Shown here piece by piece: positions 1 through 64,000 of a stretch of 64,000 nucleotides of DNA. The notes under the pieces were generated by a model. It ran no database searches. It saw only the letters and a program-made list of their open reading frames with translations, and was not told the DNA's origin. Both the position numbers and the translations under genes were made by a program. Source of the stretch: a virus (Duplodnaviria > Caudoviricetes); IMG/VR virus record IMGVR_UViG_3300009070_000001, positions 1-64,000 of that record; one strand, written 5' to 3'. Every line of letters begins with the position of its first letter. Position 1 is the stretch's first letter.

Positions 1-639
1 CGTATGCCTGTCGAAACTATTGCTCACTATATGCGCTGCCCTCTCCAGTTGGCTTCTGACGTTGAATCGTTTGAAGATTATCTTGTTAAGCGCATGGGCG
101 ATATGCTTCGTGTAAAATGTGAAGATCTTTACCTTTATGGTAACGGCACTGCTCCCAATCTGTTGGGCATTACCAATTTCTCCGGTATTCAGACTTATAC
201 CCAGATCAGCACTGAAAATCGTATTGATGCGATTCGCAATGCTCTGAATAAACTTGAATCGACCTGGTATCCCTGGGCTGACGCCATTATGTTGCATCCT
301 AATGATGCCGCTAAGATGGAATTGCTCAAAGACAGTCAAGGTCGTTACTTGTGGCCTACTTTCGGTCAGTTCGCTACTGGCTATCATAGCAAAGTTCTCT
401 TCGGAGTTCCTGTTATTGTCACCACGGCTGTTACCGAAAGCACCTTCCTCTTGGGCAATTTTGCTCAGGGCGCTACCCTCTATGAGCGTCAGGATGCTAC
501 GGTTGACGTTTCGTTCAGTGACCAGGATAACTTTATCAAAAACTTGATGACGATTCGTCTTGAGTTGAGACAGTCCCTTGTCCCTGAGTATCCTAAGGCG
601 TTCGTCCTCGGAACCTTCAGGGGGCCTAGCTACGATTAA
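1..639 (+). CDS. Major capsid protein, HK97 fold (C-terminal part; 5' end lies outside the window)
   Basis: LYGNGT..NLLGI, MLHPND..KM.LLKDSQGRYLW, LFGVPVIVT, LLGNF and F.KN.MTIR.E.R motifs are typical of HK97-family capsid C-termini; frame is open from base 1. Confidence 0.93.
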   Translation, partial: RMPVETIAHYMRCPLQLASDVESFEDYLVKRMGDMLRVKCEDLYLYGNGTAPNLLGITNFSGIQTYTQISTENRIDAIRNALNKLESTWYPWADAIMLHPNDAAKMELLKDSQGRYLWPTFGQFATGYHSKVLFGVPVIVTTAVTESTFLLGNFAQGATLYERQDATVDVSFSDQDNFIKNLMTIRLELRQSLVPEYPKAFVLGTFRGPSYD

Positions 640-669
640 TTTCGTAGGTTTTGTCACAAACTAACTTAT

Positions 670-707
670 AAAAAAAGAGGACTCTACAAACAGGGTTCTC
701 TTTTTTT
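670..707. terminator. Intrinsic terminator after the capsid gene (A-tract/hairpin/T-tract, probably bidirectional)
   Basis: AAAAAAA-GAGGACTCT-acaaac-AGGGTTCTC-TTTTTTT. Confidence 0.75.
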
Positions 708-755
708 ATTGTCTAAGTAATTTGTTATAAGTTAGTTTAAGGAGCACAGTAGTGC

Positions 756-1649
756 ATGAATGTTTATAAAGTTAAAAATGATAATAGTATAAATAGAGAA
801 ATTTTAGAATTTTATTTAGACACTTGTTTTAACATGAAAGATATGGTTAGAGATATTTATGGAGTGTATGGTGAAACTAATAGACGAAGATTGATCATGG
901 CCATTGATTATTATAGTCTTAAAAAAGAATTTGAAGAGTTTAAACTTAGAACACAAGGACATCGTAGAGCTGATTATATTGAATCAGAAATTTTAATAGA
1001 TAATAGTGAGGTAGGAAGACCTACTTTAAAAAAATATATTTTAAATAACAATTTACTAGAGTATAAATGTCAACATTGTGGAATAGGTAATGAATATAAT
1101 GGTAAAAAACTAACTTTACAGTTAGATCATATTGATGGTAAAAATAATAATAATCAATTAGATAACCTTAGATTTTTATGTCCTAATTGTCATAGTCAAA
1201 CTGATACCTTTGGAACAGGCAATAAAAACTTAGGTGGCCGCAGTAAGAAACTTTGTTCTATCTGTAAAAAACAAGAAATTAAGCTAGGTGAAGTAGATAG
1301 ATGTCGTTCTTGTTTTGAGAAAACTAGAGGAGCTAATAAAATTAAACTTTTTTCTAAAGAAGATTTTCAAAAATTATTTGAAAATTACACTATGAGAGAG
1401 ATGGCAGCAGTTCTAGTTTGTAGTTGGGATAAACTTGATAAATTAAGAGAACATTTTTGTATTTCAAAACCTAGTAAAGGCTATTGGATTTCTAAAAGAT
1501 GTTATGAAGGTCCAGATTATACTTTATTTAAAGAAATTTTAGATAAATATGAAATTAAGGGAAGATTTGATTGGACATCAACTCAAGTTGCAGAGGAGAG
1601 AAAACAAAGAATAAAAGTCTTCTCTACCCCTCGCTATTATGAAAGCTAA
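756..1649 (+). CDS. HNH homing endonuclease, free-standing
   Basis: CQHCG...LQLDHIDGKNNNNQLDNLRFLCPNCHSQT HNH motif, plus a second Cys cluster and a C-terminal HTH-like segment. Confidence 0.9.
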   Translation: MNVYKVKNDNSINREILEFYLDTCFNMKDMVRDIYGVYGETNRRRLIMAIDYYSLKKEFEEFKLRTQGHRRADYIESEILIDNSEVGRPTLKKYILNNNLLEYKCQHCGIGNEYNGKKLTLQLDHIDGKNNNNQLDNLRFLCPNCHSQTDTFGTGNKNLGGRSKKLCSICKKQEIKLGEVDRCRSCFEKTRGANKIKLFSKEDFQKLFENYTMREMAAVLVCSWDKLDKLREHFCISKPSKGYWISKRCYEGPDYTLFKEILDKYEIKGRFDWTSTQVAEERKQRIKVFSTPRYYES

Positions 1650-1655
1650 ATGTCC

Positions 1656-1688
1656 AAAAAAAGAACTTCGAAAGGGGTTCTTTTTTTT
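1656..1688. terminator. Intrinsic terminator after the HNH gene
   Basis: A7-GAACTTC-gaaa-GGGGTTC-T8. Confidence 0.75.
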
Positions 1689-1731
1689 ATGTAAACTTTT
1701 AGCTTTTTTTGTTAAACTTTTGTTAACTGTG

Positions 1732-1760
1732 TTGACAAGTCGAGTTCTTTAGTCTAAACT
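1732..1760 (+). promoter_or_regulatory. Sigma70-type promoter
   Basis: TTGACA-N17-TAAACT upstream of ORF 1791. Confidence 0.65.
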
Positions 1761-1790
1761 CTTAGAACACTTATAGGTAAGGAAAAGAAA

Positions 1791-2090
1791 ATGCTTTTCG
1801 CAAAACATGCCTCCAAAGCTAATAGACAAAATCCTAAATGGAATTGGGTTAATAGTGGAAAATTAACTGCTACTGAAATCGACGTTAAAATTGATAAATG
1901 GAAAGTTTATCATTACAAGTGTCAAAGAAATTGTAATCCAGATTATGTTAAAATAGGAATTATTGATCAAAATGCTGATAAAATTTATTGTTTTTCTATT
2001 CCAATAGATTTAGGAGCTTCTATTGAAGGCAATTTGGTTCTTAGACTGTGTTTAACTAATTATGAAAATGGAGAGTATGTAGTTGTTTAA
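1791..2090 (+). CDS. Hypothetical protein, tandem family A
   Basis: Shares W...Y.F.I...LGAS[IV] pattern with 2083 and, more weakly, 2400. Confidence 0.65.
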   Translation: MLFAKHASKANRQNPKWNWVNSGKLTATEIDVKIDKWKVYHYKCQRNCNPDYVKIGIIDQNADKIYCFSIPIDLGASIEGNLVLRLCLTNYENGEYVVV

Positions 2091-2397
2091 TTTAAATGAA
2101 GTAGTCAATGCAGCTAGGGAATTTCAATTTCCTTCCAAAGTTCCTGTTAACAGTCTTTTACATGCTCCTATTTATATTGTTAAGAAATATAATTATTGGA
2201 ATTTTTATGCTCTAGATTCTACTTACTTTTCTCCTAAAGAAAATTTTCACTTTTATTGTTTATTTTCTCAAGATAACACACAAGTTTATTTTTTTGCTTT
2301 AGATATAAATGTTAGTCTAGGAGCCTCTGTTGACGAAAAAATGAAGATAATTTATCAAGAATTTAAATCTTATAGATATATTTATAGGAAACTTTAA
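2083..2397 (+). CDS. Hypothetical protein, tandem family A
   Basis: QVYFFALDINVSLGASVDEK resembles 1791. Confidence 0.65.
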   Translation: MFNLNEVVNAAREFQFPSKVPVNSLLHAPIYIVKKYNYWNFYALDSTYFSPKENFHFYCLFSQDNTQVYFFALDINVSLGASVDEKMKIIYQEFKSYRYIYRKL

Positions 2398-2399
2398 TT

Positions 2400-2705
2400 G
2401 TGTTTATAGAAATTCCCAATGCCGAGTATAAAATAACAGATTTAGTAAATAAACATACAAGTTTACCTTATTTTCTACCTAGTAGTTTTAGGAGAATTAA
2501 TGATTCTTGGAAATTGTTTAGAGTAAAAGTAACTCCGTTAAATTCTAAAACTCTTTATTTTAAATTAGTTTCTATTAAAAGAAAAGAAACTTATTTTTTT
2601 AAAATTGATAGATATCCAGGTTACGTGAATAGTGTGGATAATATTCTTCGTGTGTGTTATGCTTTGTATGTTAAAGGTGAATATGGATATCACTATACTG
2701 TCTAA
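2400..2705 (+). CDS. Hypothetical protein, tandem family A
   Basis: TYFFKID...SVDNILRVCY..Y.KGEY resembles the C-terminus of 1791 (LRLCL.NYENGEY). Confidence 0.6.
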   Translation: MFIEIPNAEYKITDLVNKHTSLPYFLPSSFRRINDSWKLFRVKVTPLNSKTLYFKLVSIKRKETYFFKIDRYPGYVNSVDNILRVCYALYVKGEYGYHYTV

Positions 2706-3144
2706 ACCTAAAGATGAAAATTCTATTTTAGGTTTTTTTGGTCAATATAGATGGCTTAGTAATTTTCATTTACATAATGTAACTTATCTAGGAAAAACCT
2801 TTGCTACAAATGAACATGCTTATCAATGGGCCAAACAGCCAAATCAAGCTAATCTTATTGCTATCTTTAAATGTAAGACTCCAGGAGAGGCTAGAAAGCT
2901 AGGACAAACCTTCACCTTACCTGCCACTTGGGAACGTAATAAATATTACGTTATGTTAGAATTAACCAGAGAAAAATTCAAAAATCCTGAATTAGCTAAA
3001 AAATTGTTGGAAACAAAAGATCTATATTTAGAAGAAACTAATTCTTGGGGAGATACCTACTGGGGTTTTTGTGCCGGCAAAGGTAGTAACAATTTAGGTC
3101 AAATTTTAATGGAAGTTAGAAGAGAGTTAAATAAAAACTTATGA
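2683..3144 (+). CDS. NADAR (YbiA-like) family protein
   Basis: WLSNF, EHAYQWAK, P.EARKLG, M......KF.NPEL...LL.T, E.N.WGD.YWG, G.N.LG.ILMEVR; start placed at ATG 2683. Confidence 0.93.
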   Translation: MDITILSKPKDENSILGFFGQYRWLSNFHLHNVTYLGKTFATNEHAYQWAKQPNQANLIAIFKCKTPGEARKLGQTFTLPATWERNKYYVMLELTREKFKNPELAKKLLETKDLYLEETNSWGDTYWGFCAGKGSNNLGQILMEVRRELNKNL

Positions 3145-4034
3145 TTGATATTAAAAATCAAAATTTCCTTTTTTCAAATTTACATGGATTTAATGCTTAC
3201 TGGGGAGATGATATATCAGGTAAAGCAGGGCACTACACTATGGTAGTTTATCCTGGTAATACTGGAAATGAAGCTTTGTTATTTTCTTTTAAGTTAACCG
3301 CTCCTAAAGTGTTTTTTAACATAAATAATAGTTGGTTTAAAAGGATTTTTAAAGAAAAATGGGATAATAGAAATTTCTCTAGAGTGTTGAAATCTGATCT
3401 AAGTTATTATTATTAATTATGAGAATAATATTACCCTTAATTTATTATAATTGGTTAAGACATTTTACTAGACAGGGAATAAGTAAAAATGACTTAGAGA
3501 AAAAAACTAGATTTAAAAAATGTGAAGTCTGTAAGAGAAAATTTCTAAGACCTCTAGAGTCTTTTTTAATAGGAACTCCTTGGAACAGGGGTCCTTTATT
3601 ACTACGCAAGACTGCAGACAGATGTTTTAATTGTAGAGAAGAATTAACCTTAAAAAAATTTAAGCCTCTAAAAGCAAAGGAAAAGTAATATTTATCTCCA
3701 ATAATACTTGTATTATGGCAGATGAAGATCAAACATTAAAGCAATATCCTTTAGACTATAAAACTGGTATAGTTACGTATAAAGGTCAAGAATTAACCTA
3801 TCAAGAATTACAATGGGAATTTGACCAAGAAGAAGCAGATCTTTCCGACGAGTGGGCAGCTAGACGCAACTACAGCTCCGATATACAAAACTTGTGGGGC
3901 TCAAAATCTAACCGATTTAAAGATGACTGGTTCTATATGAAGAAACCAGTCAAAAAACTTAAGGGATATCCACGCGATGTAAAAAATTATTATGAATCTG
4001 CTCCTGTTCAAGATTGGGGCGGAGACCCTCAATA

Positions 4035-4751
4035 GTGACCAGCCAAAAATATCGAATAGTCCTAGCAGATATTCCTTGGGAATATGCTAATCGTTTTGAC
4101 ACTAGGAAAGACAACCCTTATAAAAAAAATCGTTTTGGTGTAGGTGTAGCTTCTAGGTATTCTAAAGGTGTAGAAAAAGACGAATATTTAAAGTTGCTTG
4201 GTGAAAAAATAAAAGCTGTTTCCGCTGAGGACGCTTATTTATTTTTCTGGGCTACTTGTCCAAGACTAAACGATGCTTTTTCTATTATAGAGTCTTGGGG
4301 ATTTGAATACGTAACAGTAGCCTTTAATTGGATTAAAATCAATAAGAATTCAGGAACCCCTTTTTCAGGTCCGGGATTTTACTCGTTCAGCAACTGTGAA
4401 CCAGTTCTTTTAGCTAAGAAAAAAAATAAACCTTGCTGGAATAAAAACGATAAAGGTTGTTATAAACCTAACCAAATTATTATGGAGCCTCATCCTAGAG
4501 ATGAGAATGGTAAAATTATTCATTCCCGTAAACCTGAAACTCTTCATCTTGAACTAGAGAAATGGCTAGGGCCTTATATTGGTGAAGGAAAAATGTTAGA
4601 ACTTTTTGCTACACAAAAACGAGAAGGCTGGACTTGTCTAGGTCACGCTATTTCAGGAAAAACTATTGATGTTGAACTAGACGAAATTATTGCCTCAACT
4701 TTTGATCCACAGGGTGGTCATGAAAATAATGTATCAGGAATTTTAAATTAA
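4035..4751 (+). CDS. MT-A70 family adenine methyltransferase
   Basis: KYRIVLADIPW (DPPW-like), LFFWAT, WGFEY.T..F.W.K, HSRKP, LELFA; GTG start at 4035 inferred. Confidence 0.88.
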   Translation: MTSQKYRIVLADIPWEYANRFDTRKDNPYKKNRFGVGVASRYSKGVEKDEYLKLLGEKIKAVSAEDAYLFFWATCPRLNDAFSIIESWGFEYVTVAFNWIKINKNSGTPFSGPGFYSFSNCEPVLLAKKKNKPCWNKNDKGCYKPNQIIMEPHPRDENGKIIHSRKPETLHLELEKWLGPYIGEGKMLELFATQKREGWTCLGHAISGKTIDVELDEIIASTFDPQGGHENNVSGILN

Positions 4752-5354
4752 ATGCCAATAGGAGCCCTCTCTACTTCATCTTTAGTTATAGATGACTTGT
4801 ATAAAGAATTAGCAAAGCAAAATGCTGTAAATAAAAATACTACACATATTTTAGATTGTGGAATTGGTTATGGCATTTATGGCCCAATGATTCGACAATG
4901 GATCGATCAAGGATATGTAGAAAGATTTAATACTTATATAATGGGCATAGAGGGTTTCTCAGGATATAGAAATCCCTCTTGGCAAGCCTATAATCTAGTT
5001 CATGAAATGACTATTGAAAAATATTTAGGATGGCCTGTAGCCTATAATGACACATTTAACGCCATCCTTATCCTGGATGTTATAGAGCATTTTGAGGCCA
5101 ACGTAGGTCAAGAAGTAATTAAAGAACTTAAACGAAGACTTAAACCTGGAGGAGTTCTTTATGTTGCTACTCCCGGAATAATGAATCCTCAGGGATCTGT
5201 TTATGGAAATGATTTAGAGAAACATATTCATGAGTGGAAATCTGAAGATTTTGAGAAGTTAAATTTCTCTATTATTACAAATGGAAAAGAACCTGATTTC
5301 TTAGGTAATTATATGATATTAGCTAAATATAATAAACCTAAGAGTAAATTTTAA
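4752..5354 (+). CDS. Class I SAM-dependent methyltransferase
   Basis: ILDCGIGYG motif I, DVIEHF, LKPGG.LY..TP. Confidence 0.85.
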   Translation: MPIGALSTSSLVIDDLYKELAKQNAVNKNTTHILDCGIGYGIYGPMIRQWIDQGYVERFNTYIMGIEGFSGYRNPSWQAYNLVHEMTIEKYLGWPVAYNDTFNAILILDVIEHFEANVGQEVIKELKRRLKPGGVLYVATPGIMNPQGSVYGNDLEKHIHEWKSEDFEKLNFSIITNGKEPDFLGNYMILAKYNKPKSKF

Positions 5355-5620
5355 TGTATAAATTAATTAAGTATTTTAAACCTAATTGCACTCCATGTAA
5401 AATTATGGAGAAAACTATTTCAGAATTTTTAAATTCTCATTCAGAAGTAGAATTAAAAAACGTTAATATTAATGATCTTTCTACAGAAGAATATAAGGCT
5501 TTAAAAATAAGAACTGTTCCCACAGTTCACTTACTTGAAGACAATAACCTTGTCTCTGTATGTGCAGGCAGCGCCCAACTTAGCCAGTTTACCAAGTGGT
5601 TTGACGACTCAATTCGGTAA
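5354..5620 (+). CDS. Thioredoxin-like protein
   Basis: CTPC active site and IRTVPT cis-Pro loop. Confidence 0.9.
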   Translation: MYKLIKYFKPNCTPCKIMEKTISEFLNSHSEVELKNVNINDLSTEEYKALKIRTVPTVHLLEDNNLVSVCAGSAQLSQFTKWFDDSIR

Positions 5621-5670
5621 CAAACTGTTAACATAGTTGTAACAACTTAGATACCTCCAAGGTGTATACT
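5618..5670 (+). promoter_or_regulatory. Promoter with three 11-bp-phased TAACA boxes
   Basis: TAACA at 5618/5629/5640, then ACTTAG-N10-GGTG-TATACT (-10 at 5665). Confidence 0.7.
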
Positions 5671-7231
5671 TGTGAGGTATCTTTTTTATTTAAGGAACAA
5701 CATGACAAACGAAGAGATCTGCGCTTTTTATAATAGAGAAATTAATAATAAAATAAATTTAAAGATGAACTTTTTAAGCTCTACTGAGAAAATAAGAGTA
5801 TTTGAAGTAGTTTCCGGAGTGTTTAATGAGTGTATTCTAAAACTTGATTTAATTTTAAATGACTATAACACTTATGATTTCCTTATGAAAATGGGACCCT
5901 CAGAAGAGATTAAAGTTATGTGGTATTTTGATGAATTTAATTCAGTCCGTTGTGGAGAAGATTCGTTTAGAAATGGCTATTACACAGACTACACGGAACT
6001 TAAACTTAAAGAGTGGTTACTAAATACTACATTATTTAGTGAACTTTTCTTAAAAATTAATAATACTGATTGGCAAAAGATTTATGACAACCTTTGCCCA
6101 GGGCATAAACTGTTTAAAGAATTTGTTAATAAACCTGCAGAGACTCTTATAATCCATAAAGAGTTTTTCCCAGAAAACGTAGAGAAACTAAAACAAAATC
6201 TTCGTAATTTTAATTTCTCTAATATTAGTTGGGCTGATTATAAAAAATTGTTTGGAGATAAGTAAATGACATTGCTCTACACTATGCGGGCTTCTGACCT
6301 TTGTTATTTATTAAACTCATTTAAACCTAGCTCTGAGTCAGATAAACAATGGGTAGAAGTTCATCCAAGATTAGTTAAACAACTAAATAGTTGTAGAACA
6401 ATTTATAAAGAAATTGAATTTGATTCAGATACTTTATATGTTAGAAATGCATCTACCTGCGAATTATATTCTCTAACTTTAGATACTAAAATTTTAGGTT
6501 TTATCCACAAAATTAGATTAAATGGAATTGATACTAATTTTTCTAAAGCTTATGAGAGATTAGCTTATAGTCACGATTGGTTGTGGTTTATAAGATTATT
6601 TCTTAAGATAGCTAATTTAAACACACTTGCGGAACTGTATAAAGTAAATTACCCAACGGGTTGGGAATTAGGATCTAGTAATACACATAATGATTTGTTT
6701 AGAAAGGAATCAGTTAAAAAAGTATTACAAGAAAAATATGCAAACTGGGCCTTGTTGAATATACCATGTGTTTTCAATAAAACAATATCTCCTTTGGATT
6801 TTTTAACATTGTGCCAGTTTTTAGACTATTTTAATAGTAAAAAACTATCGGCTTTTGTAAATCCTGGATTTATTAGATTTACTGAAGCTGTTATTTTTAG
6901 AGGCAGAAGATTTGATAATCTTGATCAAGAAGCATTAAATAAAGTAATAGGTTCTTTTAATGATTGAGTTGTTTACTCTACTAGACGAAGTTTCTGGAAC
7001 ATTTCATCCAGAGATATGTTATGGGCATGGAGTATGTTTATGGCAACATAAAAAGTTTACTAGTTTGTTTTGGTATAAACAATCTAGTAGGGATTTAAAA
7101 CGTATAGTTTATATGGGAGAAAATGTTTCTTTATTTTTAGGAGATAAGCTACCAAATCGTAAATGGTATTTAAAAATTGATCAGAAGGAAACCTTGGGAC
7201 CTGAAAAACTATTAAGAAAATTTCTAGTATG

Positions 7232-7263
7232 AAAAAAGGGACTCGTAATTGAGTCCCTTTTTT
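7232..7263. terminator. Bidirectional terminator between convergent genes
   Basis: A6-GGGACTC-gtaatt-GAGTCCC-T6. Confidence 0.85.
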
Positions 7264-7459
7264 CTAAGCTGGAGTTATACTTTCTAGAATTTTACATTCA
7301 ATTTCTAAGTCTTTTATTCTTTGTGAATAATATTCAACGTCTAGTAGTCGATTATTATATTTACTTTGATATTCTCTTACATCATATTCAGCCATTTGTA
7401 AACTATTTTGACAACTAGTCATATCCCGTATTAAAAGTTCTAAACTTTTTTTACTAAAC

Positions 7460-8305
7460 TTACTTAACATCAAATCCTCTTTTTTCACAAAGTTCCTTCA
7501 TTTCTTTTAATCTTTGATTTAAATCAATAGGTTCATAAGTCTCAAATGTTTTTCTATATTGATTCCAATTAGAAGAAAAATTAGAATTTTTTTCAAAATT
7601 CCCAGCTTGTGCTTGATGTTCAGCAGGAGAATAATGTTTATGTTCTTTTAACATATCATGTAATTTAAGATCAGCACTGAAATCATCTTTACCATAGAAA
7701 TTATGGTAGCTAGTTCTAGCACATCTAGCCATTGACTTAATCAATTGATTTTTAACTGGCATATTTTCTTCTTCAGATTTTATAAAAGGAATATGCCAGT
7801 CTCCTTCATTTAATTCTTTTGGAGAATTACTTAAATATTGTTCTAACATTTGAGTAGCCAAAAATCCTAATTCAGGTTCAGCTTCATATTCTGCACGAAG
7901 TATAAAAAAATTAATCCAGTCAGTAGCTGTCATAACAACTTTAACCATAGCTGTAGCTTCACAGACTCTGCCTAGCGTTTGTTTATGCAGACCTAATTCT
8001 TGTAATTTTTTACATTGAATTGAAATTAGTTCTTTAGTTTCTTCCCAAATTGTTTTAGCGGTTTCGACATCTTCAATACTTTCATGTGCTTGCATACCTG
8101 GACAATTTTTACCCCAAAAGGTAGGAACAAAAGTCATAAGCTCTAAAAGTTTGTCTGTTTTAATTGCTCTAGTAGATCCAATACTATAGCTGGCTACGCG
8201 ATGCCTAGTGATATCATATACTAAATATTTTGGAATTGTTAAAAGATATGTTGTAATTCTAGAATCTTTAAAAGAACTATCTTTTAGAATTTCACTTGTG
8301 ATCAA
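7460..8305 (-). CDS. thyX: FAD-dependent thymidylate synthase (phage ThyX-like)
   Basis: RHRVASYSIGSTR (RHRxxSxxxxSxR), HKQ..GR, W.NFF.LR, ARCARTSY, H.SPAEHQA. Confidence 0.88.
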   Translation of the reverse strand: MITSEILKDSSFKDSRITTYLLTIPKYLVYDITRHRVASYSIGSTRAIKTDKLLELMTFVPTFWGKNCPGMQAHESIEDVETAKTIWEETKELISIQCKKLQELGLHKQTLGRVCEATAMVKVVMTATDWINFFILRAEYEAEPELGFLATQMLEQYLSNSPKELNEGDWHIPFIKSEEENMPVKNQLIKSMARCARTSYHNFYGKDDFSADLKLHDMLKEHKHYSPAEHQAQAGNFEKNSNFSSNWNQYRKTFETYEPIDLNQRLKEMKELCEKRGFDVK

Positions 8306-8347
8306 AATTTTTTGTTACTTTCTTGTAAACTAAACGTAAAAAAACGT

Positions 8348-8400
8348 TAACAATATTTTAACATATAGTTAACAACTTAGTCAAGCTTTTGGTGTAAAAT
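8348..8400 (+). promoter_or_regulatory. Promoter with three 11-bp-phased TAACA boxes
   Basis: TAACA at 8348/8359/8370, then ACTTAG-N10-GGTG-TAAAAT; same geometry as 5618-5670. Confidence 0.7.
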
Positions 8401-9018
8401 AAATCAAGTTTCTTGAGAGGTAGAAAAGTGTTTATACTTTTGTTTAAATTTTTTAGATGAAATTAACTTGGGCTTCTATTTATGGCAATTACGATGCGGG
8501 ATATGAACATTGTTATTGTAAAGAATATCCCACAATCACAGCCTTATGTGAAAATAAAAGAATAAGTAATAAATATAAAATTTATCTTAATAAAGTTCTA
8601 ATCGGTATTCTTCCTAGATCTTTATGTTATGACTCTAAGTGTATTTTTAGATTGGTGATCTGAATGATAGTAGGCTATTATCAATGGAAAAACTTGTATG
8701 AAAATAAAACAGATATTTATTTAAAAGCATCTAATAAAATCTCTTTTATGAATGTAATCATAGAAGATATGTATGGAGTTGAGTTACAGAAAGTAAAAGT
8801 CTATGAACAGTTTACTTCTTTGTATGGAAATAAGCCTGTGTTAGCTTTACGTGTAGATACTTTGGATTTTATTCCAGAATTATGTTTAGGTGGATTTATT
8901 AAAGACGGGGATAGCATCGTGCTGGCTACAGTTAAACCTCATTGCAGCGGCTGTAGTTAAAGAGTTCAAGTCTCTTTATCTCCAAAAGATTTTATTTCCA
9001 CCAATTAAAGGAGAAGTA

Positions 9019-9444
9019 ATGGCTAATTGGTTTCAAAAAATGGTGTTTGATAAACTTATAGTAACAACTGTTCGAGAAGGCCTTGGTGGACTTCAAAAAG
9101 GCCTTAGCGATATGGTAATGTCTTCTATTAGTGTTCATTCTAATGAAAATATTTACACCGGACTTTATATGTGGTTGATTAATCAACCACTAAGCAAAAA
9201 ATTTAAAAAGTCTAGAGTGCTAAGTTTAGCTGGCCAACGTGTAGTAGGTCCAGGCTATGGTAAATACAGTATTTGGTATAAAGGAGTAGTTGTTTGGGTT
9301 ACAATTAGTCAAGAAAAAGGTCAAGGCACTAAAGGATTCCCCAGTGCTGAACAAATTACTCTTTCGACTGTAGTTCCTAAAAACACAGTATTGCAAGAAA
9401 TTATTTCCGAAGTTACTAACAAATCAGAAAAGGATAAGAAATGA
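9019..9444 (+). CDS. Stand-alone BCS1 N-terminal-like domain protein (no AAA domain)
   Basis: Y..L..WL..QP, GPGYGKY.IWYKG..VWV, EQITLST, LQEII.E; AGGAG RBS before ATG 9019. Confidence 0.6.
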   Translation: MANWFQKMVFDKLIVTTVREGLGGLQKGLSDMVMSSISVHSNENIYTGLYMWLINQPLSKKFKKSRVLSLAGQRVVGPGYGKYSIWYKGVVVWVTISQEKGQGTKGFPSAEQITLSTVVPKNTVLQEIISEVTNKSEKDKK

Positions 9445-10595
9445 GTTTTTACTTAAACGAAGATCAAGTTCAGAAATTGCTAAACATTGAGGACTTGACC
9501 AAAAGTCCTACACATGCAATTGCTTTGGCAAAGAATAAGATTATTGAGGCCTTAGAAGCAAAATTTGGATTGACTGCTAATGTAATTAATCCAAGTCCAA
9601 TCGTAAGCAAAGAAAATAATTTCTATAAGCTTGGCTATTCGGATAAGGATGAGACTACTAAGGAACGTTATTGTAAGTATACTTCGGAGCAAAATCTTTT
9701 TAGAACCCAAATGACTTCGGCAGTTCCAGAAACTCTTGAGACTCTAGCTCAGGATAAAACTTGGAGTGAAAAGCTTTACTGTTTTCCTGGAATGGTATTT
9801 CGTCGTGACGTAGTTGATCGAACCCACGTAGGCCAACCTCATCAAATGGACGTTTGGTATTTGACCAATAAACGCCAAATGGAACGACGAGATTTGCTTG
9901 AACTGGTTCAAGTAGTTGTTGATCAAGTAACTGAGATTTTCTCTAAAAATGAACCTGAAGCTTTTAAAAAGCAGGGTAGTAAAATTGAATGGCGTTTTAA
10001 CGAAACGGAACATAATTATACTGATCACGGGATTGAAGTAGAAATTATGTATAAAGGTAAATGGTTGGAAATTTTAGAGTGTGGTTTAGCGGGGAGGAAA
10101 CTCCTTACTCAGTCTGGGCTGGGTCCTGAGTATTCAGGCTTAGCTTTGGGAATGGGTCTGGACCGCTTTATCATGCTTACTAAGAATATTGAAGATATTC
10201 GAATTTTGAGAGATAAAAATGCCAAAATTCAAGCACAAATGTCTAATCTCGGAAAATATAAACCGGTTTCTAATCAGCCTTGTATTAAAAGAGATATGTC
10301 CATAGCTGTATGGAAGGGAAGTTTGTTAGAAACTCTTACAGAAAAAGCTTTGGAAGTTATGGGAGATAGAGAAGGATGGGTAGAAGAAATTACTTTAGTA
10401 GCTTCTACTCCGTATGAAGATCTTCCTGAAATGATTCGTCCAAGATTGGGAATTAAAGAAGGCCAAGATAATTGGCATCTTCGTATTGTGTTCAGAGATC
10501 TTACTTCTTCTATTCCTAGTGAAGAAGCCAATTCTCTATATACTCAATTGTATTCTAAGCTTCATGAGGGAGAAGGCGGTTACGCTCTTAAGTAA
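9441..10595 (+). CDS. Monomeric PheRS-like ligase (class II aaRS catalytic domain + FDX-ACB domain; SrmL-like)
   Basis: FRTQMTS, motif 2 GMVFRRDVVDRTHVGQPHQMD, WLEILECG, motif 3 GLALGMGLDRFIML, C-terminal S.QP.IKRDMS. Confidence 0.85.
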   Translation: MSFYLNEDQVQKLLNIEDLTKSPTHAIALAKNKIIEALEAKFGLTANVINPSPIVSKENNFYKLGYSDKDETTKERYCKYTSEQNLFRTQMTSAVPETLETLAQDKTWSEKLYCFPGMVFRRDVVDRTHVGQPHQMDVWYLTNKRQMERRDLLELVQVVVDQVTEIFSKNEPEAFKKQGSKIEWRFNETEHNYTDHGIEVEIMYKGKWLEILECGLAGRKLLTQSGLGPEYSGLALGMGLDRFIMLTKNIEDIRILRDKNAKIQAQMSNLGKYKPVSNQPCIKRDMSIAVWKGSLLETLTEKALEVMGDREGWVEEITLVASTPYEDLPEMIRPRLGIKEGQDNWHLRIVFRDLTSSIPSEEANSLYTQLYSKLHEGEGGYALK

Positions 10596-10600
10596 CCTAA

Positions 10601-11599
10601 ATGATAGAAGAGAAAGAAATAAAATCTTTTATTAAAGAAGCTGGTTGTAATCTTCCTAAATCTAAATTGTATGGAAAAGGGGAAAACTTCTATACGTTTA
10701 GATTTGGGAGAAATTCTTTTTTAAAAATTACGTATTTAAAAGAAATAAATAAATATAGAGTTTATACTTCTAATGTAGTTAAATTACCTAGAGGGCAACA
10801 AAGTCTGGGTTTAAGAGTTCCTATTGTAACGGTATATACTTGGAATTTTAAAACATTAAAACCTAAAATCTATAGTTTAGAGAAAAATTCTAAGTTAAAA
10901 TTTAGAATAAATAAAATTTCTAGTGAAGGTGAGCTTGCTAATAAAAGCAAAGTCTCTGCAGCTGGGTTAAAGCTTTTTAAAAGGTTAAATGGTTTTGATC
11001 TAAAATTTAGGCTAATACAGCAACTGCACCCTGTTCTAAAAGACTTTGAGTATACGAGTTATGTAGGATTAAGCTCTATTGTTAATAATTTTTCTAACAG
11101 TGAAGACTTATTTAAGTATTATTTGCTTAATAAATATTCTGAATTAGGACAATATATTCTTAAAGGACACATGACCTTACAGTATTTGCCTTTAATTAAA
11201 AAATTAAAAATCTTAAAAATAGAAGAAAGTCTAATAATTTCGTTTATAAAAAGCTTAAATCAAAGTGGTTTATATGGAAAAGTAATTAAAAAATATTTTT
11301 CTATTAGAATTAATTCTTCTAATAAAGAAAAAGTAAAATCATTGTTTGAAAAAAATATCAAGTTTATACTTGATAAAGGTATTTATAGTCTATATTGTGT
11401 ATTAAGAGACTACCCTAGATTAAAAGTCCCTCTTGGATTAAATTATTATGAATCTATAGAGGATAGTATAAATACTATTAAATATAGATTAGAATCTCCT
11501 GTCTTTACAACTCTTATAGCTTATTTTAATTTAAATCCAAAGTTGACAAATTATTCAAGACTAAAAACTGAATTAAGATATATGGAGCCACTAGTATGA
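10601..11599 (+). CDS. Hypothetical basic protein
   Basis: 332-aa Lys/Tyr-rich ORF; no motif recognised. Confidence 0.6.
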   Translation: MIEEKEIKSFIKEAGCNLPKSKLYGKGENFYTFRFGRNSFLKITYLKEINKYRVYTSNVVKLPRGQQSLGLRVPIVTVYTWNFKTLKPKIYSLEKNSKLKFRINKISSEGELANKSKVSAAGLKLFKRLNGFDLKFRLIQQLHPVLKDFEYTSYVGLSSIVNNFSNSEDLFKYYLLNKYSELGQYILKGHMTLQYLPLIKKLKILKIEESLIISFIKSLNQSGLYGKVIKKYFSIRINSSNKEKVKSLFEKNIKFILDKGIYSLYCVLRDYPRLKVPLGLNYYESIEDSINTIKYRLESPVFTTLIAYFNLNPKLTNYSRLKTELRYMEPLV

Positions 11600-11714
11600 A
11601 TGTAGATAGAAAAATTCTTATAGGATTAGTATTTATTACAATTATTGTTTTGATTTTTTGTGCTAAAGGTATTTTAGAAGAAATTGCTGATTGGATAGGT
11701 AAGGTTCAAGAAAC

Positions 11715-12176
11715 GTGAAATCTATAGTAGAAAGTATTCTTGAACATAAGATATATGTTCAAGAATACACTAAAAAACTAGGTCTTAAATTTATAGAAAA
11801 AGGAGAGACCCAATTTGGAATTTCTTTAATTAAAAATGGTTTAGTTCATGATCAAAGCAAATTGCAAGGATTAGAATTAGAATATCTTCATAATAATTAT
11901 GAAGGTAAGAAACCTCCAGAATTCTTTTTAGCTTTAAAGCAACATGTAACTACTAATCCACATCATCCAGAATATTTTGAAGGCATTAAAAACATGCCTA
12001 AGATTTATTTAAGTGAATTAGTTTGTGACTGGAAAGCAAGATCTAGCGAATTAGATACGTGCTTAAACGACTTCATCCACTCCTCTGCTTTAGATAAATT
12101 TAAATTTTCTAGAGAATGTGAAGTATATAAAAACATTATGATGTATAAGGATATGTTAGTAGAAAAATGGAACTAA
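11715..12176 (+). CDS. DUF5662-like HD-superfamily protein
   Basis: HK..V, HDQSK, H..TNPHHPEYF, ELVCDW.AR. Confidence 0.75.
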   Translation: MKSIVESILEHKIYVQEYTKKLGLKFIEKGETQFGISLIKNGLVHDQSKLQGLELEYLHNNYEGKKPPEFFLALKQHVTTNPHHPEYFEGIKNMPKIYLSELVCDWKARSSELDTCLNDFIHSSALDKFKFSRECEVYKNIMMYKDMLVEKWN

Positions 12177-12660
12177 TTATTTTTTTAATGATTGCTTGGA
12201 CCAATCTTATTGGAATACTTTCTTTTAATTGGCAAGCTTTAGTTTGGATTAATTTTTGTATTATTTTAATTATGTTTTTATACGACTATAAACTAAGGAA
12301 TCCAAATAAGTAATATATAATAAGTATACTTATGATTATAGGTATACTTTGGTGGAGTTTAGTTGCACTTATTTTTTTAGCAGCTTATTTTGTAATAAGT
12401 TGTTTAGAAATAGGAAGACTTATTTTAAGTAAACTAGGAGTAAAACAACTTTATGAGTTTCAAAGGCAAGAATCTAAAATTCCAACATGTCAAGGTTGTT
12501 TATAGAAATGAGTATTTAAATTTTGTAACGTTTCGTTGTGAAAATAATGAAGAATTTATTTTAGATTTAGATACAAATACATTAAAGTTCAGGGGATACA
12601 ACCAAGTTAGTGTGGCCGCTATGGCAGAAGTCCTTGCTTGGCTAAATGAGTTCAAAGTTG

Positions 12661-12702
12661 TTACATCTCGGTAACATGTTTGTAACATGCTTCCCCTATA
12701 CT
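12661..12702 (+). promoter_or_regulatory. Promoter with phased TTACA/TAACA boxes
   Basis: Boxes at 12661/12672/12683; TATACT at 12697. Confidence 0.65.
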
Positions 12703-12718
12703 TAGGGAAGAGAAATTA

Positions 12719-14368
12719 ATGTTCAAAGATTTTGAATTACTTCAAACACAGAAAGGCCCTTGTCTAAGTTTTGAATATGAAGGCAAGAGACGCCATACTT
12801 ATAAAAAATCTTTAAAGGAAATAGGTAAGGCTTTAAATCTTAGTCCAGAGCAATATAAGAATTTGTTCTTAACCTATAAAGATTATTTAGATAAGAAATA
12901 TTCTACTTTACCTAAAGGTCATGTAGTTGAATATTTTGACACAGAATCTTGTGTTAATATAGAAAAAGACCTAGAAATATTTTCTAATTGGAGAGTAGAG
13001 AACTTTTATTTTACACCCAAAGGTTTGTTGTTTGAATGTATTTACAAAGATAAACCTAGTTTTAAATTCGAAGTCTTATCCGAACAAGAAATTATACATG
13101 CTTTACAAACTACTTTAGGCAGAAATGTAACGTCAGTAGAAAATTCAAATTTTGTAAACTTAATCTATGAAAAATTAGAAGAATACATACAAGCAACATA
13201 TCCTGAATTTTATGAACAGTGTATTGTAGGAGAAACTGTTCAATCTTCTAACTTTTTAGAACTTGCTAAAGAAATAAACTATTTTCAGAAACAAAGAGAG
13301 GCTAGTGAATCTGTGACTGGTAGAACAAGAACCTATGTTGAAAATGTAACTTGGGGCCCAAATAATACTCTAAATGTGAAATTTGTCACTCAGCCTCAAG
13401 TAGTTAATTTCAGTAGTTTCATGGACATAAATAATTATGTTGCTCAGAATTTTAGAGCCGAACATACAGAGCGAGTAAATTTAGAGGGAATCGAAGCTTT
13501 TACAGAATTAATGAAAGGCACTTATGGAGAAGCTATTAAAAGCATAGCTGCCTCGGGTGCTGTAACGTTCTCTGACGGAACCATGTCTTCTCTAGATCCT
13601 TATGGGGGATGGAAAGACGTTAAAGATCTCGCTTATAAGAAATATAATGAAAATAAAGCTAAAGTTACAGATAATTCGACTCAAGAAACTAAAGAGGCTA
13701 AGGTAAATAATGTGGGCGATCCTATTACATTAGATCAATTTTTTCATCTACTCTATGGAAAAAATGCGGAGGAAAAAATGAATTCTGGTCAACAAACAGC
13801 GAATGCTGCAAATAATGTTCCTGAAGGTCAAGCTTCTCCTAAAGTAGATATTCCGGAAACTTCTCCGGATGAAAAGAAAGCAGCTCTCAGAGAAGTTGAA
13901 CTTAAAGCAATTATGGATGCTTTTGGTGTTAGCAAGAAAGAAGCTGAAAAATTACTTTCTACTAAAGAGAAGAAAGAAAAAGCAGCCCGCCGTGAACAAG
14001 AACTGTTGGAATTCAAGGAAATTGAAAAACAACATAACGAAGCCACTAAAGAAATTAAAAAGCGCCGTAAAGAACTGAAGCCCGAACCTCAACTTCATAT
14101 CCCACCTACTGCACAAAAATTCACTATCGCTGCAATGTTCATGTTCATGATGCACATGGTTTATAAAGTTGCTGTTTTGAATTTCCAAAAGAAGAAATTT
14201 GCTGCGGAACAAAAACAAACTGAAGAACAGCAGGCCCAAACTCAGACTAAAGTAGTATATGCTCTGGCCCCTGCCGGAGGGACTTCGGCTAAGAAACAAC
14301 AAACCCAAACGGCTACTAAACAAAAAGTAGCTCAAAAGGTTAAACAAAAGGTTAAGGTTGCTAGGTAA
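12719..14368 (+). CDS. Hypothetical protein with a coiled coil, one C-proximal hydrophobic helix and a Q/K-rich tail
   Basis: 549-aa ORF; FTIAAMFMFMMHMVYKVAVL segment; has its own promoter and terminator. Confidence 0.65.
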   Translation: MFKDFELLQTQKGPCLSFEYEGKRRHTYKKSLKEIGKALNLSPEQYKNLFLTYKDYLDKKYSTLPKGHVVEYFDTESCVNIEKDLEIFSNWRVENFYFTPKGLLFECIYKDKPSFKFEVLSEQEIIHALQTTLGRNVTSVENSNFVNLIYEKLEEYIQATYPEFYEQCIVGETVQSSNFLELAKEINYFQKQREASESVTGRTRTYVENVTWGPNNTLNVKFVTQPQVVNFSSFMDINNYVAQNFRAEHTERVNLEGIEAFTELMKGTYGEAIKSIAASGAVTFSDGTMSSLDPYGGWKDVKDLAYKKYNENKAKVTDNSTQETKEAKVNNVGDPITLDQFFHLLYGKNAEEKMNSGQQTANAANNVPEGQASPKVDIPETSPDEKKAALREVELKAIMDAFGVSKKEAEKLLSTKEKKEKAARREQELLEFKEIEKQHNEATKEIKKRRKELKPEPQLHIPPTAQKFTIAAMFMFMMHMVYKVAVLNFQKKKFAAEQKQTEEQQAQTQTKVVYALAPAGGTSAKKQQTQTATKQKVAQKVKQKVKVAR

Positions 14369-14374
14369 TAATAT

Positions 14375-14394
14375 ACCCCCGAAAGGGGGTTTTT
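14375..14394 (+). terminator. Intrinsic terminator
   Basis: ACCCCC-gaaa-GGGGGT-TTTT. Confidence 0.85.
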
Positions 14395-15330
14395 CTTTAT
14401 GAAGTTTCCAATTGTTATTTCAGAGCAAAAACTTTTGCAACTTACTCGAAGATTTCCGTGGATTAATAATGAAAAAAAGCTCTATTTTTATAGAGTAGAA
14501 GAAGAGAATCTTTCTATAATTTATAAGAATATTTATTTAAATATTTGGCTATTAATTTCCGCTAGTAAAACTTCTGATTGTGATGTAGCTTTTTTTAGAC
14601 TACATGGATGTAGAAATATGGTTTTAAATAGAATTTAAAGGATTAGAAAATGAGTAAAGAAGAATCTGGTTATGCCCTGATGCTACAAACAGTAGTGGAC
14701 TCTTTTGAGGAAGAGAAAAAGAAATTTCCTTTCTTGGAAGGTTTAAAAGAACAGGCCTTACAGGCTGAAATGGTTTCTAAATATAAAGGCAAGCTTGTAG
14801 AAGCGGATCGTAAATATCATATTATCAACTTCCTTGAAGTAATTGAGAAATGGCCTAAGCCTAGACAATTGACTTTGTTTACTAAATTTGTTTCAGATTT
14901 AAAAAATGTATTGTTGAATTTCTCAGGACAAACCCCAGCCCTCCCTCCATCTTCAGATGAAGAAAAGTGATTTAGTTATCCCTTTTCTTCGTAAAGGAAA
15001 TGTTTCTAAGCGTTACAATCTTTCAGACGAAAGAGTTGGATATTACGTAGTTCCAGAAAAACTATTTGGACCTAAGAACTATTATTACAGATTTACAGCC
15101 TATTTAAACGATGTAGAATATTTACTAATTTATAGTTCGGATATTTTAAATAGTAAAAGTAATTTTACTCCTAATTCTTTTATGTATTTAATTTCCATGC
15201 TTCCTACGACCTTAGCTCCCAGATCTGAAAGATGGGCATTTTTTATGAAAAAAACTTACAATTTAGAGTATATAACCGGAGGACACATTCCAAGTTAATA
15301 AAAAGGTAAAAATTATAAATTGAGTTAATT

Positions 15331-15363
15331 AGACCCTTAGAAAAAATATCTAAGGGTCTTTTT
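15331..15363. terminator. Hairpin/terminator upstream of the structural block
   Basis: AGACCCTTAGA-aaaaata-TCTAAGGGTCT-TTTT. Confidence 0.6.
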
Positions 15364-15370
15364 GTTTTTT

Positions 15371-16342
15371 ATGCGATTTTTAGCTCACGTTCATGGCTAT
15401 GCTGGAGTTCATTCAGCGGGAGCAGAACGTTATTTAGAAGCTTTATTAGAGTTTTTGGTTGATAAGGGTCATGATTGTAAAGTTTTAACTGCTTCCAATA
15501 TGGGAGTTGATGGAGAAGTTCGAGGAGGAGTTACTTTAGATACTAAATGTCATCTCCCAGAAGCTATTGAAGAATGTTATAAAGAAACTGATTATGTAAT
15601 TACTCATTTGGATCTTACTCCTAAAGTAATAGAACTTTGTAGAAAATACAATAAAAAACTTATTTATATTGTTCATAATTATCACAGTATTCCTTACTGG
15701 GAAGTTCAGCCTGGTGATTGTTGGATGGTTCTATACAACGCTGAATGGATGGAAAAATATCATGTTGAGCAAATTAAATTTAAACATGATAATACTTTTA
15801 CTTTAATCCCTCCTACTAATTTTGAGAAATTTCACTTCAAATCTGAAGTATCCAGAGAAGACATTACTTTAGTAAATCTTAATATGAATAAGGGTGTTCT
15901 TCAATTTATAGAACAAGCTAAACAAAATCCTCAATACTCTTTTAGAGGAGTAATAGGAGCTTATGGAGATCAAAAGCTAGAAAGACTTCCTAACAATATT
16001 AAACTAATTAATCATACTAAAGATATTGTTAATGATGTATTTAAATATACAAAAATTCTCATGATGCCCTCTCTAAAAGAGACTTGGGGTATGGCTGCTA
16101 TTGAAGCTATGTGTTCAGGAATTCCAGTTATTGCTCATCCCACAGAAGGATTATTAGAAGCTTGTGGAGACGCAGGATTATTTGCTCTGAGAGATAAAAC
16201 TTATGTATGGAAAGATTTAATTTCCATGCTTATGGAGAATAAAGATCAGTATAATTATTGGTCAGAAAAAGCTCTTAGTAGAGCTAAATTTCTTTATAAA
16301 AAAGCTTACGAGCAATTAGAAGAATTAGAGAAGAAATTTTAA
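15371..16342 (+). CDS. GT-B fold glycosyltransferase (GT4-like)
   Basis: AGAERY, L...GH...V, NKG, MPSLKETWGMAAIEAMCSGIPVIA. Confidence 0.9.
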   Translation: MRFLAHVHGYAGVHSAGAERYLEALLEFLVDKGHDCKVLTASNMGVDGEVRGGVTLDTKCHLPEAIEECYKETDYVITHLDLTPKVIELCRKYNKKLIYIVHNYHSIPYWEVQPGDCWMVLYNAEWMEKYHVEQIKFKHDNTFTLIPPTNFEKFHFKSEVSREDITLVNLNMNKGVLQFIEQAKQNPQYSFRGVIGAYGDQKLERLPNNIKLINHTKDIVNDVFKYTKILMMPSLKETWGMAAIEAMCSGIPVIAHPTEGLLEACGDAGLFALRDKTYVWKDLISMLMENKDQYNYWSEKALSRAKFLYKKAYEQLEELEKKF

Positions 16343-16623
16343 TGAGTAATTTTGTTTTAATCAGAGCTTTGAAACATACTTTAGATGGTAGTGACGGAGG
16401 TTACGGATTTATTCCCCCATTTACTGTAATTGAATATGATGAATATAAAGCTAAAGATTTGGTAAATAGAGGTATTTTTGAGTTTGTAAATTTACCTCCC
16501 ACTGCTAATTATTTTAGTAAAGTAGAACAAAATATTGAAACTAAAGTAATTACCGTTGAAGAAGTAAAAGCAGAAGAAGCAGAGACTCCAAAAGAAACTA
16601 AAAAAGGCAAGAACAAGAAGTAA
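16342..16623 (+). CDS. Small head-associated protein, putative
   Basis: AKDLVNRG..E motif, ETK..., Lys-rich tail; immediately upstream of the head-tail connector. Confidence 0.5.
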   Translation: MSNFVLIRALKHTLDGSDGGYGFIPPFTVIEYDEYKAKDLVNRGIFEFVNLPPTANYFSKVEQNIETKVITVEEVKAEEAETPKETKKGKNKK

Positions 16624-16991
16624 TGCCTGTATACACTGCTATTCAAGATAACTCATCTATAAATTTGTTGAAAACAAAGAAATTTCTTCGTGTAGATGAA
16701 ACTGATACCTATCTTGATGATATCTTGAAGTTAATGATTCTAGCAGCTAAACAAGCTGCAGATAATTATTGCCAAGCTACTTTTGCAGATACTTTAGGAA
16801 ATGTTAGTATTCCCGCTGAAGTTGATCTTTGGATTCTTCAAATGGTTTCTCTTAATTGGGAGAGAAAAAGTCCATTTCTAGTCGCTAGTGAATATAAAGA
16901 TTTGGGCAGTGTAGATTGGGAATATAACTATGACGATTATTTCCATTTGTTAAAAGCTTGGCGTCGTGAGGTTGGCTTTGGTCCATTCTAA
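16623..16991 (+). CDS. Head-tail connector (HK97 gp6 / SPP1 gp15-like)
   Basis: L...KKFLRVD...DD.L...I.AA...A.NYC, P..V...IL..V...ER. Confidence 0.85.
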   Translation: MPVYTAIQDNSSINLLKTKKFLRVDETDTYLDDILKLMILAAKQAADNYCQATFADTLGNVSIPAEVDLWILQMVSLNWERKSPFLVASEYKDLGSVDWEYNYDDYFHLLKAWRREVGFGPF

Positions 16992-17322
16992 TATTTTTAA
17001 CAATCGTGTAAAAATGTATCGTAAGGTGTTGGTTAATACTCCGACTGGAGATGATGAACAGCTTACGCTTATTGATACTTTATGGGCTTCTATTTTAGAA
17101 ATGCCTATTAAAGTAGTAGATATGGGCCAAAATGAATCTCAAAAAAAATTAATTAAAATTACTTTGAGAGGCAGAAAAGAAATAGATGTTGCAAGAACTG
17201 AGTTTATGTGGAACTCATATACTTATCAGCCTATATCCTCTTCTTACCTGGTATCCAGAACTGACACGCAATTTACTGTCATTCTATGCCACAAAATTGA
17301 TAGTTTAACGGATGGTGTCTAA
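16966..17322 (+). CDS. Head closure / head-tail adaptor (SPP1 gp16-like)
   Basis: FNNRV, P.G, LWASI, KITLR; position after the connector. Confidence 0.7.
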   Translation: MRLALVHSNIFNNRVKMYRKVLVNTPTGDDEQLTLIDTLWASILEMPIKVVDMGQNESQKKLIKITLRGRKEIDVARTEFMWNSYTYQPISSSYLVSRTDTQFTVILCHKIDSLTDGV

Positions 17323-17720
17323 TGAGTGTAACTCCTGATACATATAATATATCCATATATAGAGGGGCTTCATTTAAAAAACTTTTTGAAGTAACTGATA
17401 ATGAATCTCCGACTCCAGGAGCTATTGACATTACAGGATGTGAATTAAGAGCACAAATTAGACAAAAACCTAATGCAGCTATTATGTTGGATTTAAATAC
17501 TCCAGATGAGATAACAATCACTGATGCTGCAAATGGAAAATTTAGAATTTTTATTTCTAGACAAGCTATAGTAGATGCTTTCCCTTTTCCTAAAAATGCT
17601 CAAGAAAAAGAATATGAATGGGATCTTTTCATTGAATGGCCTAATGGAGAAGATGTAGATTGCTGGTGGCAAGGAAGTGTCTTACTTGATCCTAATGTAA
17701 CTGATCCTTCAGTTAATTAA
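17322..17720 (+). CDS. BppU-like Ig-fold virion protein
   Basis: YNISIYRGASF, IDITG...RAQIR, DA.NG, WDL....G......QG.V...P.VT. Confidence 0.65.
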   Translation: MSVTPDTYNISIYRGASFKKLFEVTDNESPTPGAIDITGCELRAQIRQKPNAAIMLDLNTPDEITITDAANGKFRIFISRQAIVDAFPFPKNAQEKEYEWDLFIEWPNGEDVDCWWQGSVLLDPNVTDPSVN

Positions 17721-17728
17721 GGAATGTT

Positions 17729-18094
17729 ATGGCTGATATCACAATTAATACTACAGAAACTAGGGTAGTAGTAACAGAACTTTCTGAACAAGTTACTAGA
17801 ATAGTTGTAAGTAATGACCAGCCTGTAAAAATAATTACAGCTTCAACTCAAGGCCCTCCAGGTCGAGATGGAGAAGCTGGTGCTGCTGGAGCCAGAATTT
17901 ACTCTGAACAATTAATAGGTTCTATTGATGGAAGTAATAAATTATTTAGCACTACTTATCCTTATTTAGAAATCATAGAATTGTCTATTAATGGATTAGG
18001 TGGTGAAAATTTTACACCTACTAATACTACAGCTCTTACTCTTGTAGATACTCCTTTAGTAGGAGATATATTAAAAGTAATATATACTTATTAA
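17729..18094 (+). CDS. Virion structural protein with a short collagen-like stretch
   Basis: QGPPGRDGEAGAAG; C-terminal GSIDGSN..F...P..GD.L...Y module also ends ORF 18184. Confidence 0.6.
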   Translation: MADITINTTETRVVVTELSEQVTRIVVSNDQPVKIITASTQGPPGRDGEAGAAGARIYSEQLIGSIDGSNKLFSTTYPYLEIIELSINGLGGENFTPTNTTALTLVDTPLVGDILKVIYTY

Positions 18095-18120
18095 AAAGAT
18101 CCTTAACGGGATCTTTTTTT
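18093..18120. terminator. Intrinsic terminator
   Basis: AAAAAGATCC-ttaacg-GGATCTTTTTTT. Confidence 0.8.
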
Positions 18121-18183
18121 GTTTTACAGGACAAATTTGAGAAAAAAAAGAATTATTCCTCATATTAGAAAATGAGGTTTTAA

Positions 18184-19257
18184 ATGGCTACTAATACATT
18201 ACGTAGAGAGCAAATTCGAGACGGCGCTATTAATAACGTTAAAATTGGTAGCGGCGCTGCAATTACCAACGACAAATTTGCTACTTTTGTTCAAGATCAA
18301 AATTTCGGTGGATTTAAAGCCACCAACATGGGGACTCCCACGGCAGATACTGACGGGGCCACTAAGGGCTATGTAGACGGCGTAGCCAGCGGATTAGACG
18401 TTAAGCAATCTGTCAGAGTAGGTTCTACGGCTAACGTAGCAGGCACATACAACGCTACTGGAGGCACTTCTGCTCGCGGTCAGTTTACCGGTATGCCTAA
18501 TACTCTAGATGGAATTTCTCTAGCTGCAAATAACAGAGTTTTGTTAAAAGACCAATCTACTGGGGCTCAAAATGGTATTTGGGTAGTTTCTACTTTAGGC
18601 ACGGGCTCAAATGGTGTTTGGGATAGAGCTACTGATTTTGATCAGGATGCTGAAGTAACTGCAGGAGCATTTACCTTTATTGAAGCCGGAACTGTTAATG
18701 CTGATACCGGTTGGGTTTTAACTACGGATAATCCTATTGTGATTGGTGGTGGTTCTGGAACGTCTCTAGCTTTTTCTCAATTCTCGGGTGCCGGTTCTAT
18801 TATTGCCGGCGCTGGTTTAACTAAAACTGGAAATACTATTGATTTTGTAGCTGCAGACACTTCTCTTACCGTAAATGCTGATTCTGTTCAAGTAAATCTT
18901 AATGGAACTACTCTAGAAACTTCCTCGGGTCTTCGTGTTCGTGCAGCTGGAATTACTAATAATGAAGTTGCCGCTGATTTGGCTGGTGGTGGTATTGGTG
19001 GTGGAGCAGGAACCAATTTCTTTATTGATTGGGTTTATGAAACCCCCTCGGGAAGTATTAATGGAAGTAATCAAGCTTTCGTAGCGTCAAATACTATCTT
19101 CTCTGCTACTGGTTCTAGCACGGCTACTACTGATATTATTGTTATTCTAAATGGTGACGTTCAAGATCCCGCGCACTATACTCGTTCGGGAACCACTATT
19201 ACTATTACTGACGCTCCCCAAACTGGAGATACTCTTCGTTTCATTTATTTCAAATAA
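18184..19257 (+). CDS. Fibre / head-decoration protein
   Basis: DGATKGYVD...GLDVK.SVRV, RVLLKDQ....QNGIW, W.RATDFD, F.E.GT.NAD.GW, AG.GLTK.GNT; common phage fibre domain. Confidence 0.8.
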   Translation: MATNTLRREQIRDGAINNVKIGSGAAITNDKFATFVQDQNFGGFKATNMGTPTADTDGATKGYVDGVASGLDVKQSVRVGSTANVAGTYNATGGTSARGQFTGMPNTLDGISLAANNRVLLKDQSTGAQNGIWVVSTLGTGSNGVWDRATDFDQDAEVTAGAFTFIEAGTVNADTGWVLTTDNPIVIGGGSGTSLAFSQFSGAGSIIAGAGLTKTGNTIDFVAADTSLTVNADSVQVNLNGTTLETSSGLRVRAAGITNNEVAADLAGGGIGGGAGTNFFIDWVYETPSGSINGSNQAFVASNTIFSATGSSTATTDIIVILNGDVQDPAHYTRSGTTITITDAPQTGDTLRFIYFK

Positions 19258-19266
19258 GGTCTATTT

Positions 19267-20628
19267 ATGTCTACAAATCAGATTAGTTTAAGACAGCTCC
19301 AGCCTGGCTCTACTAGTGGTGTCTATTTGGCTAACTCTGGAGTTGTTGGAATATTAAAATATAACCTTACAGCAACTACTTCACCTGCAGCAGGTAATGA
19401 CAACACTCAAGGTTATGCACAAGGTTCCTTTTGGTATGATACTACTGCCAAAAGGAACTATTTGTGTGAAAATGCTGCTACTGGTGCTGCAGTATGGAAA
19501 TCTGTAGGAACTATTCCTTTTTCCCAGGTAACGGGTATTACAGGGACTGCAGATACTACCACTTTTCTTCGTGGAGATGGATCCTGGAATAATACTATTA
19601 CAGGTCCTATTACAGTTGATAATTATATGGTTATTACTGGAACAGGTTCTGCTTCTGTAACTGCTGGTTCGATGGGTATTTGGAATGTGTCCGGCGATAT
19701 GATGGCCAACATTCCTACTGGTGGATCTTTTTACGTTCGTATAAATAACACAAATGTATTTAATGCTACGGGCTCTTTAACAACCGTCTATTCCTCTGGT
19801 GGTATTTATTTCCCAAGCACTGGCACCATAACTAATACTAATAAACAAATTGCTAGTGTATCAGGTGCCCTTCAGTATAATACTATTTCTAGCACTAGTC
19901 ATACTTTTACAGTGGTGGGAACTAATGTAGCTACTTTAAATGGTTCTGACTGGAATGTTGGTACTAATACAGGAACAGCATGTAATATTAGTGGTAATAG
20001 CACTTTTAAAGCTCTTGCTATTAAGGTTCCCTCAACTGGTTTTGTTGGAATGTATGTTAACAATTCCTTAGTTAGTTCTTTCGAATCTACTTTAGTTACA
20101 TTAAGCAATACTAATGGTATTTATCTTAATAGTTCTACGGGAACTATTACATCTACCAATCGCCAAATTGCTGGAACCTCTGGTGGTTTAGCTTATAACA
20201 CTCCTACAGGTGTTGTTCATGAATTTATGATTGCGGGCACAGGTAAAGTTCGTTTTAGTGGAGCTGGATTACTATTTCCCTCTGATCATACTGGTTGGAC
20301 TAATACTGATTATGGTTTCTATAGATATTCAGGAGGCATTGTTTACAATGTTCCATCTACGTTATCTCACCAATTTGCAGTTGCTGGTGCCAATTATCTT
20401 ATTGTAAATGCAGGTGGAGCAAGCTGGACTACTGATCAAACAGTATCCGCTTCCATCTCCTCCCTGGTTAGAATTGATTCAGGGTCTATGGTTTACAACG
20501 TTCCAACTAGTAAATTGCATTCATTTAGAATTAATAACGTAGAAATTGCAAGAATTGATTCCACTGGTTTAGTAGTAACTAACGATGCCCAGGATTGGTT
20601 CGCTTATTCTCAGAACTATTATCATTAA
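19267..20628 (+). CDS. Fibre protein with ~50-aa internal repeats
   Basis: P...ND.TQGY..GS.W, C...A.GAAVW, FLRGDGSW, repeated YN(V/T)P(T/S)..H.F. Confidence 0.75.
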   Translation: MSTNQISLRQLQPGSTSGVYLANSGVVGILKYNLTATTSPAAGNDNTQGYAQGSFWYDTTAKRNYLCENAATGAAVWKSVGTIPFSQVTGITGTADTTTFLRGDGSWNNTITGPITVDNYMVITGTGSASVTAGSMGIWNVSGDMMANIPTGGSFYVRINNTNVFNATGSLTTVYSSGGIYFPSTGTITNTNKQIASVSGALQYNTISSTSHTFTVVGTNVATLNGSDWNVGTNTGTACNISGNSTFKALAIKVPSTGFVGMYVNNSLVSSFESTLVTLSNTNGIYLNSSTGTITSTNRQIAGTSGGLAYNTPTGVVHEFMIAGTGKVRFSGAGLLFPSDHTGWTNTDYGFYRYSGGIVYNVPSTLSHQFAVAGANYLIVNAGGASWTTDQTVSASISSLVRIDSGSMVYNVPTSKLHSFRINNVEIARIDSTGLVVTNDAQDWFAYSQNYYH

Positions 20629-20654
20629 TATTTGAAAAAAGGAAATAATTTATC

Positions 20655-20972
20655 ATGGCAATTACACCAAAATGGTTAGCTGATGGACAAGCAGCTGCTA
20701 CACAAACAGCAATATATACAGTAGGTTCCGATCCAGCAACAGTAGTTGGTGGAATGATTAATTTACATAATACAAATGCTGGTATTCAAGCAGTAACTGT
20801 AGCAGTAAATGGAACTGGAACAATTAGAACTATTCATAAATTGTCTCTTCTTCAAAATGATAGTGCTATTGTGGATATTCCTGTATTAAACGCTGGAGAT
20901 ATTGTTTATTTAACCACTACTACAGGTAGTGCTTTAAATTATGTATTTCATGGTGGATTGGTAACAGCATAA
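20655..20972 (+). CDS. Small fibre-associated structural protein
   Basis: T.IYTV, LHNTN, LNAGD.V beta-sandwich-type pattern; lies between fibre genes. Confidence 0.55.
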   Translation: MAITPKWLADGQAAATQTAIYTVGSDPATVVGGMINLHNTNAGIQAVTVAVNGTGTIRTIHKLSLLQNDSAIVDIPVLNAGDIVYLTTTTGSALNYVFHGGLVTA

Positions 20973-20973
20973 T

Positions 20974-22194
20974 ATGGCTATTAAAGGCGGAACAAATGGA
21001 GGCTATACTGGTGGCAATTTAGGTGGTACTGGTTATGGCCCTAAATGTTATAACACCGGAGGCATTCCGTATTCTACAGGTCTATTTAATAATCGACTTT
21101 CTTATGATTTTAGAGTATCTAATACTACTATTTTTTCTTTTGGAACAACCGATGCCACACTCGCTGCTACTAATGGCTTAGCAATTACCTCTTCTACAGG
21201 CGGCGTAATTAACAGCGGTGCTACTCGGCAAATATTTGGAAATTCAAGCGGACTAATTCTTAATACTCCTACAGGAACGGCTGTTCAATTAGTCGTTAAT
21301 GGAAGTGCTATTTTTGGTGCTCAAGCAAATGGTCTATATTTTTATACCGATACAGGTTCCCCACCCTCAGGACAGATTGGACTAAATCGTTCTTCAAGTG
21401 TAAACTTAATCGCTTCTGTTCCTACAGGGGGTTCATTTTGGGTAAATTATAATAACAGTATTGATACTGGAATTTCTACTGCGAGTATTTTATTTGGATT
21501 TAATGGACAAACAAGTACTATAAATTCTAGTTATAACGTTATTGCTAGAATGACTGGTGGAAGTATGGGATATAATGCGCCAGCTGGGAGCCACATCTGG
21601 CATATTGCGGGTTCACAATATGGAGCCCTAAGTTCTAGTCTTTTAACATTGGCCAATACAGACGGCATTTATATGGCACATACTGGAGGCACAATTACTG
21701 CTGCTAATAGGCAATATGCAGGAACGTCAACTGGTTTAAATTATAATGTGCCTACTTCTTTGGCACATACTTTCTTGGCCAATAATGTAACGCATGCTGT
21801 ATTAAATGCTAGTGGTGTTAGAGTTCCAAATGCCTTGCAATTCTTGGGAACTACTTCAGGTGGTTCTGCAATGAATTTGGCAACAATTACTTCTAACAAC
21901 GTAATTGTTTATGGTCCTAATGGAACTAGCCAATACACAATTGCAGCCGCCGGAACTCAGGTTTTATTTGCCAATACAGTTAAAGGTGTTCTTATAATTT
22001 ATACCGATACTACAGGCGAATATGCTCTTTACCATTTAGATGGAGCTGGATCAGGAACAGCTTTTTCAGGGTCTTCTGTATTCGTTATTGGAACTCCCGC
22101 TTCAGATAAAATCGGTATAGATAATTCTGGTGGTAACTATAGGATCAATAATAATTCTAGAGGATCTAGAAATTTCTATGTCGTAAAAATATAA
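20974..22194 (+). CDS. Fibre protein, paralog of 19267, with a distinct C-terminal tip domain
   Basis: Same RQ.AG.S.GL.YN.PT repeats; G/S/T/N-rich. Confidence 0.75.
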   Translation: MAIKGGTNGGYTGGNLGGTGYGPKCYNTGGIPYSTGLFNNRLSYDFRVSNTTIFSFGTTDATLAATNGLAITSSTGGVINSGATRQIFGNSSGLILNTPTGTAVQLVVNGSAIFGAQANGLYFYTDTGSPPSGQIGLNRSSSVNLIASVPTGGSFWVNYNNSIDTGISTASILFGFNGQTSTINSSYNVIARMTGGSMGYNAPAGSHIWHIAGSQYGALSSSLLTLANTDGIYMAHTGGTITAANRQYAGTSTGLNYNVPTSLAHTFLANNVTHAVLNASGVRVPNALQFLGTTSGGSAMNLATITSNNVIVYGPNGTSQYTIAAAGTQVLFANTVKGVLIIYTDTTGEYALYHLDGAGSGTAFSGSSVFVIGTPASDKIGIDNSGGNYRINNNSRGSRNFYVVKI

Positions 22195-22251
22195 TATTCC
22201 ATAGTATGCTATGTATGTTTATTTTACGAATTTCGGGGATTTTTAGAATAA

Positions 22252-22563
22252 ATGGCTTTGAATAATCAAGGTAGAAGAACAGATGATTTCTCTCTAGCCG
22301 CAGGAGCATCTTATACAATTGGTGCTACTACGATTTAGGGTTGGATTTCAGTATTTACCGAGGGTGGGGACTTCGGTAGTTTCTTTTTAAATGGAAGTAG
22401 CGGAACTATTTCGTCTACTTCCAGTTTAAATCTAGGTTTTCTTATTGGTGGAATTTTGGGTAATAACATTGTCTCTACTTCAGGAGGCAATTTTATTATT
22501 AAGAATAATACGGCAGGCACTTTAGCTTACCATATTATTTACCAAATTTATACTCCACAATAG
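22252..22563 (+). pseudogene. Stand-alone paralog of the fibre tip domain with one in-frame TAG (22336-22338)
   Basis: Manual translation MALNNQGRRTDDFSLAAGASYTIGATTI*GWISVFTEGGDFGSFFLNG...SGGNFIIKNNTAGTLAYHIIYQIYTPQ aligns to the last ~90 aa of ORF 20974. Confidence 0.75.
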
Positions 22564-22575
22564 TTTTCTCAAATT

Positions 22576-22635
22576 AAAGGGTCCTTGGATTTTAGTATCT
22601 AATCTTCTAGATACTAAAATCTTAAGGACTTTTTT
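22576..22635. repeat. Long imperfect inverted repeat (~26-bp arms)
   Basis: AAAGGGTCCTTGGATTTTAGTATCTA-atcttc-TAGATACTAAAATCTTAAGGACTTTT. Confidence 0.8.
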
Positions 22636-22851
22636 CATGAATAACAAAGAACAGCTAAATCAGCAAAGACTCCACTTGCTAGAAATGATCGCGCAACTTA
22701 GCCTTAATTCTTTTGAAATGGCTACTCAATTGGAGAAGATCAATTCCCGCAGAGACGCTGCTGTAGAAGACTTGGTTTCCGTAGTTAATCAAATTAACTA
22801 TTTGGAAGAAAAAGAAAAAGAATCTAACGTTTTGGAAGTAGTTAAGTAATA

Positions 22852-23163
22852 ATGGGATATGTAGCTAAAGATTTTGATCTTCCAGCTTTTAATGTAACCT
22901 TGCCTAGTGTTTATGGATGTTTTAAGCAAATGGAAGTTTCTCTAGATGTTGGAGTATGTCGTCTAGACTTACATTGGTTTTCAGATAAAGAAGGCGCTCA
23001 AGACCCCAAAGTAAAAGCTCTAGACGTTTGGTCTTATGCTTTCCCTCCCGAATTTATTGATCAATTGTTTAAAACAAATAGCAACCAATCAGCATTTGGT
23101 GTAGCATATTCTTACATTCGCACTATTGATGAAAGATTTAAAAATATTGAAGACGATTTTTAA
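22852..23163 (+). CDS. Putative fibre assembly chaperone-like protein
   Basis: Position after the fibre genes; C-terminal AY.YI.....F...ED pattern. Confidence 0.4.
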   Translation: MGYVAKDFDLPAFNVTLPSVYGCFKQMEVSLDVGVCRLDLHWFSDKEGAQDPKVKALDVWSYAFPPEFIDQLFKTNSNQSAFGVAYSYIRTIDERFKNIEDDF

Positions 23164-23800
23164 GAAACTATTTCTTCTGACCACAATTTTATTTTCTTTA
23201 GGTTGTGGAAATGGAGATTTAAATAAATCAGATCCTCAGACATATACTACTATTGGTCAAGGTCCAGTAACAATTACTGTAGTTAATCAATCCAGCATGC
23301 CTGATGAAAAGCTACAGAGAGTTATTAATACAGTTAATCTCCAATTAGATAAAGATGTAAAACCAGTTTTTGGTATTGAAGGCAATTGTGCTTTAGGTCC
23401 TTTAGGTTCTAGAACACTTTATATTAAAGAAAATTTTTTAGAATTTCCAAGTATTGCTGGAAAATGCACAGGATTTCATACTACCGGAAGTTTAGGTTAT
23501 GTAGATCTAACTACTTGTGGAGACGATCAAATTTTTTGTATAACTGTTTCTCATGAAGTTATAGAAATGCTTAGTAATCCTAATGGCTTACGAGGTGGTA
23601 ATGAATTGTGTGACCCTTGCAATTCTAGAACTTATGCTTATACAAATTTTGAAGCACCAGAATTTAAAGTTTCAGATTTTGTATATCCAAATTTCTATAT
23701 TCCAGGCGCTCCAGGTCCTTATGACAAAACAGGATTTGTTCCAGGAGTTTTAACACCAGCACCGGGCGGCGAAGTTTTCGCAACTATTCAAGAAAATTAG
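23126..23800 (+). CDS. Lipoprotein with a putative zinc-metallopeptidase motif
   Basis: Signal peptide and lipobox LFSLG-C; GFH, SHEVIEMLSNP, ELCDPC, VSDFVYP.FY. Confidence 0.65.
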   Translation: MMKDLKILKTIFKKLFLLTTILFSLGCGNGDLNKSDPQTYTTIGQGPVTITVVNQSSMPDEKLQRVINTVNLQLDKDVKPVFGIEGNCALGPLGSRTLYIKENFLEFPSIAGKCTGFHTTGSLGYVDLTTCGDDQIFCITVSHEVIEMLSNPNGLRGGNELCDPCNSRTYAYTNFEAPEFKVSDFVYPNFYIPGAPGPYDKTGFVPGVLTPAPGGEVFATIQEN

Positions 23801-24109
23801 AGGATACAATGGCTAAATTACTTACTTTTGAAGCTAAAAGACTTTGTAGTAGAATTTATCAAATAAATACCGCTTTTGCCCAATGTGGCAAAAATCTTTC
23901 AGTCGCTAGATTAGGCGGAGCAGTTCAAATGCCTAATGATTATTTTATAGTTCATAATCATATTCTTGGACATGTTGTAATATTTCCTGAAGATGTTGCC
24001 GAAGACGATAACGTTTTGATTCAAGGCGTAGTAGATTAAATGGGAATGTTCTTATGTGGATTCACATTAGGAATTGTAGTATTTTATCTTTTCATAATGG
24101 ATCTGTAAC

Positions 24110-24544
24110 TTAACGGCCTCTACCCTTTAAGTCTTCAAGTTCTTCAATAGCCAGCTCGAAAAATTCTTTCTTGCTGGCTTCTATCAATCTACGGCCTTGA
24201 TCCTCAAGGTATTGAGTGTAATAAGCTCCTGAGGTAATATAAATTCGGATGAATTTATTATTATCATTATAGCTACCTAAAAATACTTTCAGCATGTCCA
24301 ATAATCCAGGTTGTTCATGGCCAGCCGGTGTTTTTCTAGCCGGGTATTCTCCTGGAGCTGAAGCTTGATACATTGTTTTAGTTTTAGAATTATAATACCA
24401 AAATCCGTGTTTAGGAGCTTCCATTTCGTCTTTGATATATTTATACCAAACGTCAGGAACTTCTTTAAGCTTATCATAAACTTTTCTATATACTTGCTTA
24501 GAGATTTTTTCTAAAGCAATTTGTTTAAAATTTGTTTTTCCCAT
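24110..24544 (-). CDS. Hypothetical protein
   Basis: 144-aa ORF, isolated on the minus strand. Confidence 0.55.
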   Translation of the reverse strand: MGKTNFKQIALEKISKQVYRKVYDKLKEVPDVWYKYIKDEMEAPKHGFWYYNSKTKTMYQASAPGEYPARKTPAGHEQPGLLDMLKVFLGSYNDNNKFIRIYITSGAYYTQYLEDQGRRLIEASKKEFFELAIEELEDLKGRGR

Positions 24545-24581
24545 ATAGAAGATTATTCTAAATATAACTAGAATAAGACCT

Positions 24582-25076
24582 TTGATGAAAACCCGAGTTC
24601 AGAGAATCAATGAAGCAATTTTCTATCTTTTTATAAATAAGGGCGAATCTGCTCGACAGATTCAGAAGCAGTTGCTTACTTATGATATAGAACTTAGTTT
24701 AGTAGAAATTCTTACTATTATAAGTTCTTTTAATTATAAGCCAATTAAAGATAGAAAAAAATCTAAAACTCAAACCTTAAAATCAGAATTTAAAGATATT
24801 TTAGAACCTTTAATTAGAACAGCTTCTACTTATGGGATAAGTAACAAGAAAATAGTGGAGTATTTAAATTATTATAATTATCCGTATCCTAATAGCAAAA
24901 ATAAAGAATTTACAGTTTGTAAATTAGATTCTTTATTAGCTGACTATCAATTTAATTATAAAAGAAAAAGAAAAAAATTAAGTAAGACTGATGAAGAAAT
25001 ATTTAATTTAATAAATACTAGTTTAGATCATGAAGAATTAATTAATTTAGAGAATTGGAAAAGATCAAATGTTTAA
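24582..25076 (+). CDS. DNA-binding protein with recombinase-type HTH segments
   Basis: G.SARQI...L and GISNKKIVEYLN...YP..K.FT...L..LL. Confidence 0.45.
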   Translation: MMKTRVQRINEAIFYLFINKGESARQIQKQLLTYDIELSLVEILTIISSFNYKPIKDRKKSKTQTLKSEFKDILEPLIRTASTYGISNKKIVEYLNYYNYPYPNSKNKEFTVCKLDSLLADYQFNYKRKRKKLSKTDEEIFNLINTSLDHEELINLENWKRSNV

Positions 25077-25447
25077 ATATCTACCCGAATTAGTTTCTAG
25101 TTATTTTATTGCCAGAGAAATGGGTTCTGCAGGTAAAGGTGCTCAATTTTGGGAATCTGCCTATCATGCAAAGACTAATGAAATGCTTAATAGTCAGGCT
25201 CAATTAAAAGCTGAACAAGATTTAGTTATTAGAATGAGAGAAGAAGCAATTGTTGGGCATAACAATGTCCTAGAATTAGTTAAACAGCTTCAAGAAGCCG
25301 AAAAAGAAAATTTTACTTTGTATAGAGGATATACTCAATTGGTAGAACAAATTGAAGACCTTGGATTTGAAGTAGATGATGAAAACATGATCATCGTCCC
25401 TGAAGACGTAGAGGTAACTGAAGAAGAGGTAGACGAACGATCCCCTC

Positions 25448-25559
25448 TTGACAAAGACCCAGACTAAGCTTATTATCTAGAAGTTGATTCTTACCAAATC
25501 AACATAGCCATGTTGACATCATCCCAGGAGGGACTCTTAATCGAGTCCCTATTTTTTTT
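25448..25559 (+). ncRNA. Candidate small RNA unit (promoter + ~77-nt ORF-less transcript + terminator)
   Basis: TTGACA-N17-TATTAT at 25448-25476; hairpins; terminator AGGGACTC-ttaatc-GAGTCCCT-A-T8 at 25529-25559. Confidence 0.5.
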
Positions 25560-25568
25560 ACTTCTAGG

Positions 25569-25599
25569 TAACATGTTTGTAACATAGTTGTGCTAAGAT
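25569..25599 (+). promoter_or_regulatory. Promoter with phased TAACA boxes
   Basis: TAACA at 25569/25580; TG-c-TAAGAT at 25594. Confidence 0.65.
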
Positions 25600-25608
25600 T
25601 TTTACCTA

Positions 25609-25848
25609 ATGCATCTTAGCTATTTTAAAATAAATTATCACATTCACCCTAAATTTAGAAATACGTCTTTTTCTAAAAAAAATTATAACATTATTTACTA
25701 CGGTAACCTACCTTTAATAATAGGTAAGTCTGATGAAGTATGTTTGTCTAGAGTAGATCGATTATTTAAAAATAAAGAAACATTAGGCCAATTTCGTATA
25801 AAATTTCAGGAATTAGGAACCGATTATCTTGAGAGTCTTAGTGTATAA
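25609..25848 (+). CDS. Small protein, YxN[LI]P family
   Basis: IIYYGNLPLII. Confidence 0.7.
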   Translation: MHLSYFKINYHIHPKFRNTSFSKKNYNIIYYGNLPLIIGKSDEVCLSRVDRLFKNKETLGQFRIKFQELGTDYLESLSV

Positions 25849-25857
25849 GTTTAATTT

Positions 25858-26088
25858 ATGAATCCAAGATATTTTAGAATTTATTATGCTCATTCGGAAT
25901 TAAATAGAAACTTAAAACATAATTTAAAGATAGGTGGTGGAGAAAATTGGATATATTATGCTAATATTCCTATATCTTTTGGAAATATAGAGACATTAAA
26001 GTGTCTTAACCTTTTAAGAAAATATAATGAAGAAGTAGACTTAGCATTCCTGTGTAATGGAATTGATACTTTCAGAATAGGTTACTAA
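25858..26088 (+). CDS. Small protein, YxN[LI]P family
   Basis: WIYYANIPISF. Confidence 0.7.
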   Translation: MNPRYFRIYYAHSELNRNLKHNLKIGGGENWIYYANIPISFGNIETLKCLNLLRKYNEEVDLAFLCNGIDTFRIGY

Positions 26089-26374
26089 AAGTGGAAATAA
26101 TTTTAGAAGATGATAAAAAATTAGTTCAAAGAGAAATAGCTAAGTGGGCAAAACAAAGAGCAAATTTCAATTCTAAAATAGATCCTTCTACAGAAGATGA
26201 AGGTCTATTAGAGAGACTAGCGGATGAAGCTTTATTTGCTTTGGAGTGGGTAGACGAAGAATATATTTACGAATTAGAAGAAGCTGGTGAAAATCGTCTA
26301 TGTTTCATGTATGCTAAAATAGACCCTGGAGAACTGCCTTTAGACCCTTACTATGACATTATAATTGAACTATA

Positions 26375-26599
26375 ATGAAATTACATTTATTTAAACTGAT
26401 AAGAAAACCAGATACGCAATTAATTGAGAAAGACAATTTCTTGCTTTATTATGGAAATAATTTAATTGGAACTTTTACTCATAAGCAATATATGGCTAAT
26501 CATGAAATAAATTTAATTATTAAATTATTTCATGGTCGTAAAGGTATAAATTTTTCCGATTTTGATGAAAATCGTGTTAGAACATTTACTTGGTTTTAA
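26375..26599 (+). CDS. Small protein, YxN[LI]P family (variant)
   Basis: LLYYGNNLIG. Confidence 0.65.
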   Translation: MKLHLFKLIRKPDTQLIEKDNFLLYYGNNLIGTFTHKQYMANHEINLIIKLFHGRKGINFSDFDENRVRTFTWF

Positions 26600-26616
26600 G
26601 AAGAAAGGTTTTTCTT

Positions 26617-26982
26617 ATGGGAAGAATTTCTCAAGTTGAAAAAGATTTTATTATTGAGTTACATTCAGAACATCATATTTCTATTTCTCAATTAGCTAAG
26701 CAGTCTAAACGTTCTGAAGGCGTAGTTAGAAGAATTCTTGGCCTGGAAGAACCTGTTTGTAAAAGTGAAAAAGCTTTTATTGAAATAGAATTGCCTTCAA
26801 CTGGTGAGAAATTTAGATTAAGAATTCCAGCCTCGGCTACAGAAGAGGACCAAGAATTAATTTCACAAGTAATTACGGATTATTACAATCCAGACCCGCA
26901 AGTCTTAAAAAGAATAAAATCTGTAATATTAGGAAATAAATTAAAAGAAATTATAGAAGAAGAATGTTTAGATGAGGATTAG
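26617..26982 (+). CDS. HTH protein; N-terminal HTH related to the C-terminus of 27549/34550/52530
   Basis: MGRISQVEKDFIIELH....SISQLAKQSKRSEGVVRRIL. Confidence 0.7.
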   Translation: MGRISQVEKDFIIELHSEHHISISQLAKQSKRSEGVVRRILGLEEPVCKSEKAFIEIELPSTGEKFRLRIPASATEEDQELISQVITDYYNPDPQVLKRIKSVILGNKLKEIIEEECLDED

Positions 26983-27184
26983 TTTATTTAATTCTGCGTA
27001 TCCTGTGTCTATTAAAGAAAAATTTATACATTTGCGATATGCAAATATCCCTATTTTTGTGCATAAAAGAAAAGATTGGGCATATAATTTCGAAAACGTG
27101 ACTGTAGTTTCAAAATTATTAAATAAATCAAAAGATACTGTTGATATCTATGTATTAAATAATACAACTTATTATCGTTCATGA
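26972..27184 (+). CDS. Small protein, YxN[LI]P family
   Basis: LRYANIPIF. Confidence 0.7.
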   Translation: MRISLFNSAYPVSIKEKFIHLRYANIPIFVHKRKDWAYNFENVTVVSKLLNKSKDTVDIYVLNNTTYYRS

Positions 27185-27423
27185 CGCCAGAATATTTTAA
27201 ATTAATTTTTTATGGAAATTACCCTTTGGGTGCTAATGATTTTTACCGATTAAATTATGCTAATTTACCTATTATAATTTTAAATTATCAAGAATATAGA
27301 GATGCCGTAGATATAGACCTAATTTCAGGGCTTTCAGGCAGACTTACACCTTGGGGGTTTTGTAATACTTCATCTACTGAAGAAGGACACTTTGAAAGAA
27401 GTGTTTACAAAGTTGTAACATAA
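27181..27423 (+). CDS. Small protein, YxN[LI]P family
   Basis: LNYANLPII. Confidence 0.7.
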   Translation: MTPEYFKLIFYGNYPLGANDFYRLNYANLPIIILNYQEYRDAVDIDLISGLSGRLTPWGFCNTSSTEEGHFERSVYKVVT

Positions 27424-27469
27424 AGTTTACATCTCTTGAGTAGACAGTCAACCTTGTTACATGTATACT
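27405..27469 (+). promoter_or_regulatory. Sigma70-type promoter with upstream phased boxes
   Basis: TTACA/TAACA/TTACA at 27405/27416/27427; TAGACA-N17-TATACT. Confidence 0.75.
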
Positions 27470-27548
27470 CAAGGTGTAAGCAGATTTGTAACATCTCGCC
27501 GAAGTTCTCTTAGAGAACTTTTCTTTTTATATTTTTCGGAGGCTTCCT

Positions 27549-28103
27549 TTGTCAGTGTTAGTAGAAACCCAACAAGAACAAGATATTTCTATGTTGGAAG
27601 AAATAGAAAAAACTTCTAATATAGAAGATCCTGCAATTATTGAACTCTTAGTTCCTAAGAAATTTAATTTAAGAAATGTTTTAGATTTACAAGATTTGGC
27701 CAGAGAATGTATTAGTCAAGGAATTGAAATAACTTCAAAGATAGAACATGAAACGGTAAATGGTCAGTTTGCAATAATCGGATCTGAACTTTATTTCAAT
27801 GGTAATACTAAAGCTAAAAACACCAGTAAAGGTGCTTATGAAAATGGATTCTATGAAAAACTAGAGTCTATGTTTAAAGAATACAAAAATAACGGTGTCC
27901 CAGAAAGCGTAGAGACTCGAAAATCGAGGCCTATAATTCAAGAAACAGAAGGCCTTAAACGAGGTAAGCTTAGTAAGACGGATAGAGAACTGATCATCTC
28001 GTCCTGGGATAATAATAAAGGTATGTCTATTAAAGACATTGCTAGAATGATGAATAGAAAAGAAGAATTTATTGATAAAATTATTGATGAGGTGCGTGTA
28101 TAA
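27549..28103 (+). CDS. C-terminal HTH protein, paralog 1 of 3
   Basis: FNLR...G.ELYFNG...RGKLSKTDRELII......GMSIKDIARMMNRKEEFI. Confidence 0.75.
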   Translation: MSVLVETQQEQDISMLEEIEKTSNIEDPAIIELLVPKKFNLRNVLDLQDLARECISQGIEITSKIEHETVNGQFAIIGSELYFNGNTKAKNTSKGAYENGFYEKLESMFKEYKNNGVPESVETRKSRPIIQETEGLKRGKLSKTDRELIISSWDNNKGMSIKDIARMMNRKEEFIDKIIDEVRV

Positions 28104-28436
28104 TTTGAATGTAATTAATAATGCAAAAGAGGTTGCTCATTATAGAGGCAATCTTGGACTTGTTTCTAAAGATATGTTGTCTTCAGAAAAGAAACGTCTT
28201 CAAGAGGAGATAGATAAACTAAATAAAGGTGGTAAAATTGTATTTACTACTAAAGGCTTGTCTCGTCAATTACGCAGACAGTCTTTGTCTTTGGTGAATA
28301 AAGAAGAAGCATGAGGTGAAATTGTCTGATTTTACGGATAAAGAATACATTAAACTTTTAAAAGAAAAACTAAAAATAGAAATGTATGAAGATCCCAAGA
28401 CAACGGAGCAAGCTTGTAAGGAATTAATGAAACATA

Positions 28437-28724
28437 ATGACAAACGATAAATTGGTAAATAATTTAATTAACATTATTAATGAACTCCCTTGTCAGGGAA
28501 TAAAGGGGAAGTCTACCGGAAGATGTCATCAAGTTAATTGTCTCCGTTGTCAGGCTTTAGATCAAGTAGAAGCTAACAAAGCTAAGGATATTACTCCTTT
28601 GAAAGAAAAGCTTAAGGGTAAATTCACTAACATGCTTTCTTGGTTTAAATTTGGCGGAAAGAAAAAAACTGATTACGTTGTAGCCGAATTAAAGAAATTG
28701 GGGTTCTTTAAAGATGACAATTGA
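28437..28724 (+). CDS. Small Cys4 zinc-binding protein, tandem paralog
   Basis: PC...C....CLRCQA...LKGK. Confidence 0.6.
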   Translation: MTNDKLVNNLINIINELPCQGIKGKSTGRCHQVNCLRCQALDQVEANKAKDITPLKEKLKGKFTNMLSWFKFGGKKKTDYVVAELKKLGFFKDDN

Positions 28725-28965
28725 CGATTTCAAAGAAATTGATTCACTCCTTACCTCTGCACCTTGTTCCAAGTTGATTCCAACTGATAATTGTAAGTAT
28801 CACGGATATACTTGTTTTAAATGTCAAGCTCAAAATAAATTGAGGGAAAATTTTCTTAAAACTAATTCCTTAAAAGGAAAGGTAAAAAGTTTTTTCTCCC
28901 AAGTTAAGACGGCTCCTCAAAGAGTATTGTTAATGAGAACTCTTTCTTCTATAAAAAAGAAATGA
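28714..28965 (+). CDS. Small Cys4 zinc-binding protein, tandem paralog
   Basis: PC...C.....CFKCQA...LKGK. Confidence 0.6.
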   Translation: MTIDDFKEIDSLLTSAPCSKLIPTDNCKYHGYTCFKCQAQNKLRENFLKTNSLKGKVKSFFSQVKTAPQRVLLMRTLSSIKKK

Positions 28966-29197
28966 ATTTTCTTTATAAAATAGTCTATAATGACGAAGTT
29001 ATTTATAGACTATACAATTCTAAACGAGATACTTTTTTTGGTGTAGATAGGCATGATTTTTCTAAATTACCTAATTTAAACTTTATGTGGTTTATAGATG
29101 ATCACTTATATAAACATATAGAGAAATTTACCTCATTAACAGAGTATCTTAAATATAGATACAGACCTATAGATTGTAAGTTGATTGGAGTATATTA

Positions 29198-29515
29198 ATG
29201 GCTAAGAGAGCATCTAAAAAACAACTTCCTCCAGAACCCGTTGAAGAAGAAATTGAAGAGGAGGACGAAGAGGAAGAAGAACCAGAATATGAACTAATTG
29301 AAGTTCAACAGCCGGCCCCTACTCCTAAACAAACTGTCGTGCCTCCAGATCAATATGGGTTTCTGAAGCTAATTTTTAAACTTCTTATGATGGTTGTTTA
29401 CTTTGTTGCGGGTGCTTTTCTTTTCTTCTTGCTAATTACAATTGCTTTGATTCCCTTGGGAATTTTTGAAGCATTCACTGTATGGTTCCTTAGGTTTCAA
29501 GGAGTTCATATTTAA
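29198..29515 (+). CDS. Membrane protein with an acidic N-terminus
   Basis: Poly-Glu tract followed by a long hydrophobic C-terminus. Confidence 0.6.
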   Translation: MAKRASKKQLPPEPVEEEIEEEDEEEEEPEYELIEVQQPAPTPKQTVVPPDQYGFLKLIFKLLMMVVYFVAGAFLFFLLITIALIPLGIFEAFTVWFLRFQGVHI

Positions 29516-30418
29516 TGAATTATCCTAAGATATTTTACCACAGTGCTGTTGTAATTTGGGATCATTACAAACATTTAATGGTAGGATGGTTAATTTTTCT
29601 ATCTATTTGTTTAGTTTTTGGTTTTGGATTTTATACAGAAATCATGGAGCTTTGGAAATGAAACTAACTGAAAATTGGAGTATTTGTGACCAATTAGGAG
29701 TAGTAAGCATTTATTCTAATAATAGACATGGTAGTGCTTTGAAATATGTGGTAACTACTCCTAAAGAAAATGTAGAAATGTCAAACAGACATTATTATAG
29801 TTTGGGTAAAGCTAAAGAATGTCGAGACGATGAGCTTTTAGCTAGAGTTAAGCGAGAGCGGAAACTAGAAATTCCTAAAGTATCTAAAACAGGATTGTCA
29901 AAGAGACAAATAACCTCTCTGTTTGCTAGAGTAAAGTCTAGGGTGTAATGTTTTTAGGTTTAGTTCAGCCTAAGGGCTTAGATCCACATGCGGTTAAATA
30001 TATAAGTGGTGAGAGAACTTTTTCTTTTTCCGTAAAATCAAATTTAGGATTTGAATGGTGGACAACAAGTGTTAACCCACCTAGAGATAAGAACCTTTCC
30101 TTACAAGATTTTCATCTTCATTTAAAAAGAGCTTGGTATCTCAGAAATGAAGATATTTTATATTTGGTTTCTCTATGATTTATTACGGAGTATTAAAAAT
30201 TGCGAATGATCTTTATGAAATAAAGTGTTCTACCAACAGTGAAGTCTGGTTTTATAGACTTATGAAAGATCATAAAGAAGTTTATGGTGACTATGAATAT
30301 ATTCAAAGCAATCATGAAAGTAATGTTCCTATAAGCTCTCATGTCGAATTCCAAGATTTCGTAGAAAAATCTTGGTGTAAAGCTAGTTACAGACAAGGAC
30401 AATTTATTGTTTACTTTG

Positions 30419-30471
30419 TTACAATAATTTAACATGTAAGAAACATGTTTGTCACAAAAATATGTTAAGCT
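30419..30471 (+). promoter_or_regulatory. Promoter with four phased boxes
   Basis: TTACA/TAACA/AAACA/TCACA at 30419/30430/30441/30452; TG-t-TAAGCT at 30466. Confidence 0.65.
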
Positions 30472-30494
30472 TTAAGAACTAAGAAAGGACTTGG

Positions 30495-31172
30495 ATGAAA
30501 AATAATTTTCTAAAACAGACATACAGTCTATTAGCTATAGCTGTATTATTTTCGTGCTTAGCAGCGTGTATAGTTATACAAATTCCGCCTCTAGTTGCTT
30601 TTTTAGCTTCTCCAATAGGTTGGTTGCTATCTATATTGGCTATAAATCTTTATCCTATTTTAGCCGTAAAATTAGCAGATAATCCCGATGACGGTATCTT
30701 TGCTAAGATTGTAATGGCTATTAAAGGAACAATTGGTGGAATTGTTTTATCTCCTTTGTTGTTTATGGTAAGTTATTTCTCAAAGGGAATGTTTACAGGA
30801 AATCAATTGATTTTTTGTGCGCTAGGCTTAACAGCTACAGTATTCTCTGGAATCACTTACTATGTGTTTAATAGAGAATATCGTTATGATTTTGATTTAA
30901 GTCAAGGATTAATGACCGGCGCAGCCCTATCGTTGTTTTTAGCGATTCCATTAAATGCCTTTGTTCTTCATAGTGGATTTTTTGGGTGGATTATTCTTGT
31001 TATTATGGGATTTTTAGGAACATTTCAATTAGTGTCTGCCACGGCGGATATTGCTGAAGATACTTCTCAGAAAAATCCTGTAGTCAGTGCAATTATGCTT
31101 TATGCTGGATTGTTTAATCTATTTCAAGTAATTCTAGTAACAATAGTTAACTTAGTAAAAGAAAGCGAGTAA
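30495..31172 (+). CDS. Bax inhibitor-1 / YccA family membrane protein
   Basis: FLKQTYSLL start, about 7 hydrophobic helices, G.VLSPL, A.GLTA.VF.G.T.Y, P..SAI.LY..LFNLF..IL. Confidence 0.85.
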   Translation: MKNNFLKQTYSLLAIAVLFSCLAACIVIQIPPLVAFLASPIGWLLSILAINLYPILAVKLADNPDDGIFAKIVMAIKGTIGGIVLSPLLFMVSYFSKGMFTGNQLIFCALGLTATVFSGITYYVFNREYRYDFDLSQGLMTGAALSLFLAIPLNAFVLHSGFFGWIILVIMGFLGTFQLVSATADIAEDTSQKNPVVSAIMLYAGLFNLFQVILVTIVNLVKESE

Positions 31173-31178
31173 AAAACT

Positions 31179-32273
31179 ATGGTAAAGATCGTAACTTACA
31201 AGCCGGAATCTAAAGATCTAGTGGTAGAAGCCTTTGCAGAGAGGCCAAAGGCTCATTTCAAATATCTTCCTAATCTAAATATGGGTATTTATGATTGTGA
31301 AGCAGCGGATAAAGCAGGATCTTGCTTAAATAGTTCGGTTTCGACTATTCAAGCCGTAGAAGATGATCAAGAAGTTCATGCTTTGTTTGTAAAAGAGAAA
31401 TACAATCCCTCTGCAAATTTAAATGTAAGAGACATTTTTGAAGACGACAATGAAGCTACCTGGGGAATTCAAGCAATTGATGCAGACTGGACTACTTATA
31501 GCGGTAAGGGAATCAAAGTTTGTATTCTGGACACTGGTTTTGATAAAGATCATATTGATTTTAAAGGTCGTAAAATTACTACAGCGAGTTTTGTTCCAGG
31601 AGAATCCGCTATGGACGGGCACGGACATGGAACTCATTGTATTGGAACTGCTTGTGGATATAAAGATCAAAAAGGCCGTCGATACGGTGTAGCTTATGAA
31701 TCGGAAATTATTTCCGGTAAAGTCCTAAGCAATCGTGGTTCGGGAAGTATGGCTGGAATTCTTGAAGGAATTGATTGGGCACTTGGGCAGGGAGCGAAGA
31801 TTATTTCTATGTCTTTGGGGGATACCTCGTCCCAACCTCGTCAAGCTTATGAGGAGGCCGCCCGCCGGGCAATGGAAAAGGGCTGTTTGATTATTGCAGC
31901 GGCAGGTAACCATAGGCCAGGAACCGTGGGCAGTCCTGCTAACAGCCCGTCTGTAGTGGCCGTGGGAGCTATTGATTCTAAGCTTGAACTGGCCTATTTC
32001 TCCTGTGGATCTGGCTCTGCTGAAGGGGCTCAAGTTAGCGTAGTTGCTCCGGGTGTAGCAGTGTATAGCTCTATCCCTGGAAATAAGTATGCAACTTGGA
32101 ATGGAACTAGTATGGCTACTCCTCATGCTGCAGGCGTTGCTGCTCTTTTGTGGCAACAAAATCCCAAAATGTCTCCTCAACAGTTGAGAAAGCTTTTGGA
32201 AGAATCCGCTTATGAGTTGGAAATTCCTGAAGTTGATCAAGGAACTGGTCTTGTTATGGCTCCTATGCCTTGA
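31179..32273 (+). CDS. Subtilisin-like S8 serine peptidase with a short prodomain
   Basis: Catalytic triad LDTG, GHGTH, GTSMATPH; oxyanion AAAGN; no signal peptide. Confidence 0.95.
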   Translation: MVKIVTYKPESKDLVVEAFAERPKAHFKYLPNLNMGIYDCEAADKAGSCLNSSVSTIQAVEDDQEVHALFVKEKYNPSANLNVRDIFEDDNEATWGIQAIDADWTTYSGKGIKVCILDTGFDKDHIDFKGRKITTASFVPGESAMDGHGHGTHCIGTACGYKDQKGRRYGVAYESEIISGKVLSNRGSGSMAGILEGIDWALGQGAKIISMSLGDTSSQPRQAYEEAARRAMEKGCLIIAAAGNHRPGTVGSPANSPSVVAVGAIDSKLELAYFSCGSGSAEGAQVSVVAPGVAVYSSIPGNKYATWNGTSMATPHAAGVAALLWQQNPKMSPQQLRKLLEESAYELEIPEVDQGTGLVMAPMP

Positions 32274-32287
32274 ATAAAAAAGAAAGT

Positions 32288-32315
32288 AATAGCCCCTTCG
32301 GGGGCTATTTTTTTT
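32288..32315 (+). terminator. Intrinsic terminator
   Basis: AATAGCCCC-ttcg-GGGGCTATT-T-tract. Confidence 0.9.
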
Positions 32316-32319
32316 ACTT

Positions 32320-32520
32320 ATGAATATAAATTATTTTGAATTTAAATTAATATGTAGAACTGGTTATAACTGGGCTGGATTTTTATTTTATGGTAATTTA
32401 CCAATTGGGTTTTTTACTAATAAAGAATCTAGAAATGAAAAAGATTTAAATATTGTTAGAAAAGTTATGAATTCTCAAAAAATCCAATACACTACTTCCA
32501 CTAGAATAAAATATCAATGA
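32320..32520 (+). CDS. Small protein, YxN[LI]P family
   Basis: LFYGNLPIG. Confidence 0.7.
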   Translation: MNINYFEFKLICRTGYNWAGFLFYGNLPIGFFTNKESRNEKDLNIVRKVMNSQKIQYTTSTRIKYQ

Positions 32521-33409
32521 AATATAATCAATTACAATTTAAATGTGAACAAAGTAAAAGATCTTTTTTATGGCTTTTACGTCAAAGACTTCATTGGTCT
32601 ATAGACCCTGGAAGATATTTTAAAGAAGATAATTCTTTTAGTTATCAATTTTTATGGAAAAATTTTAGATACGAAGTTCCTTCAAACTTAATATTTTGGT
32701 TTATATTAGAATTTGGTAATAATTCAGGTATATCTATTGATAAAATAGATAAGTATAATACAGATTTTAAATCTGAAACATTAAAAAAATCTTTATGTTA
32801 TGTAGGTAAAAATGAAGGGTATCCCTTGATGAACGCTTCATTTTTAGCCGATAATCGTTCGAGCATTAAAAGATATTTAACAGCAGATTCTTATAGAAAT
32901 TTGTTGAAATTTATTCATCCTAGTAAATATGAAAATGTTGAGTATGTATTTCCATCAAATAAAGTTTAAATCTCCTAAAGCACAATTAAATGCAATTCCT
33001 TTAGTAAAATTACTACCTAATGGTAATAATATTCTAAAATTAGAGACAACTAAAGATTGTGAATATTCTATTTCTTATAATAGAAATTATGACTCTTTAA
33101 AAAGTTTATTAATGAGTTCTGGATTTCAACAATCTATTAGGAACGGAACTTTAAGGTATCTTAGATCAAAGAGAAAAGTTGTAGAAAATTTAAATTCTAA
33201 AGCTAAAAAGATTAGTTTAGAATGGTTATGGGCTGTGGGACGATACAAACATTCTGTAGAAAAATGTAGATATCGTTGGGAATGGGGTAGATACGAATCT
33301 ACTTTTAATACAACTTCTAAAGCTCAAGCACAGAAATTTGTTTTAGATCTTAAATCTCTTATAGATCAAGAAAGTTTTAATGCTCTTAATTTAGAAATAG
33401 CTCGTCTCT

Positions 33410-33604
33410 ATGGAAAAGATTAGAGTAGTTGGTAATAATGAAGTAGTTAAATTATACTATAACAATATAGTAATAGCTTTGGTAAAGCCAGAAAATAGGG
33501 CTATTTATACTCATGAATATTATCAATTGCTTTTAGCAATATTTAAAACTAATAGACATAGATTTCTACCTATAGATGTAAATAGTTTTTATGTCTCAAA
33601 ATAA
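33410..33604 (+). CDS. Small protein, YxN family (variant)
   Basis: LYYNNIVIA. Confidence 0.6.
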   Translation: MEKIRVVGNNEVVKLYYNNIVIALVKPENRAIYTHEYYQLLLAIFKTNRHRFLPIDVNSFYVSK

Positions 33605-33622
33605 TATTGAACTTAGATTTGT

Positions 33623-33880
33623 ATGAAAAAGAAAAATATAATTATACATAGACACTATAGAGAATATAACAATCAAGGATATGTTTACAAAATTTATTAT
33701 AATAATATTTTAATACATTTTTGTAGAAGCTGGTATATTTCCAGTTGTATTTCCAGTTGTAATTACTTTCTTTCAAAATTATTTAATTGTAGTTATTGCA
33801 CATTCTATAATAAACCTCAATTTAAAAAGAATGGTAATTGGGTAGATAAATTTAGTATCTACAGTAGATGTGATTTGTAA
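33623..33880 (+). CDS. Small protein, YxN family (variant)
   Basis: IYYNNILIH; internal 12-bp tandem duplication. Confidence 0.6.
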   Translation: MKKKNIIIHRHYREYNNQGYVYKIYYNNILIHFCRSWYISSCISSCNYFLSKLFNCSYCTFYNKPQFKKNGNWVDKFSIYSRCDL

Positions 33881-33882
33881 AA

Positions 33883-34116
33883 ATGAATATTACTAATTAT
33901 AAAGCTAGATTATATAGTAAATATAATTTATATATTATTTATTACAATAATTTGCCTATAGGACATACACGAGATATATGGAAAGAATTTGCTGAAATAA
34001 TGTCTATTTTGTGTGGATTATCTAGAGATAATTATCATAGGATACTGTGGTCGTCGGAAACTTCAAATAATAAACAATACATGGAATGGAAAGTAACAGG
34101 CCTTTATATAAATTAG
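33883..34116 (+). CDS. Small protein, YxN[LI]P family
   Basis: IYYNNLPIG. Confidence 0.7.
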   Translation: MNITNYKARLYSKYNLYIIYYNNLPIGHTRDIWKEFAEIMSILCGLSRDNYHRILWSSETSNNKQYMEWKVTGLYIN

Positions 34117-34123
34117 AAATTTT

Positions 34124-34149
34124 CTGACTTTTTGATCCACCCGGTGGGT
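34124..34149 (+). repeat. Dispersed operon-end motif, copy 1
   Basis: CTGACTTTTTGATCCACCCGGTGGGT; 3 mismatches to 50215-50240. Confidence 0.7.
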
Positions 34150-34437
34150 TACCAACTAGTCTAGAAAAAATTACTTAAAAAATTTAAATATAAATTTTAT
34201 GATTAAAAGAAAGTAAAACTCAATCAATGATTACATTAGGTATAGTATTTTTTATTTTTATTTTAGGATTTGTTTTATTTTATAGTCCAGAAGAAAGATG
34301 TGATCCTTATTCAGATAATGTTTGCACGGAATGTAGAATAAATAATAGTTATAGAGGATGTAAAAGAAAGTCTTGACAAGAACACTGATCTATGCTACGC
34401 GCATGCGTGTTACTTCTATTATATAAGGCTATCTAGT

Positions 34438-34502
34438 TAACAACTCGTTCATTATCTGTTAACATTTTGTTAATAGACAAATTAGGTCAATACCCTTATA
34501 TT
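34438..34502 (+). promoter_or_regulatory. Sigma70-type promoter with upstream phased boxes
   Basis: TAACA/TCATT/TAACA/TAATA at 34438/34449/34460/34471; TAGACA-N17-TATATT. Confidence 0.75.
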
Positions 34503-34549
34503 GAATCCAGGCCACCGAGCCTAACAAGAATGAAGAGGTATTAAGACTT

Positions 34550-35188
34550 ATGGCTACCGCAATCCAAGAGAAGACTAAAGGAAATGTTTCGGGAGGTAAG
34601 AAGGTAAATAACACCAACATGGTCTCTCCTGTAAAGAATGGAGAGTTTGTTTCGAGTGTAGAGACGATTGGCAACCTGCAGAATTTTCGAGTCCCCATGA
34701 CTCTTCAAGTTGACCCTTTCAATGTTCGTGATCAGCGAACTTGGTTTGAATATCTAGCTTCGGAAAATCATAATCTTGAATTCAAGATTGCGGTTTCTGA
34801 GGAGGCTGAAGTCACGGGAGGTTCTTTGATCGAATCTTGGACCGAAGAAGGTAAGCCTTATAAGAAGGAATACCTATTGGAGACGGATGATCTGTTTCTT
34901 ATCAACAAACTGAAGCAGGTCGCTGTTACGTATGTAGATCTTCGCGGGAAAGGCGAATTGAATAAAGTCGCTGGAAAAACCACTACTGGAAATACTTCCA
35001 GTGCTAGTGGAAATCGCGGACGAATCTCTGACGCCCATCGTGCCGAGATTTTAGAAAAATACTCCAAGGGTTCCACAATTGAACAATTGGCCAAGGATTA
35101 TGATCGTAGTCTTAAGGCTATTGGTGATTTGATCAATAACAATAAAGAAGAAATGAAAGCCGGTAATACCGGTCTTCCTAACGAATAA
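34550..35188 (+). CDS. C-terminal HTH protein, paralog 2 of 3
   Basis: FNVRDQRTWFEYLASE...RGRISDAHRAEILEKYSKGSTIEQLAKDYDRSLKAI. Confidence 0.75.
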   Translation: MATAIQEKTKGNVSGGKKVNNTNMVSPVKNGEFVSSVETIGNLQNFRVPMTLQVDPFNVRDQRTWFEYLASENHNLEFKIAVSEEAEVTGGSLIESWTEEGKPYKKEYLLETDDLFLINKLKQVAVTYVDLRGKGELNKVAGKTTTGNTSSASGNRGRISDAHRAEILEKYSKGSTIEQLAKDYDRSLKAIGDLINNNKEEMKAGNTGLPNE

Positions 35189-35205
35189 TTTTAATCCGGC
35201 TTAAT

Positions 35206-35235
35206 AAGGGGTCTAGCCAGCCCCTTTCTTTTTTT
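35206..35235 (+). terminator. Intrinsic terminator
   Basis: AAGGGG..CCCCTT hairpin followed by a T-tract. Confidence 0.65.
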
Positions 35236-36197
35236 CTATAAATTGGAGGAAATAAAATGAGCCCGTTCACTGATGATTTCGTAAATGCTTGTTTGAAAGC
35301 TATGAAGGTTCTCGAACCTGGAATGTATTTGACCAGAGAAGCGATTGCTACAAAAGCCGGATATAAGGAATATTCGGATTCCGTCTCTCATTTGGTTGCA
35401 AAAGATTCTCGTTTTTCAAAATACAAATCAACCCGAGGCAAAGGAATTACTGTAGTATGAATGTTTGGCAAGCTCATTTTGAACGCCTAAATGAAGAATA
35501 CGATAATCTAGGAAAGCCCCGGCCGCTAACTAATCGTGTATATGCTTGGTATGCGGACCATACCTTTAAATATACGATTGCCTTTGTGAAATTCTTTATT
35601 TGGTTTTTGCCAATTCTAGTTCTCTTGGTTATTATGCATCTAATTTTTTAGGGGGATGTGTGTTTTCTTTCTTCGCCGAGATTTTGCCTAAAAATAAAGA
35701 CCGAAACCGCCAATGTTTGGTTGAGTATTTAGTCAAGCTTGGCGGAGAAGGATTTAACATCCATTTCCTGGATTCAAAACCGATTTTAGTAGATTTTTTT
35801 AAAGACCAGACTTGCAGATCTTCATAACCGAAGTAAGTCTTTAGAGAAAATTAAAATTGAAACTGATTTAGAAGTAAAGTGGATTATGGATGCTTTAGAA
35901 TCCGCTTTAGAACTGGAAGCATAAAATGGAAGAAGAAAAATTAGCTTGTGTTTTCGTAAATACGAATCAACCTCCTAGAGAAGTTAAATATCTTCACTGT
36001 TTTAAATATTTTGGAGAGCCGTCTAGACCTTGGGAGCTTAGATTTTTCGAATTGGCTGAAATTAAGTATCCTCATCCCGAAGCTCCAGACGTAGCTAATT
36101 TAACAGTTATGGAATGGATTGAGTTTAAAACTAAAACTCCCGTAATTTTCCGTAATTATATAGATCAAGCTAAAGAAATGTCTATAGGACTAAAACT

Positions 36198-36377
36198 ATG
36201 AGTGAAATTAAAGAAGGTTCTACAGGTAAAGCTGCTTGTGAGAAATGTCAAAAATTTGTTATAGTAACTTATTCTAAAGGAACTGTAACTGTAAATGGTG
36301 TTGAATTAACCAACATTATGTGAGGAATTTGTAATACTTGCGGAACAATTGTTGCAACTGGCCCTGTAGAATGTTAG
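36198..36377 (+). pseudogene. Zinc-ribbon (YgiT/MqsA-like CxxC...CxxC) gene interrupted by an in-frame TGA (36321-36323)
   Basis: MSEIKEGSTGKAACEKCQKFV...VELTNIM*GICNTCGTIVATGPVEC. Confidence 0.65.
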
Positions 36378-36595
36378 TACACTATTTTCTTATGTGGTTA
36401 ACAGTTTTTGTAGGAGCTACTGCGCTTTTTTTTGCCAGATTTTATTATGATTTTTGTAATGATTGTGTTTGTTGGGCGTATAAATCTAATTGTGAAAAAT
36501 GTCCAGGATGTAAAGCTAAGGGGGTTCCTGGAGTTTATAATAGACCGAAGCCTAATCCTTTGGACATCTTAGCGGGAGCTTTGTCTGAGGTTTGT

Positions 36596-36647
36596 TAACA
36601 GAAGTTAACAAACTGTGTGAGACTTTGTAACATCTTCATGTTACTCT
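36596..36647 (+). promoter_or_regulatory. Promoter with TAACA boxes upstream of the helicase
   Basis: TAACA at 36596/36606/36628; TG-t-TACTCT at 36642. Confidence 0.6.
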
Positions 36648-36715
36648 AGTCCTAGAGAAGAACCTCAGAACCGGTCCTTAGAGGCCGGTCACTGATAATA
36701 AAAGGAGTATTTGAA

Positions 36716-38332
36716 ATGGCAGTAGCTAAATTGGCTTCCGGGTCTAAATATCAACAAGCAATTTGGACTGAATTGCAAAAAGGTTCTGGACATATCGTAG
36801 TTAAAGCCGGAGCAGGCACCGGGAAGACCTTTACCTTGGTTGGAGGAATGGAAAGACTTTCTCGTTCCTTGAAAATTTTCTATACCGCTTTCAATAAAAA
36901 AATCGTAGCAGACGTTGCTGAAAAAATTAAGCATTTGTCAAATGTTAATGCTTCCACTGCACATTCGGCAGGAAATGGTTGTCTCCGAGAAGATTGCGGA
37001 GCAGTTAAAGCTTATGAATACGCTACCGTAGGTTGGGTAGATCGGGCAATTACTCTTTTTGAAGACCAAAATGATGGTGGAACGATCAATAGTGATTTCC
37101 TTAAACAAGATATTCGTAAATTCGGAATTGCTGATTTAATTAAATGGGTTAAAGAAACTAATCCTTACTTCAAGTCTGAAGAAGACTTCATCGAGGAAGC
37201 TCCTGCATTTATCAAGGGAATTACTAAAGACCTAGATAAAGAAGCAATTTATCAATTGGCAGGCCAATTAGCTTACAAAGCTTCTATGCTAGTTTTAACT
37301 GCGGCGAAACGTGGTGGACGTTTCAGCTACGATTATACGGATATGATTTGGATTCCCGTTCGTTTGGGAATTGTTCGTGGTCGATACGATGTTGTTATTA
37401 TCGACGAAGCTCAAGACATGAACGCTTGCATGCTAGAACTGGTTCGTATGCTGTGCAGAGTGGGCGGACGTATTCTTGCAGTAGGAGATACCTTCCAGTC
37501 AATTTACGCCTTCCGTGGGGCCGATAGTGAAGCCTTGGAACGCCTTACCAGAGAACTTAATGCTACAGTGTTTACCCTGCCGGTATCTTACCGGGTTCCC
37601 AAATCTGGAGCAGAATTTGCCAGGCAATTCCTGCCTGAAGATGCTCCCTTTGAGGCTTTTGAAGGAAATAGAGAAGGTTTAATTCGAGAAGATGTTTCTC
37701 AAAAAGACTTTGTAAAAGAATGCAAAGCTGGAGATCTTGTTATGTGTCGAGTAAATCGACCTTTAGTGAGACAAGCGATCAAGTTCTTGACTGAAGGTAG
37801 AGCGGCATTTGTAGCCGGTTTCAAAATTGGTCAAAGACTGCAAAAAACTGTTAAACAAATTGAAGCACAGCGAGGCAAATTTAGAAATCCTAGTGAAATG
37901 AAAGTTGCCTTAGAAGAATGGTTTGAAGACGAAAAAGCTATTATTGAGGGAACTCGCTGGAGAGATCAGCGGAAAACTGATGAGATTTCTAAATTAGAAG
38001 ATAATTATCAGTGCCTTTTAGCTTTCGCTAATTCGGATGTGACGATTGAAGCAGTTAAACTCCGAATGAAAAAACTTTTTGCAGACCCCGACCACAAATC
38101 AATTGATCCCAAGAAATTCATTTGCCTGTCATCTATTCACAGAGCGAAAGGCTTGGAAAGCGAAAATACCTGGGTGATTTCTGATTCTTGGGGCGGAACC
38201 TCAAAATCTACAAATGAGAGAGAAGAAAAAAATCTGCAGTATGTAGCATCGACTCGACATAAAAATACATTTAGTTTTGTTGAAGCTGTAGGAAATGGTG
38301 ATAGTCAAGATTTAGATGAGGATGGAGAATAA
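36716..38332 (+). CDS. UvrD/Rep-like SF1 DNA helicase
   Basis: AGAGTGKT, AFNK, DEAQD, VGD.FQSIYAFRGA, SYR, SIHRAKGLE, YVASTR. Confidence 0.93.
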   Translation: MAVAKLASGSKYQQAIWTELQKGSGHIVVKAGAGTGKTFTLVGGMERLSRSLKIFYTAFNKKIVADVAEKIKHLSNVNASTAHSAGNGCLREDCGAVKAYEYATVGWVDRAITLFEDQNDGGTINSDFLKQDIRKFGIADLIKWVKETNPYFKSEEDFIEEAPAFIKGITKDLDKEAIYQLAGQLAYKASMLVLTAAKRGGRFSYDYTDMIWIPVRLGIVRGRYDVVIIDEAQDMNACMLELVRMLCRVGGRILAVGDTFQSIYAFRGADSEALERLTRELNATVFTLPVSYRVPKSGAEFARQFLPEDAPFEAFEGNREGLIREDVSQKDFVKECKAGDLVMCRVNRPLVRQAIKFLTEGRAAFVAGFKIGQRLQKTVKQIEAQRGKFRNPSEMKVALEEWFEDEKAIIEGTRWRDQRKTDEISKLEDNYQCLLAFANSDVTIEAVKLRMKKLFADPDHKSIDPKKFICLSSIHRAKGLESENTWVISDSWGGTSKSTNEREEKNLQYVASTRHKNTFSFVEAVGNGDSQDLDEDGE

Positions 38333-39059
38333 CTTATAAATGTCTGCTTGCCCTTTTAGTGTGCTTAAAAACATCCTAGAGGCAGAGCGGGCCCTTCCGG
38401 CCCGCCCCTCTAGGACCGAACATCATGAGAGAACTTCCACCAATTTGGTGAAACAAAAATTAGCTGTTCAGCAACACTTCCGGCAAAAGCATCCCACCTT
38501 CACAAATTATCAATTCCGACAACATTGGGAGCAATTGTGTCGAGTAACTCTACCTCCCTGCTCTATTATAACGGAAGAGGATCGACAACTGTGAACGATA
38601 GAAAACTTTATGTAATTACAAATCTGGCTACTATGGATGAATTTCATACAAAATTTAAATATAGAGCTGAAGAAAAAATTAAAGAAAATGCTGAAAATAA
38701 ACAAGGGTCTTTGGTGACAGTGTTTGAGAAACAAACTCAGAAAGTGGTGAGGCATGAGCAAGCAAGTAACTTTACTTTCTAAGTCAATTGTTAAGCTGGG
38801 GATGAGAGGATTTTTTTGTCCCTATACTGCTGCCGAAATAAAATTGTTAAATGAAATTAAGGAACGTCGTAACTTGAAACTAAAGGATAAAAATGCCGCA
38901 ACATAGTGAAGAAACTATAAAAGCTCATAAAGAGTGGAAAAATAAAAAACTGTGGACCGGAGATGATAGTGATTCAACTCTAGAAGCCTATGAAAAATAT
39001 CGTGCTTGTCTAAAACAAGACGGATTTATTCAGTAGTGCCCGATTTTAGGAGAATTAAG

Positions 39060-39299
39060 ATGTCTAATTTTATTCAAAAAACTAGAATTCGTAGACAAGA
39101 AGCTCGGAACGAAATTCTATATAAAGAATTGAACCAGGAACGATTAAGAAATCGCGGATTGACTTTGGAGAACACTGCTCTAAAACAGCAATTGGAAAAA
39201 TACAAAACGCCTAATAAAGAAACTCAAGAAGCAATTCAAGAACTGAGAGAAGGCAAAGGCATTCTTTATGAAAATGTAGAGCAACTTCTAAATGTCTAA
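39060..39299 (+). CDS. Coiled-coil protein ending in a RelB/DinJ antitoxin-like C-terminal motif
   Basis: PNKETQEAIQELREGKG..YENVEQLL; AGGAG RBS before ATG 39060. Confidence 0.55.
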   Translation: MSNFIQKTRIRRQEARNEILYKELNQERLRNRGLTLENTALKQQLEKYKTPNKETQEAIQELREGKGILYENVEQLLNV

Positions 39300-39937
39300 A
39301 GAAGAAATGCAATATTGCAGTTTTGTTGTATCTATGTTAGCGCCTATGCTTTTTTTCTTAGGTTACAGTGGTGCTGCTTGTGGAATTTACAGTGTAGGAA
39401 TTTTAATTCATGTTAAAATTCTGTTAGGAACAGATTCCTAAAATGGAAGAAAATAAACTTAGTTATGATAGACTTAAATCAGATCATGACAGGATGGCGT
39501 TGACAATAGTATCTCTTATTAAAGAAAGGGATAAAATGCTATTAGAAATTAAAGATTTAAATTCAAAATTGAAAGAAAAGGAAATAACGTGAATCTAAAA
39601 AAGACTCTAAAAGCTATAATCGAAGAACCTAAAGACACAGAACAAGTGATTTCTGAACTTCTTCTAGAGGTAGAAAATAAACTCTATAACGCCAGGATTA
39701 AGAAGCTTATGCCAGCTTCTTTTGATAAGAAAATTAAAAAGATCTTCAAGAAAGCACGAAAGGTTTAAAATATTTATGCAAGAGTCTACAAATAAAGAAG
39801 AAGCAAAGAAACCACCTGCTTGGCAGGTAGCAGTAATTACTGTTAAAGAAGCAATTGTAACAGTAAATTTGATTCTTCAAACTTATCTTATGTATAAGAA
39901 CAGGAACCGCCGTTAACAAATTTAGGGAGAGCGTCTA

Positions 39938-40274
39938 ATGGAAAAGCAAGTAGTTATCGTGGTATCGGTAGGAGAGTATTCTTCAAATAGAATTCTGGGA
40001 GTAATCTCTCCCAAATTCTATAGACCGTTGTTACAGAGTAGAAGTAACCAAAGAGGGGGAAATAACTCAAGCTTTATTAGATAATTCTCATACTCCAGGG
40101 TATACTTACATGTCAGATTTTCAGGAAAAAACAAGATACCTCTATGTCTGGTCAGATTCTGAAGAAAATGCAAGCAATAAAGCTTTGAAATTAAGAGCAG
40201 AGATGAATGCTTGTGGTCTTTGGAACGATCCTGTTTTCCGTGGATTTTGCTTTCCTACCTTAGAAACAAGTTAA
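39938..40274 (+). pseudogene. Frameshifted or internally deleted small phage gene
   Basis: MEKQVVIVVSVGEYSSNRILGV in one frame continues as CYRVEVTKEGEI...LYVWSDSEENA..KALKLRAEM...GLW in another. Confidence 0.5.
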
Positions 40275-40277
40275 CCT

Positions 40278-40350
40278 GTCTCAGTAGTTCAGCGGATAGA
40301 ATAGCCGGCTTCTAACCGGTTGGTCGGGGGTTCGAATCCCTCCTGAGACG
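40278..40350 (+). tRNA. tRNA-Arg(UCU)
   Basis: Acceptor GTCTCAG/CTGAGAC, anticodon arm GCCGG-CTTCTAA-CCGGT, T-loop TTCGAAT; CCA not encoded. Confidence 0.93.
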
Positions 40351-40354
40351 TTTT

Positions 40355-40447
40355 GGGGAAATAGCTCAGTTGGTAAGAGCGGCGGCCTTATAAGCCGTGT
40401 TAGTGGAAGTAATTCCCGGCCGAGTTCGAGTCTCGGTTTCCCTACCA
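40355..40447 (+). tRNA. tRNA with UAU (Ile) anticodon and a 21-nt variable region
   Basis: Acceptor GGGGAAA/TTTCCCT-A-CCA, D-stem GCTC/GAGC, anticodon arm GCGGC-CTTATAA-GCCGT, V region GTTAGTGGAAGTAATTCCCGG, T arm CCGAG-TTCGAGT-CTCGG. Confidence 0.88.
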
Positions 40448-42339
40448 AAAGTTTTTATTTGAGGAAATTAAAATGCTTAAATTAGATTTTAAATTAACTA
40501 ATGAGGGTTACTTTGAAAAATATTATCGTCTTGAAGATGATACTGATCCTATTCTACTTTTAGATCGAGTAGATATTTCTACGGTTATTAATTGGGTTAA
40601 AAAACAAGAATATATAAATTTACCAGAATCTTCAAATTACTGGAAATTGTTTAAATATAAGGGAAATTTTTATTTCAGTAAATATGAGCCTTTTGATAGG
40701 TTGTATTTGATCCACGTTCCTGATGTTAATAAATTTCTTTTTAGTATGAAAGAAGGCATTAAGGAATCTGCTACTAAAGAAATTTTAGCGCAGGCTGAAA
40801 GAGTAGCCGCTGCTTCTAAAGCTTTAGAAGAAATTAAAGAAAAATTTAATCTATGAGAGCAGTGTTTTTAGTTTTTCAAAAACTTGAAGGTAATCACGAA
40901 TTTTTTAACACAGTATTTGAACATGAAGAAGACGCAAAAGCCCTTTGTGATCACCGAGGCCCGGATTATTTTTATCTTAAATGTGGAGTTAATGAAAATC
41001 TTAAGTATTTTTTTTGAGGAAGATTAAACTTAATGAGCGTTACACAAGTTTTTCTACAATTTCTTTCAATTGGTAAAGAAATTTATATGATCAATAATAA
41101 ACTTCAGTATAAAGATTTGTTTAATAAAACTAAAAACACTGAAGTAAATACGTTTGCGCTTAACTATGCTAATAAACGTATGGAAGAAGATTTTCATCTT
41201 CATTTTAATAGAAAAACCCAGACTTGGGAGAAAATGCTGGCAACCGAACCTCTTTCGGAAGAACAATATGATCTTTTAGAAAAAATGGGACCTCAAGAAA
41301 CTGGAAAAACTATTTGGAGTTTTATTGACAATGTTAACGCTTAAAGTCAGTATAGACTTCCCTATTGGAGCATTAAAATTTAAATCAGCTAAAGCGAAAC
41401 TTGAATTTATAAAAACTCTTAAAAATTGGGAATCTCAGTTAACTTTAGAAAATCCTCTTGTTGAAGTTACAGTTGAAGAAGATCCTAATTCTATATGGAG
41501 AGTAACTCCTCCCAAGGGTATCTTCTATGCTGGAGAGATGAGTTATGCAAATGCTAAAGCTTTGCTCTCTAAAAGAGAATCTTACGAGACTTTAGGTTGG
41601 AAATTTGAAGAAAAGAAAATTACTATAAAAGTTTTCCGTTTGACCAAATTTGGTGAAAATTATAATTATCATGATCTAACTAGTTTTTGGGGCTGGTTGA
41701 TCACTTTACAGCAAGCTAAATGTTATTTTGATAAACACACTTTGTCTTTTTTTGAGGATGCTTATGCTCAATTTCGAGCAAATTGTAAAAAAGAAAATAA
41801 GTTAATCTAATAATAGGAGCTACTTATGATAGTAAAAGATATTTATTTTGTTCCAACTGAAGAAAGTGAATGGTATTATAAGTGTTGGCCTTGGGAAGGT
41901 CTTCCTTTAGGAACGCTTATTCAATCTTCAAACAAAGACCATTTAGTTCCAGAATTTTCTTTTACTCCAGTTTATTACCCTAGACTTGGACTTAATACTT
42001 GGAAAGATATTGTTAATTTAATTAATCATTATCCAGGTAAAGTTGTTGACGATAAAGATAATGAACTACTTAGAACTTTCTTCCTAAAGGCTAGTGAAGA
42101 AATTCTTAAAGAACCTGATTTGGAAAGAGAAGAAGCTTTAGAATTAGAATTTAAAAAAGAACTAGAAAAAGACTCTTCAAATTTCCAAGAATTGTTTCAT
42201 GTCATGATGGAACACAATAGAGAGCTTCTATCTGATTTGGTTCAAGAATATGAGGAGAGCAAAATTTAATGCGCAGACGTAGACGGTGGGTTATTTCCGT
42301 GAGTAATAGCAGTATTTTTTGTAGATATAAAGGTGGCTT

Positions 42340-42627
42340 TTGATCACAGTAGATTTAAAACAAGATCATATAGATAAAGGCGAAAAAGGCTCCTGCTATT
42401 CCTGTGCGTTAGCTTTAGCATTTAGAGAACTTTTTCCTAAGGCTACTACGATCTCTGTTTCATATATTACTGGTAAAAATAAAACTATTGCTACTATCCT
42501 TATAGATAATAAAAATTATAGATTTTTTTATCATAAGGGAGACCTTGCAACCCAGATTAAAAACTGGGATCAAAATTTAGAAACACTTGTTCCAGCTAAA
42601 TATGATTTTGTAGAGGGATTGGAATGA
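42340..42627 (+). CDS. Conserved small phage hypothetical protein
   Basis: V...QDHIDKG......CALALA pattern. Confidence 0.55.
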   Translation: MITVDLKQDHIDKGEKGSCYSCALALAFRELFPKATTISVSYITGKNKTIATILIDNKNYRFFYHKGDLATQIKNWDQNLETLVPAKYDFVEGLE

Positions 42628-45600
42628 AAAAGCTTTTAGTTTGGTGGATAATTTGTTTACTTTCGACTATTTGTTTTTCAGAGCCAAAGCTAGATTGTGA
42701 AATTAAACTAGCTCCAAATAAAAAAGATAAAATTCTAATCATAGAGCCAAATGAAGAAGTTAAAAATATAGAACTTCTTACTCCAATTGATAAAAATTTT
42801 TATAGAAAATTAAGTAAAACTTATATTTTCTATTGGCCCAGTAGTCTTCCAGTTTGGCCTAGTTTGTTTTTTAATGTAAATGGAAAGGAAATTCACTATG
42901 TTCCCGAGCTTAATCCCTTGCGTAGCCCTGATGATTCGCTTCCGGCTTTTGGGGTTCAACGGTGTTGACCTTATCATTCCAAAGGCTTCTAGGAGCCGTC
43001 TAGACCGTCTCCTGACCTTGGTCAAACAAGACCTTGAGGTTTGCGAAGCTACACATGAAGCGGAGTATCACGAGTATCTAACAACCGGTAATTTCCATAA
43101 GGAATGGAATTAACGTATGAAAGATTTAGATTGGCATTACCTTTTTGTAGCTACTTATGTTTATCTTTTTAAAATTATTTCATGTTTAGTTCATGACGGT
43201 TTAACACTTGGAGTAGTAGTGTTTTCTAGAATAGCGTATTTTCTTACAATTTCCTTTTTTGTTCTAGGTGCTTTAGGCTTTCCTCTATTAATTTTAAAGA
43301 TGTTATTCCATGCTTAGACATTATTACACAAACCAAATCCTCTCCGGAAAACAGAACAATAGACAGCTACTAGACCCTATTTTTACGAGTGTTTGGGAAC
43401 CACCAGTTTTTAAAGGAGTTAAGTAAAATGATTAAAACACACGAATATTATTCTTCAGCAAATCTTATGGCGAAATGGACACATCCAATTTCAATGGAAC
43501 CTTGGTCTAATCATTCCAAACAATTGGTAGTAGAAAAACCTAAATTGACTAATGAAGAAACCGAAGTAGTCAATTCAATGATTGAACAAGGAACTCCTGA
43601 ACAAGATATTCATGTTATCAGGAGTTTGAAGCAAGCAGTAGATTTGTTTGGAGAAAAAGAAATTTCCAACAAATCTATTTTAGAAACTATAGATGAATCT
43701 CATCAAATAAACATAGAAGAAGACAATTCTCCTAGACAGGTAGAGATTAAGTTTCTTGGACATAAAGAACAAATTTATGAATTTGACAACGCCAAAGAAG
43801 CAAAAGTCTTTATTCAAGGAGTTCTTCAAACCTCTCAACATCTTGATGTCCAACGCCGTCTTATTCATTTGGTAATGAAAAAAGAACAATACACCCCTAC
43901 GTGGGTAGAAGTAGAAAGTTTTGTATGAAATTGTTAAATCTTCTTTATTCTGCTTATAGATTTGTTTGTAAGAAAAAAGTTTATTGTGTCTTTGAAGATC
44001 AAGATCAAGGTTCTACAAAAACTTTGATGTTTATTTATGAAGAAAAAAACAAAGCTGAATTCTACTGTGAAAAAAATCCAGGTAGTTATATAGAGACTTA
44101 CATCTTACACTAGTCACCTGTTGTTCACTATTGACACAGTATGTTAGTATATAACTAATCCAACTAGACTCTCTAGGTTCGACCTTTAGGGTCTACTTGA
44201 CTAACAGGGGGTATTGTTATGTGTGTTTCTAGAAATTCGATGCCTTTTATCCGATATTCTCTTACCGATAAAATTAAGTATAATCCAAAAGATAGATTAG
44301 ACGTAATTCGCAAATTTACGGAAATTTGCTTGACTAAAGATCGAGTATGTTCTCAAAAACAATTGACTGAGCATACTTGTGAATTAACTCTTAGTGGTTC
44401 TCTACTTTTCGTTGGCCACATGCAAACGATGATGGAAGAATTAAAAGAAAAATTCAAAAACGTTGAAATTACGATGATTGGACATGGAGCTTAATAATGA
44501 AAGAAAACGCCGAACGTCATTTGCGATACGCTGAAAATGCCCATTCTTATAATGCCGGATATAAGGATATAGCAACAGCATTTGTTTATTATTTGCTTTA
44601 TATTGGAGATCAATTAAAAGTAATTGCCGAGAATAAAAAATGAAACAAAATCAAATTACTTACAGCAGAACTTATACTTCAGCCGACGGATTTGAACCTT
44701 ATAGGTATAAAAAACATTGGGTTTTTGAACGAACAATTACTTTATACGCAGACTACTGTTCTGGAGGCAGATCTAGAGCTTTTGTTCAAATTGACGTAAC
44801 TGATACATGTTTATCACAATTTGATAATTTTCATTTTAATATAAATCAACAAATTCCAATAAAGAATTTTTCTTTTTATTCAGCAGATCATTCGGAACAA
44901 GCTTTAAATATGGAAATGCTTGCTTCAAATGAATTGAGGGGTAAAACTGCTGAAACAGTTGCCCATGCTTTATTTTGGGATTTGATCGTAAAAAATGAAG
45001 AAATTTCCAAAAATATTCTTCCAATTAAAGTTTATGAGCATTTCCAAAAATTTATTAAAGACGCAGAAGAAAATTCTTAATGCCTTCACATGAAAGACGC
45101 CGTCGCGCTGCATGGGCTGCTCAATTTCCTAAGCCAACCTATTCCGACAGAAAAAGAGCTAAGAAGAAAAGATATAAAGAAAACAGATTAGCCCGTTTGG
45201 AACTAGAAAAAAGTATTTTTAAATTAGAAGAAGAGGAATTTATGCCTAAATTTGATTGGAAAGTTTCTTACCGTCTATTTAAAGATGGAAAATTGACTCA
45301 AACTTTAGAGTCAGAATTGATGGAAGAATCTAAAGTAGATTCTTTTATTAAAGGCCTAGAAGCTGCTTGTAAAATTGAAAATAAAATTTTAGCTTATAGT
45401 GTTACTCAAATTACTGAAGTTACTAAAAAATCTAATACTCCTTGGCTAGACTCTCTAGCTTTAGAGCATAAAACAAGGCCTAGATTTTTTGCGGTGGAAT
45501 CTTTTCTAGAATCTAAGAGAGATTGTAAAGATAGTTGGAGATTTTCTAAATCAGAGTCTACTGAATCTAGCAATGTTTGCGCAGCTATTGCTCAAGTAAC

Positions 45601-45775
45601 TGATTTTAATGCTTTGTTTAGTGAAACTCCTAAATCTTTTTATCCAGAAATTACTGAAGCTGGATATAGGGTTAGAGACTTCAGAAATCAAACAACACAT
45701 TTTGTTACTGTTGCCTTATTTAACGATTTTAAGGAAAATCCAAATAAATACAAATTTAAGTAGAAAGGAAATTTT

Positions 45776-46372
45776 ATGATAGCCTATTGCGAAGCTGCTC
45801 AATATGATAGAAAAGATCAAAGTGGAGCTATTTGTCGGTTTGGATTTGATATTTATTGTAATAATACTTTAGTTAAATCTTTTACTTCAGATTGGTTTCC
45901 AGGTAATTCTCATGAAGGAGAAATAGCAGCAGCTTTGCAGGCTTATAGATCAGAATACAGGCTTACTTCGATCTATTCTGATTATAGAGATCCAATTAAA
46001 GAAGGTGTTGGAGGATCTATAGCAAGTTTTGATTTGTTAGCTAAAAGGACTGGCTTTACTGACATAGATAGAAGAAATTTAGGTAGACTTGTAAAACATC
46101 CTAGTGAGGATCTTTTTCACCAAGCTAGACATAATTTAATTCACAACAGACTTCGCCCAGGAAAGCTGGATGAGCGAGAATTATTTTTCTTAGGAAAAAA
46201 AGGAAAGATAATTTTCGAAATTAAAGACCCCCAAGCTGATGCAAAGAAATCCAGATTTAAAGAATATCTGAAAGACCGCTTACCAAAGATCCTAGCTAAG
46301 AATAGAGATAAATCAGCTAATAGAGCTTTATTCCTTATTAGACAAGAATTTGAAGCTATTTATAATGTCTAG
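45776..46372 (+). CDS. RNase H-like fold protein (degenerate)
   Basis: NSHEGEIAAALQA, IYSDY, H. Confidence 0.5.
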   Translation: MIAYCEAAQYDRKDQSGAICRFGFDIYCNNTLVKSFTSDWFPGNSHEGEIAAALQAYRSEYRLTSIYSDYRDPIKEGVGGSIASFDLLAKRTGFTDIDRRNLGRLVKHPSEDLFHQARHNLIHNRLRPGKLDERELFFLGKKGKIIFEIKDPQADAKKSRFKEYLKDRLPKILAKNRDKSANRALFLIRQEFEAIYNV

Positions 46373-46594
46373 ATATTTTATTGTTGGAGACGGATCTAGA
46401 AATGAAGAAAAATATACTAAACTTCATGAAGAATTAGAAAAGATTCCTTCAGGAAGTGAATTCGATTTAGATCCATTATGTAAAACATTACAAACTACCA
46501 ATAAATCTTTAGCGAAGGTTCTTAGTAACCAAAAAGCTTTAGTTGTCTGTGAAAGAAAAAAAAGCAGAATGCTTCCCGCAATTTGGAGAAAATT

Positions 46595-47257
46595 ATGAAA
46601 ATATGTTGTATTTCAGATACTCATTCTGATCATGACAGATTAAAAAATTTACCAGGCCAAGCAGACGTTGTTATTCATTCGGGAGATTGCACCCATGAGG
46701 GAAAAATTGGTGAATATGAAAATTTTCTTTCATGGTATAGTGAATTGCCTTATGAAAATAAGATATTGACTCCGGGAAATCATGACTTTATTTGTGAACA
46801 ACAACCCGGACTAGCCAAGCAATTAGCTGAAGAAAAAGGCATTATCTATCTTATGGATTCGGAATGTGAAATTGGTGGAAAGAAATTTTACGGATCTCCT
46901 TGGACTCCTTATTGTGGAGACTGGGCTTTCTCTCCAAGAGATTATAAAGAATTGTATCATCATTTTCATAAAATTCCTGAAGATACTAATATTTTAATCA
47001 CCCATAGTCCACCTGAAGGTATTTTAGATGGAAGTAATTGGGGTTCTAAAGCCTTGTTGATTTATATGTCTAGATGCACCAATTTGAAATTGCATGTATT
47101 TGGACATATTCATGAATCTTATGGAATTAAAAGAATTAATAATTGGCCTAATGGTCCTTCCCCCTTGTTCGTTAACGCTGCTATGGCCGGTAGTAAGCAA
47201 CATGCTTACCGGAACTGTGCTTCTAAACATAAGCCTGTAGTCTTTGAACTATCTTGA
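46595..47257 (+). CDS. Calcineurin-like metallophosphoesterase
   Basis: ISDTH, HSGD, PGNHD, YGSPW, THSPP, HVFGHIHE. Confidence 0.93.
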   Translation: MKICCISDTHSDHDRLKNLPGQADVVIHSGDCTHEGKIGEYENFLSWYSELPYENKILTPGNHDFICEQQPGLAKQLAEEKGIIYLMDSECEIGGKKFYGSPWTPYCGDWAFSPRDYKELYHHFHKIPEDTNILITHSPPEGILDGSNWGSKALLIYMSRCTNLKLHVFGHIHESYGIKRINNWPNGPSPLFVNAAMAGSKQHAYRNCASKHKPVVFELS

Positions 47258-47300
47258 CATACTGTGCTATACTGGTTCAAACAAGAAAGGTGCTACAATC

Positions 47301-47814
47301 ATGGAAAAACTTACACCTACTGAAAAATTAATTTGGGAGTTTTACAAAAATAATGATGTTCTTAATGACAGAGAGGCTGCTGAAAAACTAAATCTTTCTT
47401 TTGGAGTGTTGAGACAGTGTAAGAGCACTGCTAAGAAAAAAGGTGCAGATTTTGTTAACAATTATCATAATGTAGTTAAGAAGATAGAAAATTTCTATAA
47501 GGAAAAGCCTAATACTTCTATAAAAGAAGCCGCAATGGCATTAAATTTAAAACATGGAACTGTTTCGGTAGCTAGAGGTCTTTTATTAAAAAATAAATCT
47601 ATAACCAGATTAGCCACAAGGCCTCCAATTATTACAGGAAAATTAAGTTTCCTTTATTCTGGAACATCCAGAAAAATCTATAACAGAAATAGCTAAAGAA
47701 TTAGGAACTACAGTAAATGCTGTAAACAGTTCTAAATGCCGGTTAAAAAGAAAAGGATATATTTTTAACGATTTGCGTAAACAAAAGAAAGAAGCTTCTA
47801 ATGAAGCAATCTAA
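47301..47814 (+). pseudogene. Triple-HTH protein split by a +1 frameshift near 47645
   Basis: Two HTH repeats in frame 0; a third (SFILEHPEKSITEIAKELGTTVNAVNSSKCRLKRKG) in the +1 frame ends at 47814. Confidence 0.65.
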
Positions 47815-48022
47815 ATTTAGTGAAGAGACAATTGGAAGAGTTGAAAAATATTTTCTTAAAAATCCTTATATTTGTAACGCAACAGCAGCTAAGGCTTTAG
47901 GTGTAAGTTCACAAACTATTTGTGGTATTAGAAAATATTTAGAAGAAAATAACAGAATTGAACCTCGTCCCAAAACAAACATGGGAAGAACGGGAAGAAG
48001 TTGGCTGAAGTCACAACATTAG
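47801..48022 (+). CDS. Small winged-HTH protein
   Basis: KNPYICNATAAKALGVSSQTI..IRKYL. Confidence 0.7.
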   Translation: MKQSKFSEETIGRVEKYFLKNPYICNATAAKALGVSSQTICGIRKYLEENNRIEPRPKTNMGRTGRSWLKSQH

Positions 48023-48279
48023 AACAATTATTTATTAAAATTCTTCAAAAGAATCCTGAATATTCATGCAAGAAAATTGCTGAAGTTCTAGGAAAAACTA
48101 TTGAAGAAATTAAAATAGCTCAAAAAGAGTTAACTAGAAAAAAGAGAGCTTCTAGAAATCAGCCTAAACTAACTCCTAATCCTAAATATAATTATAATTT
48201 AGAGGATGCTGAAAAACGTAGAGCAGCTACCTCTAGACGAATTATAAAAAATGCTTTTGGAGGGAAAGGACAATTCTAA
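48001..48279 (+). CDS. Small HTH protein
   Basis: KNPEYSCKKIAEVLGKTIEEI. Confidence 0.7.
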   Translation: MAEVTTLEQLFIKILQKNPEYSCKKIAEVLGKTIEEIKIAQKELTRKKRASRNQPKLTPNPKYNYNLEDAEKRRAATSRRIIKNAFGGKGQF

Positions 48280-48534
48280 AAGATTTAGAGGAAATAAATT
48301 CTGAAACGTTTTACTAAAGATTCTATAATCCGTTATTGGAAAGATCCAGCAAAGGAATACAAAGTGATTTCCTGTAGCAGCGATGGAAAGCGAGCAGTTA
48401 TTAGAGAACTGCATTGGTCAGGAAATATCGTAAGAACGGATCCTAAAAACTGGGTTTATGTTCGCCAGGATACCTTTATCGGAGAAATGGTTGAATCTGT
48501 TAAAGAATTCTTTTGTTTTTGGAAGTGGTGAATT

Positions 48535-49107
48535 GTGAAAGATGTTAAAGATGTTCTAATAAATTGTGCAGTTCATAAATTAGCCTTTGAACTGGATTGT
48601 GAAGCCAAAGAACCTGAACTAGTTGAATTACTTTATAAAACAGCAATTAAAACTGATCCTAAATTCTTAGTCGCACACTCCAATTATATTGTCTACCTTC
48701 TAACTAGAGGAAGAATTAAAGAAGCTGAAGATGCTTTTATAAAAGCTAATGCAGAAAATCCTGTATATTCCTCTGATGTTTTGTTTAATTTATATGTTCC
48801 AGTCGTATACTGGTCTTTATATTGGGGAGAAGAAGTTCTAGCTAGTGTTATTTTAAATAGAATTAAACTAGTTCATATTAAAGGATTTACTCAAGTAGAA
48901 GCCTTGTATTACTGGCGAGAATGGTTGGATAGGAATAAGAAAGAAGAAGGTCCTTGGAACGAAGAAAAACAGTGTTACGAGCAACTTCCTTATGACGAAA
49001 TTCAAAAAAATAATCTACCTAAGTTAGATAGAAATCCTAATCGTTGGTATAACCGAGCGGTAAACCAGGCTTGGGAAAGTGAGAACTCTTGTGAGCAAAA
49101 AAAGTAA
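48535..49107 (+). CDS. TPR-like repeat protein
   Basis: YKTAIKTDPKF..AHSNY...L..RGR.KEAE..F.KA...NP. Confidence 0.6.
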   Translation: MKDVKDVLINCAVHKLAFELDCEAKEPELVELLYKTAIKTDPKFLVAHSNYIVYLLTRGRIKEAEDAFIKANAENPVYSSDVLFNLYVPVVYWSLYWGEEVLASVILNRIKLVHIKGFTQVEALYYWREWLDRNKKEEGPWNEEKQCYEQLPYDEIQKNNLPKLDRNPNRWYNRAVNQAWESENSCEQKK

Positions 49108-50214
49108 TTATGGAAAAGCAGTTAAAACTCACTACAAATCAAGAGGAACTGTTTTTCAAACAGTGGACACCAAAGAATTAAAAGCTGCTTTAAAAGATAT
49201 TCAGACAAGATTAACTACTTTAGAATCTGCTTTATTTGGAGAAAAATAAAATGTTTTTCTTAGGCTTTGCCTTATTTGTCTATTTGTTAGAATGGAGGAC
49301 TTGGTAATTAAATGATTACTTTGAAGACTGAAATTTATACTTTCGATGAAAAATACAGTATGAAGAAAGATAAGAAACTACAATCCTTTTTCTCTTCTGC
49401 TTCTCATTTGGAAGTGAAAAAAGGTTTGAGGGTTTGGATTCCCAATCTGTCTAGAAATTGGGGCCGGAGTGAAAGCTTCATTTTTGTTGAGGTAGAAAGA
49501 GTAGATTTTAATTTTGTGAAATATAGCGAAGGAACACTTCCTATCCAAGTATTTCAAAAATTAATGCTTGAAGTTGTTGATTTTAAAGGATTTACTGAAC
49601 ATCTTAAAAAAATAGGGCAACCTAGTAAATTTGAATGGTCCGCCGACCTTACTCATAATACTTACAGAGACAGATTGACTATGCGAGTTATTGCCGCAAA
49701 CGAAGCGGAAGCTAAAGAAGAAATGCTTAGACAGGCTTATATTCGGTATAAGCAATCTTCTTGGACTGTAGGCTTTCTATTTAAATCTTCTCGAGTGTGT
49801 TCCTTAACTGGAAAGGTGCTGGAGTAAATGTTTTTTAAAACTTCCAGTTATGCCGTTCAAGTTTGTTTTAAATGCCGTCAGTTTATAGACTGGCAAGTAG
49901 AACACTATCTAAAAGAATGGACGGAATGGGGAACCCAAAGACATCCAACAGAAACTCACTTGGGTAAATGCGTGTATTCTGAAACTATTTATAGACAATA
50001 TTGGTGTAAATCTTGTGTATTTAAATATCATGACAAAAAAGAGTTGACAGATTTACGTTATAAACAAACTTAAGAAAGGCAGTTTTATGGAATATTTTTT
50101 AATTTTTATCTTTAGTTTTATAATGGGATTCGGATTAGGTTTAAAAGACGGTTGCCAAGCGTGTAAGAGATTGCCTGTTAATCAAGGTCCGCCTCCAAGA
50201 AAATAAAAAATTCT

Positions 50215-50265
50215 CTGAGTTTTAGATCCACCGGGTGGGTGCCTTTCCCTCGAGTGGATTTTTTT
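50215..50265 (+). terminator. Operon-end motif copy 2 merged with a terminator hairpin
   Basis: CTGAGTTTTAGATCCACCGGGTGGGT...GTGGAT-T-tract. Confidence 0.6.
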
Positions 50266-50327
50266 CTTTTTATTTTTTATATGTCTTTTTGGTGGAAAAT
50301 AAATTCTCTCAAGACCGATTGACTGCT

Positions 50328-50349
50328 TCAAGACTCAAATCATTTAGGA
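50328..50349 (+). repeat. 22-bp direct repeat, copy 1 (copy 2 at 54922-54943)
   Basis: TCAAGACTCAAATCATTTAGGA, exact. Confidence 0.9.
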
Positions 50350-50502
50350 AAAGTTAAATGTTAAATTTTTGTAAATTGACGGAAAGTTTACATTTAGGTG
50401 CTTGATAAAAAAAATTTCTCGATTTGTCGAAAAGTTAACAATTTGGTAACAACTTTTTTATTTTCTCGTTTTGGTGAAAAGTTAACATTTTGTCTATTTT
50501 TG

Positions 50503-50534
50503 CTAGTTGCAACTTTTTGCATGTAGCCGTTCCA
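50503..50534 (+). repeat. 32-bp direct repeat, copy 1 (copy 2 at 50889-50920)
   Basis: CTAGTTGCAACTTTTTGCATGTAGCCGTTCCA, exact. Confidence 0.9.
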
Positions 50535-50569
50535 GCCGGGTAGGAACCCGCCGCGCTGCCAGGCTTTGT

Positions 50570-50663
50570 TTACAACCTGTTCATAATATGTTAACATTTT
50601 GGAAACATTGTTTTAGCCAAAACCGTGCTACTATAGAAGGGGGATCCGATCCTATAAAAAAAA
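50570..50663 (+). promoter_or_regulatory. Four phased boxes + 37-bp element, copy 1
   Basis: Boxes at 50570/50581/50592/50603; TGCTACTATAGAAGGGGGATCCGATCCTATAAAAAAA from 50626. Confidence 0.75.
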
Positions 50664-50888
50664 GGGGGTTTAGTGAATGGCTGTATACCTACAGGATCCT
50701 TACATGTAAGGGAACTTCTCGAAGCCCCTCTCTTGTGTCTAAACCGACGGAACAACCCGAGAAACCTTAACGAAGCCTATGTCCGGCTTACACCAGCGGA
50801 CAAGGGTGCCCAGGCTAGAAACCGCCTTACAGGCCCTTACAGGTGGATTTACTCAAGGTGAGCATAACTTTACCCGGTTTGGCGAAGT

Positions 50889-50920
50889 CTAGTTGCAACT
50901 TTTTGCATGTAGCCGTTCCA
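50889..50920 (+). repeat. 32-bp direct repeat, copy 2
   Basis: Identical to 50503-50534. Confidence 0.9.
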
Positions 50921-51145
50921 AATGTTGTCGTTTCTTAACAAACAGCCGGACCGTTTAAAACGGATTTGTGATAAGGTCACGGGGTAGAAATTTTACGAAA
51001 AGAGATTTTTCAAATGTCGAATATTCAAACCCCTAACCCGAACAATATCCACGGTATCGGCAGGGACGCCCTTGTGGGAAGATTGCTTCACTCTATAAAC
51101 CCTGGCGACCAGAACGGGTTTGAAAGCCCGGCGGAGTAACCGGCC

Positions 51146-51604
51146 ATGCATTGGATTATTCTCCAGCCTTTTAAGGGCTATACGCAATCCACTACCGAAA
51201 TTGACGAATTCGGTGTCGAGCTAGTCGCCTTTTCAGGAGGCTTAACTTTTGAGGAATATGTTCGGCAAGCGCAGAACATTTCCAAGCAAAAGGGTTTGGA
51301 AATTCCTCAATTCATCAAAGTAACGGATGAAGAATTAGACGTTCTTCTGAGGGAATACTACGCAGGCTTGAAAACGAAGCCTTCTGAAATTTCTCAAGAA
51401 CGCTTTGATGACATGCTGAACGTTCTCCCTCCGTCCCGTTGGACCAAACACGGAAGAGGCGGAAGTTATTTTCACGTTTGCGAGAAAATAACCGACAGTC
51501 TTGTCGATTGGTATTTCTCAATTGGCAACCGATACTATACCTTTGTGGATAATTTCTATCTTCCACATGACCAATTAGTTAAAATCATTTCGGAGGTAAA
51601 ATGA
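51146..51604 (+). CDS. DUF1419-like protein
   Basis: EISQERFDDMLNVLPP.RW.....F...E. Confidence 0.65.
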   Translation: MHWIILQPFKGYTQSTTEIDEFGVELVAFSGGLTFEEYVRQAQNISKQKGLEIPQFIKVTDEELDVLLREYYAGLKTKPSEISQERFDDMLNVLPPSRWTKHGRGGSYFHVCEKITDSLVDWYFSIGNRYYTFVDNFYLPHDQLVKIISEVK

Positions 51605-51749
51605 AGGAATTCACTTTCATGATCGCGCTTACCGGCTACGGAGAAACTCCCGAAGAAGCGTTTCAAGATGCCGTTAAAGATATTGACGAATCTCATTTCC
51701 GGCCAAATGACTGGGTATCGTATACTGAAGAAACTGGAGAATAAAAATC

Positions 51750-52133
51750 ATGGCTTCGCAAATTGTTTCGGCCCCTCGCATGTATCACGGTAAACTTTCG
51801 AACGCGACCAGTATGCTTGAGCATTCCCGGCAAATGCAAATGAGAGGTTACGCTTCCCATGATCCGCTGGTGATTAAGCCTTTTGAGGAAGCACAAAAAC
51901 TCCTTGAGGAGGCTTGCACCGGGAACACCGCTCAGGAATTGCTAGGCTTGTGGGAGGCGAACCCTCTCGCCAGCAACCCACAGGAGCTAGATGCCTGGAG
52001 GCTGGAGGAAACGTTCCTGGTGCGTCTAGAACAGGTGGAACATGCCCGCCGCAGTCTAGCGGCGTCTGAAGCCAACCTGGCAGCAGTAACGGCCGAACGC
52101 CGCGCCCGATCCCTTCCCGGAGGTATGATCTAA
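51750..52133 (+). CDS. Hypothetical protein (GC-rich module)
   Basis: GGAG RBS; helical protein. Confidence 0.6.
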   Translation: MASQIVSAPRMYHGKLSNATSMLEHSRQMQMRGYASHDPLVIKPFEEAQKLLEEACTGNTAQELLGLWEANPLASNPQELDAWRLEETFLVRLEQVEHARRSLAASEANLAAVTAERRARSLPGGMI

Positions 52134-52529
52134 TGGTTTGCAGAAATCATCTTTCGCTTTGGCAACGAAACACCGTTTGCAATCAAATGATTTCCTTGCC
52201 TATGCTGGCCCCTCTTTGTCCGGTTTGGATTGAAGAGAGTTTCGAACTTCACAAATCCAGCGAAATTTCCCAAGAAGACCGCGAGGATTTGAAAGACAAG
52301 CCCGAAGCGCAGGTTCAAAAAATCCTGGAGCTACTTCAACCCGTTTAAGGCAAAATCAAAAATACTTCAACAACCGCTTAACTATTACCTCTAGGGTGAA
52401 ATCCAAGTTATTAAAAAACCATAACAGTTTTTCTTGACTCCTGGTTTTCAAATCGGTTATAAAAGAGAAGTAGCAAACAACGGCCACCGAAAAAACGGTA
52501 GGACCAAAGCTTAAAGGAGAAACACAATC

Positions 52530-53075
52530 ATGGCTAAGAGTATCAACGTAGAAACCGCTAACCTGCAGGGCCTGAGCATCGAGGAGTTGAACGTTCTCTT
52601 GAACCGCGTTCAGGAACTGCTTCCGACTCCCGCCGCCGATCCTTACCTTCAATTGGTTCCCGTCGCTTATGATACCCGCAAAACCACGGACCGGGAACAT
52701 TGGTTCCGGCTCCTCGGCAAGGAAGCGGTCTTGACTCAGAAACTCCTGTTTGACCTGGAGGGTGACGAACCCAAGGTGGTCGGCGCGAAACTCTTCGTCA
52801 ACGGCACCCTACGCGGCCATATCGAAAGCGAGGATCTGTCTGAGGTTGGCCACTACTCCACCTTGGTGAAAGCTTTCGACACGTGGAAGAACCACAAGCC
52901 CGCCGAAACCGAGGAATCCAATGTGGTGGGCATTCGTGGGCGTATGCCTTCGAAGGCAATCCGTGAACTGCTCGATCAAGGCAAGACCATTGCCGAGATC
53001 GCTGAAGCCACGGGGCGGCCCGAAGCCAGCATCGAAGCCTGGATCAAGAACCAGGAAGAGGCCGCCAGCGCCTAA
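52530..53075 (+). CDS. C-terminal HTH protein, paralog 3 of 3
   Basis: YDTRK..DREHWFRLLGKE...GAKLFVNG...RGRMPSKAIRELLDQGKTIAEIAEATGRPEASI; AAGGAG RBS; TTGACT/TATAAA promoter at 52434-52463. Confidence 0.8.
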   Translation: MAKSINVETANLQGLSIEELNVLLNRVQELLPTPAADPYLQLVPVAYDTRKTTDREHWFRLLGKEAVLTQKLLFDLEGDEPKVVGAKLFVNGTLRGHIESEDLSEVGHYSTLVKAFDTWKNHKPAETEESNVVGIRGRMPSKAIRELLDQGKTIAEIAEATGRPEASIEAWIKNQEEAASA

Positions 53076-54283
53076 GCTGGAGCTTTGAAACGGACCCTGG
53101 AAGCCAATGCTTGCGAAGCGCACAGAGGCCGAAGGGGTCTTTTTCCGTCCCGTCTGATAAGAAAGGAGCGAATCATGGGCACAATTTTAGAAAAGCAAAC
53201 CAGACTTTTCCAGGACCTTGCCCGCCGCCTTCCGGAGGAACCAAAACCTGTTTGGTGGATTATCCGAACTATTGGGGGCAATTTCTTTATAGGTATGGAT
53301 CATACCGGTCGTGCGGAATCATCTACGGATATAAAGGACGCTGCAACCTTCCAAACGGAACCTGATGCCCTCCAAATCGCACAGAATTTAGGCCCGGCTG
53401 TATGGAAAGTTCATAGGGTCGAGAACGGCGAACTTCAGCCCCTCTCTATAGAGGAGCAAATCGCACAGGGCACCCATTGGGTTATTGAAAACAACGCTGG
53501 TGCGTCCGCAAAGTCGTGAACGGAGAATTGCAAGATGAAAAAAGGCAAACCTAGATGGAAAGATGAGCCTTTTGGGTTTGGAACTTGGGGCGACTATGCT
53601 CAACGACAACGCCAGGCGCGCTACAATAAGAAAGTGAGGAAACGTCATGAGCTTAAGCAAAGAAAAACTCGAAACCGCTCGGAACAAGGCAATTGAAATT
53701 TGCTCTATTCTCAAGCTTGCCGGTGTCGAGCATAAGACCGGCGGAGAAGTCTCCTGGGAGGAGCATGCCTTAATTGACGCCTTAGAACTCTGTGACAGTC
53801 AGTCTAGGAGGAGCCATGCAACAGTTCGAAAACCTCGGCCTCGTGGAAGAAGCTGAACCCACCGAGGAACAGATCCAAGCAAGCTACGAAGCCCGAGCGG
53901 AAGCGGAACCTCTAGAACGCTGGGAGGCTCAAAAAATTGCTTCCGAATGGCATGACGGACAGGGAAGCGCCTTGTATTCCTTCGCTTCCACCAGTGAACT
54001 GGGCCATTTTTCTTTGCTGGCTTTCGAACTTGAAATCAACGCTTGTCTTAGATCAGGCTTGTCCCATGGTGGTCGAGAAGATATGAGCCTGCGTGAATTG
54101 CTAGTATTCATTCGTCAAAATCACCCCAGCAACCAAAACGAGAAATTCATTCTCCTGGATCCGTTTGAGAAATTTCTTCAGAATTTCGAAGGTGAATTCC
54201 AGACGGTAACAACCGTAAAGGGTATGCTGTTTCAGATCCGCGAGTATATCCGCATGAACACCTTGGAACAATAGGAGGCTAAC

Positions 54284-54516
54284 ATGAAAAACGATCTTTT
54301 GAAAAAAATTAACGCTGTAATTTTACTGAAAGAGGAGCTAGGAGAAGAAGATACTGGGGTTACCTAGAAAATATAGTAGAAAATTTCCTCTATGCATTGC
54401 GGGCGGATTTGCATGCTGAATTAGGTGCTGCTTCGTCCCTTGAGCAGGATATAGCTATATCTACGGCTCAAGGGTGTATAGCTCGGGTATTTGCTCGCTA
54501 TGGAGTTTTAGCATGA
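54284..54516 (+). pseudogene. Small gene with an apparent frameshift near 54350
   Basis: GGAGG RBS, MKNDLLKKINAVILLKEELGEE, then YWGYLENIVENFLYALRADL...RYGVLA* in a shifted frame. Confidence 0.5.
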
Positions 54517-54810
54517 ACAAACGAAGATTTGCCTACAGGCCAGGAACTGCATACTGGCGAGAGAAGCCGGCTACGGCTAAATACGTATGGACCAAGAAGG
54601 CTCAAAAGGCCGCTAGAAAGGACCAGAGAAAGTGAGCGAGAAACGCACCTGCTCCTGTGAGGTTGTTTTGGTGGAAGATTTGGAAAAACTTTTTGAATAT
54701 GATCAAAACTGGAAAAACATGCTCGGGAAAATGTCTTTCGACATGGTAAAAAGCCGGGTTATGGAATTCGTTAAAGCCAATACCTGGAAACACTAACGAA
54801 AAAAACTTCC

Positions 54811-54862
54811 CTGAGTTTCAGATTCACCACGTCCCCTTGACCATAGTTGAGGGGATTTTTTT
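54811..54862 (+). terminator. Operon-end motif copy 3 + terminator
   Basis: CTGAGTTTCAGATTCACC then TCCCCTTGA-ccatag-TTGAGGGGA-T-tract. Confidence 0.7.
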
Positions 54863-54921
54863 CTTTTCTTTTTAAAGGCCGTCCCAGCGGAAGAAATAAA
54901 CTTCGAAGCGGGCCGAGGAAC

Positions 54922-54943
54922 TCAAGACTCAAATCATTTAGGA
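54922..54943 (+). repeat. 22-bp direct repeat, copy 2
   Basis: TCAAGACTCAAATCATTTAGGA. Confidence 0.9.
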
Positions 54944-55078
54944 TTTGCTAAATTCAGCAATTATGAACTAATGAACTTCGAAATTGCGAAAAGCTGCAAT
55001 GCAGACTTGATGAATTGCGAAAAAGTTAAATGTTATGGAACCTTAACATTTTCGATTGACTTTCGCCCCCCTTGAGTA

Positions 55079-55115
55079 TGCTACTATAGAAGGGGGATCC
55101 GATCCTATAAAAAAA
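55079..55115 (+). repeat. 37-bp element, copy 2
   Basis: TGCTACTATAGAAGGGGGATCCGATCCTATAAAAAAA. Confidence 0.92.
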
Positions 55116-55327
55116 GGCCACGTTTGTTCACGTGGTCGAGTGTATACCAGTGAACGGATCGGCAGGTGAACGGTGTATACCGTCCCCAGTATACCGGCGC
55201 GGCGCGCCGCCTGTCTCCTACAGGCTCAAAAGAATTTTCCGTCGGGATTTTTCTGGATTTGTCAACTACAATTTTTCTGCTTGACAAACAGGCCTGTTCT
55301 CCTGTCCGAAAAACGCTTGACACCATG

Positions 55328-55364
55328 TGCTACTATAGAAGGGGGATCCGATCCTATAAAAAAA
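55328..55364 (+). repeat. 37-bp element, copy 3
   Basis: TGCTACTATAGAAGGGGGATCCGATCCTATAAAAAAA. Confidence 0.92.
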
Positions 55365-55416
55365 AAGCAGTGCCAAATGTTAACAAAATGTTAAAGTCAA
55401 GTATGGGTATAGAATT

Positions 55417-55648
55417 TTTTTTGTCAACAGTTTTTTGGCGATCATGGAAAAAAAATTTTGTCAAGTGAGGACATGGAAAGTTTTTTGTCAAGGATTATGC
55501 GGTAGATTGCATAATTTCGAAATATGCCTATACACAAATAACCGGTTTTGTCAAGCGAAGTTCACAATTTGTTAACATGCTCACGTTGGAGCATGGAACG
55601 ACACCGAACCGGTTTGTCAAGGCAGCACAAAAGAAAAACTTTGTCAAA
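55417..55648 (-). repeat. Cluster of six TTTGTCAA (reverse TTGACAAA) motifs
   Basis: Near 55420, 55457, 55483, 55547, 55613 and 55640. Confidence 0.75.
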
Positions 55649-56188
55649 TCAGGTGAACAAACTGCTATGCGGTTTCTAGGCCCTGTAGGGCCCTTTTTAG
55701 GCGTTCAGACCCCTGGCCGGTGTATTGGGTCCTAAACTTTTTTTGCGCAGGTCGGCTACATGTTTGTTCACTACTTTGCAGCACAAAGTGAACGTTTTTT
55801 GGGCAACCAGGACCCTTCGAGAAAACTCGCACCCTGTCCTCTCATGCAAATGTTAAGATTTTCCAACAAATATCCCCCGCCTTGCTGGCGGAATCCTCGC
55901 CGCGCCATGTTAATGTTTGTGAACACTTTTTTCTATGCCAAACGTCGGCAGGTTCTGGCACAAACGCAGGCCAAACCCGCATAAACACTACGTTCCCGAG
56001 CATGTAGGGTGCCGATACTGGCCGGATCTCATGAAAGAGCCGTGCTATAGTCGGAGTATGAGTAACGCAATAGAAACCGCCAAAGCCGCCGCCCGCCGCG
56101 CGCGCTTCGTCCTCGTTCCTGTGACCAAAGTCGAAGCCCCTCAAGAAGACGCGCTTCACATGGAAATTTTCCTCACCGGAGGTTTGAA

Positions 56189-56521
56189 ATGAGCATCCGC
56201 GCCGAGTTGACCAAAACCCGCACCCTCTCCGACAGTCAGGAAGGCTTCGCCGTTTTCCTCTTCGTGTCTCTCTACGCCGCCCTTGTGTTCGTTGCGCAGG
56301 TGGCTTTGCTCACTACGCCTGCTCCGCTTGCTTCCGACCTGTGGATCGGCTGTAAGCATACGCCTTCCCTCGAGCTTTGGATGTTGACCGAAGCCGCGCA
56401 CCGCGCTTCGCAGGCCTGGAACCTGCGGGTGATTGTAGAGGTTCCGGCCGTGTTCCTGGGTCTCACGTTCCTTGGCTTCGCCGCCATTAACGCAGGTATT
56501 TTCCGAAAGGTAGGACGTTAG
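56189..56521 (+). CDS. Two-TM membrane protein (GC-rich module)
   Basis: GGAGG RBS; two hydrophobic helices. Confidence 0.6.
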   Translation: MSIRAELTKTRTLSDSQEGFAVFLFVSLYAALVFVAQVALLTTPAPLASDLWIGCKHTPSLELWMLTEAAHRASQAWNLRVIVEVPAVFLGLTFLGFAAINAGIFRKVGR

Positions 56522-56523
56522 CC

Positions 56524-57060
56524 ATGATCGTCAAATCGAACTACCGCGCCGACAAGGCTAAACGCCTGCGCAAGAATGGCGGAAGCCTAATTGCCGAACT
56601 CTCGCTTATGCTCACGAAGCGCGAAGTTGCGCCTGTTTCCGCCATGCCTTCGGTTTGGGATTCCCCCGAATGTGACGAATTCGCGCCGAATTGGGAACGC
56701 GAATACCGCTTCGGCAATTTACAGCAAGACCTGTGCGTCATGATCGCTTCGGACGGATATCCTGCTTCTAAGGGTAAGATCTTGGAATGGCTCAATTCCG
56801 CTTCCGTCGCAGGTGTCACCCTCCAGGGATTTTCGTGGGAAAGCGAATTTGACCAGAATGCCGGAACCGAATTCCTGCAGGCTTCGGGCTTTGTTCCGCT
56901 CGGGAACCGCTTGGAAAGCGCCCATGCTTTGTGGGATTGGTTGCAGGATTCCGACAACGAGGAGGATCGCCAGCAAGGCTGTGACCTGTTCCGCGAGGAA
57001 TTGGTTTTGGCTTCCCGCGTGCGCCCCCACCGAAAAACCCGAAGGAGGATCTTCCGCTAA
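56524..57060 (+). CDS. Hypothetical protein (GC-rich module)
   Basis: Coupled to neighbouring genes; C-terminal L.DWLQD..E.R. Confidence 0.6.
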   Translation: MIVKSNYRADKAKRLRKNGGSLIAELSLMLTKREVAPVSAMPSVWDSPECDEFAPNWEREYRFGNLQQDLCVMIASDGYPASKGKILEWLNSASVAGVTLQGFSWESEFDQNAGTEFLQASGFVPLGNRLESAHALWDWLQDSDNEEDRQQGCDLFREELVLASRVRPHRKTRRRIFR

Positions 57061-57872
57061 TGTTCGCCGCTTGGAAAATCCCTCTCCCCCCGAACTTTGA
57101 CCTTTACCGCGAAACGACCGAACGGATCCAGGCCTATCATGCCGCGTTCGAATGGAACGAATTTTTCGCCGATTTCACCCAGGCCTTAAGCCTGTTCCCC
57201 ACCAAACTACCCGCTAGCACCGCACGAAAGGACCCTTCCGCCATGTCTAAGATTGAAACCGCATTTGCCCTTCTCACCGAATCCCGTAATGCCCATAATA
57301 CGGGTGAAGGCAAGCCAGGGATCATCCTCCTGGAGAACCAAGCAGAAGCCTTGTTTCGCCAGGAGCTAGGGCACACAGGAGCGGATTTTCTCCGCTCCGC
57401 CGGGATTCTGTCCCGGGACTTCCCTGGCAGGACCCTCGCTTCTTTGCCCGATGGTTCGCTTCGAAAGGCGCTTCTAGCCGCGAGCGAGGCGAAAGCCTGC
57501 TTATCGGGCCTGGGTATCGAGGAGGGAACGCAAGCAGGCTTCGTGAGCTTACGCAACCTGCTCAAAAGCCTGGGCAAAATCCCCGGGAGGACCCGCGAGA
57601 TTGCACCCTACTGCTACTCCCAGAACAAACCGAACGGCACCCGTGAAAGGTCGGCCGGAGCCGTGGCCTGGGTAATTCTCGAGCTTTACCGGAAGATCCC
57701 GGGTATCGGCCCAGGTTGGGCGCTAACGGATGAAGAAGCCTACCCGGCTTGCTCCTGGGCCGGGAAATGGGAACGCACGAAAGTCAGCAAGGAAATCGAG
57801 ACCATGGGAACAAAGAACTTTTGGGTTTTCGCCAATGCGGTTGCCGAAGCAGGCATGCTGGTGGCTAAGTGA
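57060..57872 (+). CDS. Hypothetical protein (GC-rich module)
   Basis: TAATG stop/start overlap; 270 aa. Confidence 0.55.
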   Translation: MFAAWKIPLPPNFDLYRETTERIQAYHAAFEWNEFFADFTQALSLFPTKLPASTARKDPSAMSKIETAFALLTESRNAHNTGEGKPGIILLENQAEALFRQELGHTGADFLRSAGILSRDFPGRTLASLPDGSLRKALLAASEAKACLSGLGIEEGTQAGFVSLRNLLKSLGKIPGRTREIAPYCYSQNKPNGTRERSAGAVAWVILELYRKIPGIGPGWALTDEEAYPACSWAGKWERTKVSKEIETMGTKNFWVFANAVAEAGMLVAK

Positions 57873-58526
57873 AATACCTCTATTGCCTTGTGGGGTATTT
57901 GAGCCCGGTGCGACCGGTTGCAGGGCTTTTCGCATAGACCGGAAAGCAGTGAAAGGCAAAGCGGTAGTTTGGTCCCTACAGGCCTGCCTAACCGGTAAAT
58001 TTGAGGAGGTTGAAATTTCGTGAAACTCTTGAACTTAGACCTGAGTCCCGAACGCTTGGCCAGCATGTCGAGCAAAGACCTGAATCGCGCCAAAGACATG
58101 GCTATCGAGTTGACGAATTTTCTCGACTGCCTTGCGACTGCGGCGGAATACCGCGAAGAAGGTGACGAGAAGGAAGCCTGCCGGTGTAAACGAGCGGCAG
58201 AACGTAAATTCATTCCCGTAAGAGAGGTTAGCTAGCGTGTCCGCTCAAGTGCATCCGATTCTGGCCCGCATTCATTCTGACATGTGGCGTAACCACGAAA
58301 TTAAACAACAGGTCATTTTGACCGTTCCCTTCGTCCCTCTCGTTTGGATCGAAATTTGCTCAATTCAGCAAAAGCCTTACACCTGCCCTTATGAAAAGAA
58401 GCAAAGGCCTGCTCGTATTGGCCTGTCCAAGGTAACAGCCTGCTTCGGTGGCACCGGCGGGCAGGCCTGGCATTATGTGACAATGGAAGGCCCGCGGTCT
58501 AAATCAAAGAAGGAGAACGCATAACC

Positions 58527-59069
58527 ATGGTAACCAAACAGGAAGCAATTAACCCGAGCGTTCGGGAATTTTACCACGTGTCGGATAAGCAGGCTGATGG
58601 GAAGACGCCTGTCAGGTGTAGGCGCAACGGACAAACCAAGGTTTGGAAAACTCGTCCTGATGAATTTCGTATCCCGGTGAAACAAGGCTTTTATGGACAG
58701 GGCTATATCACCCAGGCCAATGCCCACGAATGGGTCCCTGCGGACAAATGGGACGCTTATACTTCTTCCCGCACCGAGGTCCGTGATAACAGACTCACGG
58801 AAGCTCAGAAGCAGGTCGTTCTCTCCCAGCGCCAAACCCGCGCCTATTGGGCGGCCCGTGAAGCCCGCCTCCGTCGCGACCTGGATATCCAGGGTATCGA
58901 CCTAGATACCGCTTCCTACGAAGACTTGCCCCTGTGGGCAACCGAAGAAGATAACCTGATTCGGGCCGCCCGCCTCAACCTCATTCGCGAGGTCTCGGTC
59001 CTGGCCGTCAAGAATGACACCGACCTGTTCCTCGCGATTGTCAGGTATGCTAAGGCGGTTGCCAATTAA
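58527..59069 (+). CDS. Phage early-type hypothetical protein
   Basis: R.RRNGQTKVWKTRPDEFRIPVK.G.Y..GYIT motif; AAGGAG RBS. Confidence 0.65.
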   Translation: MVTKQEAINPSVREFYHVSDKQADGKTPVRCRRNGQTKVWKTRPDEFRIPVKQGFYGQGYITQANAHEWVPADKWDAYTSSRTEVRDNRLTEAQKQVVLSQRQTRAYWAAREARLRRDLDIQGIDLDTASYEDLPLWATEEDNLIRAARLNLIREVSVLAVKNDTDLFLAIVRYAKAVAN

Positions 59070-59171
59070 GGTGACCAAAGCAGGACGAGAACAGGCCGCC
59101 CTTCTGAGCGGATTGCTCATTTGATTTGCCCTTAAGAAAAGTAACCCACATTTCACAAATTAGCTCGCACG

Positions 59172-59209
59172 GGGAATTCCTAATTCGTTAATTTGAATTA
59201 GGAATTCCC
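59172..59209. repeat. Perfect 15-bp inverted repeat at the strand switch
   Basis: GGGAATTCCTAATTC-gttaattt-GAATTAGGAATTCCC. Confidence 0.85.
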
Positions 59210-59487
59210 ATTTTGATTTTGTCCCTAGAGAAAAATTCATTTTACCTGGGTTGAATCGAACTCAATTAGTCATTTCTAATTCGAAAATGAAAAAATCCCC
59301 TAGAGCAAAATGGAATTTTCAAATAGGACTAGGCAAATTTCCAATTTGCCGCAGTCAATCTCACATTTCGAATTGCACCCTGGGGGGGGGGTAATTAAAA
59401 GGAATTTTATTCAATTTTTGAGAAGCCTAAGCTATTTCAAATGATCATGATATATTATAGAGTTTTGTTCAACAATTGTTAGACTAT

Positions 59488-59895
59488 CTATATATAATCA
59501 CTTAAATACTGATTCCTATCGAGAATTACGTGTTTAAAGCTATTAGTTTCTCTCTCTAATAAAGCAGTTAACCATAATTCCCAATTAGAATCTACTAAAT
59601 CAATAAACTCTTTAGTATTTCCTCTAATTTGGTATCTATTTAGATAGATATCCTTATCTTCTTTACTAGGGTAAACCAAGAGAGAATTTATTTTTCTCTT
59701 TTCCAATTCGTCTAACACTAAATTATGGGTAGAACAGAAAACTGTATGTCCTTCTTTATCTAATTGCTCTATTTTATCTACATAATTAATAGGAAATTCT
59801 TTTGTTTTACTGCAATTTGAAGAGTCTAAATCTACTACGTGGTCTCTATTAGAGAGATAACTTTTTCCTATACCTGGAAATCCACAAATAATCAT
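59488..59895 (-). CDS. Small P-loop kinase-like protein
   Basis: N-terminal IICGFPGIGKS Walker A; DLDSS; RY..RGN. Confidence 0.8.
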   Translation of the reverse strand: MIICGFPGIGKSYLSNRDHVVDLDSSNCSKTKEFPINYVDKIEQLDKEGHTVFCSTHNLVLDELEKRKINSLLVYPSKEDKDIYLNRYQIRGNTKEFIDLVDSNWELWLTALLERETNSFKHVILDRNQYLSDYI

Positions 59896-59934
59896 TATTT
59901 TCTCCTAGTTTAGATTTTTGTTGAACTTGCTTTA

Positions 59935-60339
59935 TTAATAGTCGTATCCGGGAGCGAATACCAATGTCCAATTGCTATCACCAAATTCTTTTACCCAATT
60001 AGCTATTCTTTTAAATCCATAACAAGGCTTCACTTCTTCCCCTGTTACCTCGTTAAAAGCATATCCGAAATCATACCAGTGTCTATCACTACTGGTAAAT
60101 AACTCAATATATTTATTTCTGTCTTCTTCCAAATACCAGGTCCATTTAGGGAACACAACATGCTCCTCATTTACACTATTAGCATGGGCTATAATTAATT
60201 CTCCTGAATACTTGTGCTTATTCTCTTGTATCCATTCCTCTGCTAAAGGTTTATGTCCGAAGTTAGGACTTAATGCTCTACCGGTAACTCTACTCCAAAC
60301 AACATAGTAGTAAATATTTCTTTCACCAAATTGGAACAT
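59935..60339 (-). CDS. Hypothetical protein
   Basis: GGAG RBS; 134 aa. Confidence 0.6.
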   Translation of the reverse strand: MFQFGERNIYYYVVWSRVTGRALSPNFGHKPLAEEWIQENKHKYSGELIIAHANSVNEEHVVFPKWTWYLEEDRNKYIELFTSSDRHWYDFGYAFNEVTGEEVKPCYGFKRIANWVKEFGDSNWTLVFAPGYDY

Positions 60340-61273
60340 ATTCAGCTCCCACTTCCTTAATCATGATCATGATATATTACACATAATGAGTGTTCAACAA
60401 GTGTATTACCTATATTTAAATCCGTTTCTTATAAACATAATTACAAATTTTACCACAAAACAAATCTTTTCTAGAATTTCTCTCATAGCTTCATTAATTT
60501 CATCGTAAGTCATTTTGAAATTTTATTTCCTTTTTACAAATCTGTTAATTTTAACTTAAATATGCTTTTTATAAGGTATTGTTATAACATTTATGTTAGT
60601 GTATAAGCTCTAATATATTCTAATGTCTCTAAATTTCTATATAACTTAAAATATAGAAATTTAATTACTTTACAATTAGAAATTCCACATAAACAATCGT
60701 CATAACCCAACCAAACCTCTACTGTGTTTTGTTTCAATGTAAAAAATCTGTTTTTTGGTTTTTCTTTATAAGAAATTACAAATACGTTAGTTCTTTTTTC
60801 TACAGTATCGAGATATTCCCAATTAGGCTTAAATACTTCTATCTCTTTAGCAGCTTTTTTTAAAATAAACCATAATTCAGAACTCACGACTAAATTCCAT
60901 TTTCCATGACGTAATATTTAACTAAAAAATGTGCAGTATTTTTACCAAATGTCTTTTCAATTATGTTGAAATACAATTCTTTTAATAAAGAATTTTTAGT
61001 ATTTCTAAAAAGAACTAAAATTTTTAATGAGGAATAAATGTAACTATGTTCAGACATTTATGTCTAAATCCGGATCTAATAAATTTTCTTTATTGGCAAA
61101 ATCATAATTACTCATATACATTACGCATTCTCCGTCTACCCAGGAACGTAATAGAACTTTTTCATACATATTAGTATCTATTGTAAATATATTTAGCAAG
61201 TTTGCCTTCATTAGGTCCATACCAACTTGTAGACCACCCTTCACTAGTTCCTGTATGCTCTAATGTATAGAAT

Positions 61274-61516
61274 TTATTCATATACGAGATCTAATCTCCA
61301 CACATGATAGGCTAAGGGACTATATCCCCAACTTGAGCGGCCAGTTAAACTAATAATATAAGGTCTTAAGGCCTGACTTCTAGTTTTGTTATAATTAAAA
61401 TATACAATAGGAAGATTTTTATAAAACAAACCAGCTAGACAGCTATTAAGATCTAAAACTTTATATGTAAGATCTTGTAATTTAAGTTTTTTATTCTTCA
61501 TCAAACGAATAAACAT
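61274..61516 (-). CDS. Small protein, YxN[LI]P family
   Basis: LFYKNLPIV...IISLTGRSSWGY. Confidence 0.7.
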   Translation of the reverse strand: MFIRLMKNKKLKLQDLTYKVLDLNSCLAGLFYKNLPIVYFNYNKTRSQALRPYIISLTGRSSWGYSPLAYHVWRLDLVYE

Positions 61517-61745
61517 AAATCAAAGGATTTGTTCTAGGATAAAAATCTTGTAGAGTATCACTATCAATATTTTTCTTAAAAGATTTATTATAAACACTAC
61601 AAATTCTAGAAGAAAGAATATTACTCTTATCAATCATAATTGTAAGGTTAGCATGTTTAATTAATGTAAATAAATAAGTATATTTACGCCCCAAATCTTC
61701 GTCTTCGGGCTGTTCATCTCTAAAATGATCTTCGATAAATAACAT

Positions 61746-61964
61746 TTATTTTTCTCTCTTACAAAATTTATAGCTATTATGAGTTAACGTCTTGTAATCC
61801 CAACTATTTTCGCCTGTAAGTTTAATAATGATACTTCCAAAAGTGTCATTTACCTTACGAGGATTTATAAATATACAAAGAGGTATATTTTTATAGGATA
61901 CCCTACCCCATTGTTGACGATCTATGTCATCATATTGATAAATTAAATTATTTATATCTAGCAT
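61746..61964 (-). CDS. Small protein, YxN[LI]P family
   Basis: VSYKNIPLC...IIKLTGENSWDY. Confidence 0.7.
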   Translation of the reverse strand: MLDINNLIYQYDDIDRQQWGRVSYKNIPLCIFINPRKVNDTFGSIIIKLTGENSWDYKTLTHNSYKFCKREK

Positions 61965-62182
61965 AGTTCATAAAAAGACCATATATCAGAATCATTCGTA
62001 GAGTTATAGGACCATTTGGTTACATTTGTAAGAGATTTAATATATCTATAAAACAAATTTTCCGGAAAACTTTCCGATTTACTTATCTGATTATCCCAAA
62101 CAAAAATAGGAATATTTTTATAATAAAGTATATAATGATTTGGAGAAGTTTTTGTATTAAAATAAAAATCAGTTATTTCCAT
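61958..62182 (-). CDS. Small protein, YxN[LI]P family
   Basis: LYYKNIPIF...IKSLTNVTKWSY. Confidence 0.7.
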   Translation of the reverse strand: MEITDFYFNTKTSPNHYILYYKNIPIFVWDNQISKSESFPENLFYRYIKSLTNVTKWSYNSTNDSDIWSFYELC

Positions 62183-62391
62183 AAGCTATACTGTTTCGGT
62201 CCAATAACTTTTACTTGCCACATACTAGTTTCAGTTATTTTTTTTATAAGGTCACTATAGTCAGTTCCATAATTATATTCTTCTTTATTTTCTTTATATA
62301 TAAAGATAGGTAAATTATTATAATGAACATAGTATTTTACTATGCCATAAGACTCATCTAAACAAAAATTTATATTATTTATATTTAATAT
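62173..62391 (-). CDS. Small protein, YxN[LI]P family; missed by the ORF track (no ATG/GTG/TTG start, possible ATA)
   Basis: Manual translation ILNINNINFCLDESYGIVKYYVHYNNLPIFIYKENKEEYNYGTDYSDLIKKITETSMWQVKVIGPKQYSLWK*; ends approximate. Confidence 0.6.
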   Translation of the reverse strand: MLNINNINFCLDESYGIVKYYVHYNNLPIFIYKENKEEYNYGTDYSDLIKKITETSMWQVKVIGPKQYSLWK

Positions 62392-62606
62392 TTTAAACCC
62401 TTAGGACGAACTAATAAATAATAGGTATTTATAATTCTTTCATGGATAGTAGATTTTTTATCTAGAAGATCTCTTTGTAATTTAATACTAGTAAATTCTT
62501 CCGTAGTTCTAACTGCAAAAGGTATATTATTTATATACCAGATTTGATTGACTACTCGATTAGTGAAATCAGGGGAATAGTAATTAACGTATCCAAATCT
62601 AGTCAT
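62385..62606 (-). CDS. Small protein, YxN[LI]P family
   Basis: WYINNIPFA. Confidence 0.65.
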   Translation of the reverse strand: MTRFGYVNYYSPDFTNRVVNQIWYINNIPFAVRTTEEFTSIKLQRDLLDKKSTIHERIINTYYLLVRPKGLKY

Positions 62607-62937
62607 AAATTATTGTCGGTCAAAAGTAGGACTGAAATATCATCGTATTTAATAATTTTTTTGTCATAGTGCCAATACAATAAAGGAGTAAAAGCTGTTT
62701 CGTGTCTACTATAGCGATCCGAGCCACGAGATCTTAAAGCTGTTCTTAACTTAAACATATACATGTGGTGCTTAACAATTTGCTTAAGATACATTTTTCC
62801 ATCATAAGAACAATATCTACCTACTAAAACTGGTTGCTTACAACAATCGTTGTAATTAAAACTGTAATAACAGTCTTTATCTTTTACATAGTAAGCCCCT
62901 TCGGGGAAAACTTTTTTATAAAATTCTGGAATAGTTG

Positions 62938-63162
62938 CTACAATTGGGAACATTCATTTTTATTTCTTATTCTAAGATTTATTGAGTCTGCTTCAGTTAT
63001 ATCTAATAGACTATAAATATATTTTTTATATAAATCCCAACAATTTGGCTCTTCTATAAAAAATGTTCCTACAGGTAGATTTGCCATATATAAAATAATA
63101 CGGCTACGCTCTGATCGTTGATTACGATATGTTTCATAACAGATATATTTATGAAACTTCAT
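62938..63162 (-). CDS. Small protein, YxN[LI]P family
   Basis: LYMANLPVG. Confidence 0.65.
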   Translation of the reverse strand: MKFHKYICYETYRNQRSERSRIILYMANLPVGTFFIEEPNCWDLYKKYIYSLLDITEADSINLRIRNKNECSQL

Positions 63163-63349
63163 AATAATCACTTAGTATTGGTTTAAAATAAAATTCAAAA
63201 TATTTATTTGGAAATATTTTTTTAATTACAGACTTGTAGTCTCCCTTATAAGCAGTATTTAATGAAAAAAGAGGAACATTATTCCAATAAAACACACCAT
63301 TCCACTTAGTGGGGTGAGAATTTGTATAAAAAATTCTATAATATAACAC
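63149..63349 (-). CDS. Small protein, YxN[LIV]P family
   Basis: FYWNNVPLF. Confidence 0.65.
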   Translation of the reverse strand: MLYYRIFYTNSHPTKWNGVFYWNNVPLFSLNTAYKGDYKSVIKKIFPNKYFEFYFKPILSDYYEVS

Positions 63350-63623
63350 TAGAAATATTGGACTTCCTTTTTTAGAAAAAATTTACGAGGAGTAGTTAGG
63401 CTCTCAACATAATCCCATTCAGTTTCTTCAGCAGAATTAGAAATTTTATTTACTAAATAATGATTATCGTATAAATTACACTCGGTTCTAGAGTCTAGAA
63501 TCCAAACAGTAACATTACCTAGAAGGTAATATTCAAACCAGCTACCTTTATGATCTACTATGTGAGTAGTTAAAATATTTTCCATAAATCTCCAAAAGAA
63601 AATAGCCCCTTGCGGGGCTTCTC

Positions 63624-63794
63624 TTACTCTTTTAATTTCAAGAGCAGAGACTTTGCCTTTTGAAGGCCCCAGTAACGTCCTGTGTCGGTTTCACAAGCCT
63701 TACCTGCCTTCTCGGCTCTGTCAATCCTGGCCTCCGTTCGAGAAATTTCTTTATCGAGCTTTTCCAGGACTTCCAGTTTATTCAGTTTTTTCAT
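63624..63794 (-). CDS. 56-aa helical protein in its own transcription unit; missed by the ORF track
   Basis: AGGAGG RBS; MKKLNKLEVLEKLDKEISRTEARIDRAEKAGKACETDTGRYWGLQKAKSLLLKLKE; terminator hairpin at 63603-63620. Confidence 0.7.
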   Translation of the reverse strand: MKKLNKLEVLEKLDKEISRTEARIDRAEKAGKACETDTGRYWGLQKAKSLLLKLKE

Positions 63795-63812
63795 TGCTTA
63801 CCTCCTGGACTA

Positions 63813-63855
63813 ATAATAACATAGTCAGTAAGCTGTGTCTATTGCCAAATTGTTA
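63813..63855 (-). promoter_or_regulatory. Sigma70-type promoter with a phased box
   Basis: TAACA-atttggcaa-TAGACA-N17-TATTAT (TG extension); geometry matches 34460-34502. Confidence 0.75.
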
Positions 63856-63999
63856 ACGGAATAAAGTAAATCCATCAGGAAGATATCCAGAAGCTTCTCC
63901 TTTAAACTTTTTTCCTTTTATAAGTTTAATGTATTCTACCCAAGGAGTTTCTAGTTCCCAACTTTCATTTTTTCGAATTCTTATTAGAATATTGTTGTA
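63853..63999 (-). CDS. YxN family member truncated by the window end
   Basis: YNNILIRIRKNESWELETPWVEYIKLIKGKKF... Confidence 0.55.
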   Translation of the reverse strand, partial: YNNILIRIRKNESWELETPWVEYIKLIKGKKFKGEASGYLPDGFTLFR

Positions 64000-64000
64000 A

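Follow-up and report, generated by a model that had tools for sequence, protein, structure and literature searches.

What does an uncultured phage do with 37 base pairs that it carries three times over without a single difference? The element recurs within a few kilobases of the window, i.e., the whole stretch of 64,000 nucleotides that was analysed (positions 1 to 64,000 of the IMG/VR record IMGVR_UViG_3300009070_000001; Caudoviricetes). The first-pass annotation described it as a promoter fused to an invariant leader with no gene behind it, and suggested a family of free non-coding RNAs or, alternatively, replication primers or R-loop origins, or else sites that load RNA polymerase so that it pulls DNA in. 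Are these sequences promoters and, if so, on which strand and for which polymerase? Do they serve the genes nearby, or rather the replication or the shuffling of the DNA in which they lie?

Three exact copies within a GC-rich island

A pattern search allowing up to three mismatches finds the 37-mer at 50626-50662 (copy 1), 55079-55115 (copy 2) and 55328-55364 (copy 3), always on the + strand and always exact, as had been claimed, while none of 100 shuffled sequences contains it (chance expectation, 0). These three sites are also the only ones in the complete 145,021-bp phage genome, and a Hamming scan of both its strands detects no degenerate 37-mer between 0 and 14 mismatches, the nearest further match differing at 14 of the 37 positions. 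Copies 1 and 3 are identical over 39 nt. The identity block starts at the TG of an extended -10 (TGcTACTAT, 50626-50634 in copy 1), or one base earlier, and continues through a run of five Gs, the 11-bp palindrome GGATCCGATCC (50642-50652 in copy 1) and TATA plus an A tract, which has the lengths expected from the first-pass annotation (A8, A7 and A9 in copies 1, 2 and 3, respectively). According to a genome-wide pattern count, the palindrome GGATCnGATCC is confined to the three copies. The extended -10 is indeed present in all of them, but the motif alone is no evidence, as the bare TGnTAnnnT occurs 247 times in the genome. Similarly, the mini-hairpin does exist, with a stem of 4-5 bp, a 3-nt loop and no U run after it, but its stability is low (-3.2 kcal/mol, z -0.41) and is equalled by 73 of 200 shuffles. 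The palindromes that had been named downstream are there too, and the one following the A tract of copy 2 (55116-55137, + strand) forms a stable hairpin (-12.3 kcal/mol, z -3.83).

All three copies lie inside the sole GC-rich stretch of the genome (~50400 to 59250), with a GC content of 45-60% versus about 31% for the genome and without the coding-strand G-over-C skew that the resident genes show. This island of about 9 kb looks foreign. It consists of two co-directional units with some 20 small ORFan genes in all, every one of them on the + strand, with ribosome-binding sites of the GGAG type and coding periodicity. None of its proteins reaches a curated family cut-off. Two of them, of 270 and 180 aa, find only themselves in a word-indexed search (2 of 2 proteins searched), and a 181-aa protein has one distant relative across most of its length in an exhaustive HMMER library search. 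The searches for relatives found no related phage carrying this locus. The idea that RNA polymerase pulls the DNA in presupposes a location at the entering end of the genome, a point that depends on the 127-bp 'DTR', which may be a mere assembly overlap.

Two transcription units with long untranslated leaders

Three strong + strand terminators delimit both units. The first (50224-50283; -18.4 kcal/mol, z -3.34), an intrinsic terminator with a hairpin and a T run, closes the resident upstream operon; the second (54831-54868; -15.8 kcal/mol, z -4.09), also intrinsic and homologous to the first, marks the end of operon A; and the third, a palindromic one (59172-59209; -25 kcal/mol, z -5.34), stands at the right end of the island. 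The island is thus laid out as two tandem modules of ~4.6 and ~4.4 kb, in each of which a terminator and a regulatory region precede the 37-mer, with a leader and an operon after it. Unit A is opened by copy 1, about 343 nt past the first terminator, and unit B by copy 2, about 211 nt past the second, in tandem with copy 3, which lies 249 bp further downstream.

The non-coding leaders of units A and B extend over 50663-51013 and 55365-56057, respectively (both + strand). The first genes start at 51014 or 51146 in unit A and at 56058 in unit B, i.e., 352-484 nt after copy 1, 943 nt after copy 2 and 694 nt after copy 3, and GC shows no periodicity over codon positions at 54.9-56.1 kb and only a weak one at 50.4-50.9 kb. 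The statement that no credible gene follows for 450-900 nt therefore holds. Operons do come afterwards, against the view of a leader with nothing to lead into. Operon A (51014-54796, + strand) has about 13 small genes, none at the curated Pfam score cut-off, which include that of the 181-aa protein (52530-53075), with a C-terminal HTH and a promoter of its own (TTGACT-18-TATAAA, 52434-52463), and those of two very basic peptides, of 53 aa (53535-53696; net charge +13, with an arginine-rich stretch) and 40 aa (54513-54635; net charge +12). Operon B (56058-59069, + strand) comprises seven genes without a family match, among them those of the 270-aa and 180-aa proteins.

This arrangement argues against free non-coding RNAs. 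The leaders show no unusual degree of structure (z +0.39, -1.95 and -1.79) and have no Rfam match at E<=1, and since operons with ribosome-binding sites and coding periodicity follow them, the simplest view is that the products are probably mRNAs with long 5' UTRs. Could the invariant leader then act as RNA, in the manner of the nut sites of phage lambda and its protein N? A small arginine-rich island protein would bind the 5' hairpin, so that the polymerase reads through the long leaders. The two basic peptides of operon A and the hairpin-plus-T-run sites in leader B would suit such an arrangement; nonetheless, a 5' hairpin indistinguishable from shuffles and leader hairpins that are weak as terminators leave it highly improbable.

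A proposed promoter fused to an invariant leader

Most likely, the copies are start signals plus a shared short leader for two blocks of genes without recognised function. More specifically, we consider it about an even bet that the 37-bp element is the core promoter together with the initial 22-27 bases of the transcripts from both + strand units. The part of the first-pass annotation that spoke of a promoter with an invariant leader fits this well, as each unit starts with a copy and there is no other + strand promoter of at least 10/12 at 50.0-59.5 kb. Sites of the σ70 type scoring at least 10/12 number 63 genome-wide and none on the + strand within 50.05-59.5 kb, and the units would hence be otherwise promoterless. 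Whereas the exact copies, the layout of the units, their non-coding leaders and the lack of other good promoters are plain from the sequence, strand, start site, polymerase and the role of the palindrome are inferred as follows. Host RNA polymerase of the σ70 type would, most likely, bind the extended -10 without a -35 box. It is the default because neither a σ region-2 gene nor a T7-type polymerase gene was found in the phage (for the latter, PF00940 has 0 matches in the genome at E<=1, the positive control, SP6 polymerase, reaching 2.6e-93). Transcription would start in the G run, at about 50639-50642 in copy 1, and a start 6-8 nt past TACTAT would coincide with the hairpin's first base. All transcripts of the island would then share their 5' sequence, with a 5-bp hairpin at the extreme 5' end followed by the A tract, copy 1 leading into operon A via a leader of ~370-500 nt, and copies 2 and 3, in tandem, into operon B via one of ~700-960 nt.

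Several observations count against this reading. TACTAT matches only 4/6 of TATAAT, albeit the TG (-15/-14), the single base and a hexamer with A2 and T6 are found in all three copies; no copy has a -35 box at 16-18 nt, the closest hexamers being TTGACT at 19 nt in copy 2 and TTGACA at 7 nt in copy 3; 37 invariant positions are more than a host promoter requires; and the weak mini-hairpin is no better than shuffled sequence. The palindrome, which would occupy about +2 to +12, would more probably serve a regulator of the island or the phage as a DNA operator than fold as an RNA structure, and this would account for the freezing of the full 37 positions in every copy. In support of the reading as a whole, the island encodes the HTH protein, whose gene has its own canonical promoter.

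The same letters can also be read backwards. A consensus scan scores TTTATA-17-TATAGT on the minus strand at 9/12 in 3/3 copies, which would make the element a full σ70 promoter with a T-tract UP element, a 17-nt spacer containing the palindrome as operator, and -10 TATAGT, directed to the left, with the island genes behind it. The block of identity would in that case coincide with the entire promoter, beginning at the UP element and reaching about -1, the same pattern as an exact 32-nt promoter duplicate elsewhere in the phage (110256 and 111309), which takes in the -35 box, the spacer and the first part of the -10, and a 73-aa minus-strand frame has its ATG 2 nt from copy 3. However, the three minus-strand frames to the left are unrelated, the first two having no family match, so that the leftward genes are not conserved; leftward transcripts would be antisense to the ends of the upstream operons; both + strand units would lose any promoter; and matches of 9/12 are common (15 found versus 8.8 +/- 2.9 in shuffles). 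We regard a minus-strand promoter as quite unlikely.

A third possibility dispenses with the σ factor altogether. The element could be a promoter of a single-subunit polymerase of the T7/SP6 type, with the start at the G of CTATA/G, imported with the island from an Autographiviridae-like donor and now either a recent relic or served by a polymerase in trans. For the comparison, the SP6 promoters were derived from the SP6 genome itself (12 CACTATAG sites). The three copies agree with the resulting consensus at 14, 13 and 14 of the 23 positions from -17 to +6, and copy 1 agrees with the SP6 site at 22430 at 16/19 from -11 to +8. As in late promoters of the SP6/T7 family, the core is CTATA/GAAGG (TATA from -4 to -1, G in position +1), a stem-loop follows from about +4, and the sequence is repeated exactly in several copies; exact multi-copy identity, a tandem pair and small ORFans in one direction are typical of these phages, and a recent import would account for the un-ameliorated GC content and the missing coding-strand skew. 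Unlike those promoters, the element has no cognate polymerase gene in this genome, positions -17 to -12, conserved in the 12 SP6 sites, vary among the copies, -8 and -7 differ from SP6, and the identity extends to +27, well beyond the promoters of this type. Furthermore, base-frequency arithmetic predicts about 0.6 chance occurrences of the shared 10-mer ACTATAGAAG in an AT-rich genome of 145 kb, and the resident-type GTTAACA boxes upstream of copies 1 and 2 speak against an untouched import. A T7/SP6-type promoter is, on balance, an unlikely explanation.

Flanking boxes and the question of a replication origin

Returning to the promoter with a shared leader for the + strand units, its surroundings combine what is frozen and what has drifted. 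The upstream regions of copies 1 and 2 are diverged homologues that share the terminator, a 22-nt box, TCAAGACTCAAATCATTTAGGA, with exact + strand copies at 50328-50349 and 54922-54943, each about 50 nt after its terminator, and a TTAACATTTT box 32 nt (copy 1) or 33 nt (copy 2) before TACTAT, with the 37-mer itself 100% identical. Upstream of copy 1, a cluster of GTTAACA/GTTTACA/GGTAACA boxes (50367-50600, + strand) includes three 31-nt repeats (50367, 50415 and 50462), spaced by 48 and 47 nt, and further GTTAACA/GTTTACA boxes at 50568 and 50590; the four phased boxes previously described in register with copy 1 were in this respect partly right. Boxes of the GTTAACA type form intergenic clusters throughout the phage.

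Leader B contains a different array, namely seven TTGACAA boxes on the minus strand (55265, 55427, 55464, 55491, 55554, 55620 and 55647; 55265-55647). One kilobase holds 8 of the 33 TTGACAA sites of the genome, seven of them in one orientation (Poisson P ~1e-10, or ~2e-8 after correction for 145 bins), and six of the seven boxes lack a -10 partner, that of 55427 being weak (16 nt, CATACT). The array occupies the lowest-GC stretch of the island (0.39), directly past the tandem pair of copies 2 and 3, with two weak hairpins resembling terminators behind it. Could transcripts from these two copies, and perhaps from copy 1, activate or prime an origin of the iteron type, or mark a centromere-like site? 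The array lends circumstantial support to the replication-primer or R-loop idea of the first-pass annotation, for copies 2 and 3 only. On the other side, copy 1 has no such array, the spacing is irregular (27, 37, 27, 63, 66 and 27 nt) and Tandem Repeats Finder sees no tandem array at 55.3-55.7 kb, no initiator-like protein was recognised, the two hairpins are no better than shuffles (z -0.24 and -0.98), and the cumulative GC skew gives no origin signal, the G-C curve being flat over the island and tracking gene orientation elsewhere. The probability of an origin is accordingly low. A type III toxin-antitoxin system with a ToxI-like repeat RNA was likewise considered for this leader and rejected, given the lack of a tandem array and of any PADLOC match at E<=0.001 (the only two matches have E values of 0.004-0.008).

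A bolder view would combine several of these features and make the island a semi-autonomous hitchhiker in a lytic phage, with a private promoter whose SP6-like core and 37 invariant positions would be recognised by a dedicated factor, be it an unrecognised island protein or a polymerase in trans, and an iteron-type origin or centromere of its own, in the form of the TTGACAA array onto which the tandem copies 2 and 3 would fire. In that case the three copies would be the hitchhiker's control points and not ordinary phage promoters, a scenario that we hold to be very unlikely.

Are the copies, instead, homology patches or recombinase targets for cassette swapping, as in shuffling of the PeSL (promoter-early stem-loop) type, with promoter activity being secondary? 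The two tandem modules are alike in size and layout, the identity is all-or-none, as gene conversion would give, and an exact 32-bp direct repeat (50503-50534 and 50889-50920, + strand) encloses copy 1 together with 226 nt of leader like an integrated mini-circle. The phage, in addition, has UvsX-like and SbcCD-like recombination genes, and an independent contig of the same phage begins at 59276, the right edge of the island. Nevertheless, no recombinase was recognised in the island, the modules have no paralogous genes in common, the right edge shows no convincing third copy of the regulatory module, and proteins of the island and of its flanks are alike found on 20-21 contigs each, with no sign of island-less variants. 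Recombination as the primary role is therefore decidedly improbable.

Comparison with known systems

Phages offer several precedents for repeated or clustered promoters. The early promoters A1-A3 of T7 are strong and close together before a long untranslated stretch and small early genes, and its primary origin is formed by the tandem promoters phi1.1A/B in front of an AT-rich stretch. The locus resembles them in its clustered putative promoters, its long untranslated stretch and its small genes, although the T7 promoters, unlike the copies here, are not identical to each other. In phages of the N4 type, a giant virion polymerase reads hairpin promoters, in which a DNA hairpin of 5-7 bp with a 3-nt loop precedes the start. 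The hairpin here has 4-5 bp and a 3-nt loop; no polymerase was recognised, and the largest ORFs of the phage (1501 and 957 aa) have no match among PHROGs, Pfam or PDB sequences.

According to PMC2839356 and PMC4122927, PeSLs are repeated motifs of a promoter plus a stem-loop in a variable, ORFan-rich region of large lytic phages of the T4 type, where they provide signals for unrelated cassettes, and their homology of less than 100 bp can serve recombination. As described there, they have clear -35 and -10 boxes, AT-rich upstream sequence and a strong terminator stem-loop, finish with the Shine-Dalgarno sequence and the ATG of the gene that follows, number about 50 per genome, and are similar, not identical (PMC2839356, PMC4122927). 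Measured against that description, the element is likewise a repeated composite of promoter and stem-loop that would feed unrelated ORFan cassettes in a large lytic phage, and the island proteins, none at a curated cut-off, are the ORFans of such a region. It differs in having three exact copies, no -35-like hexamer at 16-18 nt in 3/3 copies, a weak hairpin located past the presumed start (the real terminators being 211-343 nt upstream) and first genes 352-943 nt downstream of it, as well as in a phage that is not T4-like.

Morons, in turn, are described in PMC2839356 as units of a promoter, one or more genes and a terminator added to phage genomes. By that description, the island is similar to them in being self-contained, with its own promoter and terminator, a deviant base composition and a position between resident transcription units, and departs from the usual moron (one gene, an ordinary promoter) in its two operons of 7-13 genes, served by one exact promoter-leader, and its very long leaders. 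HK97 is reportedly an example of a phage with morons.

The PeSL or moron cassette is the closest concept, and the element is a variant of a phage regulatory cassette already known, with no new element class on present evidence; what sets it apart are the 37 frozen positions, the SP6-like core without a polymerase, and the array of boxes in the leader. If the promoter-leader reading is true, the element is a clean, natural and portable module by which two sets of entirely unknown genes are wired into a phage with resident promoters that look unlike it. The phage itself clearly uses canonical σ70 promoters (e.g., TTGACA-17-TAGAAT at 111334, minus strand). The exact 37-bp sequence provides a handle for cloning, for reporters and for searching reads for the gain or loss of the cassette. 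Furthermore, the idea behind PeSLs and morons, namely cassettes for gaining and expressing new genes, would then reach an unrelated, uncultured phage lineage.

The element and the island that carries it

Three identical copies of a 37-bp element had been reported in the first-pass annotation, at 50626-50662, 55079-55115 and 55328-55364, and exact matching confirms them, all on the + strand and with 0 matches in shuffled sequences. The entire 145,021-bp viral record, of which the window forms the first 64 kb, contains these three 37-mers and no additional ones. The 37-mer is by far the longest three-copy exact repeat (repeats of at least 16 nt, 14-mer seed), the identity between copies 1 and 3 extends to 39 nt, and the palindrome GGATCnGATCC is restricted, genome-wide, to the 37-mer copies. 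When both strands were scanned by Hamming distance, no site fell between 0 and 14 of 37 mismatches; the element is therefore all-or-none, without decayed relatives. Most likely, it is the private promoter, with an invariant leader, of a GC-rich island that holds two operons.

This island, at about 50.4-59.2 kb (50400-59250), contains all copies and is the sole GC-rich part of the genome, with 41-61% GC in 400-bp windows vs about 31% elsewhere. It is located at the junction of a 59-kb + strand block with a minus-strand block. The cumulative G minus C, which elsewhere goes up and down with gene orientation, is flat over the island, which means that its genes also lack the resident coding-strand skew of G over C. 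An assembly chimera as the origin of the island is ruled out, since letter-for-letter copies of five island and two flanking proteins are each found on 20-21 contigs from several sources; no island-less variants are visible among these contigs.

About 20 ORFan genes are encoded in the island, and every one lies on the + strand. Most have a GGAG-type ribosome-binding site, and codon-position periodicity is clear except at 54.9-56.1 kb, where it is absent, and at 50.4-50.9 kb, where it is weak. The gene products include one HTH protein and two very basic peptides. None of the island proteins attains a curated Pfam cut-off; the searches of PHROGs gave a single weak sub-threshold match (E 4e-4), and those with PADLOC two matches only, both weak (E 0.004-0.008). 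The 270-aa and 180-aa proteins have only self-matches among 5.8 billion clusters, and the 181-aa HTH protein (gene 52530-53075) has, among 1.8 billion representatives, a single distant relative over its full length (34% identity, E 9e-12), which was not located on any contig searched. All Atlas look-alikes fall below 0.85, AlphaFold models have a mean pLDDT of 44 and 58, and no paralogy between the two modules was detected at E<0.001. Another assembly, a contig of 144,949 bp, has two separate protein calls of 76 and 99 aa (P0009 and P0003) in place of the 181-aa gene, which is either split there or was called differently.

Two units and their control regions

Three strong intrinsic terminators on the + strand, at 50224-50283 (-18.4 kcal/mol, z -3.3), 54831-54868 (-15.8 kcal/mol, z -4.1) and 59172-59209 (-25 kcal/mol, z -5.3), delimit two units. 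In unit A, copy 1 stands between the first terminator and operon A (51014 or 51146 to 54796), and in unit B copies 2 and 3 stand between the second terminator and operon B (56058 to 59069). The island looks like a tandem of two cassettes, one of about 4.6 kb and one of about 4.4 kb, and each of them has a separate terminator, control region, 37-mer, leader and operon. The idea of a third such module on the right edge of the island was considered and rejected, its alignment being unconvincing.

The DNA upstream of copy 1 and that upstream of copy 2 are diverged homologues, whereas the 37-mer itself is identical. Both share a layout in which the terminator is followed, about 50 nt later, by an exact 22-nt box, together with GTTAACA-type boxes, and in both the TTAACATTTT box precedes TACTAT by 32 or 33 nt. 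Strong sigma70-type promoters (at least 10/12 matches in the scan) number 63 genome-wide, whereas the + strand of 50.05-59.5 kb has no such site; one promoter missed by the scan filter, TTGACT-18-TATAAA at 52434-52463, was read from the sequence ahead of the HTH gene.

The phased boxes that had been described at copy 1 are members of a genome-wide motif (GTTAACA/GTTTACA/GGTAACA) that forms intergenic tandem clusters all over the low-GC genome, for example at 1696-1728, 8330-8384, 12670, 25567, 27403-27441, 34435-34474 and 36603 in the window and at 69322-69339, 72364, 110242-110281 and 111326-111358 of the whole record. The same boxes lie inside canonical promoters such as TTGACA-17-TAGAAT at 111334(-) and TTGACA-17-TAGGAT at 110281(-), both near the DNA polymerase gene. 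These two promoters have in common a 32-nt exact repeat (110256-110287 and 111309-111340 of the record) that takes in the -35 box and the spacer and reaches into the -10, a second exact promoter duplication in this phage beside the 37-mer. The boxes are probably operators of a phage regulator and, because their type is common to the whole phage, the control regions of the island share the resident regulatory language, though its genes look foreign. A further exact direct repeat, of 32 bp (50503-50534 and 50889-50920), contains the 10-bp palindrome AGTTGCAACT and brackets copy 1 plus 226 nt of its leader; this pair could be two operators that act by looping, or else a scar left when a promoter cassette was inserted. 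At 56041-56060, GTGCTATAG, which precedes the first ATG of operon B by 15 nt, resembles bases 1-12 of the element with CTA deleted and forms an extended -10, TGcTATAGT, from which a nearly leaderless mRNA would be produced.

Strand, start site and polymerase

The earlier interpretation of the element as a promoter plus leader is upheld in part; the + strand is favoured by the context of the units and not by motif matches. In the proposed register, the extended -10 TGcTACTAT on the + strand would place the start within the G run; a start 6-8 nt past the hexamer would fall on the first base of the 5-bp hairpin. A different + strand register also fits, in which TATAAA, at the 3' terminus of the 37-mer, is the -10, although this hexamer lacks the key final T. 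So does TTTATA-17-TATAGT on the minus strand, which scores 9/12 in the scan in every copy; such matches are, however, common (15 found vs 8.8 +/- 2.9 in shuffles). Given this frequency, and that of the bare TGnTAnnnT (247 occurrences in the genome), the motif alone cannot choose among the registers. The + strand is favoured because the units need a promoter, all the genes point in that direction and the DNA leftward of the copies has no conserved features.

Which polymerase would read the element? The phage genome has no match to sigma region-2 (Sigma70_r2) and only sub-threshold region-4-like HTH matches, nor does it have a match to the T7-type polymerase family PF00940, for which the SP6 positive control reached 2.6e-93. 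With neither gene found, the host polymerase is the default. Nonetheless, judged by sequence, the core of the element resembles an SP6-type promoter: compared with 12 CACTATAG sites from the SP6 genome, the copies match 13-14/23 positions from -17 to +6. Copy 1 agrees with one SP6 site, at 22430, in 16/19 positions from -11 to +8, and a stem-loop follows there too. An SP6-type promoter is kept as a rival reading; against it, positions -17 to -12 vary among the copies, the phage has no gene for such a polymerase, and around 0.6 occurrences of the common 10-mer are expected by chance in an AT-rich genome of equal size, by base-frequency arithmetic.

Leader, palindrome and TTGACAA array

The mini-hairpin pointed out in the first-pass annotation is present but weak (-3.2 kcal/mol, z -0.41), unusually structured leaders were rejected (z +0.39, -1.95 and -1.79), and no Rfam family matches 49.5-60 kb at E<=1. 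Together, these results make a free-standing family of structured non-coding RNAs unlikely. At the DNA level, GGATCCGATCC forms an 11-bp palindrome just past the presumed start, and the position just after the transcription start is a classic operator position. We propose that GGATCCGATCC may act as a DNA operator; the proteins encoded in the island include the HTH protein and the two very basic peptides. An operator would explain the freezing of positions that are not read by the polymerase.

Leader B, the non-coding DNA between copies 2 and 3 and the first gene of operon B, has within one kilobase 8 of the 33 TTGACAA sites of the genome (P about 1e-10). Seven TTGACAA boxes in minus orientation lie within 383 bp (55265-55647), in the lowest-GC stretch of the island; the box at 55427 has a weak -10 partner (CATACT, at 16 nt), and the other six have none. 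Such an array could be iteron-like (an origin or a centromere) or a protein-titration site. Its box spacing is irregular, and no recognisable initiator is found among the island proteins. An origin signal from GC skew was rejected, given that the skew tracks gene orientation only, and so was a ToxI-like tandem array, since none was found.

The resident phage

The remainder of the phage corresponds to a large tailed virus with portal, protease and capsid genes and a replication and recombination set comprising a family-A DNA polymerase, helicases, a UvsX-like recombinase, SbcCD and ribonucleotide reductase. The DNA polymerase shares no more than 25% identity with those in the phage collection, which places this phage far from cultured phages. 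An alternative genetic code was rejected, as reading through TAG or TGA barely alters the longest frames and TAA lengthens them moderately. The ends of the record form a "direct terminal repeat" of exactly 127 bp, with a capsid gene spanning them, and this may be an overlap left by the assembler, the genome being circular or permuted, and not true termini; one contig with proteins of the phage has 444,944 bp, roughly three genome lengths.

Other genes deserve mention. The 848-aa DnaB-like helicase (101698-104244 of the record) and an 840-aa terminase-like protein (133948-136470) have the same extra PHROG matches (phrog_19299, phrog_510 and phrog_50), which hints that both contain the same inserted domain, for example an intein. 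Unusual phage cargo includes a protein with a class II tRNA-synthetase core domain (PheRS-alpha-like, 9441-10595) and an FtsH-like ATP-dependent protease (124628-126625 of the record; PHROG E 1.9e-209). Adjacent tRNA genes for Arg(TCT) and Ile(TAT) lie at 40277-40447, the latter unusually long (93 nt). Small genes of about 65-116 aa follow one another at 61274-63585 on the minus strand, and the only pair compared (61274-61516 and 61746-61964) are weak paralogues, with 29% identity over 66 aa.

Relatives and comparison with known cassettes

A 24-mer of the element has no exact match in IMG/VR, a 34-mer from the left flank has no hit there, and the element with its loop left free has none in JGI metagenome contigs or GTDB genome contigs. 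No related loci were reached through the 270-aa island protein, the 190-aa left-flank protein, the distant relative of the HTH protein (P0010) or, in metagenomes, an alignment of P0002 and P0010. With blastn and megablast, neither the island nor the 30-50 kb region matched any phage or plasmid. The right-flank gene led to 37 loci. Eighteen of these were tabulated, namely all those of 12 kb or more and L009, and in this set neighbour genes are shared only by L009, which derives from the same phage in another sample. This contig has 85,541 bp and 12 shared proteins that are 100% identical, and it starts at 59276, 67 nt past the last island terminator, so its assembly was interrupted at the edge of the island. 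The other 36 loci all lack a local GC-rich island within the stretches covered (up to 10 kb on each side), four of them being GC-richer throughout.

The closest comparison is with the promoter-early stem-loop (PeSL) cassettes of T4-type phages, which combine a promoter with a stem-loop, lie where ORFans abound, and undergo recombination with formation of mini-circles (PMC2839356). The island cassettes resemble them functionally, but the defining PeSL features are absent from the 37-mer cassettes, and the resemblance falls short of membership in the group. As a probable private promoter and leader, the element would be a variant of already known phage regulatory cassettes.
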